Origin: Calcarisporiella thermophila CBS 279.70 | Taxonomy: Eukaryota > Fungi > Calcarisporiellomycota | Direction: 5' to 3' | Assembly (NCBI RefSeq): GCF_041956535.1 | Contig: NW_027192197.1 | Location: 1,157,673 to 1,221,672, forward strand | DNA length: 64,000 bases | In this document: one piece after another, positions 1-64,000 of the stretch | Layout of the letters: each line of letters opens with the position of its first letter | How positions within the stretch are numbered: position 1 is the first letter of the stretch | Position numbers and translations under genes: made by a program | The notes under the pieces: model-generated | What the model was told of the DNA's origin: nothing | What the model saw: only the letters and a program-made list of their open reading frames with translations | The model's database searches: none

Positions 1-111
1 TTTTCAGTATATAAAAAAGATTACGACACCTTTTTTTTTTTTTTAAAAAAACAAAGACTTCCAGCTTGTTTTATTTATGTATCATATATATATAGATTAA
101 AATATAATTTT

Positions 112-128
112 CGCTCAAGGGTGGACTC

Positions 129-168
<40 letters not shown>

Positions 169-185
169 AATTACGCCACTAGAGC
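112..185 (-). tRNA. tRNA-Asn (GTT)
   Basis: Reverse complement GCTCTAGTGGCGTAATTGGTTAGCGCGTTCGGCT-GTT-AACCGAAAGGTTGGTGGTTCGAGTCCACCCTTGAGCG folds as a cloverleaf with a GGTTCGAGTCC T-arm; 74 nt. Confidence 0.96.
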
Positions 186-288
186 TTATTATGTTGTTGT
201 GTCCCTCTACGTGTAGCAGATTTCGTGACTGTTGATTTTATTTTCTGGTAGAAAAACTTTTTTCTTTCATCAAAAAATGTGTCAAAGT

Positions 289-359
289 GCATGGTTGGTT
301 TAGTGGTATAATTGCCGCCTGCCACGCGGCAGACCCGGGTTCGATTCCCGGACCATGCA
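289..359 (+). tRNA. tRNA-Gly (GCC)
   Basis: GCATGGT...ACCATGC-A acceptor stem, anticodon arm GCCGC-CT-GCC-AC-GCGGC, GGTTCGATTCC T-arm; 71 nt. Confidence 0.96.
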
Positions 360-1238
360 AGAGATAGTTTTCTCCCAATTATCTAATTTTAAAATTAGAT
401 ACAAGCTTGCTTTAGCACCGTTTAATTTTTTTCATTATATTTGGTTGTTTTTGATGGAAGATGGTACAATTTTCTAATTAGACACTAGAGTGGCTCGATA
501 ACCAACAAAAAAGCCAACAGAAAACATCCAGTCTGACTCGTGGCTAGGCATGCTCAAAATCTTTTGATCAACCTATATTAACATTTAAGCGAATTTCATC
601 AGAGAAATTAGAAAATCGAGTAAATTACGATCATACAAAACTGATTTAGGTTCAACCCATGCCTAGCTCAAAGGCTTTGTCACTTAGGACTTGCTATCTC
701 TGCCTTGGTTCAATTTAGAATATTCCATTCTGCAAAAAAATCGTGGATAAATTCGGCTGAAAATATTCGTTTAAAGCACAATTTCCATTTTCCCAGGAGA
801 GCGAAAGTTTTCTTCTCTAGTAGGATAAATGTTCTGCGTACCCAGACAAATTAAGTGCACACACTCTAGTATATTATTGAGAAACGAATAAGGCTCAATA
901 TGGTTTGGCGGAATCGTTAGCCAAGTCTCAGCAGGCGAGATAGACATTTTTTTTATGAGTGAAATTTTCTGATCTTCGAATAGGCTCAACATGTTGACTT
1001 GCAAGTTATATCCCTCGCTCACAGGACTCATCACCAGTGTTATTTGCTCCTACAATCCTAGCCACAAATATGTAATAAAGATATCATGGCTGACCTCACG
1101 TATACTAATGATAATGTCCGAATAAATAAATACTGCCGATATGCGTCTGAAAATTATTCCTCTGCTCCCCTCTTTATATCTCTATTGACCTCACGACATC
1201 AAGTTTTCAACACATAGAAAGTACAATTTATGTCGACT

Positions 1239-1271
1239 TTTGACATATTAACATTTGACATATTAACATTT
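1239..1271. repeat. Short tandem direct repeat (TTTGACATATTAACA)x2
   Basis: Two exact adjacent 15-bp copies followed by TTT. Confidence 0.7.
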
Positions 1272-1550
1272 CCGTGGAGAGTATTCATAATTATCAAATT
1301 CTAATGAGGCGATACGGGAAACTGAACACACGCAATCGATTGCTCTGGTGCACATATCGCAGAGGAAAATAAAAAGTCAATAGTCAATAGTATGATTGAG
1401 AATATTACAAGCAAAAATATTGTCTGCGGTTTCAAAGAAATATTCGATTGCAATTAAAATAATGTCAAAAATTCTAAAAAAAAAGCAACTACGAAAGCAA
1501 ATAAAAGAAAAAAATAAAAAGGTAGGGCTAATTACAATAGGGGGACTGAA

Positions 1551-4201
1551 TCAACTCCTTGATTTCAGCATTTTTGCATACCGTAGACCGCACGCGTTAC
1601 AAAGTGTTTTTGGACCTCCAGGTCCTCGTCTCCATTCGGGCGAGTCCGTTCGATGGCATTGTGAGCACATCTTTTGAGGACAATCTGGCCGTTTTCGCTT
1701 GTGTGTTCGTGAATATTCAATTGCTCTGATTTGTTCACGCAGTCGGCGATTCAGTTGAATAAGCTGGTGGAGTTCGTATTGCCAATTCGACGCACGTGTT
1801 ACTTCAAGTTCTGCAAAAGCGTTACTATTGGGGTCGTGGGTTAATGAAGGCGGCTGTAAAGTCAAATTCGAAGCAAGTGGTGGCGATGCGGAGCTATTGT
1901 CATCATCGCTTTTTTGTGAGTCGGTATCGCTATGGGTTGGTGTCGATGTGTCTGCGGAGAATGATGCCGGCAGAGCAGCATTCTGGGCTGTGGTGGGCAT
2001 GTATGAGGGGGAATAGTAAATGGCCGATGGACGAAAAGATGCAAATCTAGCCAATATGAACGAGGTCTCTCCATTGGGTTGCCACTGACACCCCGGGAAA
2101 AAAGTGGCTTCAATGCTTAGTTGTTGACCATTTTTCTTTCGAAAAGGGAGGAACAAGGATGTCTCTTGGCCAACCGAGGCTTTCTTCAGTGCAAGTGTGA
2201 GCCTTGTCATATACTCAGGCAAGACTAACTGGTATATTGACATGGAGACAAGCTCAGCCGGCTCGAATTCCAACACACGCATGCTTTCGGGCGTGGCATG
2301 CAGCCAAAGGCCTTCGAGTGACAACTTGGACCAAAATGTCTCTTTATATACCTCTTTTCCACCACCAGCTTGCGCGAACTCACTCGTTGCCCTTGCTACA
2401 TCACTTTCATTCATGCCTCTTGGATCACCGTTGTTGTCCTCCATGTAACACCCTGTTGAATCGAAATGTCGCCATGCTAGCTCGTACACCGGACGTAGCC
2501 GCCCAACAAGCAAAAAATATTTGCGTCCCTTTGAATGCTCCATGAATATGCTGCCGTGGCAATCCATCCAAGCATACCCTGACCGTTTTCGCTTTGCCCT
2601 AAAGATACATGATATTCTTCTCTCCCCATGGCCCGACTTTTTCGCGGCTTCTCTCAATTCTCTCATCACCGGGACGAAATCATTGGGATGGCAAACGAGC
2701 GAAATACTCTGGCCGACAAGCTCCTCTGGGTGGTATTCAAGCATATCATGAGCACTTGCCGAACAGTGAACAAATATTCCCTTGAGGGAGAGTACATAGA
2801 TGAAGTCGGGTGATGCATCGAAGAGCAATTTATACCAGCTCTCTTTCGCGTCATCGAGATTTGTAGCGCGTAAATTACCAGCTAATTGCATTGCATTGCC
2901 CATGTCCGGCAATGGAGTATGTCTGGGCGGGTAGCTGGGGTTGTCGGAGAAATATCCCCCTGACATGTCCATCAGGGGTGCTAAGGGTGAATAGAAGATT
3001 AAGGGAGGGCGAAACTTACTTAGGTGTAAAAATGGTACGAACGATTTGACATTAGAGGCGTGACACTCTCCAGGCGGTAATTCATCGCGTGTGTTCCGTC
3101 TCTCATTCTTTCTCTAATCGCGCTGGGCTGTTTCGCCAAATCCTTGTGGTAGAAATTAAGAATTGGGAATTGCCCATGTTACAATAGCCAGATAATGAGA
3201 TGCTTACGATTTGAAGCCCGACAAAGTACTCTATTCCATCTACCTCCCCGCTCACTGGGATGATCGACACCAAGTTGACAAAAGGTTCACCATTTTTCCG
3301 ATAATTTATCAGTGGAGTCTGACATTCTTTTCCCTGCAACATATGGGTCTTCATGAGGTATACTGCGTCATTATTGGTGTAATGGCGTCGTGACCCAAGC
3401 GTTACCAGGCCATCTGGAGCCTGGAGGAATCGGCAATTACGACCGACTATCTCGCTATATTGGTATCCAGTCAGACGCTCGAAACACGGGCTCGCGTATA
3501 CAATGGGGTAGTCATATTTGCGCGCGTCAACGACGAGAAAAGAACAGGAGAAATCGATGGGTCCGATATTGATTTGCGGGTTTTGCCTGAGAGGGGAGAG
3601 ATAGAGGAAATGAGTTGCGGGAGGGCGTTTTAAGTGTGGCCCTATAAATCCCATTAACTCACCTATTGATTAGACGATGGAGTAGTTCAAGAACATCAAA
3701 TCCTGAGCTGCTATACATGCCGGTGTGTTGCGAGGGTGCTATAGCACCTAAATATGCCATAAGAGAGATGAGGCAACGTAGAATGTTTCTGTTTGATTGC
3801 ATCTCATTTCTCACCGGTTAATGTTTTTGCCTCCGACGGCCGCTTAATGACCGTGAATCCGTTTTCTTTTCCATCCCCAAAGGGCATGTGTCTTGCAAGC
3901 TCCTCGGAAAGTGGCACGTCCCAATCCGGGACATCGGGGGTGTAGAAAGCACTAGCATCGCCGATGGACATGGGCAATTGCAAATTGCTATTAAGTAAAA
4001 AGGGTTATGCGGGGAGCAAGGGATGCGGGTGGAGGGTATACGTTACAGAGGATCGAAGGGAGGATGATTGGGGGTGGGGGGCAGGAGAAGCCTTGCAAGG
4101 GGGGGCGTGTGATGAACTAACGCGCCGTCTGAGGATTTGTCCGTTTGCTCCAGTGATTTGGTCTTTCGATCATAATCTGGGTCTGGAATGCCGAATTCCA
4201 T
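1551..4201 (-). CDS. wc-1: White collar-1-type blue-light photoreceptor (LOV-PAS-PAS-GATA zinc finger), multi-exon
   Basis: [10 protein letters not shown]'alpha motif; LOV core [12 protein letters not shown]...GRNCRFLQ with the photoactive Cys; two PAS domains; C-terminal CSQC-x18-CNAC GATA finger. Start ATG at 4201 inferred from splice signals. Confidence 0.93.
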
Positions 4202-5606
4202 GTAAAAGGTTGGGAGGGGGCGCCAGTATCAAGGGAGGAGATTAAGGCGGCGATTGTGTGCGAAATAACTTGTAATATGTAGGAGGGGTGGAAAAATAGA
4301 AAAGGCGGTTTTCTTTAATAGGAACTTTTTTAGAAAGGCATAGAATTTTGCCTATGTCAAGGATGCGTCCCATATCAAATCGGGCCCTTTGCGCTCCGAG
4401 CATTTGCTCTCAATACCTAATCTGATAGATCTCTGTATTACCCTATAATTTCGGTAAAACTCTCTAGTGATTAATTTGGGCGAATTCTCCCACGTGCCGA
4501 AATAGGAGAATCAGAATCCGGATAAACATTCATGAGCGGGGATATGCACTCGGAGCCGATCAGTCCAAAATCACAGGAATCATTTCAAGTTTCTGCTTAC
4601 CATGCCTCCTCCCTTCGAAAGCTTCCATTCGGCATGTAGGATGCCCTCAATAGGATCCCGCCGCAAGCCGGTTTTTTCGCCTCGCCTCCTCTATGAGCCC
4701 ATGCCGAGCTATTCAACAAGGCAAAAGGCCGCCGTGTTTTTCATCTCAAGCCGCAAGGCTGGTCTTGCCGCGAGCCGCCGATGCCGCATTGGGGCAGAAG
4801 GCTGAATGCCTTTTCGGGAAATTCTTCAGAAAACACGAGTGTGGCGCTGGACCGTCTGAAATAACCCAAGCTCTGGAAGAGATCTTTACTCATGACTAAG
4901 AAGGTTTAGAAATTCCAGAGTCGGCTCGACGGTTTCACAAAGCTGCGGCTGGCCACGAACCTTCATGGCCTTGGAGGGCCTCGCAGGCGTACGGGCTCTG
5001 TTAGAAGCCTAAAATTTGCTTGCGTTAATGAACACTCACATTTAAATTAAACCATCGTAATTCCAGGTGGGATGCGTGCAATATATCCTCTTATAGTAGG
5101 TATGCCAATTGCGAACGTAATCCTAAGCTCGCACTCTATCCGAGTGTATTGACATCAGACGGATCGTGCGCAATTGGGATAGGAATCTGCCAGCTTCGAG
5201 AATATTCCCATTCAGTGGAATTTAGTTGAATCCTCTTAGCTGCTATTTGGAAAATTGAAGCCATCTTCCAATAGACTCGGAGCCGATTTCACGCGACGGC
5301 CACACTCCCAGTAGAATACGATGGACTGGGGATATAATAGTACATGATTTCGTCATGGCATCGATCTATAGATGTCCTTCGAAATCCTTCATCGACCTGC
5401 GAATGTGAAGATTCCTGTATTTGTTTGTGCAATTAGTTTCACAGAGTATGCCTACGGCCATGCAACCATGATCCCATTCCTCTCAACCTCGATCCTTATA
5501 TTGGAAACAGACAATATATATTTCAAAACTAAGGTTATAACCCAGCACAATAAGAGCATCCATAAGGTTGGAATCATTTCTATTCCAGACTCTATCATCG
5601 CTGTGG

Positions 5607-8250
5607 CTAATAGTTCTCTTTTGCCTCTTTCGGGAGAAGCTCACCCTTCTTCTTGATGACTCCCATATGCAAAATGCGATCTCCCGCCATTGCCACCGGA
5701 TTTGAGCTACGGCCAATAGCCTGGAGGGTAGATAAGCGATTAGGGACGCAATGACACTGTAATTGCCTAACTTAAGCTACTCACTACACCGGTGCACGGA
5801 GCAAAGTATTCATCGACCACATTGCCGAATATGTTCTTAATACGTGCAATTAAGTCGCCCTTGCGCACAAGGGTATTGGTATTTGGATATACTTCTAGGA
5901 CTCCTCCCGTACGAGTATATATCTAAAGAACACTCGTTAGTTTCATTGCATCCAATCCGATAAATCATACGAAAATTTCTGACCCAAAAGCCTTTTGAAC
6001 ACAGTACAGTGGTCGGAGGGAGGGGGATCGATGGATACTCCGAGAGCGGATCCATCGTAAACATTCCGAAGTGGTTGAGTATCCGCATCACACCCATATA
6101 TGACCACTGCACGTATTGGTTTTGGAAGAGCTGCGGGTTTCCAATCTCAACGGTAATGGCCTTAATGCCCCGGGCCATACATGCTGATCGCAGCGTTCCT
6201 ATGGAAAGCGTTAGAACAATCAGACAAGGATCAGCCCCTCTCTCCTCCCTCTCAAGCAGTCAAGCGGACAAATACCATCCTGTCCCGAGTTATGCAATAT
6301 GATCTGCGGCTGTTGTAAGTTTGCCATCGCTGCTGTCTCTGAATCGTTCATATCACTCCTCACATAATAGCTGTTCACTCTCCCAAAACTCGCCGTATGC
6401 AAATCAATCAGGTAATTGAACTGGCTGATGACCTTGTTCATCAGACAGTGAGCATATACTTGTGAAGCCATCCCATCTTCGCATCCCGGAAATGATCGAT
6501 TCAAGTCTTTTCCATCGGCAAACTCTCGCTGGTATTTAAGATATCCGGACGTGTTGACACAAGGAACGGCCACAACTGTGCCCTTAAGTTTGTGCACGTC
6601 AATATCCGTCACCACGCTAAAAGGGTGCTCATGGGAATCAATGGAAGTCATAAACAGCGTGATCAACTCTATATGCTTACCGATGAATACACGGAACACC
6701 GTTTAATTCGTTGCCATGAACGGCAGCCGTAATCCCAATGACCGGCCCTTCTTCCTTGCCTCGCGCAACAATGACAGGGAGACGCATCCACTCGCTCAAC
6801 CCTTGTTTCACCATCTTTATCCATGCGGTACTTATTTGCTCTTCCGGAAAATCTTCGATGACCAATCTATCTCTCACCACTGGTGGAGGCACATCGCTCT
6901 CATTTTGGAATCGCGAACTAAATTCAGGAGGCTCATAACGCACGACGGAATCCCACTGTTTATAAGGGAGTCGCCCGTCTTTTTTGATGCTTGGCTCAAC
7001 TATAGGACTAACGAGGGGGGGTGGCAGCTGGGTCTGATCAAGCACTGGCGAGGTTACATTACGCTGCATTTTATCGATCATTTCCTGGGGAAGATTCCAC
7101 AACGGCTGATCATCAAAAATTATAAGCGAGCCTTTTCGTCGAGGGGGTGGGCGCCGGATAGTTTGCACCGGGGAGGTAGAGCCATCGCTTCCTGCGGTAA
7201 GCTTGGAGTCTGTGGATACTACCTGTATGATCACCACGGTCGCATCTTTATAAATCCGCAACATACTCCCTGTTAGCAAAGAGAAACGTCTTCATAACCA
7301 CAAATATTGTGCCCAGCTTTGTACCTTTATCTTGGTATTTAACGTTTCCTTTCTCATCGGCAGGAAGAATGACCATGCTGGTTGGAGAGCTATCTTCCTC
7401 TCTTTCAATAACCATGGTTTGGCCTGGTCCCACTAAACGGATAGTCTCGTTCTCCTCGAGAGACACTCTCACCTTTCCTTCCACGGAATACACCAGCGTG
7501 AATCGTCCAAGAAGTAACTTTTTACTCCCGTTGCCATTTTCGACCGCGCTGCTCTCTCCGGCTTTCTCAACCAGGAATTTCACCTTACCCTTAGAGCGAT
7601 CCATAACGAAATTGAGTGTGTTAATGGGAGGGTTGATTACGCGACAAGTTGTAGGCCTAGTTTTTAATTTTTTTTAAAAAAAAACGTAAATTCCCACAGA
7701 ATTCACTGAACTACTCCGCTCATATCGAAAGCTTGAATAAATACCATTCACCACCATATGTGTAAGGAAACAGCGCTTTAACAATATGGTTCGACTCTTC
7801 TCCACGGTGATTGAGGGCCAGAGAAGGTTTGGTATTTGCAGGGGTATCGCCTGGAAGGGCAATAATGGTGCTATATAATAAGTAAAAGCGCGCATTGGAT
7901 TAATGGCTAACCAAATCAATGATTATAAAAGATATAAAGGAATAGGAAATTATATTGATTTTAACACCATAACCACAGGTTCTGTTTCTGCATAAAAGGA
8001 ATAAATGACGAAGCAAATCAGCATTCTCAATTTACCAGTCGTGTCTAGGGAATAGAGAAAAGCTACAATTGGCATGGATGGTGGTTGCGCTGAATCTCCA
8101 GAAGAACTCATCGTCATGAAAATTTTTTTCTGGTGGATGAATTGCAATCTCATAAGTGGTGCCAAGTCCATTTCGCCAAGCCATCTCCTTATAATCCTTT
8201 GCAGGATCGAGGAGCATAGTGCGAATAACACCCTCGTTGCTATCTTCCAT
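5607..8250 (-). CDS. HutD/Ves-like cupin fused to succinylglutamate desuccinylase/aspartoacylase (M14) deacylase, multi-exon
   Basis: N-terminal MAWRNGLGTTYEIA...FFWRFS...FSLFP and YGGEWPTTCRV..P..TLNFVMDR match the HutD pattern. C-terminal AAVHGNELNG (HxxE), DLNRSFPG, IDLHT, AITVEIG and NPVAMAGDRILHMG match M14. The HutD exons and the HutD-to-M14 junction join in frame through GT-AG introns. Confidence 0.85.
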
Positions 8251-8519
8251 TGCGTATTAAAATAATTCTTAAGAGAAAAGCCTATTACGGATCCAACTTT
8301 TGACGGTGGCGAATACCGTGTAAAATGTGGGGAGGGAAATTTCTTTCAGCTATCCCCTCAGTGGGGATAATCCTCGCATTTTGCATTTTATCAATTTAGC
8401 TCGGCTTGCAGGGCATTAAAATCTCAGCATTCTTTTTTTTTTGGTAATTCTAGCCTTATTATTTAGCCCTGTTATATATATCTCCATAATTTTGGCATAA
8501 GAGCCAAAATTGCATCGTA

Positions 8520-11500
8520 ATGGAAACGTCTATGGAAGAGACAGCTTATTCCGAAATTTCCCCTATGGGGCCAGTAAAACGCCCCTCTCAAGGTCCAAGA
8601 CGCTACACAATTGGAACCGAACCGCGCAGGTCTGAACACGATTCACGCCTTTTGCCAGGCGAATATAAAGGATCTGAGAAGTGGGGAGAGACCAATTCCG
8701 AAGAGCACCCCGAACACAGCTCGAACAGTCGATCGCCAATAAGGCCCAACCCTGATAATGCGCCGCAAAGACAAAATGACAAGGCCCCTCTCGCATTGCC
8801 TAGACATAAAGCAAAGCTGAAGGCAATAAGAGCAATATTCCGTATGAAACAGCTACCTAGAATGAGGGAAGAGCAGAAAGTAAACAAATTGCAGGCGCTT
8901 AATCTGATAACGGAAATTAGTTACGGCGTATTACCAGTGCAGCTGATGGGGATGTATTTCATGCGAGATGAGTATGGAAACAAAAGAGTGCCTGTAATGT
9001 TAAATTTACTCAAGGTGATCCCAAAAGTTTGATTCCATTCAATTAATTCAACTCTATTCTAAAAGAATATAAGCATTAGATTGAGATTACAGAATCGAGA
9101 GTTAGCAGTGGCCGCTCTCGCATTGTATTTCGTATCGAGCTGGAGTATGCTGACGGGCTACGCAAGTGGGTTATCCACCGTCAGTACAAAGATTTCCTCA
9201 AACTACACGCACATTTTCGCTTTGGAAATCCGACGCGCCCTCGCATTCCGCGCCTACCAAAGTTTCCTAAATCGACCCTTCCCTTTAGATCCCCTGGGCC
9301 AAGTTCGAAACACGGAACCCCATATCATGGATCGAGTTTTGTGGAGACTCCAGCTGATGAGAGTGCTTTTCAAGCTGGACTTTTAAACCAGATTAACGAG
9401 GGCGCTTATCAGAGTTCAAGTAATGGCAACAAAAACATCTTCCAAAAATTCTTCCCTTTCACCTCCAGGAAGCCTTCCGCCACCACCGAGTTGCAACAGA
9501 GTTCGTTCCCAGAGCTATTCTCTCGTGTGATTCCTCCGGGGGACCGTGAATATTTTGCATTTGAACAACGGGAAAAACTCGAGTCGTATCTGATCAGACT
9601 AGCAGGATGCCTTGTGGCGCGACCTGAAGCAAATAGACTGTTCAAGTTTCTCGAAATTAGTGCTCTTGGATTGAAACTTGCGGCAAGTGGCGGATATCAC
9701 GGGAAAGAGGGTTTTTTGTACTTGAGGGATGGTCAAAATATTCATAAACGCAATTTGTTCTCTTGTATGAAGCGCGAAGTTTCCAAATGGTTTATCGTCC
9801 GAGAGGGTTTTGTGGTGTGTGTTGATCAGCCTGATCAGGTAAACACGGTTTTGTGGACTCTTTTTAATGATGAGCTTCCGTTGTAAGCCTTCTTTTGAAA
9901 TTGTTTGCACTAAAATTTACTAATGTTTTTAGCTTGAAGCCTCGGGGGTTGTCCTTGTTGACCAAGAGTTCACGGTAGAGGAGACTGAAGCAACTATATC
10001 ACGCCGCTGTTTCCCAATTGGAAGTAGGACCTCAAACCTATTTCCAAACGAACTAACATTAAGTAATCGGGATATCAGCTTATCACTACAAACGCGGAAC
10101 GAATACCAGCTAAAGGATTTTATTGAAAGTATGAGTAAACTCACTAGCTTACCTTGGGCTCAACCACAGCGATTCGAGTCCTTTGCACCGGTGCGGAAAA
10201 ATGTACCTGTACGGTGGTTCGTCGATGGACGAGATTATTTCTGGGCAGTAAGCCAGGCGATTAACATGGCAAAAGAGGAGATATATATCGAAGATTGGTT
10301 CTTAAGCCCAGAAATTTACTTAAGGCGTCCCGGAAGCACTCAGCCTGACTGGAGATTAGACTTGCTTTTGAAGAAGAAGGCAGAGGAGGGGGTCAAAATT
10401 TACGTTGTATTATACAAGGAGGTATATTCCGAGTTTTCTCTACAGTCGATAACTGTATTATGGAGACTAATGGCCTTTAATCTCTATCTTTTTATTTCAC
10501 AAAGATATCTATCGCTACACCCCTATTTTCGGGATATGCAAAAGAAAGGCTACGCTCATGCCATCCTAACATCTATGTCATGCGTCATCCTCCACAAATG
10601 CCACCCCAGATACATTTTTGGGCGCATCACGAGAAGCTCCTCGTGGTTGACAACATAGTTGCCTTTGTTGGTGGTATAGATTTATGTTTTGGGCGATGGG
10701 ATACAGCATCCCATGTGTTAGTAGATGATGGGCAACCGGACCTGAACCCGACCAATGTTACTCCTCAAATTTGGCTGGGCAAGGTAAAGTACAGGGACCA
10801 CTGTTAATACATTTTATACTCTAAAGCTATTATCTCATGTTGGCAATTCTATTTAGGACTATTCGAATACCCGTATTCTCGATTTTGTGAATCTGACAAA
10901 GCCATTTGAGGATATGATTGATCGCACCAAAATCCCGCGAATGCCTTGGCACGATCTCGCTCTCCAAGTTATAGGCCAACCCGCTCGCGATATCGCAAGA
11001 CATTTCATCCAGCGATGGAATTATCTTCGACGTCAGCGTGCTATCAAACACTGGGCCCCATACTTGCTCCCGCGCTCTGATTTCTCGCCTTCTGATCTAA
11101 AACGCCTTGGTCTTGTAGGGTCGTGTGAGGTTCAAATCTTACGAAGCGTATCGCCATGGTCCATTGGTTCACTCAGCCATGTAGAACACTCAATCCAAAA
11201 TGCATATGTGGCGTGTATTGAATCGGCCGAGCGGTTCATTTATATTGAGAATCAATTTTTCATTACTTCCACCTTGGTTGGCAACACGGTAATTGAGAAC
11301 CAGATCGGAATGGCTCTGGTACGGAGGATTCGGCGTGCGCATCAAGAGCGGAAAAGGTTCCGAGTGGTGGTTGTGCTGCCTTTGATTCCTGATTTCCAAT
11401 CCGAGATTGACGCTGCTGATGCAACGGCCGTTCGGATTATCATGCATCTACAATATCTGTCTATTTGTCGCGGGGAGAACTCGATTTACAAACGTTTGCA

Positions 11501-12769
11501 AAATGACGGCATTGATCCTGACGATTACATTACCTTTTATGGCCTGCGCACCTGGGACAAGTTATCCAATGAATATGTGACGGAGCAAGTATATGTACAT
11601 AGTAAGCTTATGATCGTTGATGACCGTACCGTTATACTTGGATCAGCGAATATTAATGAACGCTCAATGAGAGGCGATCGTGACTCAGAGATCGCGGCAA
11701 TCGTGCGGGACACTGATTATCTGAATTCATGGATGGCGGGTGAGCAGTTTGCGGTAGGAAAATTCGCATATACCCTACGAAAGCGACTTATGATGGAACA
11801 TCTCGGGGTGGATGTGGATGCCCTAGAAGAAGGAGAATTAGAAAAAGTGTATCCGCCATTCCAGGCTGAGAGCAATTCGTCAGTCAGTGAGCCGTCTAAA
11901 GAGAAGGATGGAAATAGTAGAAATATGGTGGATAAAGCGATACAAGTATCGTTGATAGGACCGTTTTACGGAAAATTCAGTAAGCGATAACTTCATTAAC
12001 CAAAGCTACAAACCGAGCCCCTAATCTTTTTCTTCTTCAATTTCTAGGAAACCACACCGCTCTCAATAATCCGTGTCCCGTGTACGATTCTGCATATGCA
12101 ACTACCCCAGCTTCCGCCACAGTGGTCGGTACTTCTCAGACTCAAACTGACAAGGACGCCTCGTTCACTTATTTCCATAACCACGACGCTTCTCCAGAAC
12201 CGCTTCCGAACATTTTGCCTTCCCGATTCACCGATCCTCTTGACGATAGTTTCTTCTTGGATATATGGCAGCGAAGTGCGAATCACAACACTGATGTGTT
12301 CCGCAGAATCTTCAAGTCTGTACCGGATGATAATGTGACGAACTGGTCAGAATACCGAGCATTTCGAGATTTAGCCGAGATGGGAAATCTGTCGGTGGCC
12401 ACAAAGAATGTCACTTCTGCGGCAGCTGACCCTAGCATGCCAGTTGTAGCGAAGGATGTGGAAGGTGGAGAGCTGGAGCACAAGTCGAACGATCCAGCGA
12501 AGGAGAAGAATACGCCGGAAAATACTCCTCACCGGGTTGAGGAATCGGATGCCGATGTCGAAAGTTGGGAGGAGGAGGAGAGGAGAGCCATGCACGACGC
12601 AACCGAACATCGAAGGGCTTCTGGATCCGAGCAAGCAGATCGAGACCTTGAATCTCTACTGAGTGAAATTCGCGGACAGCTTGTGGTATGGCCGACACGA
12701 TTTTTGGGAGGAGAGCAAGAATACCATTTCTTCAAGGATCAACTTGCACCCATTGACATCTTTACTTAA
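8520..12769 (+). CDS. SPO14: Phospholipase D1 (PX-PH-HKD-HKD), multi-exon
   Basis: Two HKD motifs (HHEKLLVVD, VHSKLMIVD), PRMPWHD, IYIENQFF, GSANINERSMRGDRDSE; N-terminal PX/PH region. Confidence 0.95.
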
Positions 12770-13051
12770 TATCGAGACTGTATTTTAGACGCAATGTATT
12801 AATCCCAATCTTTCCCTTCGACTTATGACACTTCAATTTCTTTTTAATTTATGTAATTCGAAGATGCTAATTGATCTTCAAGTCTTTTGGGGGTCAAATG
12901 TATGTACATTATTCGAACCAGCTTCTTGGACCTAATGTTCTCTCCAATTAAATATATTCTCCAATACTTGACTTCTCTCTGCATCTACCAATGCATGTAA
13001 TGCTGCATGTGGTTTTAGACCATGCTGAGCAAACATTATTTTCGGATTGCT

Positions 13052-15175
13052 TTATTGAGGCTGATTTACTTTCTTTCCTAATTGCATCTTCAAAGCTTCG
13101 ACCATCAACTCTATTTTTTTGTATTGGCCCTGGATCGCCAGGGTTCTCCACCTGTCGGCAAACACCCTAACATGCTCCAGCTGACGACTTGTTTCCAAAT
13201 TTAGGAGAATTTCAGCCGCAAAGCAGCAGAGCCACCCAAGACGCATCAGGTAAGGGAGGTAGAAGGTTAACCGTTGAAGACGAAGGCGCTGTTGCGAGGA
13301 AAGTAGGCGCACGAGAAGACGTGAACGGAGGGTATCAAAGTCGCTAATTATCTGATATAAATATTATGCAAAATTAATAGCTAGTTTGTACGTCGAATTG
13401 GGATTATAAAAAACCTGCATGGATGCATCGAAAACAACGTCTGCGATTCCTTCAGAATATAAACAGCGTCTCTGTTCCTCCCTTGATAGCCAACATGGTA
13501 ATCCTGGGCCTAAAATTCCCTTGTGCGCCAGTGATCGAACCATATCTTCCCATTTGTGTAAAGTACCGGCTTGTTCCCACCCCTCCTCAGTAAAAGCCCA
13601 TTCCTTTGTCTGTCCCCCAAATTGCAGCAAGAGACTTTCTACTTCTTGTATTTCCTTCAATAGAGAACCATCTACACTACTTCCGAGCCGCATTATGCCT
13701 TCCCATACACTCACGCCTGCGCGTACGATTTTTCTCCAAGCCAAAATATTTGGGTGAAACCTTGGGATATATCCTTTCGCCCTTTCACATCTTGACCGGA
13801 GCCCATCAGTCAGGCAATCCTTGCTGGGAATATAATGATAAAAGAGAGATGCTAGCAATGCACAATAATGCTGGATAAGTGAATAATCTAGTTCGGAAGA
13901 AGGCGTAGATATGTCTTGAGAGTTTTCCGAAAGTATAGAGTTTACTTCTCCATGTGAGAGTCGGTTCCGGAGACGAGGCCCACCAGGTCGAATAAAGATA
14001 TCCAGGAGGAGATGCTTTGGTCATTTCAATATTGTTACTGTAAACTAGGAATGAACAAGATTATATTTACCATGATTCCAGAGCCAATTTCTTGAATCAA
14101 AAGATTCTGATTTCCATTGATTTTCTCAGATAATATATCATCAAGAACGAAAAAATAGCGGTCCTCTGCTGTCATCAGACGCTTTTCGTCCAGAGCATTC
14201 GCAATAATGCATATGCGACGCAGTGCATGTTCTAGAGGTGGAAGCGACACCATGGCATTAACAAGGTGTGCTGAGTTTGCGAAAAAATAAGCCCATAAAT
14301 GTGAGGTATTAGGAATAATGAAGTTCGATTCGCTGGAGAGGAGTGAGAGCTCGGCTATTGAAAAAGTAGATGGCGAAGAGAAGGCAATGGTTTCATAGAG
14401 TGCATCGAATTCACCCTCCGCTATGTGCAAGTGCAAACGAAGAGGTGCATGCCTTTGCAACCACATTTCATGGCCATCTATACTCTTATAAATCTGAGTC
14501 GCGATGGCCCACCACAATTCTCTAAGAAGCCGGCTATAACCTCTGACGAGATCACATTCATCAAGCTCTCGTGTAATAAAACCATGCCACATCAAGTTTC
14601 TGAGATTGATCGAAGTACTTGGATCACCAAATAACACTTCGAGTAAATATATAACATCAGTTCCCAGTAGGTTTACAAGGACAGGAGTGGAAATGAGATC
14701 GCGTAAAAGGTGCGGGATGGATGATTGGCGTGCAGCTAGAATATCCCTAAGGAGCCGTTCAAGAGCTGTTGTACCAAATAATATGCTGGCATGATATTCT
14801 TCTACGGCTTGAAGATGAGTCCATACCTTAAATGACTTTTTATCTTTGCGATTCAATTTATCTGCCAAAATTATAGATAACAGCTAGATATCTTACAATT
14901 TTGTGAGTTTCACCCATCCATTCCAAAATAGCACCATCCCATTCTATTTCGTTTCCTCCCGAAACCAGGTAAGGGTGCACCACTTCTTCGATGATTGATC
15001 TAGAGTAAACCAAAGCATCTCGAAGATTCTGCCACAATTCAGAGGATGATTTTCTTGCTGAATCAGGAACAAGGCGTCGATACACGATAGGAGTTAGCGA
15101 AGTGCGCCATCTAGTATTTTCAGAAAAGGATTTGAGGAGAGGGTGTGTATAATTAGTATTTTGCTCTAAATTCAT
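13052..15175 (-). CDS. ERMARD/C6orf70-like (DUF4209) protein with two HEPN-type motifs, multi-exon
   Basis: LERLLRDI...IPHLLRDL...INLRNLMWHGF, and in a downstream exon near 13950 GGPRLRNRLSHGEV; both resemble ERMARD motifs. Confidence 0.75.
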
Positions 15176-15585
15176 GAATAAATATAATAGCGAAGATATT
15201 AATATCCCATTTGGAGAAAATTTAATGAAATTGGAGTGCCCCGAGTATCCAATTGCATACCTTAAATGCTGTTAATACTTATACCCATCTTACAATAGAA
15301 TAGTCCAGGCTCCAATCATCTTTTACAAATTCTGATTTTATGCAAGAAAACCGATACAAATATATATTATTTATTTATCTATAAGTTTTGATGGTTCAAT
15401 GTTTCGCATTCGGTGTGGATCTTTAAATGCTCTGTCACGACAGACTTCAAGTCGGATACTAGATTTAGAGTAAAAATTCATTGGTAGGTTTGTAGATCGA
15501 TTGATATGACAACTCCATACGACAAGAAATGCTATTGTCTAGATTTATTATAGAGCTTTCCATTAATTAACACCAAGTTAAAATA

Positions 15586-16390
15586 TTAAGTTAATGGGCA
15601 CGGTAAATTTGGTGAGCTTGTCACCACTCCTGGCCTGAAACCCAACGCGGACAACACCCATATTTCAAAAATCACACGGAACCTTATGCTTAATCCCTGC
15701 CGTGGTTTGCTCAAGGGAGCGGGGCTGCACGCATTAATGAAATTTTGAATTGTCAGGTCGCCACTACTGCTCGCTCCGTAATTCACGCTTAATGGAAGGA
15801 TGAGAGCAGTCTGACCTCCTGTGGGCATCACATAATTATCTTTAGATCCTGCTCCAATTTTTTCGTTAGTTACTGCGTCATAGCCCTAGGTTATAATAAA
15901 TATATATTTGGTTCAAGCCATACGAGCATGAATTGGCTATCTTAATAGCTCTTACCTCTATTGTGACACTCTTGAATACAATCGGCACCCAATTATCGTA
16001 ATTATCGAGCTGTAAAAGTACATTCCAAGGCATTTTCACACTAGGTCCTGGATTCAAACGCAATAGTGTTTCTCCTTCTGCAAGCTCTATTCCTCGAATT
16101 TGGACCCCAGGCACTCTAGGCCAGCAAAAAAATGCGCCAATAACGAAGGCAACCATCAGCACAAATGTGACATATACACAGATACGATTGCGGCATAAAC
16201 TCGTACACCCCCGGCGCTTTCGAGCGGGCTGATATGGGCGGCGAGTGATGGGATGGGTAAGATGGGCGTGGGGCATCATATTATTGGAATATTCGGATTT
16301 AGCATCTTCCGCTTCGAAAACATATTTGTCTTCATTTTGCGTCTGTATAGTACGACGGCGAGTAGATTCGTTGTCGTTTATCTTTGACAT
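15586..16390 (-). CDS. Single-pass membrane protein, LEA_2/NDR1-HIN1-like, two exons
   Basis: Basic/Cys-rich stretch, one transmembrane segment ending FFCWPRVP, then a beta-rich ectodomain with N.N..PI.F pattern and a C-terminal Cys pair. Confidence 0.6.
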
Positions 16391-17029
16391 TGGAAGTGAA
16401 TTTTCTATAGAATTAGCGTAGATGTTAATGTTGAGAATTAATCCATCTTATTGTTAAATGAAAGAAAAGGATCTTTTTTAATCAAATAGTGACCTTAGAT
16501 TACCTGATGAATGATTATGATTGATGTTGTTGCTGGGTTCTTGCATGCGAATGTAAAGGTTACTACCTCTAGAGATTGAGGAGAGTGCTGAGAGGCCTTT
16601 GCTCGCACGCGACATAAAAGCCCAAAAAAAACCGGTTAGGTGAAGTTATGAAGCTGCGGTATGTCGATAGCAAGGAATAATATAAGAAATCAGCCAATTC
16701 AAAAGTATGAAAAATATAAATGTTGATGAGAGCGAGCGATCTATTATATTGATACACAGGAATTATTAAAGAATTGACTCCACTAAATTTTTCATTGATA
16801 TAAATAGTTTCAAAGACTATTGATACCCGATTTCCAAAGATTTCAGAAAACTTCAGGACACCAAATAAAATGTATTATAGGGCCTTAATGAAAAGTGGGA
16901 GAGAGTGCTATATACAATCATATTTAATAAAACCCAATACACAAAGTTATATGAAATACAAAACAACGGATACTTATATAAAAATATAGAGAAAGATGAA
17001 GAATACCGAGTTCAAGTGCTTTGTTCTCT

Positions 17030-17668
17030 CTATCGAAAAAACTTTATGTCACCTAGGCGACTCTGTCTGCGGATTGAAATATTTCGCGAAAGGCTCCCCT
17101 CCTCCTTTCGCACTAAACGCCTCGAAGCGGAACTGGCTCTTGAATTAAACGAAGACATTACATCAACTGACCCACCGGTTCTTTCGGTTTGATATGCTTC
17201 TGACACATCGGCCAAGGGGCGATACCAAGCTTTCACATTTTCATTATTCTTTAACTTGTCACTTAGTGCTCTAAATCTCGATTGATCCGATGCGGAAGTA
17301 GTATATTTTCCTTTAGACATATCCCAGTTTTCTTTTTCAGCATGGTGATGAACCCTTTGATGTTCTGGAGGAATCGGTAGGGTAACGCGAGTAGATTTCC
17401 TAGCACCCCTTGAGGAATGAAGAGCGTGTGGTTTCTTATTAGGTGATCTGTTGATTCTCCTGGTGTTTTCTACTGCTATCGATTTCTTGTCTCCGGAAAC
17501 TACCGAAATTGGCCGCTTCTTAGTTGAAGATGTAACATTCGCATTTACAGTGGAATATTTTCGTTTCGCTGGGGTTGATAATATATTTTTCTTACTTATT
17601 TTCAGATTAGAATCAGGAGAAGTAGGAGGAGAGGAGAGATGGGAAGTGACGCGTCGAGGGCGATCCAT
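17030..17668 (-). CDS. Hypothetical basic low-complexity protein (212 aa)
   Basis: Uninterrupted ATG-initiated 212-codon ORF in AT-rich DNA; S/K/R-rich; contains a KEN motif and SP/TP sites. Confidence 0.6.
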   Translation of the reverse strand: MDRPRRVTSHLSSPPTSPDSNLKISKKNILSTPAKRKYSTVNANVTSSTKKRPISVVSGDKKSIAVENTRRINRSPNKKPHALHSSRGARKSTRVTLPIPPEHQRVHHHAEKENWDMSKGKYTTSASDQSRFRALSDKLKNNENVKAWYRPLADVSEAYQTERTGGSVDVMSSFNSRASSASRRLVRKEEGSLSRNISIRRQSRLGDIKFFR

Positions 17669-18035
17669 TAATGCTGGTTGGAAATTATCGCAATAAAAAC
17701 AAAATTAAACAGGATTAGAATTTGAATATCCAACGGTAACGCATATAGAGAGCCCATTGAACAAAAGAAAATTTCATTTCTAGACAAGGACGAAAAAATT
17801 CTGACTTACTGTAAGAGCCTCTCTATAATTGAAAATTCAAGATCAGAAGCTAAATTTCAGCCCTATTTTCAGATTCAATCCGATTTTGGGGTTATATAAA
17901 ATATATGTCATTCTAACAGAGTCGCAGAGCTATCTTAACCTATTATTTTAAGGGAACGAGGGTACCAGTCTTTCATATTCATTTTACAACCAAAATCTAA
18001 ATTGTACGAGAGGATCATTCGAACTTCGGCCTGAG

Positions 18036-19226
18036 ATGACCTATAACCGTTCTTCTGAATTGGCAGAATGCCAGACTCAAGCTTGCGCAAGCATATCGAC
18101 TCGGAGCGATCGAGATAAACCTGCCCGAGTTGCATATCTAGGTCCACCAGGAACGAATACTCATCAGGTTGCTATGAAGCTAAATGGGGAGCACATTGCA
18201 GTGGAGAGTATTGAGGGTAAATAAATATTAAAATTCAACTAAAAGCAGAACTGAGAGTATACAACATGGCCATATATGTCCACTAGCTGTCTTTGACGCT
18301 GTTACAAATTCGCAGGCAGAATATGGGGTAGTTCCTGTAGAAAACTCGACATACGGCTCAGTTGTGCAAACACTTGACAAGTTTGTTGAATGTGAAAACG
18401 TTAAAGCCGTAGCAGAAGTGTGCATGAGGGTATAGTGTTGGATGAAAATTATGAAAAGCAATTGCTAATTTTCCCTCTTGTTAGATCCACCACTATCTTC
18501 TATCCAAACACTCATCGCTGCAGGACATTAGCAAAGTATATAGTCATCCACAGGTAAGATTTTGGAACTATGATATACTCATTCATATACATCATGGATG
18601 TCATGGTACTAGGCGCTAGGGCAATGCAAGGAATGGCTCAACACCCATCTTGAAAGGGCAGAACGTGCAAACACATTCTCCACAGCGGAGGCGGCTAAGC
18701 TAGCATCACTTGAAGAAGGCACAGCTGCTATTTGCAGTAAAGTATGCATGGAATTATATCCGTTAAACATTGTTGCTAGTAATATTGAAGACTCGAAAAG
18801 TAAGCTGGGACCTTGGCTTGGGCTCACTGTTGCTAAAAGCTTACATGACACATCACTAACCTTGGCTTTTTGCTGGTTCCAATAGATAATCAAACCCGCT
18901 TTTTGGTTATCCAGAGTTGTTCCACCTCAATCCCGTCTCCTCTTCCTCCTCCTGCTAGTTCGGCCGTTAAATATTTCATCCGATTCACTGTTCTCCATCG
19001 TCCTGGCACACTCTGTGATGCTCTTCAAATATTTAAACAGCACGATATTAACCTCACTCGAATTGACTCGCGTCCGTCACGGCTTAGACCATGGACCTAT
19101 GTTTTCTTTGTGGAATGCGACGGAGATCCCTCGAAAACAGAATTAGCCGTCCAGGACATGCTGAAGTATTGCACTGATGTACGAGTCGTTGGAACATATT
19201 ACGCATCTGACATTTATGACGAATAA
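18036..19226 (+). CDS. PHA2: Prephenate dehydratase, multi-exon
   Basis: VAYLGPPGTNTHQ, YGVVPVENSTYGSV, YSHPQALGQC, NQTRFLVI, and ACT domain HRPGTLCDAL...NLTRIDSRPS. Confidence 0.93.
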
Positions 19227-19327
19227 AACCTAACCTAATTAGCAAAGAATAAATCTTGAAATGCTAAAGATATTCGCAAATTATTTTCTTTTACGTTATT
19301 TCCTCATCGCAAAAGACATTAGTAGCC

Positions 19328-20428
19328 ATGGCGGCAAATGATGGTAGCGATCCGAGCATACTTTTTTCATTCTTATGTTCTCATCGAAATTTCTTCAATA
19401 GAAGCGAAATATTTACGAAAATACAAGGAGCTTAAAAAACGCGTACGGGAGATGGAGGAGGTAGGTCTTCATGTATAGTAGCCAATCGAAATCTGCCCAG
19501 ATTAATGTGATATACATATAGGACAACGAGAGATTAACCGTAAAATTAGCACGCGCAAAAAAACTTATTCAACGAATAAAGTTGGAGAGAAGGTAAATGG
19601 GTTTGATTGGAATTCCTGTTATTCAACATAGATTGCCTGAACTTACATCTGATCAATTTTTCGGTGCTTAATAGTTTTCTATTTGATCGATTAGAACAGG
19701 CAGCACCACCAGATCCTGATGCTGGTGCTGTATCAGATTCCTCGCTCTTTTCTTCTGATTCGGATCATGATATTTCATTTAATCAAGTTGGTTCATTATG
19801 CTTTTGGCATTGCATGCATTGCGGAGCTTACTTATTCAATCCTATTTAGGAACCAGGAATGACAACACCAACATCGGGTCGTGGTCGCTGGAAGCGCGAC
19901 CCTAAAGCGCCCAAACGTCCAGCCAATGCCTTTTTTATGTATTGCCAACTGCAGAGACAGCATTTGCGGGATCAGCATCAGGATATGCCGCTTAGTGACT
20001 TCACAAAGATGCTCGGACAGCAGTGGAAGGCATTACCGCCGGAAGAAAAAAACGTGAGCACTATAAACGGAGGGGGAGAAGAAATAATACCAATTCTTAC
20101 TTTATTGTGTATTGCCTAGAAATACTACGAAATGTATTCGAAGGATAAGGAACGCTATCAGAAGGAGATGTCGACTTATACAGAGAATAAGCACACTAGC
20201 GGGGGCACGGGCACAGCGGGGGGTGGTCGCCCGCGTGGACGGCCTTCCACTGGCGCTACCACTGATGATCAAAACCTGCGCAGTGATCCGATTTTGCCAG
20301 AGGAGGAGGAAGACTTGGAGGGTGTGATTGCTGAAATGGGCGGGCCTGAGGCGTTGGCTGGGATTGTAGGAGAGGAGGAAGACTGGGGCCCAGTGCCTGA
20401 AGACCTCGGGCTAGAGGAAGAGGAATAG
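19328..20428 (+). CDS. Nhp10/Nht1-like HMG-box INO80 subunit, multi-exon
   Basis: N-terminal coiled coil KYLRKYKELKKRVREMEEDNERL...IQRIKLERSFLFDRLE, HMG box DPKAPKRPANAFFMYCQ, GRPRGRP AT-hook-like motif, acidic tail. Confidence 0.75.
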
Positions 20429-21057
20429 TATACAACATCGATTAGCCCTTCGTAGAAATACAAAATAGGACGATAAACAAGCGAAACAATGGACTGGGAA
20501 AAGTCGTTTTTATTTTTTTATCTTATTGGATGTACAGTTTGCTTTCTCTATTCTTTGTAGAAGACTGATATGTGCTGCATGTGCTCTTTTTTTTTGTTGC
20601 CCGCTCTTTTCTGTTGAATCTATGAGATAATAATACTGCGCCCAAAATTGTATTGAAAGCTCATGCTGCAAGCGCATTGATGCCTTGGGTTTGAATTTTT
20701 TTACCACAAATAACTTCCAACTGAGGACGTTATTTACGGAGTCGGAATTTGCGAAGCTTTTTTTTATATCATTTTACACTGCTTCAACGCACCTATTCTC
20801 TCTCTCCTTTTTTATCAACCTACACATTCCGTCTTGATTCGTCGGCTGATGTGTGGGGGGATGAAAAACGAGACTCTACGGAGATTCGTTTTTGATTATT
20901 GATCGATCCTTATAGCAGACATCCCCCCCCTTCAAATTCATTCCATTTCTCGTCGTCTCCCATCATTCCTTCCATACTTACTCTTTCTCACTTCTCTCCT
21001 TTTGCCCTCCTTGCTCTTCCTGTCTAGCTTCGCATTTCTCTCTACATAAGAGAGAAG

Positions 21058-24000
21058 ATGAGCTCCGCTGCACTTACAAGTTACGATGCCCCTTCTCTTC
21101 TCTCTGGATCGGCACAAGCAGACAGCTTGATATATAAACTCAAGTTAGAACAGCATATAAATAATGAGCGTGCTGCACGTGATTTCATAGAACGGACGTT
21201 GCGATGCCAGTTATCATCGCAAAGTTTACAAACGATCCTGAAGGATGGATCTATTTTATGCAGGTTGGATCTGGTGATTTTGGGGGCATGGATTATCTGA
21301 GAATCCTGACTTGCTTCTCTGTAGGTTGGTTAATGAATTGAGCCCTGGGACATTGCCTGTGAGAACACCGAAGAAAATGGCCTGGGAACAGGTATCACGA
21401 ATTTATTTGTTCTGTTACATTGCAGTCGAGATTAATTCTGAATTTATTTTGCTAAACACTTTAGATGGAATCGATCAGCCTTTTCCTGGATGGGGCACGT
21501 AAACTTGGTCTCAAGAATTCAGAGCTCTTCCAGACTCCCGATTTGTTCGAAGGACGTGATATGGCTCAAGTGATTCTCACACTTTTGACGCTTGAACGTG
21601 TAGTCGCTTCCAGTAAACAAAAAACTTCCACGTCAAGAAGACCCAGAGCATACTCACAGTTACAAACGAAAAACGAGCAACGGAGGATTTTCCGAGAGAA
21701 CTTTCCGCTTCGAAGCAGAGTTGAAATAGGTCCACTGCAGCAACCTCCGCGGTTAAATAGTAGAGTGCATCGCCAACAAGTGTTGGAACCGTGTCAGAAA
21801 CCTCCATTGCTCCCCTCAATCCCATCCTCTAGCTCTGTTACATCAATTCCGAGTATGTGTAGACAAGCAACAGATATGCTACCAAAGAGAAAAGCCCTTG
21901 TGGAACGACGCTCCGGCTTTTGGAATCGGCCAGCCCTACATAATTCGCCCAGCTTCCTACAACATGACTCCCCACAATCTCCCCCTCGATCACCAACCTC
22001 CCTAACCTCGGTCGCTGAAAGCAAGAATCGTTCCCTTTCTCCCTCAATTCGTGAGGAAGTGGATAATGATGAAGAGCCTACTACCCCGAAGCATCAACGG
22101 TATAGGCGTCCTAGTGTCATACCGGCTCATTCGGCGCCGCCTATTCGCCATGGTCGGCGACCCTCTGAATTGGACAACCTCTCTCCTGTATCTCGGGGCA
22201 GTGTTGAGTCAATCCAATTCTCACCGACCAATTCTTCCACAAACACCTATAGATACCAGAGAGAAAAGCCTGAAAGAGTAAAAGGCAATACTCTGGTTCT
22301 GCTATCCGACGATAAACTAGTTGCTCAGTATCAGCTAGGAAACTGTGTAGGAAAGGGTCAATTCGGAGCTGTTTATCGTGCTTTGAATATGGGGACAGGA
22401 CAGATGGTCGCGGTCAAACGGATCAAACTTGAGGAGGACCAGAAAGATAGGGTGGACTCTTTAATGAAGGAAGTCGAGCTTCTGAAAACGTTGTCGCACC
22501 CTAGCGTGGTTAAATATGAGGGCTTCATCAAAACCGAAGGTCACCTAAACATTATTCTAGAGTTCGTAGAGAGCGGGTCCCTCCTAGATGTTCTCAAGTC
22601 TTTTGGAACCTTTCCTGAAAAACTCGCTGCCTCTTACACCGCAAAAATCCTCGATGGACTCATCTATCTACACGATCGGCAGGTGGTACACTGTGACCTG
22701 AAAGCGGCCAACCTTCTCACTACCAAAAACGGGAATGTCAAGCTGACAGATTTTGGGGTGTCCTTGAATCTGAAACTTCGGCCTGCGGATAGCGATGTAG
22801 TAGTAGGAACTCCCTACTGGATTGCTCCCGAAGTGATACAGCTGATGGGGGCAAGCACTAAATCAGATGTTTGGAGTCTCGGCTGCACGGTGGTAGAGCT
22901 CATCACTGGGCAACCACCATATGCTGACATGATACCCCTAACGGCTCTGTTCCATATCGTAGAAGATGCGCATCCTCCAATGCCAGACGGCATTTCCAAG
23001 GAGCTGGAGGGGTTTTTGCTCCTCTGTTTCCGGAAAGATCCGGAACAACGCGCCACGGCCCGTGAACTGCTTGAACATCCATGGATACGAATGCACTGTG
23101 GGTCATTTGAAAAAGCACTAAGGCGACAAGAGAGTTTTCCGCATTTCCGAAGAAGCGCTCCTGTTTATCCACCCCATGGGCTGATCTCTCCCACCTTGCA
23201 TGCCACTGTATCAGACAAGGGTCTGCAAGGAGACGCTCCAACCCTCAACCTAGACGACCCGTGTCCTTCGACCCCTGAGCCACCTTGTACCATCGATCAG
23301 ATTATGCTTCCTCCCTCTTCACCTCCTTCCATAAAGATGCGTCGCCATCTATCGGAGACCTCAAAGCTGGCACATGAATTTGTGAAGAGCTCTTTTGGCA
23401 AGGCAGTAGTGTGCAAAGTGTGTAATGAAGCGCTGAAACGAGGCGCAGTTTTTTGTCAGGCCTGCGGCCTTTACTGTCATGAAAGATGTCGATTCGAGCT
23501 TGGACGAGAGGACTGTACACCCAACCTTGAATTAAGCTTTTCGAACACACCAATCAAGCGGAGGCCCCCCCCAATCCAGACTAGCGGCTTTTTCACCCCT
23601 ATCAAAGCGCTTTGTTCCCCAGTGCGCTCTCCTACCTCACGAAAGGATGTCTCCGTAAAACCCAGTGATCCTACTAGTAAGCGCACACGAAAACTGTCAG
23701 AGGTATTCTCCTTCCATTCCCGCAACACGTCCAACGCCAGTATCACTACCAATTCCAGCACTTATACGACAGATGGCAGCACTAAGAGCTCTCAGCACAA
23801 CCGCTCTAGGCGTCGAGACCATTCTCAATCTATGCCCACTTCTCCTTCCGGGATCTTCTGGAGTCCGTTCTCTAGCGGCGGCATTGATATTGGAATTGGT
23901 GCCACCGGAAAAAAGGAGGTGAAGGAGAAAGGCCGTTTCCGTGCCAACTCCATGAGCCGAGAAGAGCTGGGTTCAGAGAGGAGCGGAGATCGGAGTCCTT

Positions 24001-24107
24001 CCTCTTCCGTGAGCGATGCGAGCACCATCACCATCCGTGACGAGATTCGGTCCAAATCCAAGTATAGGGGCCGCAGCCTACCAGGCGGTGATTGTGTATT
24101 CCAATGA
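21058..24107 (+). CDS. Cdc15/Cdc7(SepH)-like STE kinase with N-terminal calponin-homology and C-terminal C1 domain
   Basis: CH: LKDGSILCRLVN...LFQTPDLFEGRD. Kinase: YQLGNCVGKGQFGAVY, HCDLKAAN, DFG, GTPYWIAPE. C1: HEF...CKVC...CQAC...HERC...C. Confidence 0.88.
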
Positions 24108-24685
24108 GTTTATCCCCTTCCCCCTTCTATTTCCACATCGCTACTCGAAATTATGATATTCCCCCTTTTTATTCCCTAAATTTATCTTGGCTGTTCTTTA
24201 TCCATGTTGATTGTTAAGATAATCACTTTATTTTATACCCCCTCCCCCTCCTCCTTTTATTCAAGAGGCAATCTAGTATTATCTAGTGTTTTACTTTATG
24301 GATAGGACTTTTATTAAGACTCCCCTATATTATTCTTTCACTTTTCTTTCCTTTACTATATCTATTTCCTTCTACTCTCTCGTGCACTTCTTTTTTTTTT
24401 ATCACGCCACCTCCCATTTCCTCTATTATAACCATTCGTTTTTTATTTTATTAAAAGTTTTATCTTTACTGCTATCTGCTTTTTTTTTTAAAAATAAGAT
24501 GGATCAACATACGCAAGAGTAACGTGGATGGCATAGATAGGAGTAATAATAGTAGTAGCAAAGGGGAAGGGGAGGGAAGTCTAGATGGAGCTTTTAAAAG
24601 GGGAGAAAAATACATTAAAAAGAAAGAGAATATTGGAAGACCTACGAATGTACAATAAGCAATAAGTTTTTTGGTTTAAATTAAA

Positions 24686-27600
24686 TCACTGGCCCTCGAC
24701 AACTCCTGAGGCGGTGAAAGGCGTGAGCGCCTTCCTGGCACCCATGATCCGCTCCGCAAGTTTGCGCACATTCCGATCCACGCCAACCACTTGCCACGCA
24801 AAGTCCACTCCAAACACATTTCTAATCACATAGACTATCCTCTTAGCATACTTTTCCTTCATCCAATCATCGTCAAACTCCTCTTCTGGGGTGGTGAGGG
24901 CAGCGTCGAGAGGTAGGCAGCGATTTACAAGAGGCAAGAGCTGATTCACCAAACTTTCGTAGGACTCTTCGTCCTGCACGGGAGGGGGAAGCGTAATTTC
25001 GAAGGCCGGAGAACACGCCATGACGGTGTGGGTTCCGGAGTGATGGTAGCGGAACTCGTAGGTGCCAACCCGCCATGGGAGCTTTTCGCCTCGGAAAACA
25101 ATGCTTCCGCTCACGGTCTCGCCTCCTTGCAGGACCTCATAGGAGACCTCGTTGGTCTCTGCTTCGCTGGCAGGGTCTTCCTCGGCCATCCCTGGCACAA
25201 CCCAGCTCCACTGTCCCTTGGAGCTGACGGACGTGATGGTCGGAAGTCGGTTATCCGTTAATTTGTAAAGGCCAATCCAATCTTTTTTCGCATGGTTGGC
25301 CGGCGCTGTCCATTCAATGGTGATTTGCTCCCCGTACTCAAACCGAGTTCTCTTTGGCAGCCTAAGTGTGTATTTGGTTAAGTCATACTGGTCGATATCC
25401 TGTGCAATCACCGGGATCAGAATCCGGGTTCGGGATGCCTCGATGAGCGAACGTGTCTCCTCCACCATTTCTTTCAGGGTAGGCTTTGCAGCCTCTACTA
25501 GTTCTCCGATGGTATCAGCCGTCTCCTCCACCACTCGCTCCACTTTATCCACCACCTCCTTCACAAGCATCTCGGCCATCCGTGTACTCTGCAGGGCAAG
25601 TTGGATCTCTGGGATTCTTTTGGAGACGTCCGCCTGTAGGAGTTTATCAAGTGGAGGCAGCGTGGCGTTTTTGATCGTGCGGGTAAGACCAGCTTCTTTG
25701 CGAAGTTGAGCACCGTAAAGCTTTTGCATGTGAGGGCTAAAGTAACCGAAAGAACGGCGTTATGGTCTCTGAATGACTAAATAACTTAAACACATCAAAA
25801 AAAAAACAACTTACTATTCAACATAATTCAAAAACAAAAAGTTGGACACCTGTGAGAAGAGTGCAAGGCCAAAGATGACTGGGTGATTGGCGATGAGGGT
25901 CATTCCCCAGAAAGCAGCATGGCCCATGATCTTTTCGGGATTGTTTAGATATCTGAAGAGATGCGCAGAGGGAGAAAATTGGTTAAGAGTGGGGAGGAGG
26001 AAAAATAGCGAGGCATATAACGCCTGACTGACCTGTATATCCCATTATAAATCAGGTGGGGTGGATGCTCGTCGATAAAGAAGTCGCCGTAGAACCAGCC
26101 GTAATCGCCAAGAGTTTCGAAGATACTCATGCTCGTCCAAACGTGTAAAACGACCAGCAGCTATAGATAGCAATCAATGAAGCGTGTTTCAGGAGCCAAG
26201 AAGACCATAGAGTTGATTTATTACCACTCCCATTGTATGACGAAGAAGGGTGGTCCCATAGGTCCAATCATCCGGTAATGTGTAGAAGCTGAAGCATGCA
26301 ACTATGAAGCTCACGTAGGTCATACAGTTTGACAAATTATAAATCCTAACACATCACATAGCCCGAGAGTCAGTCAGTCTCTGATCAAGCCCTCCTCCAA
26401 ACAAACCACACACTTACACCTTCCAATTCTGGAACGCGTCCTGGGGAGTAAAGCCATACTTGATGTAATGCTTGGTAAAATGCTTACTCCGACTCTGTAC
26501 GAGTAGCACAGCTCCAAGGATATAGGAATGGAAAATCCGCCAAAACAGAGCCTGCCCGATCACAAATAGCCAGGCTTGGCTGCCACGCATTAAAAATAAC
26601 GGTATCACGGTTGAGTAGAAGATGATCATGGCAACGAAGAGATCTGTGGAACGCCACCAGTCGAAATTTTTAAATACAATTAGATCACGTCGGAAATAGG
26701 TGTGGTAAATGTCGCGGTTCGGACTAGTGCCATGAGCATCTTCGTGCTGGTTATCCTGATAGGTAGCATCATTAGTCTTATTTTTGCATTTGTCCTTGGA
26801 GGAAACTGGCTTGCTATTGTAAGTCTTTTCGATGTCTACAATAATTGATGGAGTGTTAGTATTTCTTGGTTGCAAATTGGTAATAGCGGTTCCTCCTCTT
26901 ACGCGGATTCTCAACATAGGTCAAGAAAACAAATTGTGCCACGTGCGCAATCAGACTCACATACAGCACCGTATAACTATGCGTGATAAGCGACACCCCA
27001 TAGTATCCTGCATATCCAACAGAGTACATCGGATGCGGTGCCATTTCAAATACCCCGTCGAAGGTTAGCGATTGCTCGATAAGGAAGAAAAAGTCTCCCC
27101 AGTCTGCATATACAAGCCGAGGTAAATGGTGAGAAGAGAAAAGCGAAAACGAAAAAGAATAGCGATACATTACACCAAGCAAAGTCTTTGACTACACGAT
27201 GAGCATCCAATTTCACCCACACGTTGAACAGCACTAGCACAAGCCCGCCAATCCAACGCAGCGCCAGACGAAGCCAATTTTCATCCGCAGGCGAATGCAG
27301 CCATGCGATTGCGAAGCAGACGTAGGCAGTGAAGTCATTGAGGAGGATGAGGTCAACAAGCTCGCGGAAAAGAAGCCAGGTATTGAACTCGACAGGCACC
27401 TCCTAAGAGTAAGAAAGACGGGTTTGGTGTTGAATACTAGTCTTTGGCATATAGATCGGATATTCGATGGGCACGCAAATTCAAATCATTATTACCTCAA
27501 ATTTGTAATCTTTACCCATTTTGGCGATCAATTCTCTTCTAACCCACTCCTTCTCCAACAATCCCCACCTTTTCACAACCCTCACCAACAAGTTTCTCTC

Positions 27601-28068
27601 ACTTTGTCTCTTCAAAAGATAGCCTAGTCCTCCATTATATGCCGCGCGCCACAAAAGAAACACGGTAAGGAAGAAATATTGCCGCAGGGTCGAAGGAAGA
27701 ATGAGGAAGAACATGATCTGGGTGACCATGACGCCGAGAATTAAGAAGTCGAAAAATGACTTCTTGGAAGAGAGGGAGAAGAGCGATCGGAGCATATCGT
27801 GGGTCTCTGGCACTCTAAACACTGTTCAGGAAAAGTGAATAAAACGTGCTCAGGAGTGAGAATGGAGGCTCTCATGCTAAACATGACACCTAGCCATCGT
27901 ACCTTTGCCATCGGACGTTTTTCCAAAGGTAACATTATTTTCAGTGACCCTCTTCAGTACCTGGGCATCTATCATATCTCTCTCGTTTTCTACCAAAATC
28001 TCGCCATTTCCGGCCTCGTTGGCTTTTAAGACCTGGTCCCCATGTCGATGACGAAGCTCGTTCGCCAT
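24686..28068 (-). CDS. CHO2: Phosphatidylethanolamine N-methyltransferase, multi-exon
   Basis: [66 protein letters not shown]-terminal Ig-like region KDWIGLY...YEFRYHH. Confidence 0.94.
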
Positions 28069-28600
28069 TTCTAGAGTTGACTTACTATAAATTTCGGGGT
28101 ATTGTCGACTGCTTCTGTTTATAAGAGCAGTATAAAGTTTGGATACTGCTACTTTTTTATTTTTGCAAATCTTCCACTTGTCCTCACGTGTAAGCGGTGT
28201 TCAATGAATTTTGAATGATTCCTCTCACGAATATTAGATCATAACTTAGATTATTGGAGGTAAAGAGAATAACATAAAACAGATAAAATGAATGGAGGAA
28301 GCCGGCCGAAAGCGGGAGAAATAAAAAAAAAATAAAGGCATGTAAAATAACGAAAGAATAAACAACAACAGATCGTAACATTACTATCGCTAAAGATATA
28401 TAAAAATAACAGTACTCAAGTACTCAGTAATACTATATATAATTTTTTTATACCTCCCCACTTGTAACCCTACATTGCGCAAATTTTTCCTTTGGCATTT
28501 TATTCTTCAAGAAAAAGAAAGAGAAAAAAAAGTAAAATACTGAGAACTCTCTATTGTCTATAGTCGTTAAAGAATCGGGGGATATCTTGAGGGGACCAGC

Positions 28601-30071
28601 TCAGACCATGCCGTTCATCCAACATGCGACCCAAACTGCAACAGCAGAGACAACGATTGTGATGGCAACTAGTGAGGGATATCCTTGTTTCTCTGGTGCA
28701 GGTTGATACTTGGGTAAATTGACATCGCACCACTTCTCAATCTATTACCAGATCAAGAGATCAATTAGTCTCAATCGCACGGCCTAGACCATCACATCCA
28801 GTAAGATTACCTGGCCACATGCAATGCTGATTTTCAAGAAATTTGGATCCCGGGTATCATTCTTTTTCGCAATCATCCTGGCATACCGCCGGAACACGTT
28901 CGCAACAGAGACGATATCGGTGCATTCGTAGATCAGCTGCACGGCTTCGCCCTTGCGAATCTTGACGTTACGCTTGAACACCTCGGGATTGCGCAATAGC
29001 AGGGCTAGGGTAGCGATAGCCATCACCTGGGGAATGGCACAAAAGTTGAAAACAGATTGATTCTTGAGCATGGAGAGATAGGTGAGGCAGTCGGGGACAT
29101 GGGCTAGAGCATTGGCACACATATGGGAAAGACATGCAAGTGCCTGGAAGGAAAATTTCATTAAAAGAAGTTACGAATGGGGCTCTTTCTAGTTCTCGGT
29201 TTTTGAGTGGAATATGCGACACTTACTGCATCCGTGTTTTTTGGATCTTTGAAGGCGGCAAAATCGTCCGCATATTGTGACCAGATGTCCTTGGGCCAGA
29301 ACTGGCGTTTGTCGATTAAATCCTCGAGATAGTCACGGATGATATTCGTTTTCTGGAGGAAATAACCCATGGTGATGGCAAGCTGTGATTCCTCCAAGAG
29401 CCGTTCATCTAACAAAAGAACAAAATGATAAGTGCCCTGCATGGACATATGCCCGAAACAACGTGAAATGCAATGTTACCTTCAAGTCCACTCTTCACGA
29501 ATAATTCATTAAGCCCTAGCCCAACCAGGCCAGCAACGTAGTAGCAGTACAGGTCGAAATCCTTCACAGTTGCAACGCTTGTCTCAATCCTGTGCTCGCC
29601 ATTCGCATACTTTGCCATACCCTCACCCATCTCCTTAGTAATTCTCGCAATCACGTCCTGCAGCGGTGGGCGTAGTGCTAGGAACTCGCTCACCACCACC
29701 TGAAATTCTACAAGAAGCTGTCTATCCTTTTCGTTCGGGCCGCTTTCGGTGAAGTTCCAGCCTTCCCGGCTGATGAGTTTGTGGAACTCTTGGAGAATTT
29801 CGGTTTTCCGTGAGAGCGGGAGCGTCATATCATCCTCGATGGTATCCAGCCCACGAAGCACAAGATAGAAAAGGCAAACTGGATCGCGCAAGTCCTCATC
29901 AAGCTCTTGGATGACGGCCGCAAATGAACGCGATGTTTGATTAAGGAATTCGTAGCAACGCTTCTTATTTCCGGAAAAATTGGGTAAGGGTCTGCGAGGG
30001 GAGAGCTTGTATTGGATGAGGGCGGCGATTTCAGAGGGATATCCCGCCGATTGTATAAGAGTACCCAGCAT
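28601..30071 (-). CDS. ERG9: Squalene synthase, multi-exon
   Basis: [55 protein letters not shown]; C-terminal transmembrane anchor in the last exon. Confidence 0.96.
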
Positions 30072-30403
30072 CGTATAGGATTATTTTATAAGAGATTAAA
30101 GATGAAGATAATAAGCGAGTATTAAGGAACAGAGCGGGAAAAAAGAAGTTTTGTTCACGAATAAACAATAGAACGGTCAATCTGCTGTTAAATTTTTCAC
30201 CAATTAGAAATCAAAGGCCTCCAAAGTCCCTTGCAGTCAATTTCGGAAGGAAAAAAAAAAAATAATAAAAAAAGCTCTCATAGAGGGGGTATAACTCGCC
30301 TTTTTCCAGCAAGAAATGTGTATAGAATATGCATTTATTAGAAAACGAAGATCGTTGCGTTGAGAGAAAAATAGAGGCTGAGCAAGGAAGAAACAGCATA
30401 AGC

Positions 30404-33400
30404 TCAAGTTTCTAGCCTTCGGCATACAGTGTCCACTAACTCCTTGGAATCTAACGAATATAGTTTGATTAAGCTCAATAATTCCTATCTCTCCTCCCCA
30501 AAAATCTAAATTTCCATGATCTCTCACCCTCCTCACGCACGTAAACAATCATATATGGGTTGGCGGTGGTGCCACTATCCGTAAATACCTCCTGCTCACT
30601 CACCTAAGAAAATCGTTGCGTACAGCCATCGTCAAGAGCCATCCACACACTAATTGGGCCGTGTTCGACTCGAAGCAAAAGAGAAAACAACATACCTCCG
30701 TTACCGAAGCATCGTCGTATTTCAACCAGCGATCCCGCTCAAAGTCATGAATGTATATCCAGTAGTGCCCAAACTCTACTCCGCCTATCAGCGAAATTCC
30801 ACCGATTAGCAGCTGACTAGCCATGCCAAAATTTCCCCATATAAGTACCTTGATGCATAAATACAGCATGTGCTCGGTATGCGTGCTCTCTCAAATCACT
30901 AAATTGTCCTTTTAATTTTGGAATAAGCTCTTCAATTCGCTTTTGCGCTTGAGTCAGCTTCTCTCGCGCCCGATTTTCCTCCTCCACTAGTCCATTTATA
31001 ACCTGCTCCACTTCAAGCCTTCGCGCGGTATCTGTATAGGTGGCGAGCTCTTCACGGAGAATGGCGATCGCTGCCGAAAGCATGTCAGGCACAGGCAGCG
31101 GATATGTCTACCATTGGACAAGAATGCAGGAGAGGAAATGGTTAATAAGCGGGAAACAGTAGATACGGGCGATGCCCTACCTTGTTTTTAGTGTACTCCC
31201 CGACTAGTTTTTGACAATGCTCCAGCTCCTGTCTCCATCCCAGGACCTCTCGATGGCGATCCGCAAGCCTGTCTCGGTTCTCTGCGAGGTATCGATCCAT
31301 GTAGACGACCTTATCAAATCGGAGAAACGCGTTCGACTTGTACGCATTGGACGTGGAGCGGTCGAATTGAACTCTCTGTATAAAGCATATGGGTGAGAGT
31401 CGTCGGCCTGCAAAAACGAAGCCGGCGCGTATTTACCTGTATCTGGATCTGCAATACAGGGGGCAGCTGGCTAATATAAACCTCACGGGTTGCCTCGGTC
31501 CCCTCGACCTCCACCTTTGCCGGCCCGAAATACGCGTCCAACCCGTCATACAAATCGTACCCCTCACGCGCATCCACAAATAGATGGATGAAGGCCTCCT
31601 CTTTTGCGCGACAAACGGGCTCCCCACTCTTGGTGTCGATGTAGGACAAGAGCTGCTTGGTTTTGCCGAAGAAAAGCTCGCGTACAATATTTTGTCGTTC
31701 GCCATCGGCCCCTGCGGAGGTCGGTTTCAACGCAGCCTCTATGAGGCACATGACATTATCCATACACTCGGTGACATCCTGTTGTACACCAAAGGTCATG
31801 TCAGTGTGATGGGTTGGGATTGATGTAGACATATTTGATGCTGCTGCGGTGGTTGCGGTGTTGGTAACCGTCGCAGCCTTATCCGACGATGATGCCGGAG
31901 CGGAATAGCCCAAGAGTGGAGCAAGATCACTCGCTTCCCAAGCCTCTCCGGTCGACATCTTATCCTTGCTAGATATTACCAAGTCTCCCGTAGCGAAATC
32001 TTTGCCGGCGGCTTTTTGTGAACCCAATATCATCTCTTGGGGTAATGGTCGCTCTGGCCCCTTCATCCCAACTCCCTCCGTTTTATCCACCTCCATGACT
32101 TGTGCAGCCTCACTCTCCACTAAGTTGACATTGTCTTCACCCTTCATCTGCGATAGCTCATCTATGCAACCTCTACTTCCCTCCTCTCTTGAAATCGGCG
32201 GCTTTTCAAGGGCCATTCGCGCCAGCTCCAGGTTGGGGGTGACAGAGCGCTGCCTCGAATAGATCATGGTCACAAACAACTCGCTCAATAGCCCGACAAA
32301 TTTTTTGGCAAGTTTCACTTCTTGCCGCGATATTTCCCTTCCATAAATCTTTTTCCCGACCAAGGACTCCTCCTCCACGTGCTCATCCATGCGCATTACC
32401 GCCTCGCGAAACCCACGTATAGTGAAATAATATTGCAATAGCGAATTTAGATAACAAGTATTGCCCACATTTTCGAGACCAGCGGGGAGTTCGCCGCGAG
32501 AATGGTCAATCATCTCTATATCTCTGCCCAAATCACCACCAGCTCCTGCTTCAAATTCCTGCGACAGCTCTCCAAGATCAAGGAACCGCCATATCACTTG
32601 ACTACTACGCGCAGAGGCAATGATACGAAGCGCGTCCTTCAACTCTCCACCGATTTCCCAATTTGCCTAACAACAAGCAAACATCTCAGGTGAATAAGCT
32701 CGAAATCCAAACGAATATGCACGGACAAACCTTTTCCTTATAGGCCTGAACCACCTCCAAGTCCTCTGCTCCCGATTCCACCCCCAGGCGTTCATACGCT
32801 GATTTTATATCTGATCCGCTCACTATCCCCTGAGATTTTAGAATCGCCACCTCCTCTTGCAAGGTCATTGCTTGCCGTTCGTTTGCGATCTCAGTAAGCG
32901 CATCTAGATATTCGGGTGTCTTGCCGGGGACATGCTCAACCGCTTTGTGATAAGCCCATTTTATGAGATCGTCGGACATATCGCTCATCACTCCAAGTGA
33001 ATTCAAAGCCGCTTTGAGGCCAGAAGTGGGCACCGATGAAGAGGCGATCCAATGGCGAGCATAGGCGTTGACAACATGAGCATTTAATACAGGTTCCGCC
33101 TTCTGGAAAAGCTCGCGCCCTGCGGACACATTACCCATTTGCTCGCGCGCCACATGGAGTGCCAGAGACAGATCAAGATAACCACGCTTCATTATGGGTT
33201 CTCTATCGGGAAGCGACTTGGCGGGTGGAGAAATTGCACTCTCTCCAATTTCGTACCCAAGTGCCTCAAAGCATGCACGACTTCCCTCGTCCAGACCTAC
33301 TCGCTGCTTGAATGCGTTGCCTGTAATTGGGATGGCTCGATCGTCGCCTTCAAGTGCATTTCGTACATAGCGCGAGATTGTTTCAAGCGCTAGGTTGAGG

Positions 33401-34019
33401 GTTGTTTTCCTATCCACCCCACTATTTCCGCTTCCTACCCGCGTAGAGAATGAATCGACGGGTCTTGTCCGCTCCAGGGCCTGGAAAACAGAGAGTGGAA
33501 TTTGCGGTGCATGCACATCCACCTCCACTCGAAAGTAACACTCACAACAACGCCATACAGCTTTTTCGTTCTCCTGTCCCTGCGCTTGCGCCGGGTGAAA
33601 GTGGTGAATTTCCGACTCGGAAGAGCAACGACGCGTATCCATTTGAGAGTGGGTATTCACGTGAAACCATTGCCGACATGAACCGCAGATTACAATCAGC
33701 GTTTCACCGGAAGTTTCGCTCGCAGCGAGCAAAGTGTTTAAATATTCCGCGAGTTCCGGTGAAGGATAGAGGAATTCGTGGACATGTGGAACAGGCCCAA
33801 GCTTATGCACAGTGAGAAGGTGATTCACCCAGAAAGGTGTAGTGATTCCCTCTTCAGCATAAATGTAGCGGGTACTGCGTGGAGGAAGAATGGGAAGCTT
33901 TGGTGAGGATATCAATGAAGCCGACTTGCCACCGGGATATACTTCTTCTAATGAATATATTTATCAAGATATTTTACTAGATCTGGGACAAGAGAAAATA
34001 TACCTTGCGAGTGGACCAT
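30404..34019 (-). CDS. UBP2: Ubiquitin carboxyl-terminal hydrolase Ubp2-like, multi-exon
   Basis: Cys box GLENVGNTCYLNSLLQ, QQDVTEC, His box HAVFMHQG...FGHYWIYI...WLKYDD, NPYMIVY; N-terminal PUB-like and repeat regions. Confidence 0.9.
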
Positions 34020-35174
34020 CTTTTAAGTGCGTCTAAGCATTAGATCTCTATGGAGAGCGACGATTGTACATAAAATATGTGGTCAGTCAACCTAGTGTCG
34101 AATTGAATAATTAAGTCACGCGGTCACGAGTACATTTAATAAACCCGCCAATCTTTCGTCTAAGAATGCTGTATATGTATTTATAATGGCGAAGGAATAT
34201 ACAATAAGAAAGAGAAGATGATATAAAAGGGAGGAAAAAGAGTATAGAATGGATGCGATATAGGCTGTTGTAGAATGGAGGGAAATTGCAGAGGCCAAGG
34301 TCTAAAGTTAGTCGGCGATTGATTTATGGGTGGCTTTGTGCATGGTTCACCCTCTTTAAGGTACCGTGAAATCGTAAAATAAAGACAATAGCAACTTTTA
34401 TATTTCGAATATTTCGTTGTAGACAGTATGTAATAATTTTCATTTTGCTATTCCGATAACCTATCACTTGGCAACGCTGTTGCACGTTGTTAATAATAGC
34501 GCTGTTTTGAGGCGGTCAACTCTGTCTTTCTTACAAAAGAAAAAAAGGTTGTTTTCCGCGAAAGCTAATCGTTTTAGCCCCATTGTTTATCATTGTCAGC
34601 GACCATTTTACAAAATAACATAGTGGCCAATTGAGCAAGTAATAGCCAACTGCCATATATACACAACCTATAAATACAGAACACCCAAGCCGTTAGAGGT
34701 GAACTAAATATTACTTTCGCCCCTGCTCCGTGTATCAGTTAATGGAAAAATTTTGAACAAATAAAAAAATCTTTATTTTTTTTTTTTGTTATAAAGCTCC
34801 TACTTAGAATACTTCTGTTTCTTGGATATTTCAAAGGGAGGAAAAAAAGTAAAAGAGAGAGTACCTAGACTAAAGAGAAGGGAGAGCTAGAGAAAATAGG
34901 AAAATAAAAACAAAACAAGAGTCGTGAAAGCACGCACAAAGTCAAAAAAACTAATATAATACTATATAACCCACACACAATTGTATCAAAAAGTATAAAA
35001 AACTATCGAAGGTCTTTTTTTTGGGATTTTTTCGTAATACTTCTTAAATTTTGAACATAGAGAAAACATTACCACATATGGGTTCATTATAAAAAACTAA
35101 GTAAAGCGTGAAACGGAGAACCTCTCCCCCTCATAACGACAATAAAATCTCTGTCTGTGATCTCCATCATCCGA

Positions 35175-36155
35175 TCAATTCTCCTTCACCTCCGTCTGCT
35201 TGGCAGCCGGAGCGGGCTCGGGGACTGCAGCAGCAAGGATTCTGGCAGTCAAGGCGCGATGTGCCTCGCTAAGTTGCTCCTCAAGCTTCTTGACCCGCTC
35301 TGTGTGGTCTTTGTCACGCTGCTCCAGCGATCCTTTCTCACTCTCAAGCACGGCTACCTTTAGCTGCAGCTTGGAGTTTTCGCCCTCGAGGTCGGCGACG
35401 CGACGTTCCAGCTCCTCCATGCGAAGGAGCTTTTTGAGGCGCGAGCGACGGGCAGCGTCAGTATTCTTCTGTCGCTTCAGAGCAAGCTCCTCCTGGAAGG
35501 CGGGGTCGCTGGGATCGCGGGTTTCCTCGACGCGTGTGCGCTTGCGGCCACGGCGGCTGCCCGTGGTAGTGGGGACCGCAGCATTAGGGGTCGGGGGCAT
35601 AGGCATGAGGGGCGCCGGGGTCGAGGTGGTCGTGACACGTGGGGAAATGGATCGAAGAGGAGGCGTGGGCAACTGGGCGTATTTGCGGGGAGCCGTGCCT
35701 TGGGTCGCTGCTTGAGGAGACAGCTGCACGGTGGACCGTGCCGGGGATGTGGCCGGATTAGCCGGGATCGTAGACGGCTTGAAAAGGGCAGCGGCCAGAT
35801 CGGGGAAAGCAGCGATAGCGGCATCGAGCCAAGGGCTTCCGTCGACCGAGGCGGAGGGAGTCACAGGGGACGTGGCGGCCGATTCATCAAAGAGCTGTTT
35901 GGAGGAGGAATCCGGCGAGTCCGGGGCTTCCCTAACCGCGGGGGTGCCGATGTTGGGGGTGGGCGGGACAGAGGTGCCGGAGGCCTCAGGAGAGGAGAAG
36001 ATCTCAAGGTCCTTTTCGGAGATGATGCCGGCCTGGTGGAGGCCAGTCGCGAGCCACTCGTCGAACAGCGAAGAGTCGGGCGACTCAGCGCTGAAGAGCG
36101 GAGGGGGGCTGTCGGTAGGGGAGAGTTCTGCGTGTTTCACGCTAGCAGTGGCCAT
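35175..36155 (-). CDS. GCN4: GCN4/CpcA-type bZIP transcription factor (intronless)
   Basis: Basic region ALKRQKNTDAARRSRLKKL followed by a leucine zipper; acidic/aromatic N-terminal region (SLFDEW); uORFs in the leader. Confidence 0.88.
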   Translation of the reverse strand: MATASVKHAELSPTDSPPPLFSAESPDSSLFDEWLATGLHQAGIISEKDLEIFSSPEASGTSVPPTPNIGTPAVREAPDSPDSSSKQLFDESAATSPVTPSASVDGSPWLDAAIAAFPDLAAALFKPSTIPANPATSPARSTVQLSPQAATQGTAPRKYAQLPTPPLRSISPRVTTTSTPAPLMPMPPTPNAAVPTTTGSRRGRKRTRVEETRDPSDPAFQEELALKRQKNTDAARRSRLKKLLRMEELERRVADLEGENSKLQLKVAVLESEKGSLEQRDKDHTERVKKLEEQLSEAHRALTARILAAAVPEPAPAAKQTEVKEN

Positions 36156-36282
36156 AGTTGTGTTGGTAGTAATGGTAATATTCTTCCTTTGAGGAGGCTG
36201 CGATAGCTTAAACTTAATAATACTATAGTTCTTGTATGAGGGCAGTTTTCTGCGCTAAGTGAGTGCGAGACGACTTCTGATT

Positions 36283-36420
36283 TTAGTGCTGTTGGCTGGA
36301 GGAGAGAGAGTGAGACGTGCGTCGGGAGGCGTCCGTCGGTTGTTGCTGGGTGTTAGCGTTGGTGTGCTGGGTGGTTGCTGTGAAGCAAGGTGCTGATTTT
36401 TGAGGCGTTGTGTAGGCCAT
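36283..36420 (-). promoter_or_regulatory. uORF2 (45 aa) in the GCN4/cpcA leader
   Basis: CCACC-ATG-GCC context, reading MAYTTPQKSAP...SSSQQH*; ends 127 nt before the main ATG. Confidence 0.75.
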
Positions 36421-36503
36421 GGTGGACTACGTTGATTTTCTGGTTGGCAAGATTAAAAAAGGTTGAGTTGGGAAAGAGCCCTACAGACGGTGTCCGCGGG
36501 AAT

Positions 36504-36533
36504 TTAGCAGAGGAAGAGAGAAGAGCAAGACAT
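36504..36533 (-). promoter_or_regulatory. uORF1 (9 aa, MSCSSLFLC) in the GCN4/cpcA leader
   Basis: CACC-ATG-TCT...TAA. uORF1 and uORF2 carry the only two ATGs in the ~440 nt upstream of the main start. Confidence 0.72.
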
Positions 36534-37503
36534 GGTGAGATAAGATGCTCAAACCACTTATTGATGTGGCGAGTTAATAAGCTTGGAAACAATAAGAATT
36601 AATTAATGTTAATTAAGAGAATTCTAGCGTTTAGTTATCTTCCGGTTATCTTCTATCAGAGCCAGAAGAGAAGAGACTAAACGACAAGGGGTTTAATTAA
36701 TTAAAAAGTGGGCGCGAAAGCGAGCGAAGAGATGTGGAGGGGGTGGAGAAAAGAGCGTTTGCCAGCAATGACAAGAGAAAAGAAAACCAACCAAGGTGTT
36801 TGATGGAGAATAAAAAAAAAAGGAAGAGAAAAGATGCGATGGAAAAAATTTTTTGATTGATAAGACAAAGCGGGGGAGTCAAAACAAATGGCTAAGCCCC
36901 CGGTCCCCGTGATCATTCGACGGAGCTAGCATCCACGAGTAAGCGTACAAAGAGGAGTAAGTATTCGACAAGAATGATCCGGTACCCTAGAAAATGATGG
37001 TACAAAGCAGTAATATAAGGGAAAAAGTATCGGCTGCGAATTCTAGCACCTGCGAGTGGATCCGGCAAGGTTTTCATATGGAATCTAGATATATGAGCTT
37101 CCCGAAAATGCTCAACTCTCTCTATTCTCTCGGAGCTGACCGTCGCCCCCCTCTCCTCAACTCAATCGTGAGCCACCTACATGCTTACATGCATTGGGAA
37201 CTCAATCATCTTGGCGCATCTCAAAGTTATGGGTGTGGAAAGAATATATTATTATTATCATTGTAAGACTTCACGAAAATGATAAACATGGTCAGCTCAA
37301 CCGAAAATATTATAAGAGGAATGAGGTGGTATGTTCAACGAAGAGGCAATAGGGGTGCGGGGAACAAGGGAGACTTGCACAAAATATACAACAATATCAA
37401 AAAAAGTATAAAAGATAAAGGGAAAATTGTTTTTACAGCCCTTTCATTATGATACAATTAATCAACACTATTTACTTATGCATCAACAAAACAAAAATAA
37501 TGT

Positions 37504-38322
37504 TCAAAAGGAGGAGGGGAACTCCCAATCAGCAATGGTCGGGACGGGGGCGATGGTCTTAGTCATGCTCGGAGCAAGAGCTGGCAGACGAGCTGACCGT
37601 GGTGATGTAATCTCCTCGGAGTCTGATGACGCAGCCGAAGAAAAGCACTCCAGTTCCCATTCTCCAAGCTGTTCATCGTCCGCGTCTTCAATCGCATCCA
37701 GCTCTATCTCCTGCTCCAACAAATCGAACTGCGGAGTCTGAGAATATAAGGTGGGCGTGGTCAACATGTTCTGATCAGAGAGCACCACGTATTCTGTCTC
37801 CTTGGCAACACGAGGAGGGGGTGACGCGGACGGCGCCGCGGCCCTCTCCACTCGAGTAAGCAGGGGAGTCAGGTGACGATACAGCTCCTTCTCGGAAATC
37901 TGCAGATCAAAGTCCAACAGCCACAGAAGCTGCCTCTCCATCAGATTCACCTCGGACAGAGAGAAGATCCCGCTGCATTTTGCCCAGAAACGATTGCGAG
38001 GAGAGATGTCGTTTGTGATTTTCGCAGCAACGATAAGCGCAGCGAGGAAGATGCGGTGTCGTGTGCAGGCCATGCCGCGGGCGTCGGCGGGCAGTTGATG
38101 GCGGAAGCGGTCAAGAAGCGCAACGGTGGTAAGGAAGGTGCTGGTGTTTGCGTTAGATCGGAAGAGAACCTGCTCGATGAATGTTTCAAGAGAGGGGATG
38201 GAGAAGGAGGGAGGTGCGCTGCACTCGATGACGCCGCGTGTCTTGCACGCAACGAAGGAAATCATGTCTTGGGTGATGGGGCATTTTAAGAGCCTATGTA
38301 GAGAATCTTCAAGGCGCTTCAT
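37504..38322 (-). CDS. Pho85-family cyclin (Pcl1/Pcl2-like), intronless
   Basis: IPSLETFI..., ARGMACTRHRIFLAALIVAAKITNDISPRNRFW, EVNLMERQLLWLLDFDL cyclin box; PEST-like tail. Confidence 0.9.
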   Translation of the reverse strand: MKRLEDSLHRLLKCPITQDMISFVACKTRGVIECSAPPSFSIPSLETFIEQVLFRSNANTSTFLTTVALLDRFRHQLPADARGMACTRHRIFLAALIVAAKITNDISPRNRFWAKCSGIFSLSEVNLMERQLLWLLDFDLQISEKELYRHLTPLLTRVERAAAPSASPPPRVAKETEYVVLSDQNMLTTPTLYSQTPQFDLLEQEIELDAIEDADDEQLGEWELECFSSAASSDSEEITSPRSARLPALAPSMTKTIAPVPTIADWEFPSSF

Positions 38323-41046
38323 GGTGGGTGGGATTGGCTGTGCTATCAGGTGTTATCAGGTGGGTGGAGAATAAGGGGTGTGGTGATGCTGGAGGGGGAA
38401 CGAGAAAGAGTGGTATAACACGGGATTGAGCGTGGGAGTAAAGACGTGCTATGCGAGGAAGGGGAGGGGGGGAAGTAGACTCTTTGGAAGGGGGAAATGA
38501 CAGGGAGTGTAGAAAAGAGCAGGCAAAGTGCAGAGTTGGTATTTTATAACCGATATCGGAGTCGGGTGGGGATAAGCTAAGCAAAACGCCTCCCCTTTGG
38601 GGAACCCGTCAATACATTTTCATAGCCATGGAAACTAGGATGAAAATTTTCAAGCATAATACTTAACACGGACCAGAATACATATCGTTTGAGCCGGACT
38701 AGAAAGTTAGTACCAGTTTTAGTTTCAGGCGTAGTACTATTTTTTCATTCGGGTTGCGCTCCAATCAGAGCCGCCCTGCTGAAAAATCCAGGATTGAAAA
38801 TTTGGAATAGGATCATTCCTCCCTAAAATTAGGAGGGTGATTAGGCAATAACCCTCCCTGCGTGCTATAGGGCCGCCCCTACTTCGCCCCCTCTCCTTCC
38901 CACCTCCTGTTTCCTTCCCTTCGCCGCGACCCACACTCATTATCGCCTGATGGGGAGAAGGAGGCGACCCGATTCCCCCCCCCCCCTCTTCGTAGGCTCG
39001 CCGGGCCATGCGGATCGATGGCGGGCTAATGGTATTGGATTGCCAATATAACGAGGGCTAAGGCAAAAGAGGGGGGATATTGGCAATGTGCCAAGGTGCC
39101 AACGTTAGCCATTGTAGAGAAGGGGGGTCGGAGGCTGAAATCCGGATAATATGCGAATTTGCCGCTGAATCAATCTGGATTCCGCCAGCACGCAGAAGGC
39201 GTTGGGATACTTTGCCACAAAGAATGAATTCAGAACATCCTGTCAAGGCGTAATATCTAGAAACGGATTGTTAATTGTTTTTCTTCTGGCTCATGCTCCC
39301 TCCCCGCCTACTCACTAGGCTTCCGAATTTTCAGGAAAAACAATTTTGGATTTCCCATTGTACAAACGGCCATTTTCATGAAAAGGGAAAAATTTCAGTC
39401 GCTTTCTACCTCAAGATAAAACTTCATTTAGGCTTGGGGCGTAAGGATTGCGGCCATTGGGGAAAAGTCGGATAGGCCAGCTGGGAAATTTTTATTTGTC
39501 TAACACCATTAGCATAGTGGCGGTCCAAGAGCCTCAAGTGTCTAGACCGCCCTCGGCCTGAAGTATCGAGAGTGCAGCCGATATTTTCCCGATATAGTTC
39601 GGTGCTCTTCCGATAACTCCTAATTAAGGATCTCTCGGACATAGTGAGCTAATGGCCGAACTTCGCGGGTTATCTGCGATTTGCTAGCCTCCCTCCTAAT
39701 TACATAGAAACAGTCAAGGTGAACCATGTTCTAATAAATACAGATCTCCCGACATACTCGTCTTTCGCACTTGCCAAATTCATTCGCGAGCAGAATTCAA
39801 GATCGAAAAGTGCCCCTGGTCCAAGGTCTGCGGGTCTCGTTGCTGTAAGCCCCTCGTATAGGAATGGATGCCATAATTAGAGGCAGCTTTTGCTTATTCA
39901 TGATCGGCTTGCCGTGACTTCAACTTTTCCGTCTTCCGAAATTTCGATCTGTCTAGAAATAATTCCCGATCATCTGTTTTATTGTGGGTATAATTAATTA
40001 TGTAGGCATCGGCCAACTTGCGAGGGGCTAAAGGGGACTAAAATAATAGAGCGCTGGTTTTGCATGCGGACTCACGCTTGATTCTATACTGACTTCTCTT
40101 AAATGCCTAGAAGGTTCCCCCATGGAACTGTGGAATCTATCTAAACTTACAAAATCCTACTATTAGTTACTTGCTGCACTCTCTCGTCTCCAACAATGAG
40201 CATACGTTTTATGCATGTTCAAACCATTAGCTGTTGACCGGATCATACGATTGAAGGTGAATCCATTGTGCTATGTAGTTTGTGTGCTTAAACACGCTTG
40301 CCGCGTTTTTTTTTGGCTCTCACAATGACTCAACCAATGCTATCGAACCGATAAATAAAAATTAAAAACCGAAATTTTATGGTCTAGGTCGCTGTTAGCG
40401 GCACTGCTAATAGACCACACTTTGGTATGATTACATTTTATCAGAAAGGAATTGACGTGATGCCCTTCGTTTCATCTTGGTATTGTGTATTCTAGTGGGA
40501 ATGAAATCTAATGTCGAGTTTGCCAATTTTGTTAAACTATCTGATTATCAAAGACCTTGGATCGGAACTCATGATTACACTAATAAAAGGGTCCAGTTTA
40601 CTCTGAAAAGCCAAAAGAAAATATTCTAACTACTATGATATTACAAAAATTTATATAAAATAAATCAATAGAGCGATTTTTCTGAATGCTGCACATGGTG
40701 TTTATTCGTATCAGGGTTTTTGTCCATCTGCACACCTTTTCTCCTCTCTTTGCTATTATTGCTTCCATCGGGTGGCTGAGCGACTGAGCTGGAAATTGGA
40801 CGAAAAACAACTTGAAAGACAGTGCATACTCTAACGTCCTCAAGCTACCTCATTGTTCGCTTCAAAATTCCGATCGATTAGTCAGATACCTCCATCTCAT
40901 CATTCATTTCGCTTCTCCTCAATTGTGTTCACCTGAAGATTTATGTGTTTTGGTTTTGGGGACTACCATCTCGTCAATTATTATCCATTTGTAGTACAAC
41001 TTGATAGCTAAATAGTGCGAGGAATTAAGCCATTTCTTTTGCCATC

Positions 41047-44000
41047 ATGGCCACAGTAAGTTTCGAATGCCACTTGACTCCTATCATCTATCATCCAAAG
41101 AGCTAAACGATCCTTTTTCTAACCCGTTCTAGAGAAATCCGCTGCCCACCTTTCGTGGCCGAGCCTCGAATCTTGTGATTCCGCGCCGCTTTCACCTTCC
41201 TCTCCTCTTTTTGCGCGTATTGTCTCTAGCGCCAGCAGCATATGGTGCGCTGCGTAATCTTTCCTTGGCTAGAAGTTTGGCATGGCGTAATAATAGCAGC
41301 TTGCTCGCCGTTAAAAGCACGGAGATGGATTTTTACTTGGGGGCCGCATGGGTAGATGTCTACATCTTTATATCCAACCATCTCTGGTTGCTAATTCAAC
41401 TCGACCATTTCTAACTCCACTCCTTTTTTATGCCACTGCTTACTCTGTATAGTGTTGCTTGGCCGGGCTTTGGAGTTGGTGGCTCACCAATGGTATGCTG
41501 CGCCGTTGGTTCTATCACTATGAGCTAGGCAATGTCATGGTTCGGTTGCTCACGCTCGTGGCTGTCTACTGGGCCCTTACTGTTTTTGTGACCTCACACT
41601 ATGGCCCGGATCAGCCGGTGTGGGCCTGGATGGTGATCTGTTTACTTCTCGCCACCGCTAATGTTTTCAAAACCCTCTTCATATCCAACCCAAAATACCA
41701 TCACAAGTCGGACGGGCTTGAAGACCGCAAGCCCTTCCTCATCTCTGCCATTTTACGCACCATCGTGATACCATCCAGTATAGTTATGTTCGTGACTCTG
41801 CTCGGTATGCTTCACCAGCAGGCGGGAGAGAGATATGCGCCCCGCACTGCCATCGCACCCGTCGCTCGGGTCAATGCGACCCTAGCTCTGTCCGATTTAA
41901 GGTCGGATGCCCACACCAAGATCCTCGTTCTGGTGATTTCCTCGTGGACCCAGCGCAGTTTTGAGAAACGCCAGGCGTTCAGAGACACCACTCTCCGCCT
42001 TCGCCCCCAGAATTCCGATCGAGTTTCCATGGCATACCGCTTTGTCGTTGGGGAGCCGCCTTCCGCCAGTGCTCACCTCAAAATGGGCCCCAAAATATCT
42101 GCCGAATCGGAGCGCTATGGCGACATTTTAATGGTGGCTTCGCCCGACACTTATACCGGACTTAGCCGCAAATTCCACAAAGGTCTCGAGTGGGCTGGCA
42201 ATTATAACTTTGACTACTTGATCAAGACGGATGACGATATTTTTGCCCGTTTGGATGTCATCTCGAAAGAGTTGTCGTCACAGCCACACCAGTCATTTTA
42301 TTGGCGTGGGCTAGGATATTGGTAAGGATATATTCGACACTCCGTTTATTTCAATGAATCCAATCTTTTCAGCGGGCTGATGGTTTAATTTATTTCCATT
42401 CCTCTTTATTCTCCCTTCTTCCTCCCCCCTCCTCGCTTTTTTAGGAATATCCCGCCTATTCACAATAAGAATGATAAAAACTGTGAGTTCGACTACACGT
42501 TGCCCATGTTTCCACCGTTCACCGCCGGTGCGCTCTATATTCTCTCGCGTGACATCATTGATCTGCTTGTGAGCGGAGGCCCGCGCCTCTACACAAAAAA
42601 CGAGGACCAAAACCTTGGCATATGGCTCTATCCCCATAACATTCGTCCGATTCATGACCGCCGTATTCAACAGGCAGATGTGTGCGAGGATGATATGATT
42701 GCAAAGCACTTCTCGGATTCCTACGAACCGCGCGAGAGCATGTATGCGATGTATGAAAATATCGTGTCGGGCCGCAGGATGTGCGAAGGCTTCCGGCAGA
42801 AGTACTGCGCGGTGTGTTACCCGTGCAGGGGCCGGGTGAATCATTGGCGAGATTGGAAATACGATTGCGATGAGGTTAAGGGGATCACCCTGCTTCGGCA
42901 GGAGGCCTCGGCGGGCGCCGATGAGGTGGCGGCCGTTAAAGACGCCCCCGAGCAGTTGGTCATTGGGCAGAATGACGCGTGGATCGTTCCTGATCTGCTG
43001 AGCCAGCAGACGTCTGTGTTGTCGGAGACCGAGGACTGGCACCTGTTACACTGGGTGTGTTGGACCACGCCGCCATCCACCTTTATGGACCGGCACTACA
43101 AGACCCTCGAGCTCGTGTGGGCCCATCAACCTCGCGCGATCATCTTCATGCTGACCACGACGCTCCCGCCCGACTTTTTCGACGCCTATCGCCGTCGCGG
43201 CTTCCGCATCCACATCATCCCATTCGGACGCGACCTGCTTCTGGAGCGAAATTGGTATCTGGGGCCGAATTCGAAGGCATGGGTGCGAAATTGGGACCGA
43301 TGGGCGAACTCGCGCTACTTTTTCTCGCATCTGACCGACTACATGCGGTATCTGTTGCTGTACCGCTATGGTGGCATGTACATGGACATGGACGCGCTGT
43401 GGATTCGCGCGCCGCCCAGTGACGTGGAGTTTATCGGCGCGGATCGCACGAACAACCCGAAGGACCGCGACTGGACCCTGGATGGGGAGAACATGTACGT
43501 GGCGCCCGGGGTCATGCGCTTCCGTAAGGGATGGAGCATTTTCCGAGAGGTGGCCGAGAGCGCCTTTTCGCCGCACTACTCGCCCGAGTGTTTCAATTGC
43601 GTGGGGCCGCGTGCCATCACGAGTGCCATTCGGCAGCGGCGGCAGCAGCTGGAGAACAACGGGTTCACGATTCTCCCCACCCCAGTCCTCTATCCGCTCA
43701 ACTACATGGACATTCACCGGCTCCTGAAGCCGTCGCGGTCGCCCAAGGCCGAGCTGCAGGGCCTCGAGGAGTCCTCGTGGTCCATCCACCTGTTTGGCAA
43801 GATGACCAACGGCCTGCCGGTGGAGAGCGGGTCGGTGGTGGAGTATGTGTTCGAGCGATTTGGGCTCGGGATTCCCGTCACGGCCGGGGCACGACCCGAG
43901 CCCTTCAAGGTGGTGGGCCCCACGAAGTACACCCGGATCGTGCGAACTCCTCCGCGAGGGCCGTTTGGCGGTTTGATCCTCGTGGATCCGGCTCGAGCCT

Positions 44001-44491
44001 CGGAGGCGATCACCGGGAAGCAGCTGGACGCATTCCAGGGGCTCGACATCATCTACTGTCGCGGGGGAGCACCCTCCGTGGCCGAGGCGGTGGTTGCAGT
44101 GAGGGCCTTGAAGGGCTGGGTGCATTTCGAGGAGGGTGTGGGGCGGGCTGCGTCGAAGGGCTTGACTCAGGCCACTCCTAATTCTAACGTGGCCGGCCAC
44201 CGGCCTGACTTCCGGTCCATCCAGGTGCGCATCCCCCGTGCAACGCAGGCGGACGTGAACGCCCTCCTCTCGACGCTGCGGTATCGGCCGCCTCAAGAGG
44301 TGCTTCCTGGATACGCCGGGGAAAAAGACCTGGGTGAGTATGAGGAGGATGCTGATTTGGTGGGAGTGGAGGATGGGGAGGGCGCTGGGCGCGTGCTAGG
44401 CACAGACGAACTCTCCATCACGGTCGAGTATGGGGACGCGGTCGGCAAGCTAGCCTTTGAGGTGGATATTGTCGCGGAGGCGGAGCGGTAG
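41047..44491 (+). CDS. EOS1-like membrane domain + GT31 galactosyltransferase + GT32 (DxD) glycosyltransferase fusion, 4 exons
   Basis: EOS1-like: TEMDFYLGAAWCCLAG...MLRRWFYHY...VMVRLLTL. GT31: ESERYGDIL, KTDDDIF, FPPFTAGALYILSRD, NEDQNLGIW. GT32: SHLTDYMRYLLLYRYGGMYMDMD, CVGPRAIT. Splice junctions keep the frame. Confidence 0.85.
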
Positions 44492-44818
44492 CACCTGCGG
44501 TAGCTTTTGTGTTTCAATCTCTAAAGATTTTTATTATTCCCTACCCCCATCACCCCCCCTCCCCCTTCGACTACTTTCTAATCTCTCTACTTTTTACCTG
44601 GAGAACACCCTGTTTTTATTAGACTCTTTGCTTCTTTTTCTTTTTTTCATCTTCTGATTCCTCCTTTTTCGTTTGTGGAATATGGTTTAATGCTCTTTTT
44701 TTTGTATGTCATACTCATGTTGTCAATTTTTTGTCTCTTAAAAAATTACAATGATCGTAATACTTTTCTCCCAACAAGACTAAGAGATCATGTTGAACGA
44801 GTCAAGCAGATAGACACA

Positions 44819-44858
44819 CAAACAAATAAACAAACAAACGAACAATCAAACAAACAAA
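44819..44858. repeat. Imperfect (CAAA)n microsatellite
   Basis: caaacaaataaacaaacaaacgaacaatcaaacaaacaaa. Confidence 0.6.
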
Positions 44859-45568
44859 TTGACGGATGAGCACGCTAACCCGGTCTTGCCTATTAGGTTG
44901 GAGCTGATCATGGATTAGAGTGCCCCTCTGGTTGGCTGCTTATTTGTGGAGCCGATCGCGGGTAGAAGTGCCAGAAGAGCCGTCCCACTGGTTCGCTTCT
45001 TTCCCCGCATCAAACTCTAATCCGGCTGCTTCTCGTGACCCGACGCCAAGCGTAAGCTTGGGTGATGGAATCTTCCCAGCGTTATTTAGAATTTGGCCTA
45101 AACCCTTTATACGCAGATGAGGGAAAGGGAAAGGAAGGTGAAGGTTCTATTAATAGCCTGTAAGACTCGAAAGATTACAAAGCCTATTTCCTAGGGTCAC
45201 ATGGTGCAACCTCTGAGGAGCCAACTTGAAACCCTTCCCATTTGAGCATTTGGTTCCCATGAATTTGTTGGGAAGGCACTGCTTATTGCCTCGAGGGATG
45301 GGCTCGGGGGCTCCGCACGCATCAGCAGAAACTGCAGTCGACCATGTTTGGAAAAAGCGAATTCTTAATAGACAAATCCAGCACAAAAAGGAAAAGAAAA
45401 TAAAACATATAGAGACAAAACTTGGGCGCGGTAGTAAAGAAGATAATGGCATATGTCGAATTACAATGGTATAGAAATATCAAAACAACAGGAGGGGTGG
45501 GGAGAGACGGTTTTCACACAAAAACAATATACAAGGGGGGGGGGGGGGGAACACCCGATCCCCTTTGG

Positions 45569-47459
45569 TTAGAATTCTTCCGAGTCCATGATCTTGCGGT
45601 ATTTGTACTGGTCCTCGAGCATTGCCTTGAAAACCCTGTATTTGCCCTCGTTCAGCCGGATCTTCTCCTTGTCCTCGGTGGGGAGGATGACGCCCCCCGC
45701 CGTGCCCATGCGCTTCATCACATTCCAAATCTCCATGGCCCCATCGTCTTGGCCGAGGCTCTGCTTCTCGGAGCGGGTCATGTGGGTCTCGGCCGAGCCG
45801 GGCGGGGTCGATTGCGAGCGGGTGGAGGACTCGGCGGCGCGCGCCCCAAGGATGGCAGCCCCAAGGACCACGGCCCCCTCCACGTACTTGGGCAGCACGG
45901 TGCGGCATCGCGTGATGTTGGCATGCAAGGCCACAAACACGGGGTTCTTGCACAGGCCGCCCGACAGGAACAAGGTGTCGATGGTGTGGCCCGCCGAGTT
46001 TAGCGCCTCGATGATGTGCCGTGTCTGGCAGGCCACCGCCTGCAGCGTCGCGTAGTACTGCAGGGCAAGGTTGTCGAGCGAGTTGTCGAGGGAGAGACCC
46101 ACAATGGCCCCGCGCAGGTTGGGGTCTGCCACCGGGGAGCGGTTGCCGTGGAAGTCTGGGTACACGTGGTAGTGCCGCGTGAGCTCCTCCATGTGCTTGA
46201 GCTTGCGGACCTTGATGAGCTCGTGCAGATAGTCGTTGAGGAACTGGTAGATCGAGACGCCTCTGTCGGCCGCTTTCTCCTTGGCAACATGGGTGCTTGG
46301 GTGGTTGAACACGATGTAGTCGATGAGCTGCCCAACGGAGGACTGCCCAGGCTCCGCCATCCACATCCCAGGGATCATGACGGAGAGGTAGGGGCCCCAC
46401 ACTCCGTCGACAAAAATAGGCTCGCGCGAGAGGGCGATGTGGCAGCTAGAGGTTCCGCAGATGATGGCCAGGCGATTCTGCGGCGGGGTCTCAAGGAGCT
46501 CGCCGTTGGGCGAGGGGCTGGGGTCCTGCTGCGGAACGTCGGCCCCCATCGTTGCAATCGCCCCGGCGTAGGCGTCGATAACGGCAGAGCCGACGGGCAG
46601 CCCCGGCAGGAGGCCCATTTGCTCGGCGGCCTCCTTGGAGAGTCCGCCAATGGCTTCTCCAGCGTAGTGGATTTTCCCATGGCGCCCGCCCAGCTTCTGA
46701 AAGCCTTCGCCGGCCAACTCACCAAGCCCAATCTGTTCGAAGAAGTCGTCGTTCCAGCCGGTGGACCACTCAACCTCACGGGGCACATAAGAGCACTTGC
46801 ACACGAGTGAGCACTGCGAGCGTGCGAGCGAGCCAGTCGCTCGGAAGGTCAGAAAGTCCGGAAGATCGAAGAAATGGGAGATGTTCTCCCATTTCTCGGC
46901 AGGCATGTTCTCCTTGAGCCAGAGGATCTTTGGCACCTCCATCTCAAGACTTATTTTGCCGCCGACGTATTGCAGTACGGGGTGGCCTGTTGCGGTGATT
47001 CGCCGGGCCTGATCCTCTGCCCGGTGATCGGCCCACAAGATGATGTTGCGATTGTGGTCGTTGAACTCCGATTCAGGATCGACCGACACTCCATTCCCTT
47101 CCGCATCCACAACCGCTAGTGAGCATGTTGCATCGAAGCCTATGCCCTTAATTTGCTCGCTCGTTACCCCGGGGGTCTGAGCTATCGCCTCGCGCACAGT
47201 AGTGCACAACTTATCCCATATCTCGGCGGTGGATTGCTCGTAATAGTCGGCTCGTGGGTGAAAGGTGGTGGTGGGGCTGGATGCAAGGCCAACGATGTTG
47301 CCTGCAGAGTCCACGACGGCAGCACGCACAGAGCTGGATGAAGGGTTCAAGAGGAGGGGTTAGCGCCCTAATTCAGCGGGGGAAAGGGAGGGAGTAGGAA
47401 GCTTACCCTGTGCCGACATCGACTCCTATGTAGTAAGCTTCTTGTCTTTCTATGGTCAT
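45569..47459 (-). CDS. FGGY-family carbohydrate kinase (D-ribulokinase/YDR109C-like), 2 exons
   Basis: YYIGVDVGTG|SVRA, GIGFDATCSL, WADHRA, SLEMEVPK, FDLPDFLT, ICGTSSCH, PDFHGNRSP. Confidence 0.93.
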
Positions 47460-48045
47460 CTTTGTTGATGGCCGGCGTGTGGTTCTACGCTAAATAAGTT
47501 CTAGGGCGAGGGGGGAAAGGAGAGCAGGAGGGAAAACACAAACAAAAGAAGGCAAGAAGGAAGGGGAAAGTGGAAAACGGTCCCGCTTATATTTGCAAAA
47601 TTTTCGACCCTTCGGCGTGAGAACTCCAATAGGAATGTTAACATCCAGCTGCAGTACGGATTGTTTCTCCCGCCTCTCCGGGATTATGCTGGGGAAAGCG
47701 ACTTGTCCCAATTAATCCTAGCTGCCACGAGGATTTGCCCATCAACTTTCAAAGAGCGCAATGTCACAAGGTTCAACAACGGAGGGTATTTTTAGCACCA
47801 ACAAAACGGGGTTGTTCGCGACCTCGGCCCTCCCTCGTGCCCACGATTGACACTAGAATGTGTACCCTGAGGCGCAGCTGCACATCGAATGCCCACCATG
47901 TGGCTTGCTAAGTGACTTCATGGATGCGTCACTGAGTCTGTTTGCGTCACAGAAAATGGGATTGCATCTTCACTCCGTTGCGACTCTGCGCCAATTTCCC
48001 TATTTTACCCTAATTCCACTTATATTACGCGACCTATTTCAGACT

Positions 48046-48930
48046 ATGGAAAATATACCATTGATCGAGAGTCGGGGCCAGAAGCGCGCATATGGACAAC
48101 AGGACCCGCCAGTCAAACCTCCTCTCCGAGCAAAGTCGCCTCCTGAACATGGTTTAGCCGACAAAGTAAGAGATCGGCCGGGTTGAATTGGATGCTGAAG
48201 ACTACATCGATCTGATTTATTGCCTCTTTCCTGTTTAGCACGTTCCCCTTGCAACCATCACAAATCGGCAGATATTACAGCCCGCGGGCAAGGTAATCCG
48301 TTTGGTCCACTCGTGTTAATTTAGTAAATTTTAAGCATATATGCTGATTAGCCAACGCCCAAACGCGCTCGCTCCGGCACACCTCGTGCTACTCGTCGAT
48401 CTGATCAATCCCTCCTCCTCTCTCCTTCTTCAAAACATACTCGCGATGACGTCTGTGATACATGCCAAAAACATTCCATACGTATACGCGAACTCACAGA
48501 GCAATTACGCGAGCAGCACAGGATGATTGAATCTTTACAATCACGATTGAGAAAGTACGAGAATCTTGGCGATCAGCAGGATGGAGAAAGCAGAACAATG
48601 GCCAGGGAGAAAAGTGAGGATGCGAGGGAAAATGGGCAGCGGATTCAAGAACTGGAAACCCTGGTGCAGGAGAAAGATGAGGCACTTATGCGGCAGGAGG
48701 AGAAAATTATGCTTCTTTATGAAACACGAGTTCCGATAGAGGAGTTGGAGGAAGCACGGCGGGAGAAGGAGGTCGTGGAGCAGGAGCTTAGGGAGACAGA
48801 AGAGCTACTGCAAGAGTGCAAACAGCTGTTGATTGAGTTGGAGGAAGGGCAGGCGCAGAGTGAGGCCGAGGATGAGAGGGAGGCTGCACGGGACGCAGTT
48901 GGCCATAGTGAATCTGAAGTAGCATTATAG
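48046..48930 (+). CDS. Hypothetical coiled-coil protein, about 3 exons
   Basis: Exons join in frame through GT-AG introns; disordered N-terminus, CxxC motif, then an E/Q/R-rich heptad region. Confidence 0.55.
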
Positions 48931-49137
48931 GGTTACAGTCCCTTTTTTCCACACATATTTGCAATTTTCGCCCTGATTCTTGAGCAAAATAAAGTGAAAT
49001 CCGTTCTTCTGCTAGCATACATCTCAGCCTTGTTCAAATTCCACCTCGTCTCTGAATACTAATGGATAAGGAGAGAGTTTGGGACAATTTTTTTTTGAGT
49101 AAAGAAAAGATTAAAAAATGAATACTGAGAGAGCATG

Positions 49138-49179
49138 TACACACATACACACACACACAAACATACAAACACACGCACT
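49138..49179. repeat. Imperfect (CA)n microsatellite
   Basis: acacacatacacacacacacaaacatacaaacacacgcac in a 3' intergenic region. Confidence 0.65.
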
Positions 49180-49250
49180 TATATGAAGTATGCACGTAAT
49201 AAACATATCTAGACAAAGATAATGCCAAGATATTGCCAGGTGGGAAGAAT

Positions 49251-51492
49251 TTACTCCTCCTTGGCATGCACCGCCTCTCTGGCTAGCTGCTGCTGTTTCG
49301 TTCCGACATCTTTGGGCAGAACCTCGCGCCGTGGCTCTTGCCTTTCCGTGGTGGGGGTGTACTGATTATTCCGCGCAACTTTATCGAAGCTCTCGGGGAA
49401 TGCTTTGTCGCCCCCGAGTTCGCTGCGCAATTGGTCGTAAATGGTGTGGTCAAACATCTGGCGATACTCTTCACGAGTCTGGTAGGTGTAGGAGTAGGAG
49501 CCTTGGTAGCCTCCCACGCGTCGGAGGAACTCTTCGAGCTGTGGGATAACCTCGACGGAATAGTTGGGTGCATGGGGGGGACCAATGATAGCAAAATCAA
49601 CTAGAAAGACAGTGGCGCTAGGTTAAAGGGATTACGTGACATGAATAATAAATGTGTCTGATACATACGATAATGTCCCCATTCTCCGGGCTTCGTTCCT
49701 TTAGGTTTGCGCATTTTCCCTTGCACATCACCATAGTTAAATAGTTTGAAACCACAGATCCACACGGGATACACGGCCACCTTGCGCTCGCACTCGGTGA
49801 TGGTTTCTTTATTAAAGTAACAACAAAAAAGAGTGAGTCAAACGGAGCGCTGAATATGCCAGGAGAAGGCATATCTGTGAAGAGGCACATAATGCATTTC
49901 TTTTACCTTCCAAGGCTTCCACAGGAACCAGTAGATCCTGGATGACATAGTTGGTCTCATAGAATTTGGTCATCTCATCCGACTCGATCAATTTCAAGAA
50001 TGGAACCTAATAAAGAGTGGGATTAGCCTTATGCCCCTTCACCCTCAATGATTAATAAAAATATGGACCCTTGGTGGCAGGGCCCATCCAAACAATAAGC
50101 GGAAGAGAGGATTGTTGCTGATGGGAATTTGGTCCTGAAGCACCCAAAACACACTACGATTGTGTCGGCGATAGTACTATCGAACAAACAGAATCAGGTT
50201 GGACTCTTAGGAGAAAGAGGGGGGGAGCAAGCCAAACACCACTTCAACTTACGGCCTTCAGTGGGATAAGTTCCATTCCACGGCGATGACGCCGCAAATA
50301 CCGTTCACATTGCTTGAAGAAATAAGGTGTCCACCAGCGTGTGACATCGTTGATGACATCTCCGGGCTTCACCTCATTTTCATAATGTCCAACACAAATT
50401 ACCGCCTCATTTTCGGAGAATTGGATCCCCTCGAGGAAATCGGGTGGAGAGCTGGCTGTCTGATACTTGGTCCAGGTCTGGACAATGTCCTGCTTGGAGT
50501 AGATGGGGATATACTCATGACGAACAAAGCGTGACGCCTTAATAACGGGGAGCTCGATGGCGGTCAAAAAACCTAAAGTTCCGAAAGACCACTAGAATAG
50601 AGGAGGGTGAGGCGGGACACGTCAATGAGAAGAAGACTTAATAACTTCTCCTTACATTTATCTGATGGAACAGTTTATCGCCTCGAGTGACCCGCCGAAC
50701 ACTTGCATCCGGCAAAACAATCTCGTAAGCAATGGCGATATCCGACAACAGTCCGTGCACATGGCTAGTAGTCTCTATACCGTAACCACTCACAAGTCCA
50801 CCTAAGTCAAATTGGAATGGAAGTGCAATGAAATTCAGTTTGAATTCATATACCGAGGCCATGCACTTCCAACGGAATCATTACCAATGGTCAGCTCGTC
50901 CATTTCAGGAACCACAGGGAGGGTCACTCCGCGTGGAAGCAAATAATCTAATAGCATTTTAACAGTGACCATGGGCTCTACCTTGACCGTGTTGTTGGCC
51001 AAATCTAGTTCCAGAATGTCGGTCAGATTCAAGTTGACCGTCCACATTTGGTTTTTATAGCTCGCGTGTCGAGGAGAGGCGGTCAACCATCCCGGTCGCG
51101 CTGTGCACATGGGCGTGGGTTTGCCAGCATTAATCCACTCCTGAACACGATTCTGGATGCGGCTGACGCGTTTCTGGTGGTCTTTGGGCGAAGACTTGAC
51201 GTGAATGTTGTACCTAATAATGCATTACAAAGGAGAGGTGATTTGTCATGCATGAGAAATGAGCAGGGAGACGGCAGTCTAATGATACCCACCAATTCAA
51301 AGCAGCATTATAGAAGTCAAAGGCCAGCGACAACGGCAACACCACGAACATGACCAGAAGCGACCGCTGGTGGGTCATTAAATAGGTCATGAATTTCCAG
51401 ATCAGTCCGGCAATGCCAGTGGCTCGTAGAATGTCGCCTGCTATGTTGAACAGGCTCCGGTTCTTGGTCGTCTCTTGCTGCGGAGAAGGCAT
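49251..51492 (-). CDS. DHCR24: Delta(24)-sterol reductase (DHCR24/DWF1-like FAD oxidoreductase), multi-exon
   Basis: [89 protein letters not shown]...AFPESFDKV. Confidence 0.9.
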
Positions 51493-52189
51493 GGCGGTGC
51501 TGATAAATAGCTGAGGTTGAAGAGTGAGAAGAAAGAATGCAAAACGAGAGGAATGCTGTGGGAAAGGGGGATATATAGTGTGGGATTTTTTAATGCTTTA
51601 TGTTCCGAATACTTCGGTCGCTGTGGCAAACTCAGTCCAGGGCTCATTTTTTTCCCCGATTTGAAAGGCGTGAATGACGAAACGGAGCTCATACCCTCGA
51701 GGCAGAGAAAGTTTAGGTGATTCTCAGATATTCCATAACGGGAAGTTGCCCCCTACTGTCTCCATCACTGACTCATAGGCCAAAAAAAAAATCGCACCAT
51801 CATCGAGAGATAGTAGCTGGGAGGGGAGAGCAAAGAAGCAACATCGGATGTTTCGAGCTTGACCCATTTCACATGGACGCGATCGAAAGATAGTGTGGCT
51901 TAGGAATCCTGGCCCGAATTCATTTTCACATCCCGTAGGAAGATTTTCCATTCCCACTTGAACAAACAGTGGAAAGAAACTAGAAAGTGTCTTTATTCAT
52001 AATACCTTTGCGCTAATTTCTTCTCGATTATTTTGGGAACGTAAAAATAAAAATAAAAAGGGGTAGAAATAGAAAGGACAAGCATAAATTATGGGAGAGA
52101 AACTAAGACCAAGAACATTCAAAACGTAGAACTATTACAAAAAAAAAAAAATAAAACGCGCAGAAACAAGGAAATAAATAATGCGTGCC

Positions 52190-53845
52190 TTATCGAATCG
52201 ACATTCTCATCGAGGTAGAACCACTCTCGGCGCTCTCTTTCGGCTTGACAGACTTGGCCTGCGGCTTCGACTCGAAGATTTTCCAGAACTTGAGATTCTC
52301 GTCGCTCGCCCCCGTTGCCACGGTTTGTCCATCGGGGCTGATCGCGGTATGCAATACTCGCGTCTCGTGCGCAGGGATATCGATCACCTTGTTGAGAGAT
52401 GGGTAGCTCCAGACGGCCAGGTGATGGTCGGGGAATCCGTGGGAAGTCAGGAGCTCCTTGTACTCTTGCGACCAGATGATCGACGTCACTTGAGAGCCGG
52501 TGTCGACAGAGTTCACACGCGCGGCCGTCGTGGTGTTCCAGAAGTGGATATGGCGATCGTACGAGCCGCCCCCCGTGGCCAGGAGATTGGTTTGCCACGG
52601 ACACCATGCAACCGCCTTAACGGCAGCCGTGTGATTTGCCTTAGTGAAACGAGGGACCGAAGAGCGCGCATCCCAAATATTGACAAGATTGTCGTTGCCT
52701 CCACTCGCGAGCTGCTGGCCGTCCGATCTCCACTTGAGACCACATACCTCTGATGTGTGTGCGAGCAGTTCGGCGACTTTGTGTTGGGCAACGCGAACGT
52801 CATGGTGCCAAATGCTACCATCTCGACAGCCTGACGAGAGCAAGCTCTTGTCCCACGAGAGCACTCCTACGCGGGCTTGGTGGCCAGTCATGGTGCGAAT
52901 TTTTGCAGCGGACTCTGCGTCCCATATCTGGACATCTCCCTCGAAGGTACCTATGGACAAGAAGTTGCCGTCGGGCGACCATGTCAAAGAAGCGATCTGA
53001 TCTTCCTCGGCGACCGTGCACAGACAGTTTACATCCCCCGAATCCGCGTTCCACAGGTAGACACTGCGATCGAGCCCTACCGCCAACACATTCAGGCATG
53101 ACCAATCGAGCAGATTAAGATAGTAATCATCCACGAGGCCAGGGGCATCGAGAACGCGTTCTGGCGCAGTTAGGATACGACGTCGAAACTGGGCACCCGT
53201 CGCATCTTTCTTCAGCGGGCGATTGTACATGGTCCTCAGGTCCTCTTTGTCGTTAGAGGGAGGCTCGGCATTAAAGGCGAGGATACGCTTATCGAGAGCA
53301 ATTCCGCACGCTTTTGCTACCTGCTCCTGGTATGCAATCGTTGCGCTGTCAAGATAATCCGGTTTCGCTTCCCGGCGACCAATGTTAAGCTGTGAGGAGG
53401 GCATATCCATCGCGGTGCGGTTGGGTATATAACGGTCATACTTGAAAGAAGAAAAAAAATACAAGTATTCAATAGATTAGATAAGAGTGCACCGAGAAAA
53501 ATAGACGTCCATCAATAGGAAGGATCCAATATTGGGAGTATGGCTTACGTGAGCTTTTATTTTTTTCCCTTTCTTGGGGGAATTGCCTAAGCCAAGCCAG
53601 TCCTTTCCGACGACATCGAACTGGGGAGGGGGACCACCCAGTTGCGCAGAAGATTTTTTATTGATGCCCTTGTTTAACGGACTCCTTCTCTTTTTTGCCG
53701 ATCGGAGCAGCTTGAGAAGAGGAGCTGTTTGCTTGGGGCTGAGGGGGCTGTAGGAGGACTTATTACCCGAAATGGGCGAGAGAGAAAATGAAACAGGCGT
53801 GCTGTTTTGGCAAGGAAGTGTGCGAATGGTGGTTGGCGTTGCCAT
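52190..53845 (-). CDS. CDC20: APC/C activator Cdc20/Fizzy (WD40), 2 exons
   Basis: C-box DRYIPNR, KRILAF (Mad2-binding motif), ERVLDAPGLVDDYYLNLLDW, WD40 repeats, C-terminal IR tail. Confidence 0.95.
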
Positions 53846-54101
53846 CTTTTAAAAATGGGGAATAGACTAAACTAATGACTATGACTAAAATGAAAATAAG
53901 TGGTGGGCTATATATGAATGGAAGCAATAAACTTAATTATCGCCTAATAAACACAAGTTGGGTTGTATAAGAATTCGATTGTACAGACAAGAATAAGTTG
54001 AGTGTTTTGGAATGAGTATATAGTATGATTTATTGGGGAATATGGTCTAGGGAGCTAGTGGAAAGAAAAAAAAATTACAGAGGAAAGAGAAGAGAAAATA
54101 A

Positions 54102-54140
54102 TTTTCGCGCCGGTTCTTTTTTACGCGTTTTTTAACGCGG
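54102..54140. promoter_or_regulatory. Clustered E2F/SCB-like (TTTTCGCGCC) and MCB-like (ACGCGT, ACGCGG) motifs in the CDC20/CDC37 divergent promoter
   Basis: Three CGCG cores within 40 bp of otherwise AT-rich DNA; function inferred. Confidence 0.45.
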
Positions 54141-54330
54141 ATCCATAACAAGAAAATTTTTAGACGGGTAGATTTTCAAAATTATGGTTGGTAACGTATA
54201 CCTGTGGCGTCATGCTCTTCATCAATGCTGCAAATATCCCAGGTTCCTATCGCATAAGTATCCCATACCTCCGATAGAAAACCAAAGAATGAACACTAAA
54301 ATTTTCCCATTGCAACAACCTCGAACAAAC

Positions 54331-56005
54331 ATGCCCCTCGATTACAGTAAATGGGATAAGCTCGAACTAAGCGACGATAGTGATATTGAATGCCACCCCA
54401 ATGTCGATAAAGCCTCATTTATCCGCTGGAAACAGCAAGCGATCCACCAGGAACGCGAAGAAAAGCGGCAAAGGCTCGAGGCATTGCGGCAAAAAGTGCA
54501 ACACACACGAAATATCATCGCTCATCTTGACACGTTAAAGTCCAGCCTTAGCAAAGGAGGATGCGATGCAGTGCTTTCGGAATTATCAGGATTACAAAAT
54601 AAAATGGGGAGCGATTCGCAAGCTGATTCTCCCGACGCAAAGCGGGCCAAAGAGGCACTGGAGGAGCTTGCGAAGCAGCTACGGGAACAGCTCGCAAAGG
54701 AGAGCGCTGAAAATACCGGAGAGCGCATTCTTGCCAATATTGCCAAAAAACAAGATGCGATGCGACAGCAACTCGAGGAGGCGTCCAAAGAAATGGAGAA
54801 GCTAGATCGCGAAATCAACTCTAAAATTACGAGCGAAAACATTTTCAAAGAAGGATTCAATAAAACTGTAACTATAGATAGGGCTTTTAATCCTTTAATT
54901 GACATACCTACTTATCGATCTATTACTGTTCAAGGTCGTGAACAAGGCCACCACGCCGAAAGAGCCGCCAAAACCATTTGAAAAGGCAACAAGTACAGAG
55001 AAGAAAATCGAGGTGCTTAATCCCGAATCGGTATCGAAAGTAATGCCCAGATGAAAGCAGCACTAACCTGAACAAGCCGGCGAACTAATATTTATAACAA
55101 CTGTATGCTATCTAGTCCACCGAATCCTCCTCTTCCTCCTCCAAACCTGCCAAGTCGACTGCTGAAGAGGACGATGACGAGATTTTCCTCTCTGATACGG
55201 CCAAGAAATTTGCGAGCTTGAATGGGTTTGACGAAAGCTTCCGTTTCATTTCGCAACATCCGTACCTGGTTAACCAGGAAACTTCAGACGCCATTCTTGC
55301 CGAAGGGTTTAACGCCGAGTTAAATGGCAATACCAAGTATGCGAAGAATTGCGTGTTTCAAGCCCTTATTCTGCAATACTGCGCTTCCCTCGGCAAGGAC
55401 GGAATTCGACTTTACTTTGCACGGTAAATTTACCAGTGTGTTACGAGAGCTTTCATGTTTAAACATCTAGTAATTTTTTATTTCTCAATCCCTCAATTTT
55501 GGCGGAAATCAGAATGAACCAGCAAGATGGTAAGGCACACAAACTCTTTATGAATGACGTTTCCGATACCTACAAGCGCATTAGTGAGCGTTGCAAGGTT
55601 CTCCGCGTTGAACGAGAGAAAGAGGTAGAGTCCATCCAGCTTGCGCCTATGGAGCCAGATGCCCCCCTGAGTATATCGATACCAGAGGAGCATCCAAATA
55701 TGACGGAGGAAGAACGTGCGCGCCTTGAGGCATTCCGAGATCTCCCGCTTGATTTCCAAGAGGCATTGCACAAAGGCACACTAGAGGCTGTCAACGAAGT
55801 ATTCGGGAAGATGAAGGGCGAGGACGCGGAAAGGCTGCTAGAGATATGTGGAAAATTCGGGTTCCTATCGATTTCTGGTGTTATTGAAGAAGGAAGTGAG
55901 GAATATCGCGAATGGGAGCAAGCCCGTGATGAGTACATGGCACGTCAACGCCAGCAAGGGCCGACAGAAGACGATGGGGTGGAAGCTGATGTAGAGGAGC
56001 CGTAA
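54331..56005 (+). CDS. CDC37: Hsp90 co-chaperone Cdc37, multi-exon
   Basis: Diagnostic N-terminus MPLDYSKWDKLELSDDSDIECHPNVDKASFIRWKQ; QALILQYCASLG; FQEAL...VNEVFGKM. Confidence 0.95.
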
Positions 56006-56214
56006 CTAGCATTTATGGAAAATTGTGAATATTTTTTTTATGTTTCCCTTTAATCGTGTTTGCACATTTTTATCGATTCAAATCAATGAAGGAAAAGAGT
56101 GCCACTGAAGATTCCATAGTAAAACGAGAAAATACAATTCAATTTTATTTTAACCCTTTTTTATTTTCAGGGCTTATACAATCCTCACAAAAAATAAATT
56201 TACGAATGCATTAA

Positions 56215-57461
56215 CTACAAATTAGCAATGTGTACATAGGCCTTGCCGAAGTTTTTACCCTGGAATAAATCAATAAGCCCTTGAGGAGCGTTTTCAATGC
56301 CTTTGACTTCATGTTCACGATAGCGCATCTTCCCCTCACGCAGCCATTGTGAAACATCTCTAAAGAAAGCGTCGGCATACTGTGAAGCTAGATCCGAAAC
56401 AATGAAGCCCTCAAAGCGTAAACGCTTGGCGACAATCTGCAACAAATTCTTAACACCATAGGGGTTTTGAGTGTTGTATTGGGAGATCATTCCACAGGCA
56501 ATGATGCGACCAAAATCATTCATGTGATTGATGGTGTTTTCGAGAATCTCACCACCCACGTTCTCGAAATCTAGGGTACAAAATAACACAGACGACAAAA
56601 GGAATTAGTGTCAACACTCAAGAACGGTAGTTGCTCCTCTGCGACTGCCTCGCCGTAACCAGTCATCGCTGAGCAGTTAAGAGTAATGTACTTACAGATA
56701 TCAATACCATTAGGGCAATATTTCGACAATGCCTCATCATGGTTCACCTTCTTATAGTTGAAAGCGGCATCGAACCCGAGATCTTTGGTGAGATACTCCA
56801 CTTTAGCATCCTCGCCAGCAGAGCCGACCACACGAAGCCCCTTTGACTTGGCAATTTGCCCGACCAGCTGACCAACAGCGCCAGCGGCCGCAGTAATATA
56901 GATCGTCTCGCCAGCTTTGGGGTTTCCGATATGGAATAACCCAGCGTACGCAGTCATGCCCGGCATTCCCAAGACCCCAACGTAGTAGCTCAATGGGAAT
57001 CCTGAGGTTTTTGCATCCTTAATGACACGGAAGCCCAGAGGTTTAATGTAGGCCTCCCTGACCACACTGTATTCTTCAAAGCTAGTTAAACCGTACACGA
57101 TTTCCCCTTCAGGGAATGATGAGTTCTTAGATTTAATGACCACCGACACTCCATAGGCCAGAATGGGCGCCCCGAGTTGGAAGGCGGGCGTGTACGATTT
57201 AATCTCAGCGGAACGCATGCGTCCACGCATATACGGGTCCAAGCTGAGACGAAGGGCCTTTTACCGGTGGATCGTTAGTTGTAGACAATTGAAAAAAGAC
57301 TAAATCTATTATGCTTCAATAGTCACCTTGATGGCAAAATCACCTTCTCCGAGAGAAATTTGGTCCAGGTTGAATTCCCGTGTCTCGACTACCAGGTGCT
57401 CACCAATGACCGGAAAATCGGTGGGGATCTTTTTGAACACAACGGCGGAATTTTTAACCAT
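56215..57461 (-). CDS. NADP-dependent alkenal/enone reductase (MDR, PTGR/LTB4DH-like), copy 1, 3 exons
   Basis: LSLDPYMRGRM, GVLGMPGMTAY, AAAGAVGQLVGQIAK, GIDIYFENVGG, CGMISQY, GKNFGK. Confidence 0.93.
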
Positions 57462-58146
57462 GTTAGCTACTCTTTGTCTTTTCTTTTCTGTTCTTAGAAT
57501 ATTGAATTCAAGAATTTTTTTCGGTGGCCAGGAAAACGAATATATATATTCTCGGCTATTATTAAATGAGGTAAGGGAATTTGACTTTTTTTTCCGAATT
57601 CTAAAGGAATTAGTTAATTCCGAAGGTTAGCACTACCTTACCAAAAGCACATCATTAAAGTAATTAATAATGATTTCTAATTGATGCCATCGTATTCCCG
57701 CCGAATTGAACTCTTTCCATTAGCTGGAAAATACCACTTCGAAAATAGATTCCATGGGAGATTGAAAACCCTCTATCCATGCTGAGAATTGCTGACTAGA
57801 AACAGAAAGGAAGCTAAAAGCGAAGGCGTTCGAGACGAGTGCGGCTGCTGACTTTCGAAATGGCTGCTGCCAAGGTGGAATATGAATTCTCTTGCCCATT
57901 CGTGCCAGGCAGCCTAGCTTGGATCCTGTTGACTCCTAATAGCATCCTGTATAATCGATTATTCTAATTATTAATTTTGGTCAGCAAAAACAAAAAAAAA
58001 GTCGAGTGGTTGGCAATGCTACAGAAGAGAATATTAGTTTATTTAGATCAGTTCCTTAAAACTAAAGAACATAGGAATATAAGAATAAGAATTTAAGTCA
58101 TTGCAGCTGAATATGAAATACGAGAAGTACAATTGAAGGACAAAAT

Positions 58147-59391
58147 CTACAATTCAGCAATATTGGCATAAGCTTTGCCGAAACTTTTGCCTTGAAGCAA
58201 ATCAACAAGAGCCTGCGGAGCATTCTCGACCCCCTTCACCTCTTGCTCCGCATATCGCATTCTCCCTTCCTTTATCCATTGCGAAACATCTTTTACGAAA
58301 TCAGAAGCATACTGCGGCCCCAAATCCCTAGCTGTGAATCCGGCGAAAGTCAAGCGCTTCCCGATGATCTGGATGAGATTCTTGATGCCATAGGGTTCTT
58401 TACTGCTATATTGCGAGATCATTCCACATGCGACGATTCGGCCAAAAGGGTTCATGTGCCCAATCGTACTTTCAAGGATCTTTCCCCCAACGTTATCAAA
58501 ATCTATTATCCCAACAACAAAAGCAAAGAGCATATGAGTTAGCTGCTTCTTGTGCGATGTGCATGAATGCAAGGATCCCATTTATGACTAGATCCGACAA
58601 ACTTACAGATATCGATCCCATTTGGACAATACTCAGACAATGCTTCATCGTGATCCACCTTCTTGTAGTTGAAGGCGGCGTCAAATCCGAGCTCCTTGAC
58701 GAGGTACTCGACCTTTGCGTCTTCGCCAGCCGAGCCGACCACCCGGAGTCCCTTTATTTTGGCTATCTGTCCAACCACTTGCCCGACTGCCCCGAAGGCC
58801 GAGGAAATGTAGATCGTCTCACCGGCTTTCGGCTTTCCGACATGGTGCAAACCGATGTATCCAGTCATACCAGGCATTCCCAAAATCCCGATATAATAGC
58901 TCAATGGAATGTTGGAGGATTTTGCTCCCGGTATGACACGAAGTAGAGCAGGCTTAATGTCCTCCTCTCTGATGACACTGTATTCTTGCCACCCGATAAA
59001 TCCGTAAGTGATCTCTCCCTCGGGAAAAGATGGGTTTTTCGATTTAATGACGACAGCCACCCCATAGCCTTGAAGGGGTTCACCAAGCTTGAAGGGAGCC
59101 GGACCGGAGCCATGGGAAGCTGGGAGCATTCGCATGGATAGAAAAGGGTCTAAGCTCAGTCGAAGATTCTACAACCAAGAAAGGTATACGATTAGCCATT
59201 AATATCCGTTACATTTGCCATAAGAACTTGAATAAACTATCTCGATTGAAGCACCCCACCTTGATAATGAAATCGCCTTCCTTGAGCTCAAGGTTATCAA
59301 TATCAATTTCCCAGTTTTCTATGGCAAAGTTCTCACTGCCAATGTTTCCGGATGAGTATTGCTTGAGGGTGACGGTGGTGTTCTTAACCAT
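58147..59391 (-). CDS. NADP-dependent alkenal/enone reductase (MDR, PTGR/LTB4DH-like), copy 2, 3 exons
   Basis: Same motifs and the same two intron positions as copy 1 (GILGMPGMTGY, SAFGAVGQVVGQIAK, CGMISQY). Confidence 0.92.
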
Positions 59392-59767
59392 TTTGTTCAC
59401 TTTATTACAGTTAGAATGTTCTAGTATGCTAGTCAAGTTTGAAGGCTGTGAGCCGCTTTATATGTGAATTCATCGGTGCCAAAATATTTATCTCATTTTT
59501 AAGTTGGATCACGTCAACTACCAATTCGAACGAATTGCTCTTATAATTATTCAGCAATGCTTACAATTCAAAGGGCAAATGAAATGGAACCGGGGAATAC
59601 AAGGCGACAAGGTTGGAAAAATCGGGAAATTCGCAGCGGTCGCAAACACTTTATTTAGCGGTAGTGATGAAATGAAATTATTTCTATATATATACTAGTC
59701 ATTGGGGTGTAAAACAAGTTGAAGAAACGAACTCCACCATGGATGGTTTGCCACGAAGCGAACTCTC

Positions 59768-61078
59768 TTACCCCCCGCGAACAAAATAGCTGGTGAAGTA
59801 AAGAACACTCCCGAAAACCCGGAACACTAAATTTCGTATTGAGGCCCACCACCAATTCTCGATGAGTAGCAATTTCATGGTTTGTAACGATTCACCGACC
59901 GCTTTGAATCCATACCCCACCATCTCTTTCTCATACTCCGCAACAGCAAGGATCAAATCTTTCTCCTCTTTATGAGCTGCGATGATGGCATGCGACAACA
60001 GTTGGGAATCTTTCAAAGCCATGTTCGCTCCTATACCCTTGAATGGCGTCATACTATGAATGGCATCACCCAAGAGGGTCACGTTGCTCGTCTTCCATGT
60101 AGAAACGGGTAGGGATGTGCGGATTGGGAGCGGCGACAATGTTGTAATGTCGGATTCCTTGACTAGACGAACTAAATCTGGATTCCAATCCCTGATTTTC
60201 TCAAGGACTTCGGCGCGCAATTGCTCGTGTCCGAGTCCCTCGATGTCGTGACCGTGTTTATGAAACGAATAATTCTCTCGACGAGAGGTGAAGGCCCAGA
60301 AGATATAATCTTTTGTGTTGTCGAATAAAAATCCAAGATCCTTATACTCGCGCTCGTTTCCGCCGATTTCACCGTCGGCCTGAGTAGGAGCCTGGTTGAA
60401 TTGTTGCGAGGCCACAAAGAGCATTTCTCCCCGCTTGGATGTCACAATACTAACCCGCTGGAGCATTGCTTTGGGCAGCCATGCTCTTGTTTCGTCTGTC
60501 AGGGGAAGTTTTGCGGCAACCCCTAGTACTCCCGTATCGATACGTTGTGCATGCGGCAGTAGTTGTTGGCGCACGCGTGAATTGCCACCATCGGCTCCAA
60601 CTAAAAGATTCCCCGAGGCCCAAGTGCCATCTTCAAAGTAGGCCACCACCGTTCCGTTTTCCTTTTGCTCGAAGCGCTCGAATCTCTTACCAAATTTCAC
60701 ATGATCTTCTAGTCCTGAGAGGAGAACTTGACGTAGTGTAATTCGGCTCACCGATTTGTGTCCATCGATCTTGGCTTCATACCCGGGTTCAGCTTGCAAT
60801 CTGTGATCCAACATTGGATTAAACTCCTCATCGTAAATGCAAATCCCGCCTCCCGTTTTGCCCGAAGTCGCAATTAGAGAATTCCATAGTTCGGGTGAAA
60901 GCGCCTCATGAAGTGCTGCAGAGCCTTCGGGACCAATGTGAATGCGATAACCTTGCAAGCGATCAGTCCGGGTACGATCCCGCTCATAGACCGTAAAAGA
61001 CACTCCCGCCTTTTTGAGAGCCTGGGCAAGGCAGAGGCCTCCCAGACCACCACCGATAATGATTACATGAAAAGTCAT
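59768..61078 (-). CDS. Group A FAD-dependent monooxygenase (FAD_binding_3), intronless
   Basis: VIIIGGGLGG Rossmann motif, RLQGYRIHI, LVGADGGNSRVR, TLLGDAIHSMTPFKGIGANMALKD. Confidence 0.92.
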   Translation of the reverse strand: MTFHVIIIGGGLGGLCLAQALKKAGVSFTVYERDRTRTDRLQGYRIHIGPEGSAALHEALSPELWNSLIATSGKTGGGICIYDEEFNPMLDHRLQAEPGYEAKIDGHKSVSRITLRQVLLSGLEDHVKFGKRFERFEQKENGTVVAYFEDGTWASGNLLVGADGGNSRVRQQLLPHAQRIDTGVLGVAAKLPLTDETRAWLPKAMLQRVSIVTSKRGEMLFVASQQFNQAPTQADGEIGGNEREYKDLGFLFDNTKDYIFWAFTSRRENYSFHKHGHDIEGLGHEQLRAEVLEKIRDWNPDLVRLVKESDITTLSPLPIRTSLPVSTWKTSNVTLLGDAIHSMTPFKGIGANMALKDSQLLSHAIIAAHKEEKDLILAVAEYEKEMVGYGFKAVGESLQTMKLLLIENWWWASIRNLVFRVFGSVLYFTSYFVRGG

Positions 61079-61417
61079 AGTTGCTTGTTGAAATTGTATA
61101 TTGAAGGAGGATTGATTTCAAAGAGCAGCTTTTCGTGTTTTTGAGAGCTATATATTGTTCTGACATCTGGGGTTGGCATATTTCTCTTGGCTCAAAATTT
61201 TACCGAGTCTTTAATGAACACCAATCGTTTCCCTGCCAAGATTGATTGCGTCACATGTTTAGGTTAGGTTTTTCAATTCTACGAATCTCTCTATGAATGT
61301 ACCCATTGACCCATTATATTGCAATCCAATCCAATGGCTACTATCTATTTTCAGACGGAAATCAAAAAGGAACAGCTGAGAAATAATGTATTGAAAATAA
61401 AAAATTGTTCCGAATTT

Positions 61418-61501
61418 TGGACGCTATGGGGATTGAACCCATGGCCTTTCGCATTTTTGCTATATTGCAAAGCGAACGTGATACCACTACACCAAACGCC
61501 C
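61418..61501 (-). tRNA. tRNA-Ala (TGC) with 12-nt intron
   Basis: GGGCGTT...AGCGTCC-A acceptor stem with the G3:U70 Ala determinant; TTCGC-TT-TGC-A[ATATAGCAAAAA]T-GCGAA; GGTTCAATCC T-arm. Confidence 0.92.
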
Positions 61502-61821
61502 ATTTCTGATTCTGCTGTTTGAATAAAATTTATAACTAGCTGAATTTTTTTTAAAAAACCCCAGCAAAAACCATTTGATATCAACCCTGCATTATTATTT
61601 AAGTAATATTATATTTGAGAGTTATTCAATAAGAGTATATCTGTGAATTGAGCCGTTTGATTTTTCTTTAATTGAATTTCAATAACAAGTTGGCCAACCA
61701 ATATCAGGCGAATTTGCCACACTAAATCCCCTAGCCTTTTAAAAAATGAACTCCATGGGTTGTAGAGTGATAAGTAGCAGACAAGAATAAAAATATACAC
61801 TACCCTTTTTTTTCTTGCAAA

Positions 61822-62226
61822 ATGGTAATTTATAGTGTAACGGTCTTCATCCTTTTTCTCTCTGCTGTTACAGTATCTGCTGTTCCACAGCAAGATTTTT
61901 CACAACACCAATTAACGGAGCATGCAACTGAGGGCTTATATGGTGGTGTGAATGGTTACGAAAATGAGCTGAGCAAACGTGACGTAAGAATAGGGGGCAA
62001 TAACATGGTGGAAGGGGATCAGCAGATAGGAATGGTGAAGTATCCTTTTGATGGAGTGGTTGTGAAAAGCTGCTAACTCAAATACCATTAGAATAAGATT
62101 GACAAAGCAGCGAGTAAAGAAAGTGGCTCCGGTAGCTTGAACCAGAATATTCGTAACGAAGAATCAAAGAGTGCTCCGGCCCAAACTTCCCCGAGTGCGA
62201 CTCCTTTCATCAATTCACTGTCATGA
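61822..62226 (+). CDS. Small secreted pre-pro-protein (about 115 aa), 2 exons
   Basis: Hydrophobic signal peptide ending VSA|VP, acidic pro-region ending LSKR. Intron 62035-62091 (GTGAAG...CTAAC...TAG) gives an in-frame exon 2 ending TGA at 62226. Confidence 0.65.
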
Positions 62227-64000
62227 ATATCGAAAAGTGCGTAGTTTTTGGGTTCAGCTGTCGAGGTTACCTGTCATTGACATTGCTTTGGTGGCATTTT
62301 CAGTTACCTCCCTAATATTAGCTAGGACGTGTCGCCATAAATTTTATTATTTCTATCCAGTGCTGTCTTTGACGTCAAAATAGAACGAACAGCTAATATA
62401 CATATTCGATAACTCATATCGACCTCTCAAGCTTGAAATTGCTCATTTTAGCATTCTTTATTCATTATAAGTAGAATGGGGAGGCAAACTGGATTTGAAG
62501 CAACCAAAACATCAAAAATCAAACACGATTATTATACCCATATTGCTTTCTTATGCAGTATACTTGTGAGCTATTCATGATCGCCTACTATATGTATATT
62601 CGGGCATCTTTAATCCTATTGATTCTAGTTGCAATTTATGGCCATGCTAAGCCATGTAGCATATATCACGTTAATCAATGATGGTCAATTGTTTTGCATT
62701 GGTCGCTCGAACGGCTGGAAAATATTGGACGCGCTAATCTACGAGTATTCTTGTGATTTTCGCGCTCTGCTGAAAAAAGCTGCGTACATGCTGTAATTGC
62801 ATATGTACCTTGCTTGGTTATTTAGCTAAAATTATATCTGTTGCACATCTTTGATAGCAGAGGTAAGGTGGATGGTCGAGATGGCCTCAAATTCTCCAAG
62901 TTTGATACATGCATGAACATTGGAGTGATGGCTATGGCTTCGAAATAAATTGGTAACTCGTGCATGTTGCCCTTTTCTAGTAACTATGCCCGAAGTTTCT
63001 GGGGCTTGGAATTGCAGGGGACAAAGCACCCTGACTCTGACCATGACCAGAAAGCACAATGGCTCACTGAGTCTATTATGAGTTTAAATTGGATATCGCT
63101 CCTGTATTCTAAGCATATCAAGTCCTCCCCCATTCTAATTTTCTCATCCTGTCTATCCGATGACCTCAGCATTGTCACCCCATCTCCGCTAGCAGCAGAT
63201 CCGAGTAGCAGTTCATTCCGCCCTTACCAGATTCCATTTGCTATAAGCTCATTGTCGGGTGGATTACATTAAGTATTAAGATGGTCAAGCATACTACAAA
63301 AGGGTTAAGTTAGTAAGATACTACTGGACATACTTTGTACCTTTATTTTACTCTCCACTTTGGCTAAGCAGTATTCCAGTTATCCAAGTGTAATCTACTG
63401 TTGGATAGAGGGAAATTCTCCTTGGAAAAATAATTGAGGTTGGGAAAGGACAGGGTGCCTTAGTATACAAGACAGAAGCTTTTTTTTGGGGAGGGGGCTA
63501 AAGTTTGTCCATAAATACAAATATTGGCTTAGCGTGCTGTCTTTTATTTCTTGTCAAATTCTAATGCGTATAAGCTTTTCTCTGGATATGGAAAGCTAGT
63601 ATCGCCCCTTATCATCACTTAACTTTGAATTAGGTTTAATTCCAATTTGTGCCTCGGAACACAAATTTCTTGCTCTCATAATGCACGCCTCTTGAGGATA
63701 AGCTTTCATATCCCAAAAACCAAAAGGGTGATGTCTCTGCAAATGATCGAGTCAGTGTTGTATAGACGGCACTTGAAGATAAGTGTCTAAGCGGGTCCCC
63801 AAGCGTCTTCGATAGATTGTGCACTACTTCAGCTTTTCCAAGGAAGCAAACGAAGAAGCTTCAGAGAACCAATCGTTGACAAGGTACTGATCCGATAGAA
63901 ACAAGGGAGCTAGCCAAACCAGGGGATTGTATATTGGATATATTCATAGGAATGCTTGTCAGCAGCAATATCGAGTCGTCTCTCAGGATAGCCAATAGAA

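What the first reader, a model, noticed from the sequence alone, without database searches (positions are those of the whole stretch)
5607..8250. Spliced HutD-cupin::AstE/AspA deacylase fusion: possible fungal sensor-enzyme for N-acyl amino acid or histidine catabolism
Seen: the HutD/Ves exons (WRNGLGTTYEIA, FWRFS, FSLFP, YGGEWPTTCRV, LNFVMDR) splice in frame into an M14 deacylase with the zinc and catalytic motifs HGNE, NRSFPG, DLHT and TVEIG. The junction intron GTACAA...GCTAAC...AG at about 7246-7324 keeps the frame with either candidate acceptor. The Pro-rich linker carries RRKGS, a PKA-like site. Known: HutD is a mainly bacterial bicupin of histidine-utilisation (hut) operons, reported to bind urocanate and N-formylglutamate, and AstE/AspA enzymes hydrolyse N-acyl amino acids. 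Inference: two bacterial-type modules were fused and gained introns, giving a ligand-gated or channelling deacylase, for example an N-formylglutamate deformylase replacing HutG. I know of no characterised protein with this architecture.
Basis: partly seen in the sequence, partly recalled or inferred. Interest (0 to 1): 0.8.

Follow-up and report, generated by a model that had tools for sequence, protein, structure and literature searches.

The report
Fungal HutD-cupin fused to zinc deacylase
This is one real eight-exon fungal gene that joins a HutD-type ligand-binding barrel to a zinc amide-cleaving enzyme; the protein is already in public databases and is conserved across early-diverging fungi and an amoeba, its function is untested, and it is probably not part of histidine breakdown.

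Summary
Window 8250..5607 (minus strand) is one 8-exon gene. Its spliced product equals the public 681-aa protein VTP21DRAFT_10774 of Calcarisporiella thermophila. It has a HutD bicupin (Pfam 7e-22; TM 0.9 to PA5104/HutD), a roughly 100-residue disordered linker and an AstE/AspA zinc deacylase with all its motifs intact.

The fusion is real. Exon 4 alone encodes the last HutD strand, the linker and the HGNE zinc motif. More than 80 orthologues in chytrids, Blastocladiomycota, Mucoromycota and Acanthamoeba share the architecture, so it is widespread and catalogued. I found no characterisation of it.

The histidine idea is not supported. The genome has no urocanase and no histidine ammonia-lyase.

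- The catalytic domain is 46-52% identical to bacterial deacylases. These sit in operons with a RimK-type glutamate ligase and an unnamed ~477-aa protein, which folds like glutathione-synthetase-type ATP-grasp ligases.
- The fungus keeps that second ligase on another contig, and also a second deacylase copy fused to SPX.
- The linker motif R-x-G-S-[IL]-[IV]-V-Y-D-D-Q-P is conserved in 55 of 57 orthologues.

Best reading: a sensor-gated amidohydrolase for a glutamyl-type conjugate. The substrate and the role of HutD are inferred, not shown. The scan had already noted the SPX-fused copy elsewhere in this genome (s1-588244).

The parts
5607..8250 (-). Whole coding region of the HutD::AstE/AspA gene (8 exons, 681 aa plus stop)
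   Evidence: Gene model. The translation is identical to public protein P0181.
8036..8250 (-). Exon 1: start codon and the N-terminal HutD signature (WRNGLGTTYEI at 8178-8146, FWRFS, FSLFP)
   Evidence: Pfam HutD 7.7e-14, profile positions 1-51.
7745..7870 (-). Exon 2: middle of the first cupin barrel
   Evidence: In-frame splice. Covered by tblastn of orthologues.
7325..7656 (-). Exon 3: second cupin barrel of HutD
   Evidence: Weak HutD hit at profile positions 89-167. High pLDDT strands in the AF2 model.
7246..7324 (-). Junction intron (79 nt; GTACAA donor, GCTAAC branch site, AAAG acceptor). An alternative in-frame AG lies at 7270.
   Evidence: Spizellomyces has an intron at the same spot, just before 'DATV'.
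6681..7245 (-). Exon 4: last HutD beta-strand (DATVVIIQV, 7243-7220), the disordered linker, and the start of the deacylase domain including HGNE (6718-6707)
   Evidence: A single open exon spans both domains. AF2 places strand 226-235 inside the bicupin.
7103..7138 (-). Conserved linker motif R-K-G-S-L-I-I-F-D-D-Q-P (residues 261-272), a basophilic-kinase-type site (R at -3) followed by a hydrophobic and acidic stretch
   Evidence: R261 and S264 are each present in 55 of 57 orthologues; D269, D270, Q271 and P272 in 45-51 of 57.
6276..6616 (-). Exon 5: catalytic core with DLNRSFPG (6507-6484) and DLHT (6405-6394)
   Evidence: Pfam AstE_AspA_cat 1.1e-13. These columns are invariant in A1.
5984..6198 (-). 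Exon 6: TVEIG catalytic glutamate motif (6154-6140) and the following helix
   Evidence: T542-G546 are invariant in 57 orthologues.
5785..5922 (-). Exon 7: C-terminal beta domain of the deacylase
   Evidence: Aligned with 3na6 and DoeB up to residue 666 and with bacterial homologues.
5607..5720 (-). Exon 8: end of the deacylase and the nearly invariant C-terminal tail KEAKENY (5630-5610), then the stop
   Evidence: A677-Y681 are at least 90% conserved. The tail has low pLDDT.

Best explanation
Shown: window 8250..5607 (minus strand) is one 8-exon gene of Calcarisporiella thermophila, public protein VTP21DRAFT_10774, 681 aa. It encodes an N-terminal HutD/Ves bicupin (residues ~9-236). A ~100-residue disordered linker follows, carrying a conserved R-x-G-S-[IL]-[IV]-V-Y-D-D-Q-P motif. 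The C-terminal part is a zinc amidohydrolase of the AstE/AspA (M14) family with intact metal ligands (HGNE, DLHT), substrate arginine (DLNR) and catalytic glutamate (TVEIG). It belongs to an orthologous family conserved in Chytridiomycota, Blastocladiomycota, Mucoromycota and Acanthamoeba. Its catalytic domain is the eukaryotic counterpart of a bacterial ~330-aa deacylase. That bacterial enzyme is encoded next to two ATP-grasp-type carboxylate-amine ligases: a RimK-family alpha-L-glutamate ligase and an unnamed ~477-aa glutathione-synthetase-like protein. The fungus keeps the second ligase on contig C26 and a second deacylase copy fused to an SPX domain on C21. I found no RimK ligase in it. 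Inferred: the enzyme cleaves an amide bond that frees an amino acid, most likely glutamate, from a small N-acyl-amino-acid or peptide-like conjugate made by the retained ligase. The HutD barrel acts as a small-molecule-binding regulatory or substrate-recognition module, as SPX would in the paralogue. The conserved linker serine adds kinase control. It is not a step of histidine catabolism in this organism.
For: Gene and domains.
Fold: AF2 model with pTM 0.71. The HutD part has TM 0.88-0.91 (rmsd ~2 A) to 1yll/5v00/5fcc. The deacylase part matches 3cdx, 6twm (DoeB), 2qj8, 3na6 and CphZ.
Fusion is real: exon 4 encodes the last bicupin strand, the linker and HGNE. The architecture recurs in more than 80 proteins, including Acanthamoeba P0240. 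Spizellomyces has the same intron position.
Active site: H401, E404, R453, H486 and E544 are invariant or at least 90% conserved.
Bacterial counterpart: 46-52% identity at E 1e-98 to 1e-106 over ~320 aa, against only 1e-12 to 1e-17 to DoeB and 3cdx. A RimK-type gene lies in 58 and the ~477-aa gene in 60 of 80 bacterial loci, mostly adjacent and on the same strand.
The ~477-aa protein: AF2 pLDDT 85.7, pTM 0.90. Foldseek matches glutathione synthetase, glutathionylspermidine synthetase and YgiC-type ATP-grasp ligases at E 1e-9 to 1e-10.
Fungal copy of that ligase: G000:C26:171263-173067, 47-60% identity over query residues 21-488. An ESM Atlas cluster of 85 mostly Mucoromycota proteins has TM 0.95 to it.
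SPX-fused relatives.
Linker motif conservation.
The HutD-fused deacylase domains form one clade (SH-aLRT 99) with very short branches.
Against: No enzymatic or ligand-binding data exist for any member. The substrate class rests on bacterial gene neighbourhood and family chemistry only. The RimK partner is not found in this fungus, so the bacterial pathway is not conserved whole. HutD never occurs next to the bacterial deacylase (0 of 80 loci). In 10 HutD-bearing genomes of one bacterial phylum, HutD and AstE/AspA genes lie on different contigs. So nothing outside the fusion itself links HutD to this enzyme. Foldseek TM-scores for the ~477-aa protein are modest (0.4-0.5).
Confidence: 0.55

Rival explanations
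1. One reading: the enzyme is an N-formylglutamate (or N-succinylglutamate) deacylase of histidine or arginine catabolism, with HutD sensing urocanate or formylglutamate and replacing HutG.
For: In Pseudomonas, hutD is co-transcribed with hut genes and is implicated in preventing formylglutamate build-up (PMC8034625). In E. coli K-12 the HutD-family gene ves lies two genes downstream of astE on the same strand. Characterised AstE/AspA enzymes hydrolyse N-acyl-Glu or N-acyl-Asp.
Against: No urocanase and no histidine or aromatic ammonia-lyase in the 28-Mb genome. The catalytic domain fails the NCBIfam cut-offs for AstE (17.6 vs 305.65 bits), aspartoacylase (26 vs 180) and DoeB (62 vs 402.7). 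Its closest bacterial relatives sit with ATP-grasp ligases, never with HutD. HutD and AstE/AspA genes are not linked in 10 sampled HutD-bearing bacterial genomes.
Confidence: 0.06
2. It acts on a protein or peptide tail rather than a small metabolite. It would be a deglutamylase-type carboxypeptidase that trims C-terminal glutamates or another ligase-added tag, as the antagonist of an ATP-grasp tagging enzyme.
For: Bacterial orthologues pair with RimK-family alpha-L-glutamate ligases. The catalytic domain evolves unusually slowly, at 76-77% identity between Calcarisporiella and chytrids. The C-terminal tail is nearly invariant and poorly modelled. M14 enzymes in general are carboxypeptidases.
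Against: RimK is not found in this fungus. All characterised AstE/AspA-family members matched here (DoeB, CphZ) use small substrates. No candidate protein substrate is known.
Confidence: 0.15
3. The HutD barrel is not a sensor. It is a second catalytic or purely structural (oligomerisation) domain, making the protein bifunctional or simply scaffolded.
For: Structural neighbours of the barrel include cupin enzymes such as BacB, AerE and quercetinase. The function of bacterial HutD is unknown (PMC8034625).
Against: The best matches by far are HutD proteins themselves (TM ~0.9), and no enzymatic activity of HutD is reported in what I could read. A sister family carries SPX, a known regulatory sensor domain, at the same N-terminal position. 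That favours a regulatory role for whatever sits there.
Confidence: 0.15
4. Gene-model artefact: two adjacent genes (a stand-alone HutD ending at the stop at 7251-7249, and a deacylase starting inside exon 4) wrongly joined.
For: Without splicing of intron 3, the HutD frame runs to a stop codon at 7251-7249, so a HutD-only product is conceivable if the intron is retained. No RNA data were available.
Against: The last strand of the bicupin lies in exon 4 together with the linker and HGNE. There is no intergenic space. The same architecture occurs in more than 80 species across two eukaryotic supergroup lineages. Spizellomyces has an intron at the same position. The linker itself carries a motif conserved in 55 of 57 orthologues.
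Confidence: 0.03

Closest known systems
DoeB/EutE, N-acetyl-L-2,4-diaminobutyrate deacetylase (PDB 6twl/6twm), and the structural-genomics deacylases 3cdx, 3na6 and 2qj8
   Same: Same AstE/AspA zinc-deacylase fold and motifs. These are the best solved sequence and structure matches to residues ~378-666.
   Different: Only E 1e-12 to 1e-17. The NCBIfam DoeB score is 62 bits against a cut-off of 402.7. They have no N-terminal HutD domain and no linker. DoeB belongs to ectoine-utilisation operons.
Bacterial ~330-aa deacylases encoded in [~477-aa ATP-grasp-like protein]-[RimK-type ligase]-[deacylase] clusters (Saprospiraceae, Myxococcota, Planctomycetota, Cyanobacteria)
   Same: 46-52% identity over the whole catalytic and C-terminal domain, with the same motifs. 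The fungus also keeps a homologue of the ~477-aa partner.
   Different: The bacterial proteins are single-domain and operon-encoded, and none of 80 loci has HutD nearby. The fungal gene is intron-bearing and fused to HutD, and the RimK partner was not found. I found no characterisation of the bacterial system either.
HutD of Pseudomonas (PDB 5fcc/5v00, PA5104 1yll) and Ves of E. coli
   Same: Same bicupin fold (TM 0.88-0.91) and family signature, W-[KR]-N-G-x-G-x-T-x-E-I and W-R-x-S.
   Different: The bacterial proteins are stand-alone at ~190 aa, and identity is about 18%. The Ves equivalog score is 32.9 bits against a cut-off of 292. This genome has no hut pathway. In this species the near-invariant G-Y of the FPGYD motif is R-H.
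SPX::AstE/AspA proteins of Mortierella, Ramicandelaber and this same genome (contig C21)
   Same: Paralogous catalytic domain (44-50% identity) with an N-terminal accessory domain and linker in the same arrangement.
   Different: The N-terminal domain is SPX (an inositol-pyrophosphate and phosphate sensor), not HutD. The C-terminal tail ends in DDGH(M) instead of KEAKENY.
Aspartoacylase (ASPA) and succinylglutamate desuccinylase (AstE)
   Same: Same Pfam catalytic family and zinc/glutamate mechanism motifs.
   Different: Far below the equivalog cut-offs (26 vs 180 bits; 17.6 vs 305.65 bits). It is not an orthologue of either.

Membership tests
HutD family (Pfam PF05962) | Sequence match above the Pfam gathering score | tested here: met
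   78.8 bits against a cut-off of 25, residues 17-201. Exon 1 alone gives 52.7 bits.
HutD family (Pfam PF05962) | Bicupin fold like the solved HutD proteins | tested here: met
   AF2 model against 1yll, 5v00 and 5fcc: target-normalised TM 0.88-0.91, rmsd 1.9-2.7 A.
HutD family (Pfam PF05962) | Association with histidine-utilisation genes (hutH, hutU) | tested here: not met
   No PF01175 or PF00221 match in the 28-Mb genome.
Ves (E. coli equivalog NF008488) | Score above the NCBIfam equivalog cut-off | tested here: not met
   32.9 bits against a cut-off of 292.
AstE/AspA zinc deacylases (Pfam PF24827, MEROPS M14 type) | Sequence match above the gathering score | tested here: met
   97.6 bits against a cut-off of 25, residues 391-569.
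AstE/AspA zinc deacylases (Pfam PF24827, MEROPS M14 type) | Zinc ligands H-x-x-E and a second His, substrate Arg, catalytic Glu | tested here: met
   HGNE 401-404, DLNR 450-453, DLHT 484-487 and TVEIG 542-546 are all invariant or at least 90% conserved in 57 orthologues. The roles of the residues come from established knowledge of aspartoacylase, not from an assay.
AstE/AspA zinc deacylases (Pfam PF24827, MEROPS M14 type) | Zinc-dependent amidohydrolase activity | not testable with these tools
   Needs an enzyme assay.
Succinylglutamate desuccinylase AstE (TIGR03242) | Equivalog cut-off | tested here: not met
   17.6 bits against 305.65.
Aspartoacylase (NF002601) | Equivalog cut-off | tested here: not met
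   26.1 bits against 180.
DoeB/EutE (TIGR02994) | Equivalog cut-off | tested here: not met
   62.1 bits against 402.7.
Eukaryotic HutD::AstE/AspA fusion family (uncharacterised; e.g. BATDEDRAFT_28088, Spizellomyces P0169, Acanthamoeba P0240) | Both domains in one polypeptide in this order, a conserved linker motif, and an orthologous catalytic domain | tested here: met
   Identical to family member P0181. 53-64% identity to all but two of the 56 other fused members, which are at 43% and 49%. One clade in the tree, SH-aLRT 99. Motif present.

The most novel reading that the evidence does not exclude
The HutD-fused and SPX-fused deacylases, together with the retained glutathione-synthetase-like ATP-grasp ligase, form an unrecognised make-and-break cycle for an amide-linked (probably glutamyl) metabolite or tag in early-diverging fungi and Amoebozoa. 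The cycle would descend from a bacterial three-gene operon. Breakdown would be gated by phosphate/inositol-pyrophosphate status (SPX), by an unknown small ligand (HutD) and by a conserved linker phosphosite. If so, the fusion would also give the first functional handle on what HutD/Ves proteins bind.
Probability: 0.2. Interest if true: 0.75.

Novelty: new variant of a known kind. Interest (0 to 1): 0.45.

Why it matters
The function of HutD/Ves is still described as unknown in the recent paper read here (PMC8034625, 2021). A conserved fusion to an intact deacylase is a Rosetta-stone hint that can be tested directly with recombinant protein. The same catalytic domain also carries SPX in a sister family. 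Its bacterial counterparts sit beside two ATP-grasp ligases, one of which the fungus retains. Together these points suggest a regulated synthesis-and-hydrolysis pair for an unidentified amide compound in chytrids, Mucoromycota and amoebae. That pair has no characterised member, and no Dikarya protein appeared among the 87 hits. The gene itself is not a discovery: it and its orthologues are already in public databases, and the Batrachochytrium orthologue was listed in 2016 as a bacterial-derived gene of unknown function (PMC5005798).

Tried and rejected
2. Docking of the HutD domain on the deacylase domain: complex prediction did not fold the job. There is no verdict, and it is no evidence either way.
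3. My first acceptor choice (AG at 7270, giving 689 aa) was dropped. The AG sits 2 nt after the branch site, and the public model uses 7246.
4. The search for homologous proteins with the HutD domain alone (residues 1-240) scored nothing. This is a word-index blank and carries no meaning.
5. The same tool with the ~477-aa bacterial protein returned only near-identical Saprospiraceae 'hypothetical proteins'. Pfam, NCBIfam and PDB sequence searches on it were blank.
6. Test of a general bacterial HutD-AstE/AspA linkage was negative: 0 of 80 deacylase loci have HutD. In 10 HutD-bearing genomes of one phylum, HutD and AstE/AspA genes lie on different contigs. The E. coli astE-spy-ves arrangement may therefore be local.
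7. Literature: no paper links HutD with fungi or aspartoacylase, or SPX with a desuccinylase. The 2017 HutD structure paper and a 2009 review of ATP-grasp amidoligases that I recalled from memory could not be read; my look-ups were not held.
8. Joined spliced model: it was not handed to any search tool. Exons were searched one by one by reference. Whole-protein work used the public protein P0181 returned. Joining was done only inside local scripts, to check the frame and identity.
Full report
**Observation**

The minus strand of window 8250..5607 holds eight exons joined by seven GT..AG introns of 55-165 nt.
- Exon 1 matches Pfam HutD at 7.7e-14.
- Exon 3 matches HutD weakly, at the expected later profile positions.
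- The last 20 residues of exon 4 match the start of AstE_AspA_cat.
- Exon 5 matches AstE_AspA_cat at 1.1e-13.
- NCBIfam gives only sub-threshold Ves and DoeB hits.

The joined model was never handed to a search tool. One search returned a public protein, P0181 ('uncharacterized protein VTP21DRAFT_10774 [Calcarisporiella thermophila]', 681 aa). A local script showed that P0181 equals the spliced translation residue for residue when exon 4 starts at 7245.

My first model used the AG at 7270 and gave 689 aa. The AG at 7270 lies 2 nt after the GCTAAC branch site, so the annotated intron 7324-7246 is the likely one. Scanned whole, P0181 gives HutD 7.3e-22 (residues 17-201) and AstE_AspA_cat 9.1e-28 (residues 391-569).

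**Is the fusion real?**

Three independent lines support one gene.

First, in an AlphaFold2 model built on 57 orthologues (mean pLDDT 74, pTM 0.71), the bicupin spans residues 9-236. Its last strand (226-235, DATVVIIQV) is encoded in exon 4. That same exon also encodes the whole linker and the first ~70 residues of the deacylase, including HGNE.

Second, the architecture recurs in more than 80 public proteins. They come from Chytridiomycota (Batrachochytrium, Spizellomyces and others), Blastocladiomycota, Mucoromycota (Mucor, Rhizopus, Lichtheimia, Umbelopsis) and Acanthamoeba castellanii.

Third, Spizellomyces has an intron at the same place, just before 'DATV'. Its following exon again runs from the last HutD strand into the deacylase.

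The genome holds a single HutD match, this gene, and two AstE/AspA matches.

**Anatomy**

*HutD part.* Foldseek gives target-normalised TM 0.88-0.91 and rmsd about 2 A to PA5104 (1yll) and P. fluorescens HutD (5v00, 5fcc). The family signature is kept.

*Linker (residues 241-340).* It is predicted disordered and varies in length and sequence between species, with two conserved islands:
- R-x-G-S-[IL]-[IV]-V-Y-D-D-Q-P. R261 and S264 are each present in 55 of 57 sequences.
- A second block just before the deacylase.

Whether it is phosphorylated is untested.

*Deacylase part.* HGNE, DLNR, DLHT and TVEIG are invariant or nearly so. The domain is 76-77% identical between this fungus and chytrids. 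The protein ends in a nearly invariant KEAKENY tail of low model confidence.

**What the catalytic domain is related to**

Solved relatives (3cdx, 3na6, DoeB 6twl/6twm, 2qj8) match only at 1e-12 to 1e-17. The NCBIfam equivalog cut-offs for DoeB, aspartoacylase and AstE all fail by wide margins.

Much closer, at 46-52% identity and E 1e-98 to 1e-106 over about 320 residues, are ~330-aa bacterial proteins from Saprospiraceae, Myxococcota, Planctomycetota and Cyanobacteria. Three were looked up with their called genes. All three sit next to a RimK-type ATP-grasp ligase. Two of them also have a ~477-aa protein without any Pfam family beside them.

In 80 fetched bacterial loci, a RimK-type gene is present in 58 and the ~477-aa gene in 60. 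The usual order is 477-aa gene, RimK, deacylase, on one strand. HutD is present in none. The same query panel does detect bacterial HutD proteins elsewhere.

I modelled the ~477-aa protein (pLDDT 85.7, pTM 0.90). Its fold matches glutathione synthetase, glutathionylspermidine synthetase, YgiC/YjfC and a putative gamma-glutamylcysteine synthetase, at E 1e-9 to 1e-10 with modest TM of 0.4-0.5. The ESM Atlas also places it near GshA-like and circularly permuted ATP-grasp clusters. So the bacterial cluster encodes two carboxylate-amine ligases and one amidohydrolase.

**What the fungus keeps**

- A homologue of the ~477-aa ligase lies at G000:C26:171263-173067, in five exon pieces at 47-60% identity covering query residues 21-488.
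- An ESM Atlas cluster of 85 mostly Mucoromycota proteins has TM 0.95 to the bacterial model.
- A RimK-type ligase was not found with two Pfam families and one protein query.
- The second AstE/AspA gene of the genome (C21) aligns with SPX::AstE/AspA proteins of Mortierella and Ramicandelaber. It has an SPX match just upstream on the same strand. An earlier scan note reports the same thing (s1-588244).

In a quick maximum-likelihood tree, the HutD-fused domains form one clade (SH-aLRT 99). Acanthamoeba branches beside the fungi, and the branches are very short. The SPX-fused domains cluster elsewhere with weak support. Deep branches are unresolved, so one or two acquisitions cannot be told apart. 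A 2016 paper already listed the Batrachochytrium 'succinylglutamate desuccinylase' as a bacterial-derived gene of unknown function, quoting 48% identity and 1e-100 (PMC5005798). That agrees with my numbers.

**The histidine hypothesis**

The genome has no urocanase and no histidine or aromatic ammonia-lyase match, while the control genomes ring for both families. There is therefore no source of formiminoglutamate or formylglutamate by the known route.

One lead did not generalise. In E. coli K-12 the HutD-family gene ves lies two genes downstream of astE on the same strand. In 10 HutD-bearing genomes of another bacterial phylum, however, HutD and AstE/AspA genes lie on different contigs, and HutD stands alone at ~170-190 aa.

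**Most likely mechanism**

*Shown:* an intact AstE/AspA-type zinc active site; an intact HutD barrel; a conserved linker motif; a sister family with SPX at the same position; a bacterial ligase-ligase-hydrolase neighbourhood; and retention of one ligase in the fungus.

*Inferred:*
- The enzyme hydrolyses an amide bond and releases an amino acid with a free alpha-carboxylate. This is what every characterised relative matched here does. Glutamate is the likeliest product, given the RimK and glutathione-synthetase-like partners.
- The substrate would be a small conjugate made by the retained ligase.
- The N-terminal barrel (or SPX in the paralogue) regulates or recruits.
- The linker serine adds kinase control.

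I give this whole reading 0.55. The structural part is near certain; the substrate class and the role of HutD are perhaps 0.35-0.4 each.

**Novelty and verdict**

The gene and its family are already in public databases, with both Pfam domains attached and only generic names. I found no characterisation. It is a variant of a known enzyme kind, not a new kind.

The value added here is context: the hut role is unlikely, the fusion is ancient and conserved, a parallel SPX fusion exists, and a conserved ligase partner suggests a testable synthesis-and-hydrolysis pair. Interest 0.45.

**Not run**

- The joined exon model was not submitted to any search tool.

Noticed in passing
G000:C21:~113900-116000 (locus L002:648-2572, minus strand): Second AstE/AspA gene of this genome. 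It aligns along its length with SPX::AstE/AspA proteins of Mortierella and Ramicandelaber and has an SPX profile hit just upstream on the same strand. So the genome carries both a HutD-fused and an SPX-fused deacylase. Earlier scan note s1-588244 says the same.
   Followed up: partly
G000:C26:171263-173067 (locus L093:~2560-4600, plus strand): Intron-bearing homologue (47-60% identity) of an unnamed ~477-aa bacterial protein. In bacteria that protein is encoded next to the deacylase and a RimK ligase. Its predicted fold is glutathione-synthetase-like ATP-grasp. An ESM Atlas cluster of 85 mostly Mucoromycota proteins shares the fold (TM 0.95).
   Followed up: partly
L011-L090 (bacterial loci), e.g. 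L026:7497-10954: Conserved three-gene cluster in Saprospiraceae, Myxococcota, Planctomycetota and Cyanobacteria: a ~477-aa ATP-grasp-like protein, a RimK-family alpha-L-glutamate ligase and an AstE/AspA deacylase. None of the three carries a specific name in the databases searched, and its product is unknown.
   Followed up: partly
L005 (E. coli K-12 NC_000913.3:1824362-1831982): The HutD-family gene ves lies on the same strand two genes downstream of astE (order astCADBE, spy, ves). The linkage was not seen in 10 HutD-bearing genomes of another phylum.
   Followed up: partly
window 8046-8041 (residues 69-70): In this species the near-invariant G-Y of the HutD motif F-P-G-Y-D is R-H. Y is present in at least 90% of 57 orthologues. 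This may mean an altered ligand pocket.
   Followed up: no
window 5630-5610 (residues 675-681): The C-terminal tail KEAKENY is nearly invariant from chytrids to Mucoromycota. Acanthamoeba ends in HENY and the SPX paralogues end in DDGH(M). The tail is modelled with low confidence. For a carboxypeptidase-type fold, a conserved own C-terminus is unexplained.
   Followed up: no
P0112 and P0150 (bacterial homologues in alignment A2): Some bacterial members have degenerate zinc and catalytic motifs, for example Q-G-N-A for H-G-N-E, D-L-Q-T for D-L-H-T and T-V-I-A-G for T-V-E-I-G. They may be inactive paralogues.
   Followed up: no
window 7251-7249: If intron 3 is retained, the HutD frame ends at a stop here. 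That would give a ~250-aa HutD-only product lacking the last barrel strand. Whether such an isoform exists is unknown.
   Followed up: no
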